DNA from: Eledone cirrhosa
Lineage: Eukaryota
Direction of reading: 5' to 3'
Assembly: GCA_964016885.1 (NCBI GenBank)
Contig: OZ024746.1
Span: 47,058,001 to 47,122,000, forward strand
Length of the DNA stretch: 64,000 nt
Part shown: positions 1 through 64,000 of the stretch, one piece after another
Layout: every line of letters begins with the position of its first letter
Position numbering within the stretch: the first letter of the stretch is position 1
Position numbers and translations under genes: made by a program
The notes under the pieces: model-generated
Database searches by the model: none
What the model was told of the DNA's origin: nothing
What the model saw: only the letters and a program-made list of their open reading frames with translations

Positions 1-1744
1 ACAGATTTTATAATTCTAGAGGATATTTTCTGATCGATTAGGTTTTTTGTGTTCATAGTATGCATTAGCAAATATAGAGATAAATATTACGATTCTATTC
101 AAAGTCATACAAATAAGTTTCGACTTTTCCATTCCCTTTAGCTATTTGAATTATTTCAAAGAAAAACTATCATTCTCTTAATATCAGAGTTTAATAATAA
201 AAATATCCATAATATCACAATTTTTTTTCAATTGCATAAATAAATCAATTTAGAGAAACAAATAATATAGGAAAAAGTAAGCAACTAACTAAATAATGGA
301 GAAAAGAAAAAAGATGATAGACAGTAGAAAAGAAATTGAAAATATAAGAAATTAGAAAATTGGTGTAGCTATTGCCTCTAGAGAAGGAAACATTTATTAG
401 TCTTCTTTTTTTTAAAGTGATCTGTGTTTTATGAAATGATGATGTGGTAGCAGACAGTAAAATTTAAACCATGTATTTTTTATTCATACAAAACGTTGAC
501 AATTTTGTCCCGAACACATGACTAGTTGTTGGACCATTTCTTTTTGACTATTTTTCGACATCACGTTACTACTCTTCGCTTTTTAATGAGTGGAATATAA
601 ATCAATATCAAATATTTTAAACTTTAATGTAAGAAACGATAAACTGGTTAACATTAAATTCAATATGGAATAAAAAAAAAAGAAACTCAGGATTTAATTG
701 AAATATACAAGAAATGCATAAATATCAGCGACAAAGTCGTTGTTTATAATAAAAGACTATGAAATTTAGGATATTCATATTCCATTATATACATTTAGAA
801 AAATAATTTAAACTGTTTATATCAGTTTTATAGTCATCAGGCATTTGTACTTTGTCTCAGATTTCCGCTGCCATGATTAGAGCTTGTGACTTCTCACTTC
901 ATGTGAAAGAGACACATTCCACTAATCAGGATATCATCCTACTTTCAACACACGTTGCGTGTAGATTTCAATATGCTCAGGCTGATAATGTGCAAACATG
1001 CGTTAACACTGCGGTACCCAGCAGGAGATACAGGACGCTGGTGAGATGTGTATTTGGACAGCTTGACTCCTTAGCGGCATTCCTAATGTTCAGCCCTGAT
1101 TTAACTAAAATAATATATGGCAACTAACTGAAATAAATCTACTTCATTATAACAAAATGCATATATCTGCTTCAAAAGCATAATAACAAAAAATGATAAT
1201 TCTAGCTGTTAAATTCCAAATATCAACTTTCTTTTAATTTCTTTTAATTCCACTTCTATTCAAAAACAACAGCAACAATTCGCTTATTATTATAGATATT
1301 ACTGCTTCTTAAGTATCTTTCAAGAAAAAATAGAATAAGGCGTTTTAATTAACGGAATAAATTTGCGTAAATTTAACAAACAAATTAGCAAAGCTAATAA
1401 TATAACTACCAAATCACCAAAAAGAAAGCAAATCTATTATGAAAGACAATTAAATACAAAGGTGTTGTCTATTTCTAATTAAATCTATGTATAGACTCTA
1501 TAAAAACTATAGAACACTTTCTAACAACAAATATAGAAGAATACAAATATCTAATCGATAAACTTCTTAATTAAACCAAACTGTATAATGAATCAATGCA
1601 TAAAAATAACAAAATTGAGTCAATAAATAAATGATTCCAAGAAGTCCTAATTAATGACAGTTAGGTCGATAACAAAGGGAGAAAATTGGTAAATTCATTT
1701 TCAATAATATATGCAATCATTGCTTAGCTATCTCACACTAACAT

Positions 1745-2290
1745 AGAGAATGTCCTGTAAGCAATAAATCAGCTTTTGATGAAAGACGTAAGGCGTTTAG
1801 AGACCGTACAATGGCACCCCAACGACAATTGGCACGACTTCTGTCTTTATATGGTGCTCACTTCTATTAGCGCTTGCAAAGTCTGCATACTTATTGATTT
1901 TTTTCTATTTCTTTTTCAGCTACATTGTGGTATTGAGGGATCGCAATATCAATTAGGGTCCATTTTGAGTGGTTTGTTTGTTTTTATAACAATATCAGGT
2001 GGTTTTGTTGGGCGTTTTATCTTGATCTCAAGATCTCAAAATATCTCTACTCTCTCACCTGATACGCAGGAATGAAGAGTATGTTTGCACCGCTGACATT
2101 GCGTTTCGATGTTGTATTTTTTGCACAACTCCCAATGGACACCTTTTGCTATAAGATAATGCCAAATTTTATAACATATCTTTGCTAATTGCTCACCTCC
2201 ACTAGCAATATCTACCACAGATTCGTGAGCTTGGCATTCTCTGCAAAGTGGGAAGAAATGTTGTCCATCGATTTTAATTTTCACCTAATT
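1745..2290 (-). mobile_element. Degenerate 3' fragment of R4/Dong-like non-LTR retrotransposon (CCHC knuckle + RLE endonuclease)
   Basis: ORF 2036-2284 reads PLCRECQAHESVVDIASGGEQLAKICYKIWHYLIAKGVHWELCKKY, the decayed knuckle/RHD region of RLE LINEs. A KPPDIVI motif follows downstream in another frame; frameshifts and stops are present. Confidence 0.7.
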
Positions 2291-2308
2291 TGTTCTGATT
2301 TCCTGGTC

Positions 2309-2487
2309 TTTTGGCACAAGGTCAGCAATTACTCAGTGCATTACTGGTACTTTATTTTATCGCCCCCGTAAGGATGAAAAGCAAAGTTAACCTCGACGGG
2401 ATTTGAACTCAGACCGCAAAGGGACGTAACTATGCTAGAAAGCATGGCGTCCAACCCTCTACACCGATACTGACAATTCACCGCCCT
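2309..2487 (-). mobile_element. tRNA-derived SINE (octopus-type, Meta-domain-like core)
   Basis: Minus strand has an A-box-like head, B-box GAGTTCAAATCC and a variant of the family core GCCTTTCATCCTTACGGGGTCGATAAAATAAAGTACCAG. Many copies occur in the window. Confidence 0.85.
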
Positions 2488-2495
2488 GCGACAGT

Positions 2496-2685
2496 AATAA
2501 TTGTTTCTACTTTTTGGCACAAGGCCAGCAATTACCCAGTGCATTTCTGGTACTTTATTTTATCGACCCCGTGAGGATGAAAGGCAAAGTTAACCTCGGC
2601 GGGATTCGAAATCAGAATGGCAAGGGCCGTAACTCTATGCGTCAAAGCATAGCGTGCGACCCTCTACCGATACTGCCAATCCAAC
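2496..2685 (-). mobile_element. tRNA-derived SINE with 13-bp TSD
   Basis: Same family, flanked by CGACAGTAATAAT at 2489-2501 and 2686-2698. Confidence 0.9.
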
Positions 2686-3269
2686 CGACAGTAATAATAG
2701 CCACATATAACGTGCAATTTGTTTACCACATCTACTGAGATTACTTTCTCACTTAATTTATGTTTATTATTATTTTTAATGTCACAGATGGTCCAGGTAT
2801 CTTTGTTTTTTTCCAATATAGCATATTTCAGTCCGTATATCGGAAGAAAAGCTTGCAGTACATCTTTCTTTAAGATTAAGGGTAATTGCAACTTCTTGTT
2901 TCTTTGCATATAGACAGATACGTTAATTTTCTTTTCTTTCTTTCCTAACATAAATAATTACCGTAATTAGTCTTTTTTGCTTATCACATTTAATCACTCG
3001 TATTAATTATTCAAGTCTAGAATTGTGAAATTTATCACATTTTCAAGGAAGAAGTTCGAAAAAAAGTAATTATTTTCCTTCGGGGAAATGTAAGATAAAT
3101 ATAGAAACAAAAAGCTCAACAATTTCCTGTAATATTTTACACACGTATGAAGCAGACAAATTAAATTCAGGTGTACTGGTCCGAAAATATGTATTTCTTA
3201 ACACGTTCCGATTAGCTCAGCAGTATATAAGGAATTAATGAAGTTAGTAAGTGAGAAATAATAATGTTT

Positions 3270-3405
3270 TCTAATTTTGACACAAGGTCAACAATTTGTA
3301 GAAAAGACGAGATTGTATCGACTCCAAAACTTGCCTGGTATGATATTTTATCGACCACGAAACGATGAAAGTCGAACTTGCACTGGAACGGATTTAAAAT
3401 CACCC
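3270..3405 (-). mobile_element. Highly degenerate SINE copy
   Basis: CTGGTATGATATTTTATCGACCACGAAACGATGAAAG...GGATTTAAAATC aligns by eye to the SINE core and B-box. Confidence 0.4.
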
Positions 3406-3429
3406 GAATTTAAGTAAGTAACTATAATC

Positions 3430-3720
3430 ACAATAATAAGGATATCTTTATTGGACGCGAGAACGAAAAACAAATGATATACAGAGACAATGGGGATTTA
3501 CATTAATCACGGAAACAGAAAGGAAACAGGTAACAAAGTAACAATAAATTTATAACAGATTTCCCCTTATCGGAGGAGCACCACACAGGCATAATTTAGG
3601 AGTCCCATAGATCCGAAACGAACATGATCGCCATGAGTACTATAGGAAATCTGACGCATGCTTAGAATAGGCCCAGTGACACGGGCCATCCTCGCCACAT
3701 TCACTCATATTTTAATAAAT
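3430..3720 (-). mobile_element. 3' end fragment of L1/Tx1-like LINE
   Basis: Reverse complement contains GTGAATGTGGCGAGGATGGCCCGTGT, shared with the LINE 3' ends at 27.2 kb and 37.97 kb. Confidence 0.45.
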
Positions 3721-3914
3721 ATACTGGTGTTGTGAGCACATCCTCACCAGCAGTTAAGGTGATTAAAATTATCTACACTATCCTCACATAATCTATAACA
3801 GTACCAAATACACTAACACGACGACTAGCAGCCAATAGTTTGGCAGATATGGCTGGATAGGGGAGTGAAAAGAAATAAACATATTGGAGAAAGAGAAATT
3901 CGGTGAAACAAAAG

Positions 3915-6205
3915 TAATTACGTAAAGATCTAGGAGAAATAAATAGGAATGAACTCAACAATGAAGGGGTTAAAGAAAGGCTAGAAAGAATGTATCGTTT
4001 TTAAAAACAAATGTCGAAGTTACACACAACGAAGTACAACAGAGCATGATTGTTGTAAATAGAAAAGATGAAAGATATCACAACAAATCAAAGCAATATG
4101 GAGAGAATCGACTATTTGAATCAAATAAAAAAAAAAAAGGTGTTTGATGAACTGGAGTAGCGAAAATGAGAAAATGTACCTAATGCAGAAGAGAGTAAGC
4201 TATTTTGGAATGAAATACGGCATCAGTCAGTAAGGCAGGATGAGAATGCAGGAAGGTTGGAAAATTGGAGGACGAATTGAATATAAAGATACAAAGAACT
4301 GTACAAATTGAATTGGGAAATGTGAAAAAGCAGATCACACGAGAATGCCTAGCTGGAAACGCCCAAGACCAGATCGTGTTAAAAATATACTGGATTAAGA
4401 ATTTGACATCAATACACAGTAAAAGAACAAATCAACTGGATGGATGACGCCATGAAAATTGATGGTGAAATGGATGGTAAATGGGAGATGGATTGGCAGT
4501 ATCGGTGGGGGGTCGGACGCCATGTTTTCCAGCATAGTTACGTCCCTTTACGATCTGAGTTCAAATCCCGCCGAGGTTGACTTTGCCTTTCATCCTTACG
4601 GGGTCGATAAAATAAAGTACCAGTAATGCACTGGGTAATTGCTGGCCTTGTGCCTAAAGTAGAAACAATTATTATGTGTGAAGGAAATAGTAAAGGGGAA
4701 TATGGTGTCCAATTTTAGACCGATCTCTTGTCTACCTCTGTTATGGAAAGTATTAACAGGTATATTAGCTGAAATATTTTACAGATATTTGGAAGAAGAA
4801 AACGTGTTGCCATGTGTGCAGAAAGGATGCAGAAAAAGAAGTAGAGGCACCAAGTGTCAATTACTGATTGACAAAATTATAGTGAAGCATTGTAAGAGGA
4901 GATTAACATCATTGGGAGTCACATGGATAGATTATCGGAAGGCGTATGATATGTTGCATTACAGTTAGATTGAAACATCAACGGAGATATGTAGAGTGGC
5001 AATAAATACGAGACAGTTCATTAAAGATAGTATGAGACAGTGGAATACTGGCAATGGAAAGCTAAGAAATAGAATAAAACATAAAGAGATGAAAGGTCGG
5101 GTAAACAAAGAGTATGTACAGCGATTGAGGACAATATTAAAATCAAAACTCAACGGAGGGAATATTTTCTCTGCTATCAACTCAGGGACAGTGTCTATCA
5201 CTAAGTATAGGACTGACATCATAGATTGAATGAAGGCAGAGTTGGAGGCTTGGGGTCGCAAAACGAGTACGCTCCTGACGGCGTATGGAGTACATCACCT
5301 GAAGGTGATGACTGATTATATATATGAAAAGAGCAATTAGAGGCCGAGGATAGGAGATTATGTTAGAAATAAAATGAAAGGGTTAGAGCAATATTTAGGT
5401 GTGCCCAGAGAGGAGTTACTAAGGGCAGTGAATGGAGCAGATTTTGTTGGCAAAAGTACAGAAGAGATACAGATTGAACATAAAACTGCATATGAGGGCA
5501 AAGCACTACACAGATAGTTCAGAAAAGCAACAGATAAATTGAGAGGAATAAAATCATGGAATTGGCTAAAGAAGGGGTATTTGAAAAAGGAAAAAGAGAA
5601 CACAATAATTGAAGCTCAGAATCAGGCAATTATTTGCAAGAATAAAATCAGAATAGCATTATTTTGAGAAGATGTATCACCTATGTGTCGATTGTGTGGC
5701 GGTGCAGTTGAAATAGTGGGACACATTGTCTCAGAGTATCCGAAATTTGTTCAAAATGAATATAAGGTGTGACGTGATAATGTGGCCAACGTAATCCCCT
5801 GAAAACTATGAGAAGTGGGGACTTGACAAGGCAGACAAATGGTACATGCACCAACTGGATAAAGTATTGGAATCGGAAGACAGTAAGAATTTATAAGATT
5901 GACCGACACAAACCGATAAACGGCTAAATCATTAGACCAGACATCACTGTAATCGGAAAAGACAGCAGAACGTGTCAGTTGATAGATCCAGCTTATCCAT
6001 TTGATGCTCGCAAGGCACCCTAAAGTATGAAATTTCAAGAATGTGGAGGATGAAAAAGGTGTAAATGATACCAGCAGTCGTTGGCGCCTTTAGACCATCA
6101 CAAAAAATTTTAATGAATTGATAAAAAATTTAATGTTGAATCATCTTACAGTAGAAATGTTACACAAACCTTGTTTACTTGGAACGGCTAGGATAATAAC
6201 TAAAC
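3915..6205 (+). mobile_element. Degenerate R4/Dong-like RLE non-LTR retrotransposon with internal RT deletion
   Basis: RT N-terminal motifs NFRPISCLPLLWKVLTGI, QKGCRKRSRGTKCQLLID and WIDYRKAYD; thumb region LKSKLNGGNIFSAIN; PMCRLCG knuckle; RPDITVI...ID RLE motif; C-terminal CLLGTARII. Central RT motifs are missing near 5050; many stops. Confidence 0.85.
4488..4675 (+). mobile_element. tRNA-derived SINE inserted in the R4-like LINE
   Basis: Near full-length copy interrupting the WMVNG...LCVK coding segment. Confidence 0.9.
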
Positions 6206-6389
6206 CAGGAATTAAGATCAATCCTGAGGGCGGACATGATAATAATAAATATTGTGATGGTGGTGGTGGTAGTAGTAGTAGTATTAGTAGTAGTAATAGT
6301 AGTAGTAGTAGTCATTGAATTAATAGTATTAAGGAAAATGATGACACAATAATAACAATAAACAAGGCGAATACTATTCAATAGACGTT

Positions 6390-6612
6390 AATAATGGTTT
6401 CTTATATAGGCACAAGGCCAGTAATTTGAGGGGAAGGGAAAGTCGATTAAATCGACCCCAGTGCGTGACTGGTACTTTATTTTATCGACCCCATAAGGAT
6501 GAAAGGCAAAGTTAACCTCGGGGGGATTTGAACTCAGATCATAAAGAGCCGTAACTCTATGCTGCAAAGCATGGCGTCCGACCCTCTACCGATACTGCCA
6601 GTCCACCGCCCT
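6390..6612 (-). mobile_element. tRNA-derived SINE, long variant, with 18-bp TSD
   Basis: Carries the extra GGGGTCGATTTAATCGACTTTCCCTTCCCC segment; TSD TCAATAGAC(G/T)TTAATAAT at 6378-6395 and 6614-6631. Confidence 0.9.
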
Positions 6613-6789
6613 CTCAATAGACTTTAATAATAAAATATATAAAATATTAAAGGAATTTAAGCAGATAAAGCAAGCTCTCTAGGATTTAATCCATTAATGC
6701 AAATTGAGAGTCCATCTACATAAAAGATACGATTTGATTATAAAAGTAAAATCTTCAAAGAAAATCAATAAGTGTACATATATGACCAC

Positions 6790-6983
6790 GCGGTGAATTG
6801 GCAGTATCGGTAGAGGGTTGGAAGCCATGCTTTCTAGCATAGTTACGTCCCTTTACAGTCTGAGTTCAAATCCCGCCGAGGTTAACTTTGCCTTTCATCC
6901 TTACGGGGTCGAAAAAATAAAGTACCAGTAATGTACTGGGTAATTGCTGGCCTTGTGCCTAAAGTAGAAACAATTATTATTAT
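6790..6983 (+). mobile_element. tRNA-derived SINE
   Basis: Full-length family match with A box TGGCAGTATCGG, B box and (ATT)n tail. Confidence 0.9.
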
Positions 6984-7423
6984 AATCACGTTTACTACTT
7001 AATATCTTCTTTCTTCGCAGCATGACTTTTTATTTATTTTCTTTAGCAATATGTCCTTTGCAAAGGGAAATATATAAAGCAACAAATTTAGTTTTCTTAT
7101 CCCATATACAGATATGAGCATATCATTGAGCAGTAATTATTAGCAGACAAAGACACCTTAATAGAAGAATATGCTATAGGTCAGATCGAATATCACTTTT
7201 AATAAATTTATTTAATATTTTAATTAAGTTTCAACAAAATTAAGATAATTTGAATTTTTCCATACTTGAATGATATCAAAACAAAATAAAGTTAACTATC
7301 ATTTATTCTTAAAAAGGGTAATATCACAATCTATATGTCTCTTAATTAATATTTTCAAAACGTATAGATCATATAACTTTAACAAAACAGAAAATATTTT
7401 CCCAATATTTTAATTGGAAAGAA

Positions 7424-7530
<107 letters not shown>

Positions 7531-7692
7531 AAAAGGAAGGGGGGAAGGTAAAAATCCTACTCGACTCCCAGTGATTTCGGTTTGTATTCAGCAAGCCTTT
7601 TCAATGGTGTATATTTCCTATAAGCACTCTGCTTCTTCCCATGCATAGACTATTTCCATGATGTATGGTCCCTCCCCCTGTCTCAGCACAGC

Positions 7693-7846
<154 letters not shown>

Positions 7847-8731
7847 TGACATTGTAATGTTTTTAAATTACCTTCATATGATACTCTGAATTATCTTTGT
7901 AATTGAATTGCTAGTTTTCTCATTCTAGGTATGATAATATATATATATATTTCTGATAATAATATATATATTTTTGATAATATATAATTTTTGATAGTAA
8001 AATTGTATATCTTCTCTGTTGTCTTCTACGGGGCTTTCCAGTTTCATCCATTTTATTTTTATAATTTACAGCAAATTTGTTTCCTTGTTTAATTGAAATT
8101 GCGAAAGTATCAGATTTTGCTGCAAACCTCAATTCTGATAATTCGTCTAGTAGTATCAGTAAAAAGTAAAATAAGTAGCCTAGTGCTATATTAATTGTAA
8201 CAAAATAGACAAATTAAAGCGAAATAACAATTTTATTCTTTAAAATCACAATTGATTTACATTCATCACCCCGAATCTATCAATTATCAATTTGATGAAA
8301 TGCATTTAACGAATCAGTTATTAACAGCGCAAAAAAGCTATTAAAATTCTTCGTATTTGGTTACAATCAGATTTATAATTGGAACCTTATCTTAATTATT
8401 CGTTCAAAAGAAATGACCTCAACATAGCTTGCTAATAAATCATATACAAATATAACTATTTAAATATATGTATTAACGTATGGATTAATTCTAAAGAGGA
8501 ATTAATTGTACCAATGGGTACGACGATGGAGTTAGTTGTTTGAAGATTTACTTCAAGGTCTTTGTATGTTAATAAAATGTCAGCTTAAAATTTCAAACCT
8601 CTATGCAAACTGGAGAAAAATAATTAAAATTCTGCTAATGAAGTACGAAAATTGACAAATGGTTTTTCTTTTACTCATATTTTATATAGACTAGAATTAT
8701 TGCAGTCAAGTAAAAGAGTTCATGTTAAAAC

Positions 8732-8880
8732 AAATAACTGTTTCTTACTTTTGGCACAAGGCCATCAATTACCCAGTACATTACTGGTACTTTATTTTAT
8801 CGACCCCGTAAGAATGAAAGGCAAAGTTAACCTCGGCGGAATTTGAACTCAGATCCTAAAGGGACGTAACTCTATGCTTC
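8732..8880 (-). mobile_element. 5'-truncated tRNA-derived SINE
   Basis: Tail, core and B-box present; A-box absent. Confidence 0.85.
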
Positions 8881-9373
8881 AAAAACGATGAATTAAATAC
8901 GAAGTCACACTGACATTAATGGAAATTAGAAAGTAGATAAATTAGGGAAACGGGAGAAATCTGTTATTGAACAACACAAGTAAACTAAGATATTGTTAGC
9001 AATGCACACGTCTTATTACTCTAAACTATCACGTATGGGTCATATGTTATCAAGTATATATTCTTGTAAAAGCTATTTAGAATTGTTATGGCATTATATA
9101 TTTTATTGTAAATGTCATCCAACTGAGTAGATAAAATATTAATGTTTTCAAACGATTAACATCATAATTCATTTTCGTGCATTTAATTATTAATTAGATC
9201 TCTCAATTCATAGAAGTAACCAACAACTTAAGAGGCAAATACATTTAAAAGTTTTTGGGGGTCTTTATTTTTTTGTTTTTGACGGAGGAGCGGTTATTCT
9301 ATTAATTTTTACTTGTAGGAGATTGTACAACTAACTTTTAGTCAGTCATAGATTTCTTATTTCATAGGGACGC

Positions 9374-9409
<36 letters not shown>

Positions 9410-9429
9410 ACAAGATATTCATTATCAAA

Positions 9430-10486
9430 TCTATATATCTAAAACAGAGAATGTCTGTCTGTCCGCTCACTAAAACTCAAGAACCACCAAACCGATTGTT
9501 TTCAAACTGTACACATGTAATACTTATGGTCCTGTGAGTGTTTTGAGAAAACAAAATTTCAAATTTGCAATGCCCTAGGTGATTTAGCGATCTCTCTCTA
9601 TAATTCTTAGTCTTTCTCTTTTTAGATAGATACATAGATATAACGTTGCGCCCTTATAATATCTGTCTGTATGTCTAGCTGTCTGCATGTCTAGCTGTCT
9701 GCATGTCTAGTTGTCTGTATTACGACATTATGAAGCGGTGTGTGTGTATATATATGTAGATAAATCTACCAAAAATTTACGGTAGATTATTTCTGAAGAC
9801 AGCATATATATGTGTAGGTATGTATATTCCCTCTGATAGTTTGTATAAATGTTTTACATAGGTCTATAGAATATGCATACCAACACTAACACATATATAT
9901 CCTAGAAACGATCGTAAAATGATGAATTTTTTAATATAAGGAACTGTTTCTTTGTTTATTCATTACTTTATTAATTTATATATATATATATAGTGTGTAA
10001 CTTTTTTCGAAATATTTCACAGATTGATTTTTTATTTTTTTATTTTAGTTTCAGAAGATCCCGTTAATGGCGAAAGCACCGATTCTTTGCTTAAACTTTA
10101 ATCTGTTATTTTAATATATATATATATATATATATATTCGTGTACAGATATTTTTGCATACACAATAACAAAATATAAACAAAAGTATTTATTTCGCGAT
10201 AAAGTATTGATTTTCTTCGCACGGAAACGAACCCAGGTAATCTACGACGAATTTTCTTTTTGAAGCACAAAATTTAGACACCATCCTGAGGCCGGGGTAT
10301 TCTGTACTTCTCTGTACTGCTATATATATATATATATATATAATTATATATTCGTGTACAGATATTTTTGCATACACAATAATAAAATATAAACAAACGT
10401 ATTTATTTCACGAGGCTCGATAAAGATATATCAAATATATAAGAACCCTAGAGCAAATCCCGAGCAATGCCGGCCCATTCTGCTAG
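9430..10486 (+). mobile_element. Probable non-autonomous Helitron
   Basis: Starts A|TCTATATATCTAAAA and ends with subterminal hairpin CCGAGCAATGCCGG (10460-10473) then CTAG|T. Internal (TGTC)n-like repeats and an ~85-bp internal duplication (10115-10200 / 10325-10410). Confidence 0.65.
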
Positions 10487-10799
10487 TATCAAATAAAACA
10501 ATCCATCACACGCAAAAATATGATGTGAAAAATTATGTTAAAGAAAATGGAAGACAGTTCCTAAAATGTTTCGGATAGTCTAACCAAAATAACATTCAGT
10601 CATTTAAATGGTGAGAGGACTAGAGTCGCACAAAGGGATTTATCGCTTTTGTGCTCTCAAATCAAATCACCTTGTTTCTAATATATCTGTTGATGGAAGA
10701 TGACATCAATATACCGTGATCGATTCAATTGTCTAAAGTATTTCTCCAGATACTATTTTCCTGTTTCTAAATTTATATGTGGAGTGACTGAAATATTAG

Positions 10800-10987
10800 A
10801 TAATTGTTTCTACTTTTTGGCACAAGGCCAGCAATTATCCAGTGTATTACTGGTACTTTATTTTATCGACCCCGTAAGGATGAAAGGCAAAGTCAACCTC
10901 GGCGGGATTTGAACTCAGATCGTAAAGGGACGTAACTATGCTGGAAAGCATGGTTTCTGACCCTCTACCGATACTGCCAATCCACCG
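10800..10987 (-). mobile_element. tRNA-derived SINE with 18-bp TSD
   Basis: Family match; ACTGAAATATTAGATAAT at 10787-10804 and 10996-11013. Confidence 0.9.
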
Positions 10988-12234
10988 ATATATCCACTGA
11001 AATATTAGATAATATACTCTAAAACACTTAGTCGCGTTAATGTACATTCCTATTTAACATTGAATGTGGCTTTCTATTACTCTTGAATTCTAATGATTAG
11101 CCATACATTGGAATTAATTCAGATGACTGTAAATATGATGGCGTTAAACATTCCTAAGAGCTAGGTTGTTGAAAGCTGAGATGTAATAATTATGCGCTGA
11201 TATAACTATACAACTACACGGAATTTCGTTGGAATAATTCATCACCTTTATTGGAGAATGAAATGGAATTATTTTATTTTGCCTCAATACTTAATAACTA
11301 ATAACAGCAGAAAATGTCATTGCTACATTATCCTATCATTTGGATCTATAAATTATAAATATCAGAAATATATACTAAGTTTTTTCTCTTTCTTTCTCCT
11401 ATCGACTGGTATTGACTACCTTAGCCAAAACACTTAGTTTCTTAGCCCTAGGGAATATAGCATTCTCATGTCTAAATACTGATTTTGGTAATTAAATACT
11501 TATCTTGTTAAATATTTGAGCAAATTACATTTATCTACACGCCCACTCCATTACGCAAATACTTTTACTATAGTTCCCACGACTTTATCAAGTACGCCAT
11601 GTATGTGTATATCTGTCTGTACGTGTGTTATTACATATCTTTAACGTTCATCTTTTTCCGACTCTCAGCGTCACCCCCTCCATCAAGTAAACATCTATTT
11701 GCCAATATTTTTTTACGAAACACTTCGCACATTATACCTCATACAAAACATTATAATGTATAACATACATACTTACGTACATAAATACACAAATTGAACA
11801 ATATTATATATGTAACGACCTTACCATCTAATAATTAAAGAATCAATAACAATCATATTTATATTATTTCTCACCGGGTTTACATTATGTGTTTTCACTT
11901 GCCTTGAAATAATTGTCATTGTTCGTTATATCGATGGAGTTCGTTAGCAATGAATAAATGTGTTTAAAGCCCAGTGTCCTACTCACCAAACAAAAACATT
12001 ATGAGAGCACATTATATACATCCACAGTTGTTGAAGAATAAATGAAATTTATATAAAATAAACGAGATTATTCAGTTTCTATTTAAAAGAACTCACAAAT
12101 CCTTGGTGAGTCTGAGGCTACCGGAGAACGCACGGTAAGGGGCATATGTGTGTCTATATGCATGCTCACGCGCACACACAAGTACACACTGACACACATG
12201 CACATACAAACACAAACGTATGTATATATATAAA

Positions 12235-12460
12235 TATATAACGAAGGAAATGTGGTAAGGAACCAGGTGGACCATAACGCACCAAAGTACTCAATACTTA
12301 GGGTAGTAGAGTGGGTAATAGGAACGAGTAGGACCCCGACGACTGAGCTCAAGCCGTTTCGACGGCTAATTCTGGACGCGTCCAGAATTAGCGTCCAGAA
12401 TTAGCGTCCAGAATTAGCCGTCGAAACGGCTTGAGCTCAGCCGTCGGGGTCCTACTCGTT

Positions 12461-12465
<5 letters not shown>
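12235..12465. repeat. TA-flanked hairpin element (copy 1)
   Basis: Near-perfect palindrome 12318-12465 with 13-bp GCGTCCAGAATTA x3 at the centre; homologous in opposite orientation to 39318-39502. Confidence 0.8.
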
Positions 12466-12522
<57 letters not shown>

Positions 12523-12544
12523 TATCTATCTATCTATCTATGTA

Positions 12545-12632
12545 GGGCGGATAAAATTCCCGAGATCCATGGACGAGTTCTCTCCAGCTGTCTCTGTCCC
12601 TCATTATCACTGCCATGTCCTGCGTCTCCAAT
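12545..12632 (-). mobile_element. RTE-like LINE extreme 3' tip
   Basis: Translates LETQDMAVIMRDRDSWRELV (RTE C-terminal DR..WR motif), followed by a (TAGA)n tail. Confidence 0.5.
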
Positions 12633-15279
12633 AGAGAGAAGGAGAGAGAGAGGGAGAGCGCGAGAGCGAGAGAGAGAGATAGACAGAGAAAGAGGTATAT
12701 AGAAAGATAGATATGTGTAATTTTGAGTGTGTGTCTGGCATTTTTGGACCTATTCATAAAATTACATAACACCAAAATTACAACAGATATATTGTACGAA
12801 AATGCATATACACCCCACTACTTGAACTTTCATTCCCACCCATCCTCCTCAAATGCCAAACGTATACGAGTGACATGAAAAGTTTTTAATTTTGAAGTGA
12901 AACACGTGATATTCTAATAAGTACTTAGGTCAGTAACATTTACTAACTTCAGAGCCTTTAGTTACTGAATGCAACTTTGCATTTATCACCATTGCTTTTT
13001 AAAATATTTATGATAGGACATTTCTCCAAGGCTTTTCTCATTTTTTGGTCCCTTAGTAGAATCAATACGTTATATGTTTATATACTTAAGTTGGCGTTAA
13101 TATATTTAATGAGTATCATACTAGGAAGCTAACTAGACATACTTGTGAAGTTAGGAACATATCGTTTTCGCCAATTACTAATATTTCTTTATCTTTTCAT
13201 CCAGCTTGGAAAGAAACATCTTTGACATGTTTGGTCTTGTGATCTCATCCGCAAAATATAGACATCCTCATATTTGCTGGAGTATCAATGAAAGGAACCA
13301 TCAATAAATATATACAGTTGACGCAAAAAATAAAATTGTTTCGAAAATAAATTATTCAGTGACACCACATGCATAAATGAAACTAGTTAGTGCAAGGGCT
13401 ACTAGAAAAGTAATTAAATTTCAAAATTATGTTTTCTCTAAATATATTTAAATTTTCCATGCCTACCGTGACAGCTGCGTATTTTACTACCGTACCTACC
13501 GGGTAAATATTATAGTAGTCAAAAGTAATTTTTTAAGTGCTTTAGTGCTCCTTGCTTTAAGCATGTTGAAACTAACTAAACCTCTACTAATAGAATGATA
13601 AGGAAATCGCTTATAAATGTATAATCAAGCAAACACAAATTACATATATGCACAGCATAAAGAATATATCATGACTAAGCACTGCGTACATATTACAAAG
13701 TGTAACTTTGATAAGATAAAACTATTATCCAGACATCGCAAAACATCACATATATGCAAGACATATTAGGCGCTCAGTAACATATACACATTAAAAATAC
13801 GAATATTAATAGTCATCTTTGGTAAGGGTTACGTTTGCAGTGGCAAATTCTACCGGATCAAATTGTGTCTGTGGTATAAAAATAAAAGGTTATTCCTGAT
13901 AAACGTACATTGAAAGTGCTTTCCATAAAATCTATGACATAAAAATACATTTAATAAATGTGCATTGCTAAGTTAACACGGGATCCATTCCTTCAAATAC
14001 AGCATTTTATGTCTTCTATATTGTTTGGAAGGTAAGGTGTATGAAAGACTGGTTGGCACACGATACGCTACATTAAGATGAGGTTTTCAGTTTGGAGCCA
14101 AGAAGGTAACAAAATATATTTGCATGTTCACTCGACCTGCTAGATAGTATTGCATCTCCCTCAAATCAGATAAAAGAATATCCTTTTAAAACAGATCATA
14201 TTGAATAATATAATCCTAGATACATTGTCTGAAATGCAACAGATAATATGAAACTACATGGAATCATATATCTGTTGGGTGAGATTTTACCTGGAGTTAA
14301 ACAACAAGAAAACATATTTTCAACTTTTGCTCACTATCAGTACACCAGTGTATACAATATTTAAGATATGCGAGAGTGTAGTTGATAGAATATCTTATAT
14401 AAATTCGACTAAAACAAAACATGTGTTGATGTGTAATTACTTCTTCCAAATTATATCATTTAATGTATAATATAAAGGATGGGGATACTCAGCACCGTAA
14501 TATCAAAATATATGCAGTCAGATAAAGACCACGCCCAATAAGTGACCGGTAGCAGAATAAACTGGTTTGTAGATATCACAACGTTCTTGACATCTATAAC
14601 CTCATATCTTCTGCAACAAATAAAAAGACGCAATAAACAAATTAGTATATGTCCTCATCAGGATCTTGCATTTGATTCGTCATTTATGACATATGTCAGC
14701 TTCCAAATACAAAAGAACTTAGGTATAGTTCAGAACGACATTTCATTATATGATGTTAAAAAGGCCAACATCCGCCATTACTCGAAAATAACTTGTCACT
14801 TTCTTTTTTAATTTGATTTTTTTTAAAGACTATTGGTGTTGTCTAATCAAGGAGATATGCACCAAATACCAAACCTATTCTGAAATGTCAGGTAGGGATG
14901 GTTGAAATACCAAGTAGAATCGGTTAACGTCATAGGTTTTCAATAATACAGTGAATTTTCTTCACCCAAAACTCATTGAGAATATATTTTATGGTTCAGC
15001 TATAATTCAGATGGCTAGATAGTGATATTTGTTATTTATATTTAATAATAAAACCCAGTTGGTGATAATTTCAAGTTTCGGCCAGTCACATTAAGTATCC
15101 GTTATGTTTTCTGAGATGCAGTATCCATGAATAATATCAACGGTTTCAAATACCAATTTTATTTAAATGACACTTAGAATTATATCATGTTTTAGTTGTC
15201 ATCGAGACAACAAATATTGCGCCTTATGAAATGATACAATATAAGAAAATACAAATAAATATGCTCGGATATAAAACGT

Positions 15280-15353
15280 AAAGTTGGAATTCCTTTTATT
15301 AATATAATCTTCTATACATAATCTTACACACCCGTATATATATATATATGAAG

Positions 15354-15396
<43 letters not shown>

Positions 15397-15464
15397 CTAT
15401 ACACACACACGGGTGTGTATGATTGAGTATAGAAGATTATATTAATAAAAGGAATTCCAACTTT
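15280..15464. repeat. Inverted repeat (~56-bp arms) around a (TA)n tract, just 3' of PLE-A
   Basis: AAAGTTGGAATTCCTTTTATTAATATAATCTTCTATAC...CACCCGT and its reverse complement at 15409-15464. Confidence 0.85.
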
Positions 15465-15652
15465 GTCTGATTTACTCGTTTTATTTATAATCCTTTAAAA
15501 TTATAATGATATTATAATGAAATAGTAAGGTAGAATATTAAATGTTAAATGTTAATTGAACATCAACATCAACATCACTGTGTTGTTGGTGTTGTTGTTA
15601 GTCGACATGGTCGTAGGCGTAGTCATAGTAGAAGTAATACCCCTAAGCATTA

Positions 15653-18600
15653 TTATTGTTCGTTTAGCTTGGGTTGGAATTTATCAATAAAATTCCTTTC
15701 TTTAATTTTTCTCTTGATTTCACTTGGGCTGTGTAGTTTGTAGAATGGAAATATTATAAATATTTTCTGACCACATGTTGCTAGATGATTACTCAGGAGT
15801 ATCTGACGGACATTTGGTTCTCTTATTTGCTGTCGGTGCACCCGTGCACGTTCCGATAGTGCATTTCCAGTTTGACCGACATATAGTTCTTCACAATTCG
15901 GGCATTTAATGCAGTAAATTAGATTCCTGCTTTTGCAGTTCGTATTTGTATTTCGGAATATTTTTCCAGTTTTTGTGTTCATATATTGACCAGTATGTAT
16001 GAACTGACATGTGCCACATCGACTATCATTACAGTTAGATACAGTGAATGATTGGTCTTTGTTAAGATCAAACTTTGCCTTTGTTAGTAATTGCTTCAAA
16101 TTTTTCGGCTGTCTTTTACTAAGAATCAAAGCTCGGTCTGTGATTAAACCTTTTAATTCATTACTTTGAGTAATGATCGGTAGGTTTGCTTTTGCAGTGT
16201 TGAAGATATTCTGGTGACATGAGTTGTGTGTCATTATGAATGGTATGACCAGTTCTTGGTTTCTTCTTCCTTAGGTTATCCTAAGTTGTTGTATAGGTAT
16301 TTTTATAGCCCGCTGTATGCCATTTTCTATAAGTAGAGATGATTATTTTTGTTTGAGCAAAAATTCTCTCAGTTCTGTTAGGCGTTTGTTCCTGGTATTC
16401 GTATCTTCTACAATGGTACAAATTCTTCTGGCTAGGCAGTATGGGATGTTGCTTTTCAGATATTGATGAGTGTCTGTGTGTTTATAGTATATATCCATGG
16501 TAATGGTGGTGTCGTTTTTGATTACCATTATATCTAGGAATGGTAATTTGGTACTACTCATCTCTTTTGTAAATTGGAGAGATGGATGTGGGTTATTCAG
16601 GAGGATATTGAACTCATCCAGAGTATCTAGAGATTCTGTCCAGATGATGAAACAGTCGTCAAGTTATCTCTTCCAAGACTTTTCAATGTACTTTCTAAAT
16701 TCAGTGCTATATTTTTCCTCTATTTCTTGTAGAGTTGTTGATCTAAGTATCCCATTACAGAGTTCGCGCAAACGGGAGCAAACTTCGTTTCCAACGCTGT
16801 GTCTCTAATTTGGATGTAATTTTTTCCATTGAAGAAGAATGTGTTGTTTTCCAGAATAAGTCTGACTGCGTCTAATATAAATGGCACTGTGAATCTGGTG
16901 GCAATCACTTCTCTATGTTTTTCCACCCAGTATTTAACCGCCTTTATTCCTAAATCATGTGTAATGTTGGTGTAAAGGCTTACCACATCAAAACTAAGTA
17001 GAAGAGAATTCGTTTCCGTGGTTTTGGGAAGATGGGACAGGAAGTCGATATCATCCCGGATGAAACTGGGTATGTGAATACATAGTGGTTTCAAAATAAT
17101 GTCAACAAATTCCTTAGACGGTGGGTAGGGCATGTTGGACCAGCTATAATAGGTCTAAGTTTTAAGTCTTTTGGGTGTAGTAATTTAATGTACTCACTTT
17201 TTTGTTCTTTTACTGCCAGTTAGATTTCTTTTGACGTAAGGCATAAAAGTTGCTGGGTTTTGGCTCAAAATTGGTGATGTAGTCTCTTTCATTAAGTGAG
17301 TTGTGGTATTTTGAAGCCAGGTTGTTGATCTTCTTCATGATGTTGCGGTCTATAATTGACGGTATTTCATGGTAGAATGTTGTGTCTTTCAGTTGTTCCT
17401 CAACCAAACCTTTGTAGTAGTCAACATCCATTATAACAATTGCACCCCTTTATCTGCTTGTTTAATTATTATTATTTCATCATTTTGTACGTTTAAGTGC
17501 AGACATTTCCGATTTGTTAATGTTTGGCCTAACATTAGTATTACGTCTAAGAGGAAATTTAGACAGGATATCAATGTATTGGTCGAGATAGATATTTCTT
17601 CCTTTTGGCGGAGTGAAATTTGATTTATTCTTTACTAGTGATTCATCACTCTCATTACTTTTATCAGCGAATAATTCTACAAGTCGTAATTTACGACAGA
17701 ATTCCTGGGTACCCTCCTTTAGTTCTTGGTGCTTGACTGTTGGAGTCGGTGTGCATTTCAGTCCTTTTGACAGAATTTGCATTTCATCATTGTCAAGATC
17801 TCTTTTGGATAAATTAATTATTTTAGGATCTACGTGTTATTATTTTGGGTATGTTTCCTCCTAGACTTTTTCTTTTTCCGGTTTTTTGTTGTCCTGACGT
17901 TAAAAAGTGGATTTTTCTCTGTTCAGGATTTATATTCCTGTTGGTCTTTGCTTGATGAACTTTTGGTCGTGATATTATACTTAGTTTCGTTATGTTTTTG
18001 TCCTATTTTTGGTATTATGTATATTATTTTTCCATTTCTTGTTAGCATTATTTTTAACAATCTGGGAAAATGACCTAGGTTTGCTTTCAGGTTTAGATCG
18101 TTTTTTTGCCCCGTTCCTTGTGGGTAGTGTCTGTTGACATCTTGAGAATGATCTCCTGTTTTTTTCTTCTTCTCATGGTCTGGCCAAAGGAATATCCATC
18201 GTGTTTGTGCTTTTTGTTCATGTTGTGTGCGTTAGGGTGTTTTTGTAGAAAAAGCGAAGAGTTTTTACCGTAGTTCTTCTTTGATTCAAGGTAAGGTGAG
18301 TGTTTGTGTTGCCGTGTGTTCTGGCGTATTGTTGGCGAGATTGTCCACTTTTAATGCTTTTTCTCAGAGTTCCAGAGTCTTTACCGAGAAATAATTGTTT
18401 CTGCTGCCATAACTTTCTTGATTTGCTTTCTTCTTTTGAGATATCACTGATCCATAGTTCTCGTAGTTTTTCAGCTATATTACCAGTCGTTAGCTTTGAA
18501 ATTTCGACTTTAATTTGGTCATCGATAGCCTCGTATTTGGCTTTGTAGCGGGATTGTTTACATTGAGTAATGGAGATGTCGGTCCTGAATTTTGTCAATG

Positions 18601-18790
18601 TAAATTCCCATCGGAATTTTGTTTCTTCTTCTGGCTCTCCTGCAATTTTTTTAATTAGGTATTTACGAGGGAGTATGGCTGCCGTTAGAGAAAGCCATTT
18701 CGAATGTGTTTTGATATATTTCGACATAAAATGGATCAAGTTAAAAAAGCCGTTGGCTTTAAGTCCGGGGTCATAATAACAGAGAAGCTA
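15653..18790 (-). mobile_element. Penelope-like retroelement A (frameshifted; RT + Cys linker + GIY-YIG)
   Basis: LSKGLKCTPTP, LLLSFDVVSLYTNI, WKR*LDDCFIIW (catalytic Y codon mutated to TAA), LPFLDIMV, CNDSRCGTC linker and NLIYCIKCPNCEELYVGQT GIY-YIG, collinear over several broken ORFs. Confidence 0.92.
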
Positions 18791-18853
18791 GGTAAATTTG
18801 TGTCTATATATGTGTATGTGTGTGTATATATACATGTATATATATGTATATAT

Positions 18854-18974
<121 letters not shown>

Positions 18975-20763
18975 TATGTGTATATACCATACAAATGAAG
19001 TCTACCGACGGGATAAGAGAAAAGATAATTCTTAGTTTTATTTTATGTTTTTATCATGTATGTTCCGTATGTTTCCTGGTTTTGATTTTTAGAAAATGCC
19101 TTTTAGAAAGTCTGTCTTTCGATCTATCTAATTATCTATTCTTCTATCTATTTTCCAACTATTTATATTTTAACTGTTTTTCATATATTTATCTTGATTT
19201 TATCTGTTTATGTTTTTATATATCTAATTAGAAAGTATATAATTATTAGTCTACTTGCATTCCTATATAATTATCTTTAATTCTATTTATCTATACTATT
19301 TCTATAAATCTCGTAATATCATTATGTGTTGATATCCTTGTTATGGTATAGTTAATTCCACTTTGTGAAGTGTGCTAATTTACTTAATATAGTGAAACAA
19401 GATATTTAAGTTAAGAATAATTTCAACCTTAAGGGTGAAAATGAATCATTATGAATTTCGAAATGTTTACATTTCTATTGATGTTAGCAAGATATATTTT
19501 TACAAGGAAGTCAAATGACAATTTAAGCACAAATTAGTTCGTTCAATTATGCACAAATTAGTTCGTTCGTAATGGAATGAGACTGGCTCAATATGGGATT
19601 CTTCTTTTTCTTATAAATTTCAAAACTCATTTCGATACCCATGTTGACATGATTCTCGAACTAAGCTCAGGATTCCAAATGATCTTGGGTTAGAGCCAAT
19701 GTACTTACTCCGATCGCAACGATTTCTTTGAGGAATATACGTGAAAGATTGATGCTTTTCTCAGAAGTGATTCAGATAAACTAATGAAACACAAGTAGAT
19801 CCCATCCCGTCTCCTTCGTGGTGCAATAAATAGTAAAAAATAAATACACTAATTATAAGAAGCTGGCTGCGGTAAGTAGCAGGATTTTACTGTAAGCAAT
19901 GAGTGTTTCATTAACTTTTAATCTTTATTTTTAAACTTAATATGAATCTAATAAGATAACAGTAACCCATACCAGCTCCCTGGCTGTCCAGAGCTAGACA
20001 TATGAAAGTGATGACCAGGAATGGCCAGTGATTCGATGTTAATCCTCCATTCTTTAGAATGATTTATCTATCAAGGATGTTTTCTTCGCTTAAATCGATT
20101 TATCAATTTTTTAAGTGAATAGTTTAGTATCCATAGAGAAAATAGATGTCTAAGTTTGATATATTTTGAATACCCCTCTTTATCAGCTGTTATGTATCAC
20201 ATAGTTAGGGGAGCACATTTCATAGATATAAGAATAAGAATGGTATCTTACAAACATTTAAAATCAGAATCAACAAATCAAGCAACAGCGAAACAAGAAA
20301 GAAACATAATCAAGAAAATAAGAAAATTTAATTGCTTTTATGTTAATGTCCTCAGAGGAAAATGTACAAGCTGGTATTGAAAGGAAAAAGTAAATAAGAA
20401 ATAAATAAAATAAATAAAATAAAATATGGCAATATAATTGCTTTAATGAAGGGATTAAACTAACCAAATATAATATTTGCTTATATACCGTAAAATGTCT
20501 CCCGATGTTTTCTTACTCGTCTAAAATGTAAACCTTCAACAGATAGGAAATTTGACAGCTTCTTAGGAATCTACTTACTTGAATATTTTACTTTAGATTT
20601 ATATATCATTCTCAATACGTACACTCGAACTCAGGCGCATTCACCCAAATTTACGTATACACATAAATAAAAGTATACACGTAAATAAAAGTATATAATT
20701 TGTATATTCATATGGATTTATATAAATATTCAAGTGAGTATATACAAAAGTATATATTCAAGC

Positions 20764-20852
<89 letters not shown>

Positions 20853-20902
20853 AGTATGTATGTATCCGTACATACATATATGTATACAGACGTACAGTAG
20901 CA

Positions 20903-20964
<62 letters not shown>

Positions 20965-21121
20965 TGCATACAGGTACACATACATATATGTACGCATCAG
21001 TTTAGCGGACGCTTATTATAGCGCCCGCTTTGTTCGTTTGTAAACAAACTGAACAGCCTGAATTTATGCCGCACGGTGTTAAGGCAACCACGTCACGTTT
21101 TTGTTCAACACTGACACAGGA

Positions 21122-21164
21122 ACGATGTACTAGTTTCAAGCTTGTTAGCTATCATCAGCACCGT
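21122..21164 (-). ncRNA. Minimal type I hammerhead ribozyme (copy 1)
   Basis: ACGGUG CUGAUGA U AGCU AACA AGCU U GAAA CUAG UA CAUCGU: 6-bp stem I, intact core, 4-bp stem II, palindromic ACUAGU stem III, GUA cleavage triplet. Confidence 0.82.
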
Positions 21165-21400
21165 ATACCCATCTGCCAGATAGTTGAACGTTCGAAAGTA
21201 TATACTTTCCTTATGAAAATTAACGGCTGAGCAGCCTAATTTGCATATCGAGTGAGTTAAATCGGTCAGGCGCACCGAAAACGATGAGTTGTAATAAAAT
21301 GAAAACGAAATTTCATTTCTCACTCTTAGTACGGCACTTACTTAAATGTAAGTATGTATGTATACGTACATACATATATGTATACAGACGTACAGTAGCA

Positions 21401-21440
<40 letters not shown>

Positions 21441-21593
21441 TACAGGTACACATACATATATGTACGCATCAGTTTAGCGGACGCTTATTATAGCGCCGGC
21501 TTTGTTCGTTTGTAAACAAACTGAACAGCCTGAATTTATGCCGCACGGTGTTAAGGCAACCACGTCACCTTTTTGTTCAACACTGACACAGGA

Positions 21594-21636
21594 ACGATGT
21601 ACTAGTTTCAAGCTAGTTAGCTATCATCAGCACCGT
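21594..21636 (-). ncRNA. Minimal type I hammerhead ribozyme (copy 2)
   Basis: Same fold; one substitution in loop II (AACU). Confidence 0.82.
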
Positions 21637-22063
21637 ATAACCATCTGCCAGATAGTTGAACGTTCGAAAGTATATACTTTCCTTATGAAAATTAACGGCT
21701 GAGCAGCCTAATTTGCATACAAAGCGGGCGCTATAATAAGCGCTATAATAAGCGCCCGCTAAACTGATGCGTACATATATGTATGTGTACCTGTATGCAT
21801 ATATGTATATATATATATATATATGCATGCTACTGTACGTCTGTATACATATATGTATGTACGTATACATACATACTTACATATAAGTAAGTGCCGTACT
21901 AAGAGTGAGAAATGAAATTTCGTTTTCATTGTATTACAACTCATCGTTTTCGGTGCGCCTGACCGATTTAACTCACTCGATATGCAAATTAGGCTGCTCA
22001 GCCGTTAATTTTCATAAGGAAAGTATATACTTTCGAACGTTCAACTATCTGGCAGATGGGTAT

Positions 22064-22106
22064 ATGGTGCTGATGATAGCTAACAAGCTTGAAACTAGTA
22101 CATCGT
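22064..22106 (+). ncRNA. Minimal type I hammerhead ribozyme (copy 3)
   Basis: ATGGTG CTGATGA TAGCTAACAAGCTT GAAA CTAG TA CATCGT; the C>T change in stem I keeps a G-U pair. Confidence 0.82.
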
Positions 22107-22263
22107 TCCTGTGTCAGTGTTGAACAAAAACGTGACGTGGTTGCCTTAACACCGTGCGGCATAAATTCAGACTGTTCAGTTTGTTTACAAACGAACAAAG
22201 TGGGCGCTATAATAAGCGTCCGCTAAACTGATGCGTACATATATGTATGTGTACCTGTATGCA

Positions 22264-22294
<31 letters not shown>

Positions 22295-22533
22295 GCATGC
22301 TACTGTACGTCTGTATACATATATGTATGTACGTATACATACATACTTACATTTAAGTAAGTGCCGTACTAAGAGTGAGAAATGAAATTTCGTTTTCATT
22401 TTATTACAACTCATCGTTTTCGGTACGCCTGACCGATTTAACTCACTCGATATGCAAATTAGGCTGCTCAGCCGTTAATTTTCATAAGGAAAGTATATAC
22501 TTTCGAACGTTCAACTATCTGGCAGATGGGTAT

Positions 22534-22576
22534 ACGGTGCTGATGATAGCTAACAAGCTTGAAACTAGTACATGGT
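22534..22576 (+). ncRNA. Minimal type I hammerhead ribozyme (copy 4)
   Basis: Core intact; one mismatch in the stem I 3' arm (CATGGT). Confidence 0.75.
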
Positions 22577-22733
22577 TCCTGTGTCAGTGTTGAACAAAAA
22601 GGTGACGTGGTTGCCTTAACACCGTGCGGCATAAATTCAGGCTGTTCAGTTTGTTTACAAACGAACAAAGCGGGCGCTATAATAAGCGTCCGCTAAACTG
22701 ATGCGTACATATATGTATGTGTACCTGTATGCA

Positions 22734-22809
<76 letters not shown>

Positions 22810-22919
22810 TGCTACTGTACGTCTGTATACATATATGTATGTACGTATACATACATACTTACATTTAAGTAAGTGTCGTACTAAGAGTGAGAAATGAAAT
22901 TTCGTTTTCATTTTATTAC

Positions 22920-22998
<79 letters not shown>

Positions 22999-23198
22999 AG
23001 TAAAGAATTGAAATAGGTTCACAAACTGAATGCACTACTAGTTTGTTTGCTATTTTCAAAATAGACTGAGCCTATTTAGAAAAGTTGTACAGCAAGACAG
23101 TTCAGAAGAAATCTATTTCAGAAGACTTTACACTCATTTCCATTTCCCGCTATCTACGCTATTCTTAGTATTTTAATAACCCGGCATATTTTATCCTG

Positions 23199-23247
<49 letters not shown>

Positions 23248-23248
23248 C

Positions 23249-23280
<32 letters not shown>

Positions 23281-23319
23281 ATGTATATATATATAGAAAG
23301 AGAGACTGGGGAAGATGTG

Positions 23320-23353
<34 letters not shown>

Positions 23354-23358
23354 GTATG

Positions 23359-23424
<66 letters not shown>

Positions 23425-23945
23425 AGTGTAACTTGGAGTTACATACATACATATATATATGTGTATGTATGTATGTATATCATTTTTTCATAGATTGTAC
23501 TATGTGATCAGATTTCTAAAATTTTACTGCTTAAGTTAGATGGATAAATTTGTGAAAAATATTGATTATTTTCTGTTTTAAGAATAAGAGACGACTGCTT
23601 ATATAATATGTTTGTAAGTAAACGTTAAAAAATGTTAGCTTCCGTTAACAAATATTTCTGTCACAATAATATTTCGAAAGAAAATAAATCCATTTTCTCA
23701 ACGAAACTTTCCGAAAACAATACATTTGAACTTTGCTACGTGGGAAACTGCTATAAACGACATCTGGCAGACAACTAAAGAATGCTCTTAATTGGGTTCA
23801 ATAATAGCATATACATATATATATATATATATATATAAGCGATTGTGTTTGTGTGTATGTGTGTATGTTTGTATGTAGCTGTGTCCGAGCGTTTATATGT
23901 GTATGTACATGCGTATACATATGTAAATTATATATATATATATAC

Positions 23946-23988
<43 letters not shown>

Positions 23989-24599
23989 AGAGAGAGAAGG
24001 AGAGGGAGACAGAGAAAGAGGGGAGAGAGAGAGGAAGGCGGATGAGGAGAAAGTGACGGAGACAAGGAGAAACAAACAAACCCCCAAGAAAGCAATGTTG
24101 CGTATATTAATTATTGATTAAATAATTGGTTGTTTGGGGCAATAACAAATATTTCTCAGGCATTATGTCCAGGAGCAACATAACAAAACCAAATTCTTTC
24201 TAAATTCCATTTTCGATGATTTAAAGGCACCAATAATAAAGTAGCAGCTCAAACAATACGATGCTTATAAATATAGATGAATTTTTAGTGGAAATTAATC
24301 GACCGGAATGCTGATGATCTAAATCGCTGGTGATCTAAATCGCTATTACGCATCGGAGCGACATTAAAGCCTTACAGACAAATGTTCCTTTACAATATAG
24401 ATTTATGTGGCTAAACTAAAATTTTGATTTATTCTCTTATTACATAATTCTTTCATGTCCATATCTTTCATGTAGATATTTAGAGTTTATTTTGACCTGG
24501 CATATACAGAGTAACATATGTTGTAAAGGAAAGATATCTTTGCAAAGTTATTGTCTTTTCTTCATCCTTTCAACATCCATTCACCTTTTAAATTAAAAA

Positions 24600-25400
24600 A
24601 AAAACGCTTTTACAAGTTTTTATTGTCGAATATATCGTGATCATCGGTAGAGTATGAATCGTGGAACTTCGTCCTTTCTCGAAGAATGAAAGTTCAACCA
24701 GACTTTGATACAGGTGATTAGTACATATCCTGTCGTTCCAATAATAATGGGCATAAAGATGAATGTGGAATTTGGTGGCTGGATCTGCGAATTCCTCCTC
24801 AACGCTCCTTAGTTATCTACCTTCTGTATTTTACATACTATACTGATCTCAAATGAGCAGCTGATTCACCGCAACGGAAATCGTCTGTATTTTAATGTCC
24901 CAAACCAGAATATCATTTTTGGTGGTTTTTAATATTCTTATTGTTTATATTCTTCGATTACATCCATATTCTTTTGATCCATTAGTTTCAATATGTAAAT
25001 CATTATTTGTTGTTATTATTTGCTTCTTAATTATTTTATTCAAGTTTACTCTGGCCAACATATCATGGCTTATGGAAAGTAATCTATGGAATATTCCCCC
25101 ACAGGTGGCAATGAAATGGTTAATGTCTTCAGCTTTAGTTTTCTATTTGCTGTCAACTGATACTTTCTGACATTTACTTGGAAATGTGAGAGATATCTTG
25201 TTGCAATGTATGGTGGTAACCATCATGGTGAGATCTTATAAACTGATAAGTACTTCACGTTAGGAATTTACTGTACTGTATTTTCTCAAAGGTCTGTGAT
25301 TCTTGTTACACATAAATTTGTATACACCTCTCCGTCACTATTCCATTTAGGTTTTGCATTAAGAATTGTTTTCTAATGTTCCTTCGGAAGAGCTCTATGT
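24600..25400 (-). mobile_element. Ancient RLE-type LINE remnant
   Basis: Minus-strand scraps KNDILVWD and FIFMPIIIGTTGYV resemble the RLE C-terminus seen at 61-62 kb; boundaries uncertain. Confidence 0.4.
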
Positions 25401-25594
25401 CAAGGTTTATTTCATTTTACACATGAAGTTCATTAATTGTTTTAATGATATTATTTTCATTATTACAGACTTTACTGATCTTTTTTCTCTGCTGGGAAGG
25501 TTTCTTTGTTTGTCCTGAAGATTTGATTATATATTTGTGATATTCAGGATTTTTATTATTCCCATTTATTATTCTGAGGAAACGTTCTGTATTC

Positions 25595-25717
25595 TGCTTC
25601 ATAGAAGGATTAAATGAAAAGTTAATCTCGGTAGGATTTGAACTAAGACCGTTAAGGGCCGTAACTCTCTGCTGCAAAGCATGGCGTCCGACCCTCTACC
25701 GATATTGCCAATTCACC
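25595..25717 (-). mobile_element. SINE 5' half
   Basis: A and B boxes and start of the core are present. Confidence 0.8.
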
Positions 25718-26453
25718 TAATGAATGACGTTTAATTAGATGTTTCCTAATATATATCTATGCGATCTAATCCTTGAATTCCTGTAGAAGATCTGTTCTAC
25801 AGAATCAATGAGTAGATTATCTTATATCAGCGCATCACTAACTATAGCTAAACCACTTTTGGCAGGATCAGAGAGTCTACATATATATTTGTGATAATCG
25901 GTTATTTTTATTGTTCATTAGTGTGATTATCAATGTATTCAAATTTGTCTTGAATGTTATATTTATGTCTATATGATATGATTTTACGTTGATTTTATTG
26001 TATATTAGAAAGCTGCAGGATTTTGTTTCGTAGGAATTTGTCATGCAATTGCAAACAAAGATTGTGTAAGAATAGTTTTCCTTTCCTCGTATAAGTATAT
26101 TTATTTTGACTCTGTATTCGAATACATTTTTATAGAATTTATTGTTTGTAAGCTTGAATTTAGCTTCGTGTGAAATTGTTGTTTTGTTAATATCATATTC
26201 TTTATTAAATTTTGGGTGTTATGTTTACGCCATTATTGCGTAGAAGTAACGTCCATGTATTGAATCTTAGTCATACACCACTTGTGAAATCTTGCCATCT
26301 TTTTGTTCATAGAAATAAGTTGTCATCACATAGGTTTTATCACAATTACTTTTTCTTGATGTGTCTAAACAGGTAGACTTTCCGGCGAGGATTTAACATG
26401 ATTTTCTTCGATAGTAAATAGAGTTTGAGTATTCTATAGTATACATGATTTAC

Positions 26454-26596
<143 letters not shown>

Positions 26597-26666
26597 TATA
26601 CATATATATATATATGTGTGTTTGTGTGTATGTGTATGTGTGTGTGTTTGTGTGTGTATGGAATGA

Positions 26667-26925
26667 AAGCCACTCCGTCGGTTACGACGACTAGTGTTCC
26701 AGTCGATCCGATCAACGGAACAGCCTGCTCGTGAAATTAGCGTGCAAGTGGTTGAGTATTCCACAAACACGCGTTCCCTTAACATAGTTCTCGGGGAGAT
26801 TTGGCGTGACACAGAATGTGACAAAGCTGGCCCATCTAATTACAGGTGCAACTCAGTTTTACCACCACATGAGTGAACTGGAGCAACGTGAAATAGAGTG
26901 TCTTACTCAAGGACACAGACACGCA
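26667..26925 (-). mobile_element. CORE-type SINE (octopus OR-like), head truncated
   Basis: Minus strand GTGTCCTTGAGTAAGACACTCTATTTCACGTTGCTCCAG is a CORE-like domain; the 3' end CGTAACCGACGGAGTGG runs into (CA)n. Confidence 0.7.
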
Positions 26926-26952
26926 CCTTCAATACATATACATATATACATA

Positions 26953-26999
<47 letters not shown>

Positions 27000-27019
27000 G
27001 TAAACCCATACATAATATA

Positions 27020-27465
27020 TACGAGGAGGAAGGGCAGGCGGTTTTCATCTGCCTGGTGGCCATGGCGAAAGAGATTGTGTGGTGGACAAGGTTAAAAGGA
27101 TTAAAGACAAACACTTTCCTCTTTGGCGAATCCCTAATTAACTTTTTCAAGTTTCACTTGAAGAGGAAAGTCAAGGTGGAGAGGCAAGTGCTGCTTTCTA
27201 GCAAGTTTGGTGAAAGGTGGGTGAATGTAGCGAGAATGGTCCGAGTGAATATACGTCTGTAGTTTGAGAGATGGAAAAATTGAGAGAGGGCGCATGCCCT
27301 GGTGGTCAGGGTGGCCGTGGTCTTTTGTGTGGTTTTCGCCACGAGTAACCCTCGGAGGTTTCCCCCCTATTGGGGAATTTTTCGTTGTTTCAATTTTCAT
27401 TTTTATTGTTTATATATATATATATGTTTTATGTCCTTTTTTTTCTTTTCTTATATAAATAATAA
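27020..27465 (+). mobile_element. 3' end of L1/Tx1-like LINE
   Basis: ORF end AMAKEIVWWTRLKG...FGERWVNVARMVRVN, GT-rich 3'UTR and AATAAA at ~27461. Confidence 0.6.
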
Positions 27466-27555
27466 AAATATTTACACGCACAAAACCCACATCGTACCGT
27501 CCTGTGCCGTCTGTAATGTTTTTCTTGATGTCAGCCCTTGTGGCCAATAAAGAAA

Positions 27556-27587
<32 letters not shown>

Positions 27588-27649
27588 TTCTTCCTTCTTC
27601 TTCCTTTTCTTCTTCTCCTTCTTCTTCTTATTATTATTATTCCTGTTTC

Positions 27650-27815
27650 TTCTTCGACCATTTATTCCTGAGAGGATCGTGGGGCTAGTCTTGAAACAGC
27701 TGGTTCTGTCAGAAACAACCATTTCCAACTAATCCAACTGGATCCTCAAGTGAGACCATCCAAGCCCAAGGATGATATCCTACTAGTCTGCTCGATGTCT
27801 GGTGAATATAGGGGT
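27650..27815 (-). mobile_element. Old RTE-like 3' fragment
   Basis: Similar by eye to 55690-55900 (CTGTCAGAA.CAACC..TCCAACT...GGATCC...CCAAGCCCA), followed on the minus strand by (AAG)n/(AAT)n tails. Confidence 0.35.
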
Positions 27816-29126
27816 GGGGTAAAACCTCCCATACTCATGGTTTTACTTTGTCTTAGGTTTGTTTTGAAGAATGTGGCCTTGCACTGTCGCGTTACAAAAT
27901 ATATATGATATGCCGGAGATTTTGAATAGTAGATTGAGTGACAACGTAAATGCTCACTTGTAGGGTTGTTACTGTTTTATTTGTTGTTAATGTTGGTATT
28001 ATAGATATTTTTCATAAATAGACCAAATCATATCTTCTGCCAAATCCGGTCACAATTCAATTTTTTGTATATGCTACACAATTATCTTTGATAATTAGTT
28101 TCATAATACATATCTCCAATGCTTACATCAAGCGACAAATGCTTTGAAAAACAATTTTACAATTCTCAGCTAACATTAAAGAAAACAAAACAATGAGTAA
28201 ACGAATAAACGAAATCCAATATTGAAAGCTACAATGAGTTTGAATACAATAGCTAAATATGAAAGATGTAGCGCACCGATTAATCTGTCAACTATGTGTG
28301 TCACACCAACACCATAACAAAAAGAATTTTTTTTAAACATCTTCTGATTTAAAATCTCCTGACGGAATCTTTTACCGTTATGAAACTTCTAAACACCGCT
28401 GTAATATGGAACATGACTAGAATCAACTGAAATATTTAATAGATTTATTAAAGAAAACCTTTAACTCTCTAGGCTAATATGCAAAGATGCATGAAATTAA
28501 TTCGAAATTTAATTCTAAAACGAAAATAAAGTATATTTACATGTCATATATATATACATATAATAATAATAATATTATTTATACTTATATGTACACTATA
28601 TATAATTATAAACAGGAAAGGTCAGTAATTCATTACTACCTTATTACCAGTAAGAAAAATAGCTCAATGTAAATATATCAGAGCCGGAATATGTATTCTT
28701 TACGATTGTTCTGTGGAATAAGAGGTTACTTATATGTCTAAAATTTGCTAGTGCTCCGATGATTCCAAACGAAAGTTTGGAAGAAGCGATTGTCAGAAAT
28801 AAAATGTTTTGAACATAGTTTTGATTATTCTGTAATTTATATATACATACATATATATATATATATACATATATATATAATAAGCATGACACCATTCTGC
28901 ACTATTCGGTCAACCTCTCATACTGTATTGCTCTTCCAAAATGATACGCAGTGCGATTAAGAATAGAACTTCGTGCCAACTCACTATACCTGAATATATG
29001 TATGCATATATGCATTATATACAGACGTTTCCAACTCTCTAATAGGTACTGATTGGCTCTCACAAATGTACCAATGTGCACATGGATAAAATCCATCAGC
29101 TCATCCAGATCGTATCAAGACAAGAA

Positions 29127-29342
29127 ATTGGCAGTTTCGGTAGAGCATCTAAAAACATGCTTTGTGGCATATAGTTACGGCCCTTTACGTTTCAAGTTCA
29201 AATCCTGCTCAGGTTAGCTTTGTTTTTCAGTCTTACAGTTCGAAAAAAGATAAAGAACCAGTAACGCTCTGGGGTCGAATAATTGACTTTCCTTTCCCAA
29301 AAATTGTTGGCCTTGTGCCTAAATCAGAAGCCTTATTATTAT
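29127..29342 (+). mobile_element. Degenerate SINE, long variant
   Basis: A/B boxes, core and GGCCTTGTGCCTAAAT tail are recognisable. Confidence 0.75.
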
Positions 29343-31679
29343 TGCTGTTGTTGCTGCTGTAGTAGCTCTTGGTGCTATTGTTGATATTCTGCACGTCATT
29401 TCAAATAATATTATTTAAATAGCTTAAAGGAAAAAAAGGAAATAATTGGAACTTTCTTCGGATATTTACCCAACGGTATTATCAACAAAAGGCCATATCT
29501 TAAAGCATGTCTATAACTGTGTATGATTTCATTTTTTTTTTTCCTTTAGCGAATATCGATTTTATTCGATTGAAAGTTGATTTAGAAATAGTCACATTTA
29601 TAATTAATTTCTTTCTGTTATATTTAGTTAATTCGTCACGAAATTTGTCCACAATTTAACTTCCTTCTGGTATGCATAATTTATTGAAAAGTATCTTTCT
29701 TAGAAGGGATATGGCTTTCTTCCTACTAAATAATTAAATGAAGCATGATTATGAAGAGAAACCTTTGAATATTTATTTAAAAAAGACTATAAGTTCTCTA
29801 TTAATAGAATGTGGACGAAGTCTTTAAGTCGCAATTCCAAAGAATTATTAGTGGAACAAAACATTAACATTTTGTCCCTATTTTGGAATAGAGTAAGGTT
29901 TTAAAAATCACCTATTTATAAAATAAATAGACATTAAGAAGAGAATATATATTTACATTTAGAATAATGGTTTAAATTCTTGTCTTAAATTCTAGAGTTC
30001 AGATACCTATTTTAGGTATTTTCCAATCTAATTGAATTGCTTTAAATAAGGAGGATTTACTCTCTCAGAAAGGCAACATAACCTAAAAGGATTTAAAATT
30101 AGGAAGCGCTTATACTACTTTACCTAGTTAAAGAAACAACAAGGATAGTCTATGTTTATTTTATAGTTGTTACTGATATATTTATTCAATTCGAAGAGTT
30201 TCTAGATTTGCGATTCCAATTGTGTAACTGTTTTATTTGGCTTGGTACCTCTCCAGGAACATTGAGTGCATCAATTTCGTTGATTTCAAAATGCTTGTGA
30301 AAGACAAGGACATAAAATTGAAAGATATCTACCCACACTCAAGTCTCTTGTAATCAAATTCTTTATGCTCTGATCTGGTTATTAGTAATATCTGTATAGT
30401 ATTCCAGAATGAAATGATAACATAATTTATACTAATATTTCTTTGGGAGTCAACGGGTCTTTCAATGACTGATGTTTAACTCAACGTTAATGTAGTTCAG
30501 TCCACTGTAAATATAATCCATAGAGGATCTGCAGAATATTCATAAATTATAGAATTAAGTAAATGTATAATGGTGACAAGGAAATAATGAATATACATAA
30601 TGAAATAAGTGTAACTCTTTCAGATAGTTTAAACCATCATGTATTCGCTTGTAATCCAATATTTTATTCATTCTATTATCTCACTTGTACACTGCGAACC
30701 AATAGACGAATTTGAAAACAACAATGAACAAATTACGTATACAAATTACGTATCAGTAAATTTACTAAGGTAAACGACGGTAGAAAATAAACCTTAGTAA
30801 AAAGCCTTAGAACCTTAGAAAAAGCCTGTGATTTAAATATAACCCATGAAATAAACAATAAATTATTATTGAACATAATCAACAATGATTCATAACCTTA
30901 CATATCAAAATAGATAGCGTACACAAAATTCATCAGCAAACATATGAACATATGGTCGATATGATTTCTTCAATGTGGAGCCACAGTACGGTGGCAGTCT
31001 AATGATTGAAGTCATTAAATGAATAAAAGAATACACAATTATCTGAATCTAGAAACCTGAAAAAGTATTAACAATTTTAAATCAAACAAAATCCATGGCA
31101 AGTAGCATGACACGGACACAAGACCATCCTATACATATTTTCATACATTTTATACAGATCCATCTTTGATATCACTAACCAAAATATTTTTCTTCAAATC
31201 ATAAAACTGATTCAGGACTTGCCGAATATTTTGATGGCAGTTGTTACAGCTTTATTGCAAGTATTTTGATTTGTAGAACTATTTGTCGTTTCGTTTAATC
31301 ATAGCATTCCCCAGAAAATGTATTTTCCTTCCTTTAAATCTCAATTAATAATATTTCAGAATATCTCCTATTAGAATGTTCTACTAGAAAAATAGTATGA
31401 CTTTGCAATTGCTGTTTCCTCATTACTTTTCTCTCTTCCAAAGGTGGTGTTGGAAATTTTGTATTAAGAATATTTTATTATTACAGATTGAAAGCTCTGA
31501 GTAATAATATCAATAAAAACAAGAACTATAGAATCAATTTGAATCACTGATGATCTGCATATATAAAATATGTTTATAGAATATAAACAGCTGGTTCGAT
31601 ACGAAACGTCACTGTGTTCGAAACAATTTTATTTTGAGGTTAATATTAATTTTAGTATCAGAATTATACAAATAGTTGT

Positions 31680-31877
31680 CCGCCGCTCTATCGATTTTGC
31701 CAATCCACCGCCCTTTATAGTAGATAATAATTGTTTCTACTTTCAGCACAAGGCCAGCAATTATCCCAGTGCATTAATGGGGCTTCATTTTACGGTGTCG
31801 ATAAAATAAAGCACCAGTAATGCACAGGGATAATTGCTGGCCTTGTGCCTAAAGTAGAAACAATTATCTGCTATAAA
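31680..31877. repeat. SINE head fragment plus fold-back palindrome of SINE 3' half
   Basis: 31714-31877 is an inverted duplication of the SINE tail including its flank (TTTATAGTAGATAAT / ATTATCTGCTATAAA). Confidence 0.85.
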
Positions 31878-31925
31878 TATTCATTTACGATGATCGGCTG
31901 TAAAGTGCATATGCTGAAGGGTTCA

Positions 31926-32671
31926 TAGCATAGGTGAAAGGATAGACCAACACTGGGGGGAACTAAAATGACGAAAAAACGGGTCAGTACTATACGAACA
32001 TGCTAGACAACAACATGACGGTAACATAGACAACATAGAAATTAGAATAATATCTAAACATAGAAATGACCCAGCATATAGGCAAATCAGAGAGGCCAGT
32101 GAAATAGAAATTAGAAGACCAAAGCTAAACAGAAAGAATGAATGGAATAACAACAACACCCAAACAAACAACACTGACCTAAGAGAAGTATAAATAAGTA
32201 AATAAAATAAGATAAATAAATAAATAAATACATACACAAGCACAATAACAACAAGCACATAAACACACACTAGTCACCCATCACACAGCAAACATAACAC
32301 TATACACACGCGCAAACGCATGCGCAAACAAGACAAAATAAAATAAACAAACAAGCTAATAAATAAATAAATATATAGACAGACTGAATAAAAATGGCGT
32401 AGACATACAACACAACAGGAGGAAAATATAACACCACTGACGATGTTGCAGATGTGCAACGAAAGATTTATGATAAACTATATATATGTGTTTGTGTCTA
32501 TATTGTATCTGTATTATTTTTGACCGTCGGCCAGTCAATGGCAACATTGAGGACCGAGTAAGTTAGATTACCGATATAAAAGACAGCGAGAAGCGAAAAC
32601 CAACCAAACAGTGAGTGTGTTCTGTTATTAATTCTGGCAATATTACACAAATATGACCCTCCCCAAGTATA
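31926..32671 (+). mobile_element. Penelope-like element B, 3' fragment (GIY-YIG end + 3' pseudo-LTR)
   Basis: Near-identical reverse complement of 48215-48960. Confidence 0.9.
32433..32474 (+). ncRNA. PLE-associated minimal hammerhead motif
   Basis: ACCA CTGACGA T GTTGCA GATG TGCAAC GAAA GATT TA TGAT: core and 6-bp stem II intact; stems I and III weak. Confidence 0.6.
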
Positions 32672-32724
32672 AATATATATATATATATACATGGAACTCC
32701 TTTAACCATCTTTTGATCTTATAT

Positions 32725-32755
<31 letters not shown>

Positions 32756-32888
32756 ATATATACATATATATATATATACATATATACATATATATATATA
32801 TATGTATATTGGCATATAAAAAAAACAAATGTATTATGTGTGTGTGTGTGCGTGTGTGGGGGGGTTGTATGTGTGTGTGTGTGTGTAT

Positions 32889-32958
<70 letters not shown>

Positions 32959-35900
32959 GTGTGTATGTGTGTGTGTTTCTGTGCGTATGTGCGTATGTGC
33001 GTATGTGCGTCTGTGTAAATAAATGTGTTCTGTTGTCGTTGTTGTTCTGATTCGGTATCTGTAAATAATATATGTACGTGATTTCATGCCAGATTTTGCG
33101 GCGTAAATTATCTTCAGTGCATCATTATTTTATACTGCTGAGACACAAATAATTTTATAACGGAGACTTTTCATCACAAATTACATATTACCTTTTGTTC
33201 TATTGATTTCTTTCCCTTTGGCATTCTCATTGATATTTATCTAAACAAATTCTTTTGTGGTTGAAACATATTCGTGCTTTTCCGAATGCGAATTTTAAAG
33301 CTTGTATAAGGTAGATGTATGCATGCTTATTTTACAATCGATTGCTATCTGTTCTATCGCTCTCTCGCTCTCTCTCTATCTCTATCTATATCTCTCTCTC
33401 CCTCTCTCTCCCTCCCTCTCTCTCTCTCTCTCTCTCCATCTCTTTATATATAGCACTTTCTTTTTTGCATCTCCCTCTAATTTTCTATCGATATTTTTTT
33501 TCTTTGTCTTTATCCGTGTCCTTTTCCCTCACTTTTGAAAGTAGCTTTCCTAATGATTATACGTTGCACTACGTGTGTAAGAACTTTAGATCCAGAAGTG
33601 TCCTTGATAATATATTACCCTTGAAAGTATTTAAATAGAAATCAATATTCAGCCAAAAAACAAAAATCAACAAAAAATATATAAATATTCAGTTAACTCC
33701 AGAAAATCCGAAGAACTGCTCATCAGGTGGAAGTAATAAATTATTCCTTCGTGGATATTAAGACAAATATTGCCAAATGACGTGCTAAGATCTGAAAGTC
33801 GGCGTATGAGGGAACAGGTTTCGTATGATTGCAGAAACACATCAGGGCCACCGAGGAACAAAATGGTATTTGTTCATTCGCGAAATGCATATGATATATA
33901 ATATGAAACACACTTTGTCAAACTATATAGGAAAACTGAAAAATTGAAAATCGTGGATTTGGGTGATTCGATCTATGTTGTGTCACAAATTATGCTGGAA
34001 GTCATAGAACGGAATTCGAAAATCCAATTTCAGTTTCTGAAATATCGGACTGGGTGTATTTATTGATACATGATCTTTTTATCTTACCAGTTGCATCTTA
34101 TCAGGATATAGCGTCTGCTCTTTCGTTTCTCGTGGAAAGGTGAGTTCCTAAAGTCAGAAGGTCCATCTGCTGCTAATAGACTCTGTACGTCTATTGTAGT
34201 GACTTATGTAGTGACTTATGACGTATCCACTATATCTGCGACATCTCTAGACATGCATTGATAGTAGAGTCATCATTTATGAAGCAAATCTTATACTCTT
34301 TTTTCGGAACTACAAGCGTGGATCAATACATACAATTTTATTCCTTTCTCACTACCCTCAACTATCCGCTCAATGCGATCGGTGTCAATTCTATAGATTT
34401 ATAATAGCGGGCATAAACGATAACGTTCTTGGGAGGACTTTGGGAGCCTATTCTGGAGGACTTTAATTCAGTGTCAATGAATAACGTCCTCTGATGGTGT
34501 GCACGATAGAAGGACTAGCATGTTTTGCCGTTTTGGGATAAGTTCTGCAAGTACGAAATTGTTTATCTGAAATGTCTGATTAACAACGAAACCATACCTT
34601 ACAGTATCGTCTAGTGCCCGACGGTTTCTGACATTTGGAACTATATCAAATAAATGTCATCGCGTGTCTGATGGACCCGGCTATTAGTTGCGCTGCCTCA
34701 AAAATGACACCGCCACCTCGCAGTGGCAATGAGAAGCAAGTATATTTCATGTCTGGAAGCTAATATTAACGCTAAAGAGATTGTCCCGTAGATGCTTTTG
34801 AAAGGGTTTAGAAAAGGTGTGCATCTCTCCATCCTAGCCATTATCAACTTATTCGAGATCCATTTACCTAAGACGATAAGAGCAAAGAATGCTGTGTTTG
34901 CCTTTAATAAATTTTATGAAAAGTGTAAGTGGTGAAACTATAATGCATGACAGACAATTTGGTATATTTTAAAAATATTAACTGGATGGTGGAGTTGGGA
35001 AAAGACAGGTACACGGATCACAAAGTGGTCGAGCTTTTGTGCGGCATGATCATATCTAGGTTGCTGTTCCTACACCTTTCTGATTGCGTTTTGTTTATTT
35101 TATATTCTTTTTAAAATCTTAATTTTTAACGTGTATCGGTGTACTATTGACCCTTATTCACTTGATTATATTTGTACCATCAAGCATTTTTTCGTATCTA
35201 TTTTGTATATAAATATCTGTAAGAATGTATGCAATCCCTGTAGTGCATGGCAATATGCTGCCGCCGAAGTATGGGTTAACCCATTGTACAAATATTAGTA
35301 CTTTAACACATGTACGAAACACACATGGCATTGGGGATTTCCAAAACTTCCAGAGTCGAATTATTTCAGCAAACAGAATATAAGTTTCAAAAATCCGAGT
35401 ATACAAACTCTCCTTATCTCTGAACTTTGATAACACAATGAACTCTTGGACGCCCTAAACTGTACGCTTCAATTCATAAAATGAAAAGTTGCGAGTTGAA
35501 ATCGAGCGCGTTTATAACCTATTAAGGATTACGTTGCAGGCCACGACAGATTCATTAAGCTAAGTTAAACTGTTCTATTAACTTCCGTGTACATCGCATG
35601 ATGATATTTGCCAGTCCATCTGGGGCTTGACTCATATTTGCTTATAACTACTGAAGTTAATTATATTAAATCTACCTATACACCAATGAAATATTGCGAA
35701 TTAAACTAAGCTCGCATCTCATATGGTAAAATTCAGAAGCAAATTAGTGATATTGTTTTTTTTGTTTTTTCTTTACTTTGATTTCTTGTTTTGTTTTCTT
35801 TCAGTTTCTTTTTCAGAAACTACAGATAAATATTTTTTTTTAATCATTGAATGCAGCTATATGAGGCTGTGAGCAACTATAATTATCACTAAATCTGAAA

Positions 35901-37717
35901 AATACAGTTTGGTGTAATATGAAGTTTGTCTAGCTTTCGAATTCAATTCTAGATTTTATACTGACTGACATGTTAGATGTTAGTTTGATTTCAATCAACA
36001 AATCAAATATGGCATTTTGTCAGTATACATTACTTTCATCAGATCTTATATTGAAGATGTTCCTATCCATCAGATGTTTACTTAAGCTAAGGATTGACAG
36101 TGAAAAGTCTTGTGCATTTTTTACGAAGTAAGAATGCATATTACCTTGTAAATATTTTAATTAGTACAAAACCAATCTCTGTGTACACCGTACTGCTGTA
36201 AAAACAAAGGACACATTATATGAGGTAACCCTAGAAAGACTGGAAATCATGAGTGGAAAGCCATTGGTCATAATCAGTGATGGTTCGGAGCTACTCTACA
36301 ACAGCAAACAAAATTAATTTAATTATTTCTTATTTTGTTGCGAGTATATTACACGTATTAGAAGAAATCGACAAAATATTGAAAGAAAAGTATTCAACAA
36401 GAAATTAGAGTTGTAAATGTTATTTTCTCCAGGTAAATCGCCTAGTAAATCTAGTAAACCATCGAACTAACTGCCTAATTATATTTAGCTCTGTCACCGC
36501 ATCTTTTGAATTTAAATTGTATAACGATAGACATTTACAGTTATATATATGGCATCAACAATAGAATTACTAGTCATGTACTGCGGTGAATTTAATGCCC
36601 TCTATATATTTATTCTTTAGAATTAAAACTTGAAAATTTGAGTAAAACGTAGGTTCCGTACGTCCTCTGCGCCTTACATTCAAATATGGCCAACCAATAC
36701 TATATTGCAGCTCGATACAGTAAGCACTAAACCAAACCATCGTAACAGCTCAAACTGCTCGAAATAGCAGTCCAAACTTCCCCAATTTACGCGCTAACAT
36801 CTTATAAACAGAAACGACATATAGCATAACGCAGACGTAAATATTACGAAAAAAGGCAAGATGGTTGCAAAGAGAATACTCTCCCCGGGCAAGGTGGCGC
36901 TAGTCACTACAATACCTTTGATTACAATTCAATCTAGGTTTAACAACAAATTGAATTGATTTAGTCGACTCCTTCAAGTATGAATTAGGCTTTGTGCTCT
37001 GTTAGAAAATAGTGAATACTTCACATCTCTGAACATATTTTTTTAGATATTCCTGATCTCCCCCACAACTTTACTCTACAACAAGGGGACAAGGGGAATA
37101 ACAATAATCACCCATTAGCTCATGCCCCACCCCCACCCCCTGCTGGGCGTGGTGCTACTAATTTAGTGCATGTTTACATTGCCTGACTTTCAATTGTTAG
37201 GGGAACCAGGAAAAATATTCAGTTCACAATTGTACATCATATTTCCTTGCTGTGTTAATTTGAAACATATTTCCCTGTAGAGAGAAAGAGCTTGAGTGAA
37301 ACACAGACGGAAGGAAAGACAGGATGGAAGAACGAATGAAGGAAATGAAGAAAATAGAAAGAAAGGAAGACGGAAAGCCTAAGAGATAGATAGACGAAGA
37401 GAATATCCTCTCAAATTAATGTTTATATGATGGCTGTTAGATGATTCAAATAAATAGAAACATACAAATCCACGATTCTTAAAGGAAACAAGAAACATTG
37501 AAATAAACTTTTATTAAAGTACATTTGTCTAATTTATTGCAGGTTGTTTGGTGCTAAAAGTAAACATATCCTGATGGCTAAAAATAGTTTTAGAGAACGA
37601 TACTTCCAAAACAACAATCATCCTTTGAGGATAATTCGGCATAAACATAAAGAAAAACAAAATGTCCACATATCTCAACTATATTTATAGATATAATTTA
37701 TAAATACACACACACAC

Positions 37718-37759
<42 letters not shown>

Positions 37760-37957
37760 ATGTGTGTGTGTTTGTGTTTGTGTGTTTCTATTGTCAGAGT
37801 CGTCGACATAAACACAATTATAAACACAAAACGTTTCATCAAAACGAATGCACAAACAGACAAATGAATCATTGTTGATATCATTGAATCTATGTGTATG
37901 TGTATGCGTGTGTGTTTCTATCTATCTATCTACCTATCTATTTATCTATCCGTTTTT

Positions 37958-38292
37958 ATGAAGGATGGGTGAAAGTGGCGAGAATGGCCCGTGTGAATGG
38001 GCCTTCACTCTACATCAGACTGTAGGTGAGAAAGATAAAAGATCAAGGAGCACCCTTTCTCTGTGCTCCTGAGGAGAAGGGTTGCATACTTTTTCGGGGG
38101 TGCGTGCGACCCCCCAAGGCGCCTCCTCCCTATTGAGGATTTTGTTATTCAATTTATTTTTGTTATATTTTATATTTTATATTTTTATATTTTGTTATTG
38201 CCTCCTCCTTATTGAGGACGCCTTTTTATGTAAACTCCCCCCATTGTACTTGTCCCACTCTTTGACGCCTTGGTGGCAAATAAAAAGAAAGT
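37958..38292 (+). mobile_element. 3' end of L1/Tx1-like LINE
   Basis: GGATGGGTGAAAGTGGCGAGAATGGCCCGTGTGAAT (WVKVARMARVN) matches the 27.2-kb copy; ends CAAATAAAAAGAA. Confidence 0.55.
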
Positions 38293-38339
38293 TACTTATC
38301 TATTTATCTATCTATTTATATATATGTATATATATATGC

Positions 38340-38413
<74 letters not shown>

Positions 38414-38538
38414 TAATAATAAATGTGAAGACTAAAATCCAAAGAGGACTCGTGAAAGCACCGATTCTTTGCTTAAACTTTAATCTGTTATTTCAATGAA
38501 TAAATATATTATTTCAATAAATGAATAAATATATATAT

Positions 38539-39260
38539 ATAAATGGACTAAATGAAACGAAATTTCATTTCTCACTCTTAGTACGGCTGTTACTCTAATA
38601 CAAGTATGTATACATACATATATGTATACAGACGTACAGTAGTATGTATATATATATATACATACATGCACACATATATATATATGTACGTATGGATTTA
38701 CCGAGCATTATAATAAATGCTCGGTGAATCCATACGTACATATATATATATATATGTGCATGTATGTATATATATATACATACTACTGTACGTCTGTATA
38801 CATATATGTATGTATACATACTTGTATTTAAGTAACAGCCGTACTAAGAGTGAGAAATGAAATTTCGTTTCATTTAGTCCATTTATCGTTTTGGGTGCGC
38901 CCGGCCGATCAACTCACTCGATATGCAAATTAGGCTGCTCAGCCGTTAATATGCATAAGGAAAGTATATACTTTCAGACGTTCAATCATATGGCAGGAAG
39001 GTATACCGTGCTGGCGATAGCTAATAAGCTTGAAACTAATACATCGTTCCTTTGTCAGTGTTGAACAAAAGGGCAACGATGGTTGCTAAACACTGTACGG
39101 CTTAATTCGGGATGTTTGTTTACAAACAAACCGAGCATTATCATAAATGCTCGGTAAATCCATACGTACATAGATATATATATATGTGTGTGTATGTATG
39201 TATATATACACATACTACTGTACGTCTGTATACATATATGTATGTACGTATACATACTTA
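38539..39260. repeat. Diverged sister of the 470-bp hammerhead unit (partial tandem + inverted arm)
   Basis: Collinear with the 21-23 kb unit; palindrome 38539-38886; hammerhead relic ACCGTG CTGGCGA TAGCTAATAAGCTT GAAA CTAA TA CATCGT at 39005-39047. Confidence 0.85.
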
Positions 39261-39270
39261 TATATATATA

Positions 39271-39317
<47 letters not shown>

Positions 39318-39322
<5 letters not shown>

Positions 39323-39498
39323 AAAATGTATGACCCCGACGGCAGAGCTCAAGCCGATTCGACGGCTATTTCTGGAGTCCAGAAAAAGCCGTCGAAACGG
39401 CTTGAGCTCTGCATTTTCCTATTACCCACTATACTACCCAAAGTAATGAGTACTCTGGTGCGTTATGGCCCATCTGGTTCCTTACCACAACTCCTTCG

Positions 39499-39502
<4 letters not shown>
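39318..39502. repeat. TA-flanked hairpin element (copy 2)
   Basis: GCAGAGCTCAAGCCG..CGACGGCT..TCTGGA G TCCAGA..AGCCGTCG..CGGCTTGAGCTCTGC hairpin; tail homologous to 12235-12320. Confidence 0.8.
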
Positions 39503-39563
<61 letters not shown>

Positions 39564-40002
39564 AAATGAGTTATTTAATTTGTTGGTTATTCAACAAATT
39601 TAGTTTATAACAGGTTAGAAGCACTCTACAAAATTCTTCTGGAGTATAATATACATATATATATATATGCGAAACGTAAAAAGAAAATGTGGCAAAATGA
39701 TAAAGTAGAAGGAAAAGATTTATATTCGTTTAACGATTTATCTAGTAAGAAAAGAGTCTTAATGATTTTGACGTTAGTCCTTCGTCAGAAGATAGAATGA
39801 GAAATACAAGAAGAAATAGAATGTTAGAGGAGCGTGCGAAGAGGAAGAAATGGAAAACTGCAGATCAACCGCAGATGTGGTGGGCCTGTGGGGTCATGTA
39901 CTCTCTATCGAAGCCGCTGCTCTATCTCCCGGAAGACGAAGCACACACACACACACTCACACACACACACACATACGCACACATACACACACATACAGAT
40001 AT

Positions 40003-40082
<80 letters not shown>

Positions 40083-40118
40083 GCATATATATATATATAT
40101 ATATATACATATATAGAG

Positions 40119-40158
40119 ATGCGTCTACATATAACTAAATAGTTATATGTAGACGCAT
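40119..40158. repeat. Perfect 19-bp-arm palindrome beside (TA)n
   Basis: ATGCGTCTACATATAACTA AA TAGTTATATGTAGACGCAT. Confidence 0.9.
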
Positions 40159-42926
40159 ATGATTCAAGAAGTAGAGTTAAATGAATAGATCTATTGATTT
40201 ATTTTTGCATTTTGATTTTCTGGTAGTAAAGAACAGATTTAAACTACCTTATAAATATATTGAACTCTAATGTTCCGAGACTCTTCAGTCATATACAGAT
40301 GATCTCTGTGATCTCTTGTGATCTCTCTCATTTAAAGGAGAGTTTAAAGGAATTTAATCTAACATGTTTTGGATGATATACATCTAGTTGAAGAATGTCA
40401 AGGAACCGACATCAAAGAAGAAAATCCTTTGATGAGAAGTATAATAAATCGTTAAGCATCATACGTACTTTTGTAGTTATTAATATTGGATATAGTTAAA
40501 ATTACCTGTGTTCCTAATCATACACACATGTAAAAAAAGGAGCGGTTTAAGTCATTGTAATAACTTAATTATTAGGATTAATTCTGCTTTGATTTCGGTT
40601 CCTTCAGAAACTTGATTTGTATGTTGTTGTAACTATGCGAAATATACGTATTTACCTGTAACTTGGAAAAAAATGTTTGACACATTTAATCAAATTTCAG
40701 ATCCCTGTTGGATTCTTCAACAGATGTGCATGACATCAAAACAACACTCCTCAATTTTTTAATTTCAGGAACTACAAATATTTCGCATGTTTACTCGCCT
40801 ATATTCTACAAATTTGCACAGTCTCAATTTTTATATTATGTATATTTATACAAATACAACGTTAATGTACACTTCGGCTGCTTAACGTTATATAAATTTA
40901 CATACGAAACCTTCTACAACAGAACAACATGACAAACCACATCAAATGCTTTCGTTATATGAAAGGCATCAAGGCTTGCCTCACCACAATTACATTAAGC
41001 ATTGTACACGAATTTAAACAGAATACAACTTCAGTATTACAATGTTTCACGAAAATAGCTGAAATATTATCAGAGCAAGAAACCGTATAAATCTCGAAGT
41101 TGGAAATTAACTTCACCATAGACTTTTGAAGTTATATGCAAGTCAGATAAAGAAGCGTCATGTTGGGAAAGGAATTCAGGACGAATATGATCAGATGAAT
41201 GACGGCTAGAATTATTGGAAAACATCAGAGCAAGCTATTTCACTTTATCTATAGAAAACATCAGTATCCTATAGCCTTTGAAGAGAGATAGAATGGTGGA
41301 TTTACCATTATATAAACTCCTATTGATCGAGCGAACAGCTTCGGAGTAGCAATATGATATTTGGTTGGGTACATATACTGGGATCTCTCGCCTGCAAGTG
41401 CCTTCTCTCAGCATCAAAACAAAAAAAGGCACAATCGAATATGGATTATACAAGAATCACCGATGAAGAATAAAAGGATCAATACAACTATGAATACAAA
41501 ATACTACTTTAGCGGCACAAACATTTGCAAAAAGATAAAGGAAAATATGCCATTGACCCTCGGGAAGAAAATTGGAGAAATATTCACTATCACGTTGATG
41601 ATAGTTATGAGAAAAACCATGAGACGGATGGGGATTACTACTAGGAAAGAGATTAAAATACTTTTCCAAAGGATCTACACTGTAGTCAAACTAACCACAG
41701 GGAGCAGGAAAAAACAAAGCAAATTCTAGGAGGGAGGGATGATATGTGTCATGATTTAAATAACGAGTATAGAAGTTGACTGTCTAAGATATTGAACCAG
41801 ATACCAAAGATACACGTTCCAGTACAAACAGTTATTTTAAAATTAAATCTATTAATGTGATAAACATTGAAATCTTCAAAGACTAGAATATTTATTGAAG
41901 GAACAAAAAGATCTTGGTCAATTTTATCGGATTTAATATACATAAGTTTGAAATTTTGAGAGAATAAATGGTTGTGAAGAAAGGAAAGGTGAGAGATAGA
42001 ATGTGGGGGAAAGTTAGGCAGAAACATATGAATGGATGGGCAAAGATTCAAATCTAGATTCGCGAGCAATTGGGGGATTATTTCAAACGTAGGCTCTAAG
42101 CAATTTATATGCTTGATATAGACTTTTTGATGAAGAAGAAAATATTCATTTACAAAGAGAGCTAAACTAGAAAGTCATACACAGCAAATTGTCTAGGAGA
42201 GTTACGTTGAAGGAAGAAGTGAACAAAAGCAAAGTTACAACAAAGACCAGCGATATTAATAAAAGATATAGTCAGAGTTTGCTTTTTGCTTTTGGTAATT
42301 TGCCCCATTTTATAAATAGTATATTAAGCAGAAAACCTAGGTAATCTCACAAATTACTGAAATACTTAAAGGAAAGCGACATTAAAGAAGTTATATAGTA
42401 CCAAAGTGCTCTTGAAATTGAAATAGAAGTCGAATAAAAGACATTCTGTCTGAAATTCTTGGTTAGTCTTTATAAACCAAAGTGCTGTCTGGTGAGAAAA
42501 CGACAGTGAAAGAGACAAAACAAATAAGAAAGAAAAAATGACAGAAAGAGCGAAAAAGAGAAAGAAAGAAAGAAGGAAATAAAGATCATAAATGTGATTA
42601 ATCGCTTAATTAATTGTATCCAAGCTGTGAACTTGCTCGTGGGCACTTCATTAACCCAGTTATCTAGCCATTTGTTTCTTTCCTTAGACACTTCATTTAA
42701 TTTTTAATTTCACTGTAAATTAATTTTATAGTTTCTATACGTCTGGATGTGGCGCATTTGCATATGTACGTATGTATACATTTGCGTATGTAGTTCGACT
42801 TAGTGTGCTCAGGTATGAATGTCAGCATGTGTGCATGCCGGTGCATATGTACTATATATATCTGTGCTGTGAACGTGTAAACGCATGAACGCAAGGTATA
42901 TATATACATGCATATATATATATATA

Positions 42927-43161
<235 letters not shown>

Positions 43162-44140
43162 AGCAAATTGGATGCTGAAATCACATCTTGTATACAAAAA
43201 ACAGCAAAAGCCTTTTGTTAACTAGAAATTAAAGCATGGTCATAAGGTCACATTAAATTGGATACTAAGATTGCTGTATACGTCTCAGTTGTAGTCTCCG
43301 TACTACTGTATTCATCTGAGACATGGACCTCGTACACACGGTATCTTAAGATGTTGGAGCAGTTTCACCAAAAATTCCTCCGGCATATAATGAAAGTAAG
43401 CTGGTACACATTCGTTCCAGACACTGAGATATTTGCTAGGGCACAAGTTACATTTACTCAAGCTATGCTTATTGGGAACCAGTTAAAATGTACTGGAAAC
43501 ATGATTCGTATAGGTGACGGATGCTTCCCCAAGAAAATATCTTATGGCGAACTCAAGCTGGGCAAAAGAATAAATAGTAAACCAAGATGGAGATACAGAG
43601 ACTCTCTAAAAACAAACTTAAAATGCTTTAACATATCCTACATAATCCTTGAATCATGTACAGCAGATAAAGTAGCCTAGACAAATGGAATGGAGTTAAT
43701 GCAGTTGAGATGGAGATGTAAAACATGCAGAACTGAAAAGAAAATTGAAAAAGAATGGGACCAACAGTAATAATGATGTATTATCCAGCGTTGGTTTTCA
43801 AATACGCTGTGCCCTATGGTGTGCGTTTCAAACGCTGGGTTGGAGGTACATGACAAGCACATGATGGTAAACTCCAAGTTGATTATTCAAACTTCGTTGC
43901 AGAGAATCAGTTCCAGTTCCATGTTTGTCAAAAGATTTGTAAATCAGGTGGTGGATTGAAGCGACATCTGAAGATACACAATAAGCAAACCGAAAATAGA
44001 AACAAGAACGAAATAAGACACCATTGTATTATTTGCGATTCAAAAGTCATTTTAGATCTCATGCCAAGAAGGAATCGACATAAAGTGCAAGAAGTGGTCA
44101 CGCTTTTTATAGAGCAGGCGACCTTCATTTATGTATGTAA
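43162..44140 (+). mobile_element. Degenerate RTE LINE 3' fragment with C2H2 finger relics
   Basis: TKIAVYVSVVVSVLLYSSETWT...LEQFHQKFLRHI...PKKISYGEL...PRWRYRDSLK; relic fingers CPMVCVSNAGLEVHDKH and CQKICKSGGGLKRHLKIH; (ATGT)n tail. Confidence 0.85.
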
Positions 44141-45040
44141 TTGTCAGATCACTCTTGAGCGCTACTAGTTACACATAACCCAGTACAACATATCTCATGG
44201 TCGGGTCACCCCATCAAGCTGGCTTTGTGAAGAGGGTAATATTTTGGACATCCTGTGGGAATAACAATAGAACCCGTCAAATGGCGGATGAACACATAAG
44301 AGTCGATCTCCATTCAAACATTTACTCGGAGAGGGAAACTGTACTACAATTCCTGAAGAGGAATCAGTTGCTCGTCGTCCCAACCTATGCTGGGCTATCA
44401 GTTTTTCCTGCTGGTTTTGTCTGAAAAGTGGGCGTGGTTTTGTGGAAGCCAAATCCACTATAATCAAATTCACGCGCAATAACTTCTTAGACACCTGATC
44501 TATGTATGTACATACGTGCATACGAATGTAGGTATGTATGTATGTTTGTATGTATGCATATATATATATGTGTGTATATATGTATATATATGTATATATA
44601 TATATATGTATATATTTATTATGTATGTATGTATACATATGTATGCATATATATACATGCATGTATATATGTATAAGGTTTTATTCTTGTGATCCTAGAA
44701 GATCACAACCTAGAAAGATATCAATATTCAAAGGATATTATAGTATAACATACATAAAACGTACGTTAATCATCATAAGAGAGGAAAAATTCCTTCCCTA
44801 ACGAGGTTTAGTGAATGTAGGCCTCGCTAAAATACCCTGGACATGGAAGAATAATGACTACAATCTATAAAAAGTCGTGTGCTGACATAAGGAAATGAAA
44901 GAAAACACGTCAGAAATCTTAATTAAAAATACCTAGAATAAAACCCCGATGCCGATTCATATGTCAATACCAGCAGACAATAACATATCGGTTAAATTCA
45001 CGGAAATAGATCTCCAGAGTAAGGAATATGATTACCAAAA

Positions 45041-45256
45041 TAATAATAATTCTTTCTACTTTAGGCACAAGGCCAGCAATTTTCGGGAAGCGAAAGTCGA
45101 TTAAATCGACCGCAATACGCTACTGGTACTTTATTTTATCGACCCTGTTACGATGAAAGGCAAAGCTAACCTCGGCAGGATTTGAACTCAGAACGCAAAG
45201 GGCCACAACTCTATGTCGCGAGGCAGGGTGTTCGACGTTCTACCGATACTGCCATA
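45041..45256 (-). mobile_element. tRNA-derived SINE, long variant
   Basis: Family match including the GTCGATTAAATCGAC hairpin. Confidence 0.85.
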
Positions 45257-45520
45257 TTTAGGTATGTGTTTATGAACTATTCAATGATGTTCAATTGAAG
45301 GAAACTGGTCATTCACTGAGCAGAATTAAACCTCTTTTTTTTAATCCCAATAACTTATTTTAGTTATTGTTCGTCCTAGGCTCAGGTATCTTGTCTCTAA
45401 CGCGAAGAAATACCTATGAATCCTAGCTAGCAGACAACTGACGACGGATTTTACCCTGTTTCGCCCGTAACTTTTATTTTCATTATACTTAATTGCAACC
45501 ACACAGCTCGCCATTTTATT

Positions 45521-45660
<140 letters not shown>

Positions 45661-45809
45661 AGCTGAGGATCCGCTAAGGTGAAACAATTGTTCTCGGTAT
45701 GGTGAACTAACTGTTGCGTTACCACTTCTTTCTACCTAACTCGTCCGATGGACTGAGTGCTCTACCACTATGGATATTACCTTCTAGTGTTCTACTTATA
45801 TAAATATAT

Positions 45810-45870
45810 ATATAGAAATGGCTTCTACAGGACTAGAACTGTTCTAGTCCTGTAGAAGCCATTTCTATAT
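45810..45870. repeat. Perfect 30-bp-arm palindrome of a hammerhead 3' half
   Basis: ATATAGAAATGGCTTCTACAGGACTAGAAC T GTTCTAGTCCTGTAGAAGCCATTTCTATAT; same sequence family as 52699-52745 and 58472-58522. Confidence 0.9.
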
Positions 45871-46179
45871 TAAATATTTATACTATGCTATGTATTGAGT
45901 ACTTTACTTACTGTGGTTACTCCCGATTGCACCCGGGATAAACTTATAATATATATATATATTGTTGCATAATATATGCAGACAGAAGTGCATTGCACCC
46001 TACTGCTGCATTACGTGTGGCCGAAACTCGAGTCCTGGAACTAATATAGGCACCCGTTTACGTGTATTGAAGCGAATAACTGTGTTCTACATTATCTATT
46101 GAGTACGCTGAAATACAACCGGTCCTGGCATTGTTAAATATGCTGGATCCGTCAACTCCTTATTATATATATTATATAT

Positions 46180-46433
46180 ATATTTATTAAAATAACAGAT
46201 TAAAGTTTAAGCAAAGAATCGCTGCTTTCACCCTTAACGGGATCTTCTGAAATAAAAAAAAATCAATCTGTGAACGCAGAAGTAAATATTTCGAAAAACG
46301 TTGCAGCCGAAGGAAAGCATTTACTTTTGCGTTCACGGATTGATTTTTTTTTTTTTTTTGCTTCAGAAGATCCCATTAAGAGTGAAAGCAGCGATTCTTT
46401 GCTTAGATTTTAATCTGTTATTTTAATAAATAT
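46180..46433. repeat. Inverted repeat (~110-bp arms) of a dispersed element also found at 10.0-10.45 kb and 38.45 kb
   Basis: Shared motif GAAAGCA.CGATTCTTTGCTTAAACTTTAATCTGTTATTT. Confidence 0.85.
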
Positions 46434-46591
46434 TTGCTCTAGGGTTCTTATATATTTGAACCCTAGGGTTCTTATCGAGCCCTTTTTGGATTTTAGTCTT
46501 CGCATGTATTATTATTACTATATATTACTATATAGTAATAATTATATTTACTAATAATTATTTATTATTATTACTATATATTACTATATAG

Positions 46592-46780
46592 AGGGCGGTG
46601 AATTGGCAGTATCGGTAGAGGGTTGGACGCTATGCTTTCTAGCACAGTTACGTCCCTTTACAGTCTGAGTTCAAATCCCGCCGAGGTTAACTTTGCCTTT
46701 CATCCTTACAGAGTCGATAAAATAAAGTACCACTGGGTAATTTGCTGGCCTTGTGCCAAAAGTAGAAACAATTATTATTA
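46592..46780 (+). mobile_element. tRNA-derived SINE
   Basis: Full-length with a small internal deletion; ATTACTATATATTA-type flanks on both sides. Confidence 0.9.
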
Positions 46781-47418
46781 CTATATATTATATATATATA
46801 TGCATATATATATATATAGTGTGTGTGGGTGTGTGTGTGTGTGTGTGTTGAGTTTTAGTATGTGTATTTATATAAATATGTACGCATGGACACACTATGA
46901 AACCCATCTCTACATCTACACTCTCCCGTGGTTATCAGCCCACAGTGTACTATCAACCATTATATTTCTCTTTTGGCTTCTTTTTCTCTATTTCCTTTAG
47001 ATTAACATACGTTATCAGTCCATCAGTCTCTACCCTAGCCTTCTATGTCTCTCCCCCCTCCCCCTCTCTTTCTCTTCTCTCCGTCTCTCTCGTTCCCCTT
47101 CTTTCTTATTATATTACACGTTCATAACTTTGAATCATACATCTAAAGAACGCCCACCCGAGTCTACTGTTTCCATCCGATAATAAATCAAACTATATGA
47201 GATTCTAAATATACAAATATCATAAAACATAGTTGACAATCATTGAAGATTTAATTTCTGGTGGAGAGTTTCTGTTCGATGATTTTGTCTATGTTTATGG
47301 TCAGACATATATAGTTAAAAGACAATGACAAGCGGATGGAGGGAAGGATATATATGAATTAACGGGAGGAGAGATGTATATATACAGACCAGACTAAGGA
47401 AATATATTGTTATTTACA

Positions 47419-47525
47419 ATAATTATTTCTACTTTTGGCACAAGGCCAGCAATTACCCAGTGCATTACTGGTACTTTATTTTATCGACTCCGTAAGGATG
47501 AAAGGCTAAGTTAACCTCGGCGGGA
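47419..47525 (-). mobile_element. SINE 3' half
   Basis: Tail and core only. Confidence 0.85.
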
Positions 47526-48163
47526 ATAATATTGAAATAATAGGTCAACTTAATATAGAATTTCCGTATGTACGAGTATATATATTTCAGTGCAGAAGTA
47601 AATGATAAAGTAGAAAATAAAACTTTCCAGTTGTTGTCTTCCTGTTTCTTCTACAACAACTACAACGGTACGCGAGGGGGCCCACCCACAGCCCCGGCGG
47701 ACTAAATGGAGAAGGCGTTTCCCCGGAGGACGGCAAGGGAGACTCGCTGGAAAAGCCATCCAACTCGCGGGGCTCACACCTGCGGCTGACCAACTCAGTG
47801 CCTATGGTGGTGAATAAGGAGGTAGCCCTAGGGCCGAGGACACACCAGAAATCTCCACAGCCATGGGTACGACCGCAAACCTAGGTTTGTAGGTATGTCG
47901 GTACACAGAAATTTCAATCTGTTTTAATCTGTGTAGGCATTGTATTTACACATTTTTGGTTTTCTCTGGACGATTTTGTTTGTTTACTACAACAATACTA
48001 GATGTGTATTCCTTTATCTCCTACACAACTTCCCATAGATTAATTCAATCATCACACATATATGATTGCAGTCACAAAAACACATACATACACAGACGCA
48101 CACACACACACGCACGCACGCACAAATGCACACGTATATATATATACATATGTATATATATAC

Positions 48164-48197
<34 letters not shown>

Positions 48198-48214
48198 GCA
48201 TACATATATATTGT

Positions 48215-49430
48215 TATACTTGGGGAGGGTCATATTTGTGTAATATTGCCAGAATTAATAACAGAACACAATCACTGTTTGGTTGGTTTGCGCTTCTCGC
48301 TGTCTTTTATATCGGTAATCTAACTTACTCGGTCCTCAATGTTGCCATTGACTGACCGACGGTCAAAAATAATACAGATACAATATAGACACAAACACAT
48401 ATATATAGTTTATCATAAATCTTTCGTTGCACATCTGCAACATCTTCAGTGGTGTTATATTTTCCTCTTGTTGTGTTGTATGTCTACGCCATTTTTATTC
48501 AGTCTGTCTATATATTTATTTATTTATTAGCTTGTTTGTTTATTTTATTTTGTCTTGTTTGCACATGCGTTTGCGCGTGTGTATAGTGTTATGTTTGCTG
48601 TGTGATGGGTGACTAGTGTGTGTTTATGTGCTTGTTGTTATTGTGCTTGTGTATGTATTTATTTATTTATTTATCTTATTTTATTTACTTATTTATACTT
48701 CTCTTAGGTCAGTGTTGTTTGTTTGGGTGTTGTTGTTATTCCATTCATTCTTTCTGTTTAGCTTTGGTCTTCTAATTTCTATTTCACTGGCCTCTCTGAT
48801 TTGCCTATCTGCTGGGTCATTTCTATGTTTAGATATTATTCTAATTTCTATGTTGTCTATGTTACCGTCATGTTGTTGTCTAGCATGTTCGTATAGTACT
48901 GATCCGTTTTTTCGTCCTTTTAGTTCCCCCCAGTGTTGGTCTATCCTTTCACCTATGCTACGAGCTGTCTCACCTATGTATGTTGTTGTCATGTTTCTGC
49001 AAGTACCCTCTGTACATCTTATGCTATAGACTACGTTTCTAGTTTTACGGTTTATCCGGGGGTTCACCTTACATATGATACATTTCCTATTGGTACAGTG
49101 GGTTTTCTTAAAAGGGTAGGTTTTGCTGATCAGGGATTTTATGGTGGTTCCTGGCTTTTCTACCACCTTTATTTTTAAGTGGGTCTTTCTCAGGGCCTTT
49201 CTACACTGGTTAGCTAATTTTCCTCCAGGGGTGGCGTCCACAAACATGACACTCTGGTATCTCTGTTTGTCGTACCATGAGGTGGCTTTCCCTATCTTAT
49301 GTCTAGCCCTATCTAAGCTATTCCATGATTTGCTCCTGTATAATGGGCAAATTCCTTTCATGTCCAGTTCTATGAGGGTCTTATACTTTTCCATGGCTCC
49401 TTCGTATATTCTGACTCTGTCGCAAAACAT
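48215..49430 (-). mobile_element. Penelope-like element B, 5'-truncated (linker + GIY-YIG ORF 48693-49430 + 3' pseudo-LTR)
   Basis: MFVDATPGGKLA...IKVVEKPG...CTNRKCIIC...NVVYSIRC...YIGETARSIGERIDQH...RQIREASEI...PKLNRKNEW. Confidence 0.9.
48412..48453 (-). ncRNA. PLE-associated minimal hammerhead motif
   Basis: ACCA CUGAAGA U GUUGCA GAUG UGCAAC GAAA GAUU UA UGAU; differs from the 32.4-kb copy only at the free N7 position. Confidence 0.6.
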
Positions 49431-49454
49431 ACATATATATATATATATATATAT

Positions 49455-52400
49455 CTTTAAGTCGTTTGGAAGCCTCGACGATGCAAATGGGTAAATCTCC
49501 GGGTAACAAGATCCGGTGGTGGAGAGAGAGATGTAAGTGGGTGTACGTTGAGATGCGTGGTGTGTATAAGATGTGTAAGATGTGTAGAAGAATGAAGGGA
49601 AGAGTATAAAGGATAAAATAAAAATAACAACACAAGAGAGAGTTACCTTGGGAGAGATTTAATAGTCCCTATATATTTCGGATTCACATTCATCAACTGG
49701 GGTTTTTTTCCGGGGTGGGGGAAAGGTTGTCTATCGGACAGGTGCGAAACGCGTCCTCCGCTGTTTGTTGTTTTGAATATCTGAGGTATTTGGCAGAGCG
49801 CGCGTGCGCGTGAAATGATGTCGGTCGGGCAGAGGTCAGCGGCCGAATGAGGGAGTGGGGTGGCGCTAGCTGTCAATCTATTCTCTGCCTGTTTGTTAAA
49901 TGTTACTGTGTGTGTGTGTGCGTGTGTTGTTGTTTCGCTTGAGTGTGTGTGTGCGTGTGTTGTTGCCTTGTTCTTCTGTATTGGCAGTGTAGTATGTTCG
50001 TATGGTGGAATGCTACTGTGTGTGTGTGTGTGTGTAGTTGTCTCGTTTGTGTGTGTGTGTTGTGTGTTTCTGCCATGTGTGTTAAACCAGCCATCTCATT
50101 TCGCTTCTCTCTAATCGGTTGTTTATTTGCGGTTGCAGGGGTTTGAAAAAACCGCTTCCTTGATACGTAACGTGCCGACGTTTCTTTCAGTCGCTAGAAT
50201 TGTGACAATGGGCCTTCCGTCTTTGTTTCCGCATTTGTCTATGTGTTTCCGGAAAGATGAGGCCCTGGTTTTAGTGTGTTCCTTGATCCGGATGTGCAAA
50301 GGTCGGATTGTGCTACCTATGTAGTATTGGTTGCACCTGTCACATTCTATCTTATACACGACGTATTTGCGTAGGCAACAGTTCGCATGGCGTATCGGGT
50401 AGTCTCTGAGGGAGCATGCGTCAGTAGATTTCCCGGGTTTCCTGGAGAGGCATCTTCGCAGGGAGGGACCCGAGTGGGCCAGGTGGATGTCGAGGCCCTC
50501 CCTCCGTATAGCCTTGCGGATAGCGTTGGTGGTATTCTCGCCCAGGTGTGGCATTTTAAGGAAGCACTTGCCTTGGGTGCCTCTCTGTCTCTTGTGTCGG
50601 GTGTTTCCTATTCTGTCTGTGAGCGAGGTAGGGTACCCGTTCGTCTCCAGCACCTCGAGGAATCGCTTGGTATGAGTGACACCACTCGCGGGTTCGCTGC
50701 ATCTGTTTTTGATTCGCGCGATCTCGTTCATGATGTATCCTCTTTTGGCACTGTTAGGGAGGGCGGACTTATAGTGAACGAACAGGTCCCTGCAGGCTGC
50801 CTTTCGGTAGAAGTTGCAGTGGATCCTTCCCTGTTCCGTGATGTTGATTCGGAAATCGAGGAGGGCAAGTGACCCGTCTTCGTTGGGGTGTTCAACACTG
50901 AAGTCAATGTTCTCGTCCGTGTTGTTGAACGTCTCATGGATTCTGTTCGCCGTGTCTTGGGAAGATGTGAGGATGAGGATATCGTCCACGTACCTTGAGA
51001 AAAAGGCTACGGCGTTGAGGTGGCAGGCGTTGAGTGCCTTGCGTTCGAGGTTGTCCATGTAAGAGATCGCTAGCACACCTGATAGGCTTGATCCCATGGT
51101 CAATCCCGAGGTTTGTTGGTATGTTTGGTCAAGGAATCCGAAGTAGATGTTGTCGACAACGATGGATAGGAGTTGGTGGATGTCAGTGGTGGTGAGCCCG
51201 AAGCAGTGTAGGTCGGTGGATTGGATTGGACGCGTTCTATCAGTATATTGACGGTCGGGAGTGCCGGGACCGAGGTGTAGAGAGCGACTACATCAAGGCT
51301 GAAGGCATATCTGTTATTCCTTCTGGTGTCGGGATCTATTTGATGCAGGCGCTTCAACACCTCCTCGGAGCTGTTAACGTGTCCCGGCAAGGTGTCTAAG
51401 ATGGGTTTGAGTATTCTGGCTAGGAGCCATGAAATTTTGTAGAGTGGTCCCTCCACGCTCGATACGATGGGCCTCATCTTCAGGTCGGGTCCCTGTTTGT
51501 GTGTTTTCACGAGGTGGTAGAAGGCTGGTAGTCTGCTGTTCCTCGTGAGGAGGTTGTATCTCAGCTTCTTCGGGAGCTTCCGCCGGTCGCAGATGTTGGT
51601 CCAGGCGGCGTTGATGTGCTCTTCTATCTGCGCGGGAGTGATTCCCGTGACCTTGGAGTAGAGGTTGACATCGTCAAGGTGTTGGAGGGCCAGGGTGTTG
51701 TAGGCCTCTCTGCTGATGACGCAGAATTCTTTTCCCTTGTCGGAGGGGAGATAGATGAGGTTCTTCGATTTTAGGTTGGAGAGAGTGGTGAGTTGAGATT
51801 TGGTGAGGTTATGTGTTGTGCGTGTGTGTGTGTGTGTTTGTGAAGTATATCCGAGATGGAGTGTTTTAGCCTGATGAGTTTAGTGTCGAGTTCAAGGTTG
51901 GTGGGTGGGGGGGTGGAGTGGGTTGTCGGGGTGGTAAGTGGGGAACTTGGGGTGTGTTGCGTGGGCGCTGTTATTTTCTGTGGCGCTGTTGATGGCGGTC
52001 ACCCATTTAAGTTGGTAAGCGGCTCGACAAAAGTTGGCCTCGATGTTGAGTTTGAGTCTGTCGTCGAGACGTTGTGAGACGATGAACTTGGGTCCGAGGT
52101 GTAGGAGTTTCAGCTCGTCGCTCGTGAGAGTGCCGGTTAGGTCGGTGACCAGGTGCGTCGCATCGTTGAGGTATGGCTCGGTGTTGGTGGATGCGGCGGT
52201 GGCGGTTGTTAAGTTGTTGTTTCCCACGTGGTTCTGGTCCGTCTGTTAGTTAGTGTCGATGTTCTCGTTGTGGCGTTTCGACAAGATCCACTCATATTTT
52301 CACTTGAGCCGTTTTTTCTGGTATTGGACTCTGGAGTGGTAGCACTGGTCGATTGCTTTAGTGATTTTCAGGAGCAAGTCCCCGGGTGCTATTGGCAGTC

Positions 52401-52637
52401 GATGTGTCCGCTCTGAGAGCGTCCACTTATGGACGTGTAATTGGCGGTTGAGATGTCTCAGGATCTGTTTAATACACGTGCGATGTATGCGGTTAGTGGT
52501 GTTTTGGAAAGCTGGTGTACGTAGGCTTACTGGTAAGCGGATGTTCCTGATGGTGTGTGGGGATGACATCGTTTTTTAGGCAGCATTTCAGGAAAATAAT
52601 TTGACAGCCAGCGTTGGCCCATTTCTCCGACAGTCTA

Positions 52638-52640
<3 letters not shown>
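49455..52640 (-). mobile_element. Penelope-like retroelement C (near full length, frameshifted)
   Basis: LLHLGPKF, PSDKG, MRPIVSS, FSLDVVALYTSVP, MGSSLSGVLAISYM, FFSRYVDDILI, LALLDF, and VVYKIECDRCNQYYIGST GIY-YIG; both ends abut (TA)n. Confidence 0.93.
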
Positions 52641-52698
<58 letters not shown>

Positions 52699-52701
<3 letters not shown>

Positions 52702-52745
52702 CTTATGATTTCTCCCGAATGAAATAGTTCTAGTCCTGTAGAAGC
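52699..52745 (+). ncRNA. Degenerate type I hammerhead (family 3)
   Basis: TTC CTTATGA T TTC TCCC GAA T GAAA TAG TTCTAGTC CTG TA GAAGC; G5>U core mutation. Confidence 0.5.
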
Positions 52746-54554
52746 TGGTGTACGTGTGCATTTATGTATGTAAGTGTGTATACGTGTTTGTGTATGTGTA
52801 ACCATAAACGCGTGATGATTATATGCCCTTCATTTGGGGCTCTTCTCTCTTACCCTGTTGATCTGTACTTTCCTTTTTGAGAAAACATTTTCCCGTTCAT
52901 TTTCATCAGCAGAGGTTGAACAAGTTTGTTCTCAGGTCTAATGAAACGTACGTACCTGGTATGGTGCCGTCGTAGTTACTGGTCTTATTAATTATATATA
53001 TATACAAATTCCCCCAAAATGTGATTTTTTGCTTAATTTTAATATATTTTAATACTTCTCTGAGTAGATAATTTATTATTATATCTTATCCTTACATTGG
53101 GATTTTACGTATTAGAAAAGCTAACTTTGTAGAGTTGTAAATTAATATTGACAGCTCCATCATTGCTGAGCTGATTTAGACGGTTTTGCCTGCTATTTCC
53201 AACGTCGTATTGTCTTAATACATTAAGTGGAAAATATTCATACAATAATTCGGCGTTGCAACACGTTGTTCTCCGTGCAGTCTACTAAAGGCATGGTATG
53301 TATGATATATATTCATCTTGTCACATAGGGTGAAATATATTCATATAATAATTCAGCTATTCAATACGTTGTTCGCCATGCGGTCTTGCAACGAGATGGT
53401 ATATATGATATATTTTCAACTTGTCCCCTTATTCTTATTAAGAATTCACTTCCTGGTGAAGGAACTGAAACTCTTCCAATATTGGTTATTCCAATGTCTT
53501 GGAATAGCAGATGTTGTATCTTAATATCCAGTCACCATGGTCGAGGTATTATATAAGATAAAACCGATTTGGCTTATATTCCCAACAAATAAGATTCTGG
53601 CTATAGATGTAAATGAAAAAACATCCAAAGGAAACTCAAGCCTTTTATTGTGCTCGTTATCCTCTCTATCTGTTCAAACATCAACAATCTCTCCTCTTCT
53701 GAACCATTTAGGTTCATAATCTTCGCTCAGTCCTCCCACCCAACACCCGGCTCACATTGTCTTTTGTCAGCCTACGAAACATGTTATTGAATCATTCTAC
53801 ACAGAGTCCCAATCGACTAGAATACACTACATTTCTTTTCTTATGCAGGCATTAGTATTGGATGCCTAAATTGAATATCAACGGAATTAACGTCATTAGT
53901 GTATGAGGTAGTATAAATTCATTGATACTGACACTCTTTCTCTGGCGATTTATTAAAAGAAGGTGAAAAATTGTTAGATCACAAAACTAAAGTGTTTGCT
54001 ATATTTAGTTATATTACTTTTCATTCGGAATTTTAATCCTGCCAACTTAGATTTTGTATTTCCTTCGTCTGTGTCGATAAAATAAGTTCCAGTCATGTAC
54101 AGCAGATTATTTGAATCGACATTCTCTGCGAGCAATTACGAACGTATGGCAATATGAGAAAACCTTTTATATACTTTTATACTATTAAACATTAACTTAG
54201 GTCCATAAATCTCTCTAAATATTACTAACGGAATCATGAATTCTGCGTCATCATTATTTCTTTCAGACTCTAAACACTATTCACAACAAACTAGTTTCCT
54301 GTTGTTAACGACTATAAACGATATATGGAAACGGCTAGTGTTACAATTAGAATGTGTTAATGTTTTGAGACATTGCTTTATAATTGCTTTAGATTCTCTT
54401 GTCAGTAGGAATTGATTAAAAATATTTTCCAGAACGTACAGACGATGAGGTTTCCTAAGATCTATCAGAGCTAGACATATATTAATTTGTAAATCGATTT
54501 CATGTATAAAAAGATACATACATACACACACGCACCTACGAACGCACGTACGAT

Positions 54555-54713
54555 TTGAGTTCAAATCCCGCTGAGGTTAGCTTTGCCTTTCATCCTTACG
54601 GGGTCGACAAAATAAAGTACCAGTCATGTACTGGTGTCGATTTAATTGATTTTCCCTTCTCCTAACTCCAAAATTGCTGGCCTTGTGTCTAAAATAGAAA
54701 TCATTATTATTAT

Positions 54714-54798
<85 letters not shown>

Positions 54799-54820
54799 GG
54801 TGGTGTTGGTAGTAGTAATG
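54555..54820 (+). mobile_element. 5'-truncated long-variant SINE with (ATT)n(AGT)n(GGT)n tail expansion
   Basis: B-box to tail match, followed by a trinucleotide tract. Confidence 0.85.
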
Positions 54821-55689
54821 AAAAAGCTAATATTAATGTGTATAAGTATTTTTTTAATGACTACAATGATTGTACGGCGAGATGCAGTTTTATTTTCATC
54901 TATATTTACTTGTGCACTTCTTTTATGGAATCCGGAAGAAGTCTACTGCCTTTAAAATATTTTTAACAGTCAAATCTTTAGGGCTCACATTTTCTTTCGT
55001 CTTATTTGGATTAATAAAATGATTAGTAGTTATGGATTTAGTTCAAGTCATTCAACTAATTCGTTTCTTTATGGATATATGTGCTTAACCAAATTTAGAA
55101 ATCAGCCCAAAGAGAAAACTAACAACAAACCGAAAGGTAGCTTCAATCGCCAAACACTTTGTTAGAAGTAGTAGCCAAACCTTCGCCAAATTGCAACTTA
55201 CCTGCTTAAACGAGTGAAGAGGAACACATTTTATAGTGTAGGTTTAGAGACTGAATGCCTATGGTTAAAGATATGAGATGGTGACGGCCCTTTACAACTT
55301 CTATCATGAATATATTCCGTTCGGCCTGATCTGAGGCTAAAAAAACGAACCAAATACAATATCTACGCGATTAAATCTCTTTAACATTTTCGTAGTAGCT
55401 ACTCAATCAACAGAGATTTATTTCTAATCAATTCCTAATTAGCATCGTTCGTTCTTTGGAAACAAACCAATTATGTGAATATGAAAATTTGGGCCGGGGT
55501 GGATATTATTTGCGAAAATCATTTCCTTCGGTATAACACTAATTATATTGACATTTGTTTTCGGGGTCAACCTTCACTTCACCTAAACATTCTATCAGTC
55601 TCTACCTGCTAGAAATAGCAACCAAATCTGCCTCGATTCTGCTGCACTGAGAAAGGAATGGACACATTGAATTTTATAGTTCTTAAAAA

Positions 55690-55900
55690 ACAAGATGATC
55701 ACGACTTGAACACTTCTTCCAGCGGGTCCTGTCAGAAGCAACCGCCTCCAACTGATCTGGTTGGATCCCGAAGCGATACCAGCCAAGCCCATTGATGCTA
55801 TCCAATCATCTTGTTCGTTTGTACTTCCACGTTTGCTCAAAGAACTGTCGCAATGGGAATATTTAGCCGACTGTATTGCGTCCACGTTGAAAACCACACT
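55690..55900 (-). mobile_element. Old RTE-like 3' fragment
   Basis: ORF segment ...MGLAGIASGSNQISWRRLL...; similar to 27650-27815. Confidence 0.35.
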
Positions 55901-56469
55901 GACTCTGAAAGAACCCCCCCCCCCCTCACACACACACCAAGGAATTACAATCGGGAGTGATAATCCCAATTTCCAAAAAGAAACAAAAGAGATTGCTCCA
56001 GTCATAAAGAAATCTCCTTGTTAAGCCTCCCCGGTAAAGCCTCCCCGGTAAAGTCTGACAGACGGATGTAGAGAGATTGTCGCGTCCAAGCTAGCTGATT
56101 AATCCTAATTTTAATTAGATAGTACATGTAATAGATGGTGGACAATAGTCCATTCCACAATCAACTCAGTCTGCACAGATATTAACCATGAAAAAGACGT
56201 CATTTTTTTCCATGATGAATAGTATAATGGATAAATTGATTGCATAAATAATTTTGGAACATCGTTTTAACTAAACATTAAATATAAATGTAGATGATGA
56301 CATTGTTCTGTGTTACCAATACGAGTCTTAAGCACCATACATTTTACTTTTACTTTGTAGGAAATAATATTTCAAGACAGGAATATTTAAAGATATTCGC
56401 AATGTTTGTTCTTTCCATGAATATTACATTCGAATGTCTGAAAGCAGCTTCGATAGGAGGAGGAAAACA

Positions 56470-57097
56470 TTTCATAATATATTATATTAACTTTGCCTTT
56501 CATAATATATTATATTAACTTTGCCTTTCATAATATATTATATTAACTTTGCCTTTCATCCTTATGGGGTCGATAAAATAAAGTACCAGTAATACACTGG
56601 GTAATTGCTGGCCTTGTGCCAATATATTATATTAACTTTGCCTTTCATAATATATTATATTAACTTTGCCTTTCATAATATATTATATTAACTTTGCCTT
56701 TCATAATATATTATATTAACTTTGCCTTTCATAATATATTATATTAACTTTGCCTTTCATAATATATTATATTAACTTTGCCTTTCATAATATATTATAT
56801 TAACTTTGCCTTTCATAATATATTATATTAACTTTGCCTTTCATAATATATTATATTAACTTTGCCTTTCATCCTTATGGGGTCGATAAAATAAAGTACC
56901 AGTAATACACTGGGTAATTGCTGGCCTTGTGCCAATATATTATATTAACTTTGCCTTTCATAATATATTATATTAACTTTGCCTTTCATAATATATTATA
57001 TTAACTTTGCCTTTCATCCTTATGGGGTTGATAAAATAAAGTACCAGTAATACACTGGGTAATTGCTGGCCTTGTGCCAAAAGTGTAAACAATTATA
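56470..57097 (+). repeat. SINE-derived 28-bp minisatellite interleaved with three SINE tails
   Basis: Unit TTTCATAATATATTATATTAACTTTGCC: 3 units, tail, partial + 8 units, tail, partial + 2 units, tail. Confidence 0.95.
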
Positions 57098-58471
57098 TTA
57101 ATGTAAATGTCACAAAGAAATATATCTTAGTTGAATCTTCGGGAGGATTTAAAACATCTAACTACACAAGATTAGATTCTAAACATATTCCTAAACTCAA
57201 ACATAAATATTGAGAACAGTTCCTTAAAGAAGCCGCTATATATTGATACCATAATTTACTATTTTCTGTGCTATTAATAAAAAAATCATTAATTCACCCA
57301 ATAACGTACATTTATATACGTACGTAAATCTGTTGGTTCTTTTTTGATTTTGTTTTTTTTTTATATGATATATACTTAGAACTTTGTCAAAAGCAAAGGT
57401 TAGTTAGAAAAATGAAACTTTAGGTCTGTTATCAATTATGTTTCTGCCAACTTTGTCTATGGATAAAGTAAGTAAGTTGGCAGATTCGTCTTATCACCAA
57501 AGCAGTCAATAAAATCAAAGGAAGTATTGTAGTAATGAAACAAACCAGTAGAAGAAAAGTTTATTTTGCCAGAAAATTAGAGATCAAGCGAAACTAATGG
57601 AAATACTTCTTAGAGTAGTAGAGCTTTCCAAATAATTGCTGTCAAGAATATAAAGGTAGCAACAAAAATATGTTTATAGTGCTAGCTTCAGTCACTTGTA
57701 TCCATTATACGTGGTTAATTGCATCACTATTTCTTGTCGATTTTATTTTATGAAGAAATTCATAACTCAGTCGTTTCCTGTGATTATTGATTTTGTTTCT
57801 TTTTTATTTTTGTTTATATAAATTGAACAGCTTGGAAATTGATTCCATCCTGTCTTTTTGCATTTCAGATTTTTAAATACTTGCTTGGAAAATGACCCTG
57901 GAAATATCTTACGCGCACACAAACATACAAACACACACATACGCACATACGCAAACGCACAAACAAACATTCATTCTCACATTCACACATATACACAAAC
58001 AATGTATCATGTTCCATGGACTCTTAGGACGACGAATACATACATGAATATGGCAAGACCAAGAATACACCTCAAGCTCACATCAACGTAGGACACCGCA
58101 GCATGAGTGACAGGAGAATGTAACTTATCCGGAAAGGGTACAGGAATCAAAGGAAGACAAACTCGTGTGTGACATAAATGTTGCTCTTTACTCGTTTGAA
58201 TCCGTTAAACTAACAACAAGCAAAAGCAATGGAAGATAGCCACAAACAACAAATAACACAGGCTTGAAGTAAGGATATTATATTTCATGTGCATCAACTG
58301 AATCACGTAACATTCACATATCTATTCATGCAAGATCATACATACACAGTAATGGGGCCTTTGATGGTTTAGACGTCGATGTTCTAGCCATTCAACGGGA
58401 TGTACTGAATTACACATACATACATACATACATATATATGTGTGTATATATATATAATATAATATAGAAGA

Positions 58472-58522
58472 GGCTTCTATAGGACTAGAACTGTTTCATT
58501 CGGCAGAAATCATCAGAAAGCC
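58472..58522 (-). ncRNA. Type I hammerhead (family 3)
   Basis: GGCUUU CUGAUGA U UUC UGCC GAA U GAAA CAG UUCUAGUC CUA UA GAAGCC; 6-bp stem I, intact core, one stem III mismatch (sister copies have CUG). Confidence 0.65.
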
Positions 58523-58542
58523 CTGACTCGACCCAGGATAAA

Positions 58543-60178
<1,636 letters not shown>

Positions 60179-60198
60179 ATATATATATATATATTTAT

Positions 60199-60231
<33 letters not shown>

Positions 60232-60233
60232 CA

Positions 60234-60382
<149 letters not shown>

Positions 60383-60949
60383 GATATATATATAATGGTT
60401 ACTATTTATAAATTGATATAACACCATTCATAGCTCTTATGCTACAGACAGCCGATAGCTTGAGACAATGCACGTAAAGAACTAGGTCACAATGACAACT
60501 ATCATAAAAGTGTTATATCACAGCTGCTATAGTATATTATCAAGCAACATAGACGTAACATATCACTCGGTGCTCGTGTAATAACCGTTATTAAAGTAAT
60601 GATAATTGACAGCGTAAATAGATTAATCACCATTAAGGGATTATTGGCTACATTGGATAGAATAGTTGGTACATTGTTTGCTGACATTGAGTTACAATGT
60701 ATAGTGTGCTGTCACTTGTGATTAATTTTGTAAAGAGATCAAATCAAGGTTTTGCTGTACTTAATAACATTGCTTATATGACTATCGTTGTGTAACAGAA
60801 TCCATAGGTAAAATTTCAGAATAAAGTTCATTGCGTCATTTAGTCACGTATTATTACGTTTTATGTTCAAGTACCGCTGCACTGGTTTTTAGTTTACATC
60901 GATGAAATAAAATGGCAGTTGGCACTTCATATCTTGTAATGATTCAGCA

Positions 60950-61620
60950 GAAAATAACTAAATACTGGGCTTGTTAATTTAAATGGTGGGATTTTCCAGT
61001 CAAAACTTTAATAAAATGCCGTTTGCAAACCAGACATAGTAATATGGGACAAAGGAAAGAAGGCATGCACAGCAGTGAAGGTCAACTGCCCAGCAGATGT
61101 CAATATAATGCTAAAGATCAGTGAAAAGGAGAACATTTATGCTGAACTAATGAGGAATCTGTAGGAATCTGCAGTTACTCTACCTTAACTATACCGTTAG
61201 ACTTGTACCTGTGACCATTGGGGATCTTAGATAAGTTGCTAATTTCAGAAGCTGGGTTTCACAGAACCATAAAGAGCACAGCTTGTTAGGAAGTTGCAAG
61301 TTAGTCCCAACTTAGCAAGAACTAGAAAAATATGTAAAATATTTCAGAAATTTTGCATGTAATAACACAGAAATATATACACGTGTACACATATAACTAA
61401 AAACATGCAGCAACATACATACCTTAACATTCATACCTGCACACACGCGCGCATGCGTTTGCACACACACATGCACACGCACACGCACACACACACACGA
61501 ACACATACAGACATACATACGTATTTACCTCGATGGCGTTGTCTAAAGTCCAATAAACGAGTCTTGTGTCTATGTTAGAAACCGGCTCTATCTCTATTGG
61601 TAAACATTTCTAAAATAAGT
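60950..61620 (+). mobile_element. RLE LINE 3' fragment with 3'UTR
   Basis: WWDFPVK...KPDIVIWDKGKKACTAVKVNCPADVNI...EKENIYAELMRNL (PD-(D/E)xK-like); UTR ends GTGTCTATGTTAGAAACCG...CTATTGGTAAA. Confidence 0.7.
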
Positions 61621-61659
61621 AAACACGAACAAATTTACATATATACATAACCACGTACG

Positions 61660-61896
61660 TATATACATACTTACATACATACACACATAATTACATACAT
61701 ACATACAAACATACATACATACATACAAACATACATGCATACATACAAACATACATGCATACATACATACAAACATACATGCATACATACAAGCATACAT
61801 ACATACATGCATACATACATACAAACATACATGCATACATACATACATACATACATACATACATACATACATACATACATACATACATACATACAT
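61660..61896. repeat. (TACA)n tetranucleotide tract
   Basis: Direct inspection. Confidence 0.95.
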
Positions 61897-61899
61897 AAA

Positions 61900-62335
61900 T
61901 CTGCAGATACTCCACCCTGATTACACCTTCAGATTTATGCCTGTGATTATTGGGGCACTGGGATATGTTAGTAACTGCCTCAATACAAATCTTGAGAAGC
62001 TAGGCTTCACAGGAACAGAAAGTACACATCTAGTTAGGAAATTACAAGTACAATCCATTAATGGAACAGTAAAAATATGTAAAACATTCCAAAAATTCTG
62101 CATCTAATAACTGCATATACACATGTACAGATACAAAGCATATACACATGCACACATACAACTCAAAACATCCACATCCACACATACAATAACATCCATA
62201 TCTACACATGCATGCATGCAGACATACATACATATCTACCTAGTTGCTGTTGTGTAAATTCCAATGAGAGAGTTTTGTGTCTATGTTAGAAACCGACTCT
62301 CTCTCTCTATTGGTAAAACTTTGTGAAATTATAAA
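61900..62335 (+). mobile_element. Second, related RLE LINE 3' fragment
   Basis: QILHPDYTFRFMPVIIGALGYV...KLQVQSINGTVKICKTFQKF* with the same 3'UTR end motif as the upstream copy. Confidence 0.7.
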
Positions 62336-62394
62336 ACCAGAAGAACATATATACATACATACATACATACAAACATACATGCATACATACATAC

Positions 62395-62471
62395 ATTCAT
62401 GATGGCTGCCCCCTCGTTATCGAGTATGGCCATTGCACAATAAAAAAATAAATAAATAAAAATAAAAAAAA

Positions 62472-62522
<51 letters not shown>

Positions 62523-62553
62523 AAAAAAAAAAAAAAAAAAAAAAAGGGAAAAG

Positions 62554-62586
<33 letters not shown>

Positions 62587-62708
62587 TATACACATATATA
62601 TATATACACATATATATACACACACACATACATACACATACATACATATATACACACACACATACATACACATACACTCACACATATATACACACATACA
62701 TTAATAAC

Positions 62709-62757
<49 letters not shown>

Positions 62758-62836
62758 GCAATAATAATAATAACGACAACAACAATAATAATATACATAT
62801 TCATATATATATACACACACACGCACGCACATAAGC

Positions 62837-62876
<40 letters not shown>

Positions 62877-64000
62877 GATAGCAACTAACAGTGCTGCGAT
62901 CGAATGTGGCTTTTTAGCCCAGCCAATGATCTAAAATGTCTTGCACAGAGTCGGCAACCAAAACATTTACTGGGAATAGTCGGCTGTGGTTGGAGTTCGT
63001 GTACTTTTGCATGTCGCTTGAGTCCTCCTGCTGATTTACATTCTCTACCACATGTTTGGCAAGCATGATGAGTAGCATCTCCAACAGCAGCCTGGTAGTC
63101 AACCACTGGTCTTACTTTATGACTGCGAAGATGACTTTCGAGTCCAGCTTTGCTTAGGCAGAGTCTCGCACAGACGCTGCATGTCAGAAACATAGGAGGA
63201 CCCTCGCCGTCTGGAAGTGCAACAGCAATACCCTTCCTCACGTCCCGCCTTACTTTCTCGTGTGCGATTCGAGATGCCTCAAAGGCAACTTTTCCCTCAT
63301 ATACAGTCTTTCTCCATTTACTACGATCAGCAGCAATATTTTCCCATGTATCAGCAGAGATGTTAGCGTCTTTCAGAGAGGCCTTCAAGGAATCCTTATA
63401 CCTCTTTTTTGGTTTATGTGGCGGTCGTTTTCCTTTAACCAACTCTCCATAGAAGAGTTGTTTTGGTATTCTAGAATCCTTCATCCTGGCAAGGTGACCA
63501 CTCCAACGGAGTCGCTGCTTAAGCACAAGAGCTTCTATACTGTCACACATAGAGCTTTCCAAAATCTCGACATCACTGATGTGGTCCCTCCAGTGAACGC
63601 CATGTATCCGTCTGAGACACATCTGATGGAAACGCTCCAATTGCTTAAGGTGGCGTCGATATGTGACCCAGGTCTCGCAGGCATAAAGAAGACAAGAGAG
63701 TACACATGCCCTGTACACCCTTACCTTTGTCCTCCTGCATATGTCTCGCCGACCCCAGAGTCGCCTTTCTAGCTTTCCGAAAGCATCACTTGCTTTCCTA
63801 ATCCTAAGTGAGATTTCACTGTCAAGGTTGCCGTATCGATTGACAGTGCTTCCCAGGTAGACAAACTGATCAACCACTCCAAGTCGTTTGCCATACACAT
63901 AGATGTTTGGTTCAGTGTACTGCCTACCAGGTGCAGGTTGGTACATGACGACGGTTTTCTTGAGACTGACAGTCAAACCCAGGGCAGTGCAAGCGTCAGG
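62395..64000 (-). mobile_element. RTE-clade LINE, 3' portion (continues beyond window)
   Basis: ORF plus terminal motif GTGCAATGGCCATACTCGATAACGAGGGGGCAGCCATC and an (ATGT)n tail. Confidence 0.85.
62885..64000 (-). CDS. RTE LINE ORF C-terminal part (RT end/thumb + three C2H2 zinc fingers), partial
   Basis: Open for 372 codons to the window edge: GLTVSLKKT, FVYLGS, TKVRVYRACVLSCLLYACETW, RLRWSGHLARM, IPKQLFYGEL, DRSKWR, then three C-x2-C...H fingers. Confidence 0.9.
   Translation of the reverse strand, partial: PDACTALGLTVSLKKTVVMYQPAPGRQYTEPNIYVYGKRLGVVDQFVYLGSTVNRYGNLDSEISLRIRKASDAFGKLERRLWGRRDICRRTKVRVYRACVLSCLLYACETWVTYRRHLKQLERFHQMCLRRIHGVHWRDHISDVEILESSMCDSIEALVLKQRLRWSGHLARMKDSRIPKQLFYGELVKGKRPPHKPKKRYKDSLKASLKDANISADTWENIAADRSKWRKTVYEGKVAFEASRIAHEKVRRDVRKGIAVALPDGEGPPMFLTCSVCARLCLSKAGLESHLRSHKVRPVVDYQAAVGDATHHACQTCGRECKSAGGLKRHAKVHELQPQPTIPSKCFGCRLCARHFRSLAGLKSHIRSQHC

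What the first reader, a model, noticed from the sequence alone, without database searches (positions are those of the whole stretch)
20848..22923. Non-coding ~470-bp tandem/inverted repeat with one hammerhead ribozyme per monomer (retrozyme- or satellite-2-like system)
Seen: four near-identical copies of ACGGUG-CUGAUGA-UAGCUAACAAGCUU-GAAA-CUAG-UA-CAUCGU spaced 470-472 bp apart, all with an intact catalytic core, in a unit with no credible ORF and flanked by (TA)n. Known: minimal type I hammerheads with a palindromic stem III occur in PLE pseudo-LTRs, newt satellite 2, schistosome Sm-alpha and non-LTR retrozymes. There, read-through transcripts self-cleave (often as dimeric hammerheads) into monomers that can circularise and be reverse transcribed. 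Inference: this is a young non-autonomous ribozyme retroelement producing ~470-nt linear or circular RNAs, possibly mobilised by the PLEs that are abundant here. I do not recognise it as a described family.
Basis: partly seen in the sequence, partly recalled or inferred. Interest (0 to 1): 0.9.

Follow-up and report, generated by a model that had tools for sequence, protein, structure and literature searches.

The report
Two-armed, Penelope-inserted hammerhead retrozyme
This is one insertion of a 470-base non-coding repeat that carries a predicted self-cutting RNA motif, present over 10,000 times in this animal genome, and whose two mirror-image arms end at two fixed sites, as a Penelope-type jumping gene's do, so it was likely copied by that gene's enzyme from both sides of a DNA break, possibly around an RNA circle.

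Summary
In detail: four type I hammerhead cores, two per arm, in a head-to-head insertion (1.8 and 2.4 units of 470-472 nt) inside (TA)n. The exact 36-nt motif occurs 10,391 times in the genome. Three related families keep the core and swap stem pairs compensatorily. Arm 3' ends fall at two internal sites about 250 (A) and 310 (B) nt past the predicted cut, never at it; 29 of 30 copies read through the cut. All 44 resolved two-armed insertions have one A and one B end, as do 13 of 13 of an autonomous Neptune-type Penelope element here. No sampled autonomous element carries this unit as its terminal repeat. Verdict: a new family of metazoan non-LTR retrozyme (non-autonomous Penelope-like element), likely copied in trans by coordinated priming from both ends of a break. 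Circle versus uncut multimer as template, cleavage, expression and the exact partner enzyme are untested; an RNA-editing signal did not replicate. The class is in print; the scan has reported the same anatomy for other hammerhead families in this genome.

The parts
20764..20849 (.). left (TA)n target tract
   Evidence: sequence
20850..21719 (-). minus arm, about 1.8 units; 3' end at site A (unit position about 250), 5' end at unit position 351
21122..21164 (-). type I hammerhead, intact copy; predicted cut after 21128
21128..21599 (-). complete 472-nt cut-to-cut monomer (predicted RNA unit)
21594..21636 (-). type I hammerhead, loop II variant; predicted cut after 21600
21720..21755 (+). head-to-head junction of the two arms with a 12-bp re-copied stretch
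21720..22922 (+). plus arm, about 2.4 units; 3' end at site B (unit position about 310)
22064..22106 (+). type I hammerhead, U-G wobble in stem I; predicted cut after 22100
22101..22570 (+). complete 470-nt cut-to-cut monomer (predicted RNA unit), with an internal (TA)n hairpin
22534..22576 (+). type I hammerhead, one mismatch in stem I; predicted cut after 22570
22452..22459 (+). ATGCAAAT octamer in the unit (also 21982 +, 21239 -, 21711 -); promoter role untested
   Evidence: kept in three of four families
22863..22922 (+). 60-nt 'tail' between priming sites A and B, present on this arm's end only
22923..22995 (.). right (TA)n target tract
38539..39271 (.). second, older-subfamily two-armed insertion (B end left, A end right), about 84% identical, hammerhead core mutated

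Best explanation
The element is one two-armed insertion of a high-copy, non-coding hammerhead repeat (a non-LTR retrozyme) that was likely written into a (TA)n tract by the reverse transcriptase-endonuclease of an autonomous Penelope-like element, likely from a circular RNA unit. Shown: dispersed copies, (TA)n targets, two fixed internal 3' ends (A, B), one of each per two-armed insertion, variable head-to-head 5' junctions, and read-through across the predicted cut. Inferred: transcripts of arrays self-cleave (predicted to work best as dimeric hammerheads) into 470-nt units that are ligated into circles; a Penelope enzyme complex cuts both strands in (TA)n; one DNA end primes at site A and the other at site B; each cDNA runs back through the unit for 0.2 to several rounds; the two 5'-truncated products are joined head to head. 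Some long arrays then change by local exchange. The partner is most likely a (TA)n-targeting Neptune-type element, but it is not identified. I put about 0.9 on the class and Penelope mobilisation and about 0.65 on the circle.
For: Copy number: 10,391 exact 36-nt motifs, reversed control 0. RNA-level selection: a 60%-identical sister family keeps the core and changes 5 of 11 stem I/II pairs on both sides (only 4 distinct rows, one sister lineage); circular folds of the families share their topology. Ends: of 69 arm rows, 64 had readable 3' ends: 31 A, 28 B, 3 in the internal TA tract, 2 other, 0 at the cut (classified by eye, updated). Pairing: first sample 25 A+B, 0 A+A or B+B, 5 unresolved, 5 dropped, of 35; second sample taken in genome order 19 A+B, 0 A+A or B+B, 4 unresolved, 14 single-armed, 1 tail-to-tail, of 38. 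The sister family gives 10 A+B. An autonomous element with 775-aa RT plus GIY-YIG frames shows two ends about 55 nt apart in (TA)n and 13 of 13 A+B. Read-through: 29 of 30 hits found with a post-cut query continue through the cut. Units of one insertion share their subfamily alleles across both arms (G133A concordant in 31 of 31 multi-unit insertions, 9.4 expected). Published: a Penelope enzyme cuts and extends both strands, starts at two internal RNA sites and thereby makes the 'tail' (PMC11167929); retrozymes of coral, mussel and axolotl make circles (PMC7229834). A double hammerhead is predicted 6 kcal/mol more stable than two single ones.
Against: Nothing here shows cleavage, ligation or expression. 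Read-through fits an uncut multimer equally well, and in PMC11167929 unprocessed RNA was the main substrate and hammerhead mutants still inserted. In the 2026 preprint only 1 of 9 predicted dimers cleaved in vitro. Variants shared by all units need not come from a circle: the rare haplotype of a 12-unit array also occurs in a separate insertion, and several arrays show mosaic variants that suggest local exchange. Some insertions have arm-specific variants or join two subfamilies, against a strict single template. The older subfamily has 1 B+B beside 10 A+B (by eye). The core is not significantly better conserved than the rest among young copies (4 of 602 against 235 of 16,243, p 0.16). No sequence homology to any sampled autonomous element was found.
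Confidence: 0.65

Rival explanations
1. Same non-autonomous Penelope-mobilised element, but the template is an uncut linear read-through transcript of an existing array; the hammerhead is slow or idle in transposition and long arrays grow by local unequal exchange.
For: [quoted passage not shown] Most arms hold only 1-2 units. A 12-unit array and a small insertion share a haplotype found nowhere else, so arrays can be sources or siblings. Mosaic variants occur within long arms.
Against: Compensatory changes keep the hammerhead stems across families. 5' truncation would erode arrays at each round unless something regenerates them. Very young arrays of the related 467-nt family have near-identical units with an array-specific length on both arms.
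Confidence: 0.25
2. The unit is the pseudo-LTR of an autonomous Penelope-like family that I did not sample; these loci are its truncated, inverted ends.
For: The two-armed anatomy and tail are typical of truncated Penelope insertions (PMC8557442). The 2026 preprint found 24 of 57 frog retrozyme families homologous to known TEs, 21 of the 22 being Penelope-like. One arm (present as a duplicated pair) starts right after a Penelope 3' region.
Against: Units repeat cut-to-cut with no ORF between them, up to 12 in a row. No unit had an RT or endonuclease frame directly upstream in 60 plus 38 loci, apart from that one pair. None of 75 Penelope loci had the unit as its terminal repeat; the matches were separate insertions. 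These samples are small against thousands of loci.
Confidence: 0.06
3. A DNA-level satellite or foldback element spread by recombination in (TA)n tracts, with a vestigial hammerhead.
For: Long inverted arms, internal and flanking (TA)n, and signs of local exchange in long arrays.
Against: Fixed, asymmetric A and B ends with variable inner junctions, identical in kind to an autonomous RT element; RNA-structure covariation.
Confidence: 0.03

Closest known systems
Metazoan non-LTR retrozymes (coral, mussel, axolotl, newt satellite 2; Cervera and de la Pena 2020, PMC7229834: passages and sections 14, 15, 17 read)
   Same: Non-coding, low-GC (37%) tandem unit with one type I hammerhead; thousands of dispersed copies. 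The ribozyme resembles the axolotl ones: weak palindromic stem III as in HHR_Amex1 and a U-U pair at the base of stem II as in HHR_Amex2.
   Different: Unit of 470 nt, above the 150-450 bp quoted; internal (TA)n hairpin; mostly short two-armed inverted insertions with fixed ends. 'Inverted' and 'target site' do not occur in that paper's main text. Circles and cleavage are shown there, not here.
Retrozymes as non-autonomous Penelope derivatives (Li, Clavereau, Pollet 2026, 10.64898/2026.07.22.740005: parts 1-3 of 5 read, supplements not seen)
   Same: Co-occurrence with autonomous Penelope-like elements; proposed mobilisation by them.
   Different: Their evidence is co-occurrence and pLTR homology in frogs, and they favour local amplification for arrays. 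Here the evidence is insertion ends, and no homologous pLTR was found. No mollusc is named in the parts read.
Penelope-like elements, Neptune and Poseidon clades (Craig et al. 2021, PMC8557442: section 6 and passages; Frangieh et al. 2024, PMC11167929: parts 1-2 of 4)
   Same: Partial tandems, inverted 5'-truncated copy, microsatellite targeting, tail at one end, two internal start sites downstream of the hammerhead cut.
   Different: No ORF; tail of 60 nt against 30-40; the strict one-A-one-B count is not given in the parts read (they say the tail is often at one end only).
Non-autonomous Chlamys elements such as MRC1 (passage in PMC8557442)
   Same: Non-autonomous Penelope-type elements with multicopy head-to-tail insertions.
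   Different: They generally share 3' sequence with their autonomous partner and most Chlamys lack hammerheads; this family has a hammerhead and no partner homology was found.

Membership tests
Type I hammerhead ribozyme | Conserved core CUGANGA, GAAA, NUH with open stem I | tested here: met
Type I hammerhead ribozyme | Stems kept by compensatory changes | tested here: met
   5 double changes in stems I and II between families; 4 distinct rows only
Type I hammerhead ribozyme | Match to an Rfam hammerhead model at its gathering score | tested here: not met
   HH9 16.7 bits against 52, E 0.17; none among the 150 best of 200 rows of the window scan
Type I hammerhead ribozyme | Self-cleavage | not testable with these tools
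   needs an in vitro assay
Metazoan non-LTR retrozyme | Short non-coding tandem unit with one hammerhead each, at least two consecutive | tested here: met
Metazoan non-LTR retrozyme | High, dispersed copy number alongside autonomous Penelope-like elements | tested here: met
Metazoan non-LTR retrozyme | Expressed as linear and circular monomer RNA | not testable with these tools
   no suitable raw RNA reads could be laid
Penelope-mobilised element | Two fixed internal 3' ends (tail), tail at one end of inverted insertions | tested here: met
Penelope-mobilised element | Inverted 5'-truncated copy and microsatellite or AT-rich target | tested here: met
Penelope-mobilised element | Sequence shared with the autonomous partner's terminal repeat | tested here: inconclusive
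   none in 75 Penelope loci from a few families; sampling incomplete
pLTR of an autonomous Penelope-like element | Unit flanks an RT plus GIY-YIG ORF | tested here: not met
   sample of 98 element loci and 75 Penelope loci
Newt satellite 2 (self-transcribing) | Internal snRNA-type promoter (recalled, not found in search) | not tested
   only an octamer motif was noted

The most novel reading that the evidence does not exclude
Two-ended rolling-circle retrotransposition: one Penelope RT-endonuclease dimer holds a single ribozyme-made 470-nt RNA circle, primes both ends of a (TA)n break at two fixed sites 60 nt apart and copies round the circle on both sides, without the circle sharing sequence with the enzyme's own RNA. 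The one-A-one-B rule, shared with the autonomous element, would then be a general rule of Penelope integration.
Probability: 0.4. Interest if true: 0.75.

Novelty: new member of a known kind. Interest (0 to 1): 0.55.

Why it matters
That Penelope-like elements mobilise animal retrozymes through RNA circles has been proposed from co-occurrence and homology, and in the parts of the papers read here is not shown from insertion ends. These insertions give that footprint, and a sharp constraint on Penelope integration: the two sides of the break never use the same start site (44 of 44, and 13 of 13 in an autonomous element), whereas the in vitro study saw no strand difference in start site. A 470-nt RNA plus an open 775-aa frame in the same genome make both points testable in a tube.

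Tried and rejected
Expression: no RNA holder listed; the contigs laid are of unrecorded kind and cannot show ends or strand. Private-variant test of the circle: one haplotype recurred in a second insertion, another in about 14 loci, so it does not discriminate. Cleaved linear monomer as template: 1 of 79, 0 of 35 and 0 of 41 post-cut stretches lack the upstream core (overlaps may remain and many loci were found with queries spanning the core). Chimeras naming the partner: two arms run directly into truncated Penelope ORFs of Hydra type (label recalled), but both junctions lie 25-30 nt short of the expected A or B end, so later insertion into the terminal (TA)n with trimming explains them. Partner search by homology: none; a degenerate core pattern found another retrozyme family instead. 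Rfam window scan: swamped by microsatellite matches. Literature: searches for hammerhead with octopus or cephalopod, retrozyme (13), internal initiation (20), octopus Penelope (52), satellite 2 promoter (68) and twin priming (77) gave no description of this family; PMC13282606 has no 'ribozyme' or 'retrozyme' in its main text (passages only). Repbase and Dfam could not be searched. Look-ups of earlier findings by sequence and in relatives were blank.

Full report
Observation. The four hammerhead cores are at 21158 and 21630 on the minus strand and 22070 and 22540 on the plus strand. They lie in a 470-472-nt unit arranged as two arms that point outwards from a junction at about 21720: 1.8 units on the left and 2.4 on the right, each ending in (TA)n. 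Units differ by 1-4 bases per 135-215 compared. There is no credible ORF. A structural descriptor finds these four and none in 100 shuffles. Rfam sees only a sub-threshold HH9 match. The 106-nt region round the intact copy folds with stem II and a long extension of stem I (z -2.4). Stem III is a 6-nt palindrome, and a double hammerhead is predicted at -20 against twice -7 kcal/mol.

Family. The genome is 3.0 Gb. The exact 36-nt core occurs 10,391 times, with 0 for the reversed control. An older subfamily is 82% identical, a sister family of exactly 470 nt is 60% identical, and a fourth family of 466-468 nt is 61% identical to this one and 89% to the sister. Between this family and the sister the core is unchanged while 3 of 6 stem I pairs and 2 of 5 stem II pairs change on both sides, and the cut triplet goes from GUA to GUC (GUU in the fourth family). 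The count rests on four distinct rows, so it is one evolutionary contrast, not many. Among young copies the core is not significantly better conserved than the rest.

Insertion ends. I mapped 48 clusters from the best hits. Of 69 arm rows, 4 were merged or dropped and 1 ran off the locus; of the other 64, 31 end at site A (about 250 nt after the cut, in the loop of a small predicted hairpin), 28 at site B (about 310), 3 in the internal TA tract, 2 elsewhere and none at the cut (classified by eye, updated). Nearly all A and B ends run into (TA)n. 5' ends are scattered. With a query that lies wholly after the cut, 29 of 30 hits continue upstream through it (some hits are segmental duplicates).

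The pairing rule. Among 35 clusters with both strands, 25 have one A and one B end (one A about 10 nt short), none has two alike, 5 are unresolved and 5 were dropped as duplicates or older-subfamily neighbours. I repeated this on 38 regions taken in genome order from the exact-motif list, skipping two already seen: 19 A+B, none alike, 4 unresolved, 14 single-armed and 1 tail-to-tail pair. If each arm chose freely, 44 of 44 would have a chance of about 6e-14. The sister family gives 10 A+B and none alike; the older subfamily 10 A+B and 1 B+B (by eye). The window insertion itself is A on the left and B on the right.

The same rule in an autonomous element. A Penelope-like family with open 775-aa frames (RVT_1 just under its Pfam cut-off, GIY-YIG above it; Neptune-type by its CX4CxxC motif before the endonuclease, no tree built) has its own hammerhead, ends in (TA)n at two sites about 55 nt apart, and shows one of each in all 13 inverted insertions seen among 20 regions. 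Two of them sit in the internal TA tract of the retrozyme. Its terminal repeat shares no sequence with the unit, nor do those of the other Penelope loci sampled, and tblastn of 98 element loci found no coding frame directly upstream except one duplicated case that abuts a Penelope 3' region.

Mechanism. Frangieh et al. (PMC11167929, parts 1-2 read) showed that an anole Penelope protein cuts and extends both strands of AT-rich DNA, starts reverse transcription at two internal RNA sites downstream of the hammerhead cut, and that the stretch between them is the genomic tail. Craig et al. (PMC8557442, section 6 and passages) describe inverted 5'-truncated copies and a tail often at one end. The element here has all of this without an ORF, so I infer copying in trans by such an enzyme, with the two DNA ends primed in a coordinated way. 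Units of one insertion share subfamily alleles across both arms, which fits one template or one source locus. Because cDNAs cross the cut, the template is a circle or an uncut multimer. I favour the circle: related retrozymes make circles in coral, mussel and axolotl (PMC7229834), the ribozyme stems are maintained, and very young arrays of the fourth family have 17 near-identical units over two arms. DNA alone did not settle it: shared variants can come from a genomic source, mosaic variants point to local exchange, and the anole enzyme preferred unprocessed RNA.

Comparison and novelty. It works like, and by its sequence-level features belongs to, the metazoan non-LTR retrozymes, which a 2026 preprint classes as non-autonomous Penelope sequences (its supplements were not seen and might list related families). 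The RNA-level defining features were not testable. The family was not found in seven literature searches, and repeat databases could not be searched. What it adds is end-level evidence for Penelope mobilisation and the one-A-one-B rule. Eight earlier notes of this scan report the same anatomy for 310-, 422- and 467-nt hammerhead families in this genome; they are unchecked AI notes, and I had reached the two-site and pairing results before opening them. Those notes call the host a cephalopod; I did not test that.

Verdict. Real, a new member of a known kind, with an unusually clear mechanistic footprint. Interest 0.55.

Noticed in passing
window 15395-18800 (-): Decayed Neptune-type Penelope copy in (TA)n with an internal deletion that removes its hammerhead; young relatives with open 775-aa frames are abundant.
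   Followed up: yes
window 58480-60230: Inverted pair of Penelope terminal-repeat fragments in (TA)n, matching the 3' region of another Neptune-type family, next to a different hammerhead core at 58516 (-).
   Followed up: partly
window 31923-32686 and 48200-48963: 98%-identical inverted copies 15.5 kb apart of a Penelope-like 3' end, each with a hammerhead-like core (32437 +, 48449 -).
   Followed up: no
window 45663 (+): A further hammerhead-like core with a palindromic stem III directly after an (AG)n tract.
   Followed up: no
window 2309-2680, 4489-4675, 6431-6980, 8746-8915, 10815-10987, 45085-45254, 54549-54634: Many copies of a short tRNA-like SINE-type repeat (label recalled).
   Followed up: no
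L288 (G000 C1:56.387-56.396 Mb): Very young 467-nt family array, at least 19 hammerheads on two arms; one site alternates A,G,G in three-unit period on one arm only, which fits a three-unit circle, local triplication or an assembly effect.
   Followed up: partly
L019 (G000 C4:337.457 Mb): One arm switches from the older subfamily to the young one without a spacer, a possible template switch between related RNAs.
   Followed up: no
window 21097 and 22131: A rare G-to-C change at unit position 31 is shared by one unit of each arm but not the other two units; conversion between arms or a mixed template.
   Followed up: partly
several loci: All five arms that end in the internal TA tract and have a resolved partner are paired with an A end, so the internal tract may stand in for site B or mark deletions between TA tracts.
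   Followed up: no
window 22445-22685: Contigs from runs labelled organisms B and C cover 217-241 nt of the unit with 9-16 differences, so related sequence exists under two other organism labels.
   Followed up: no
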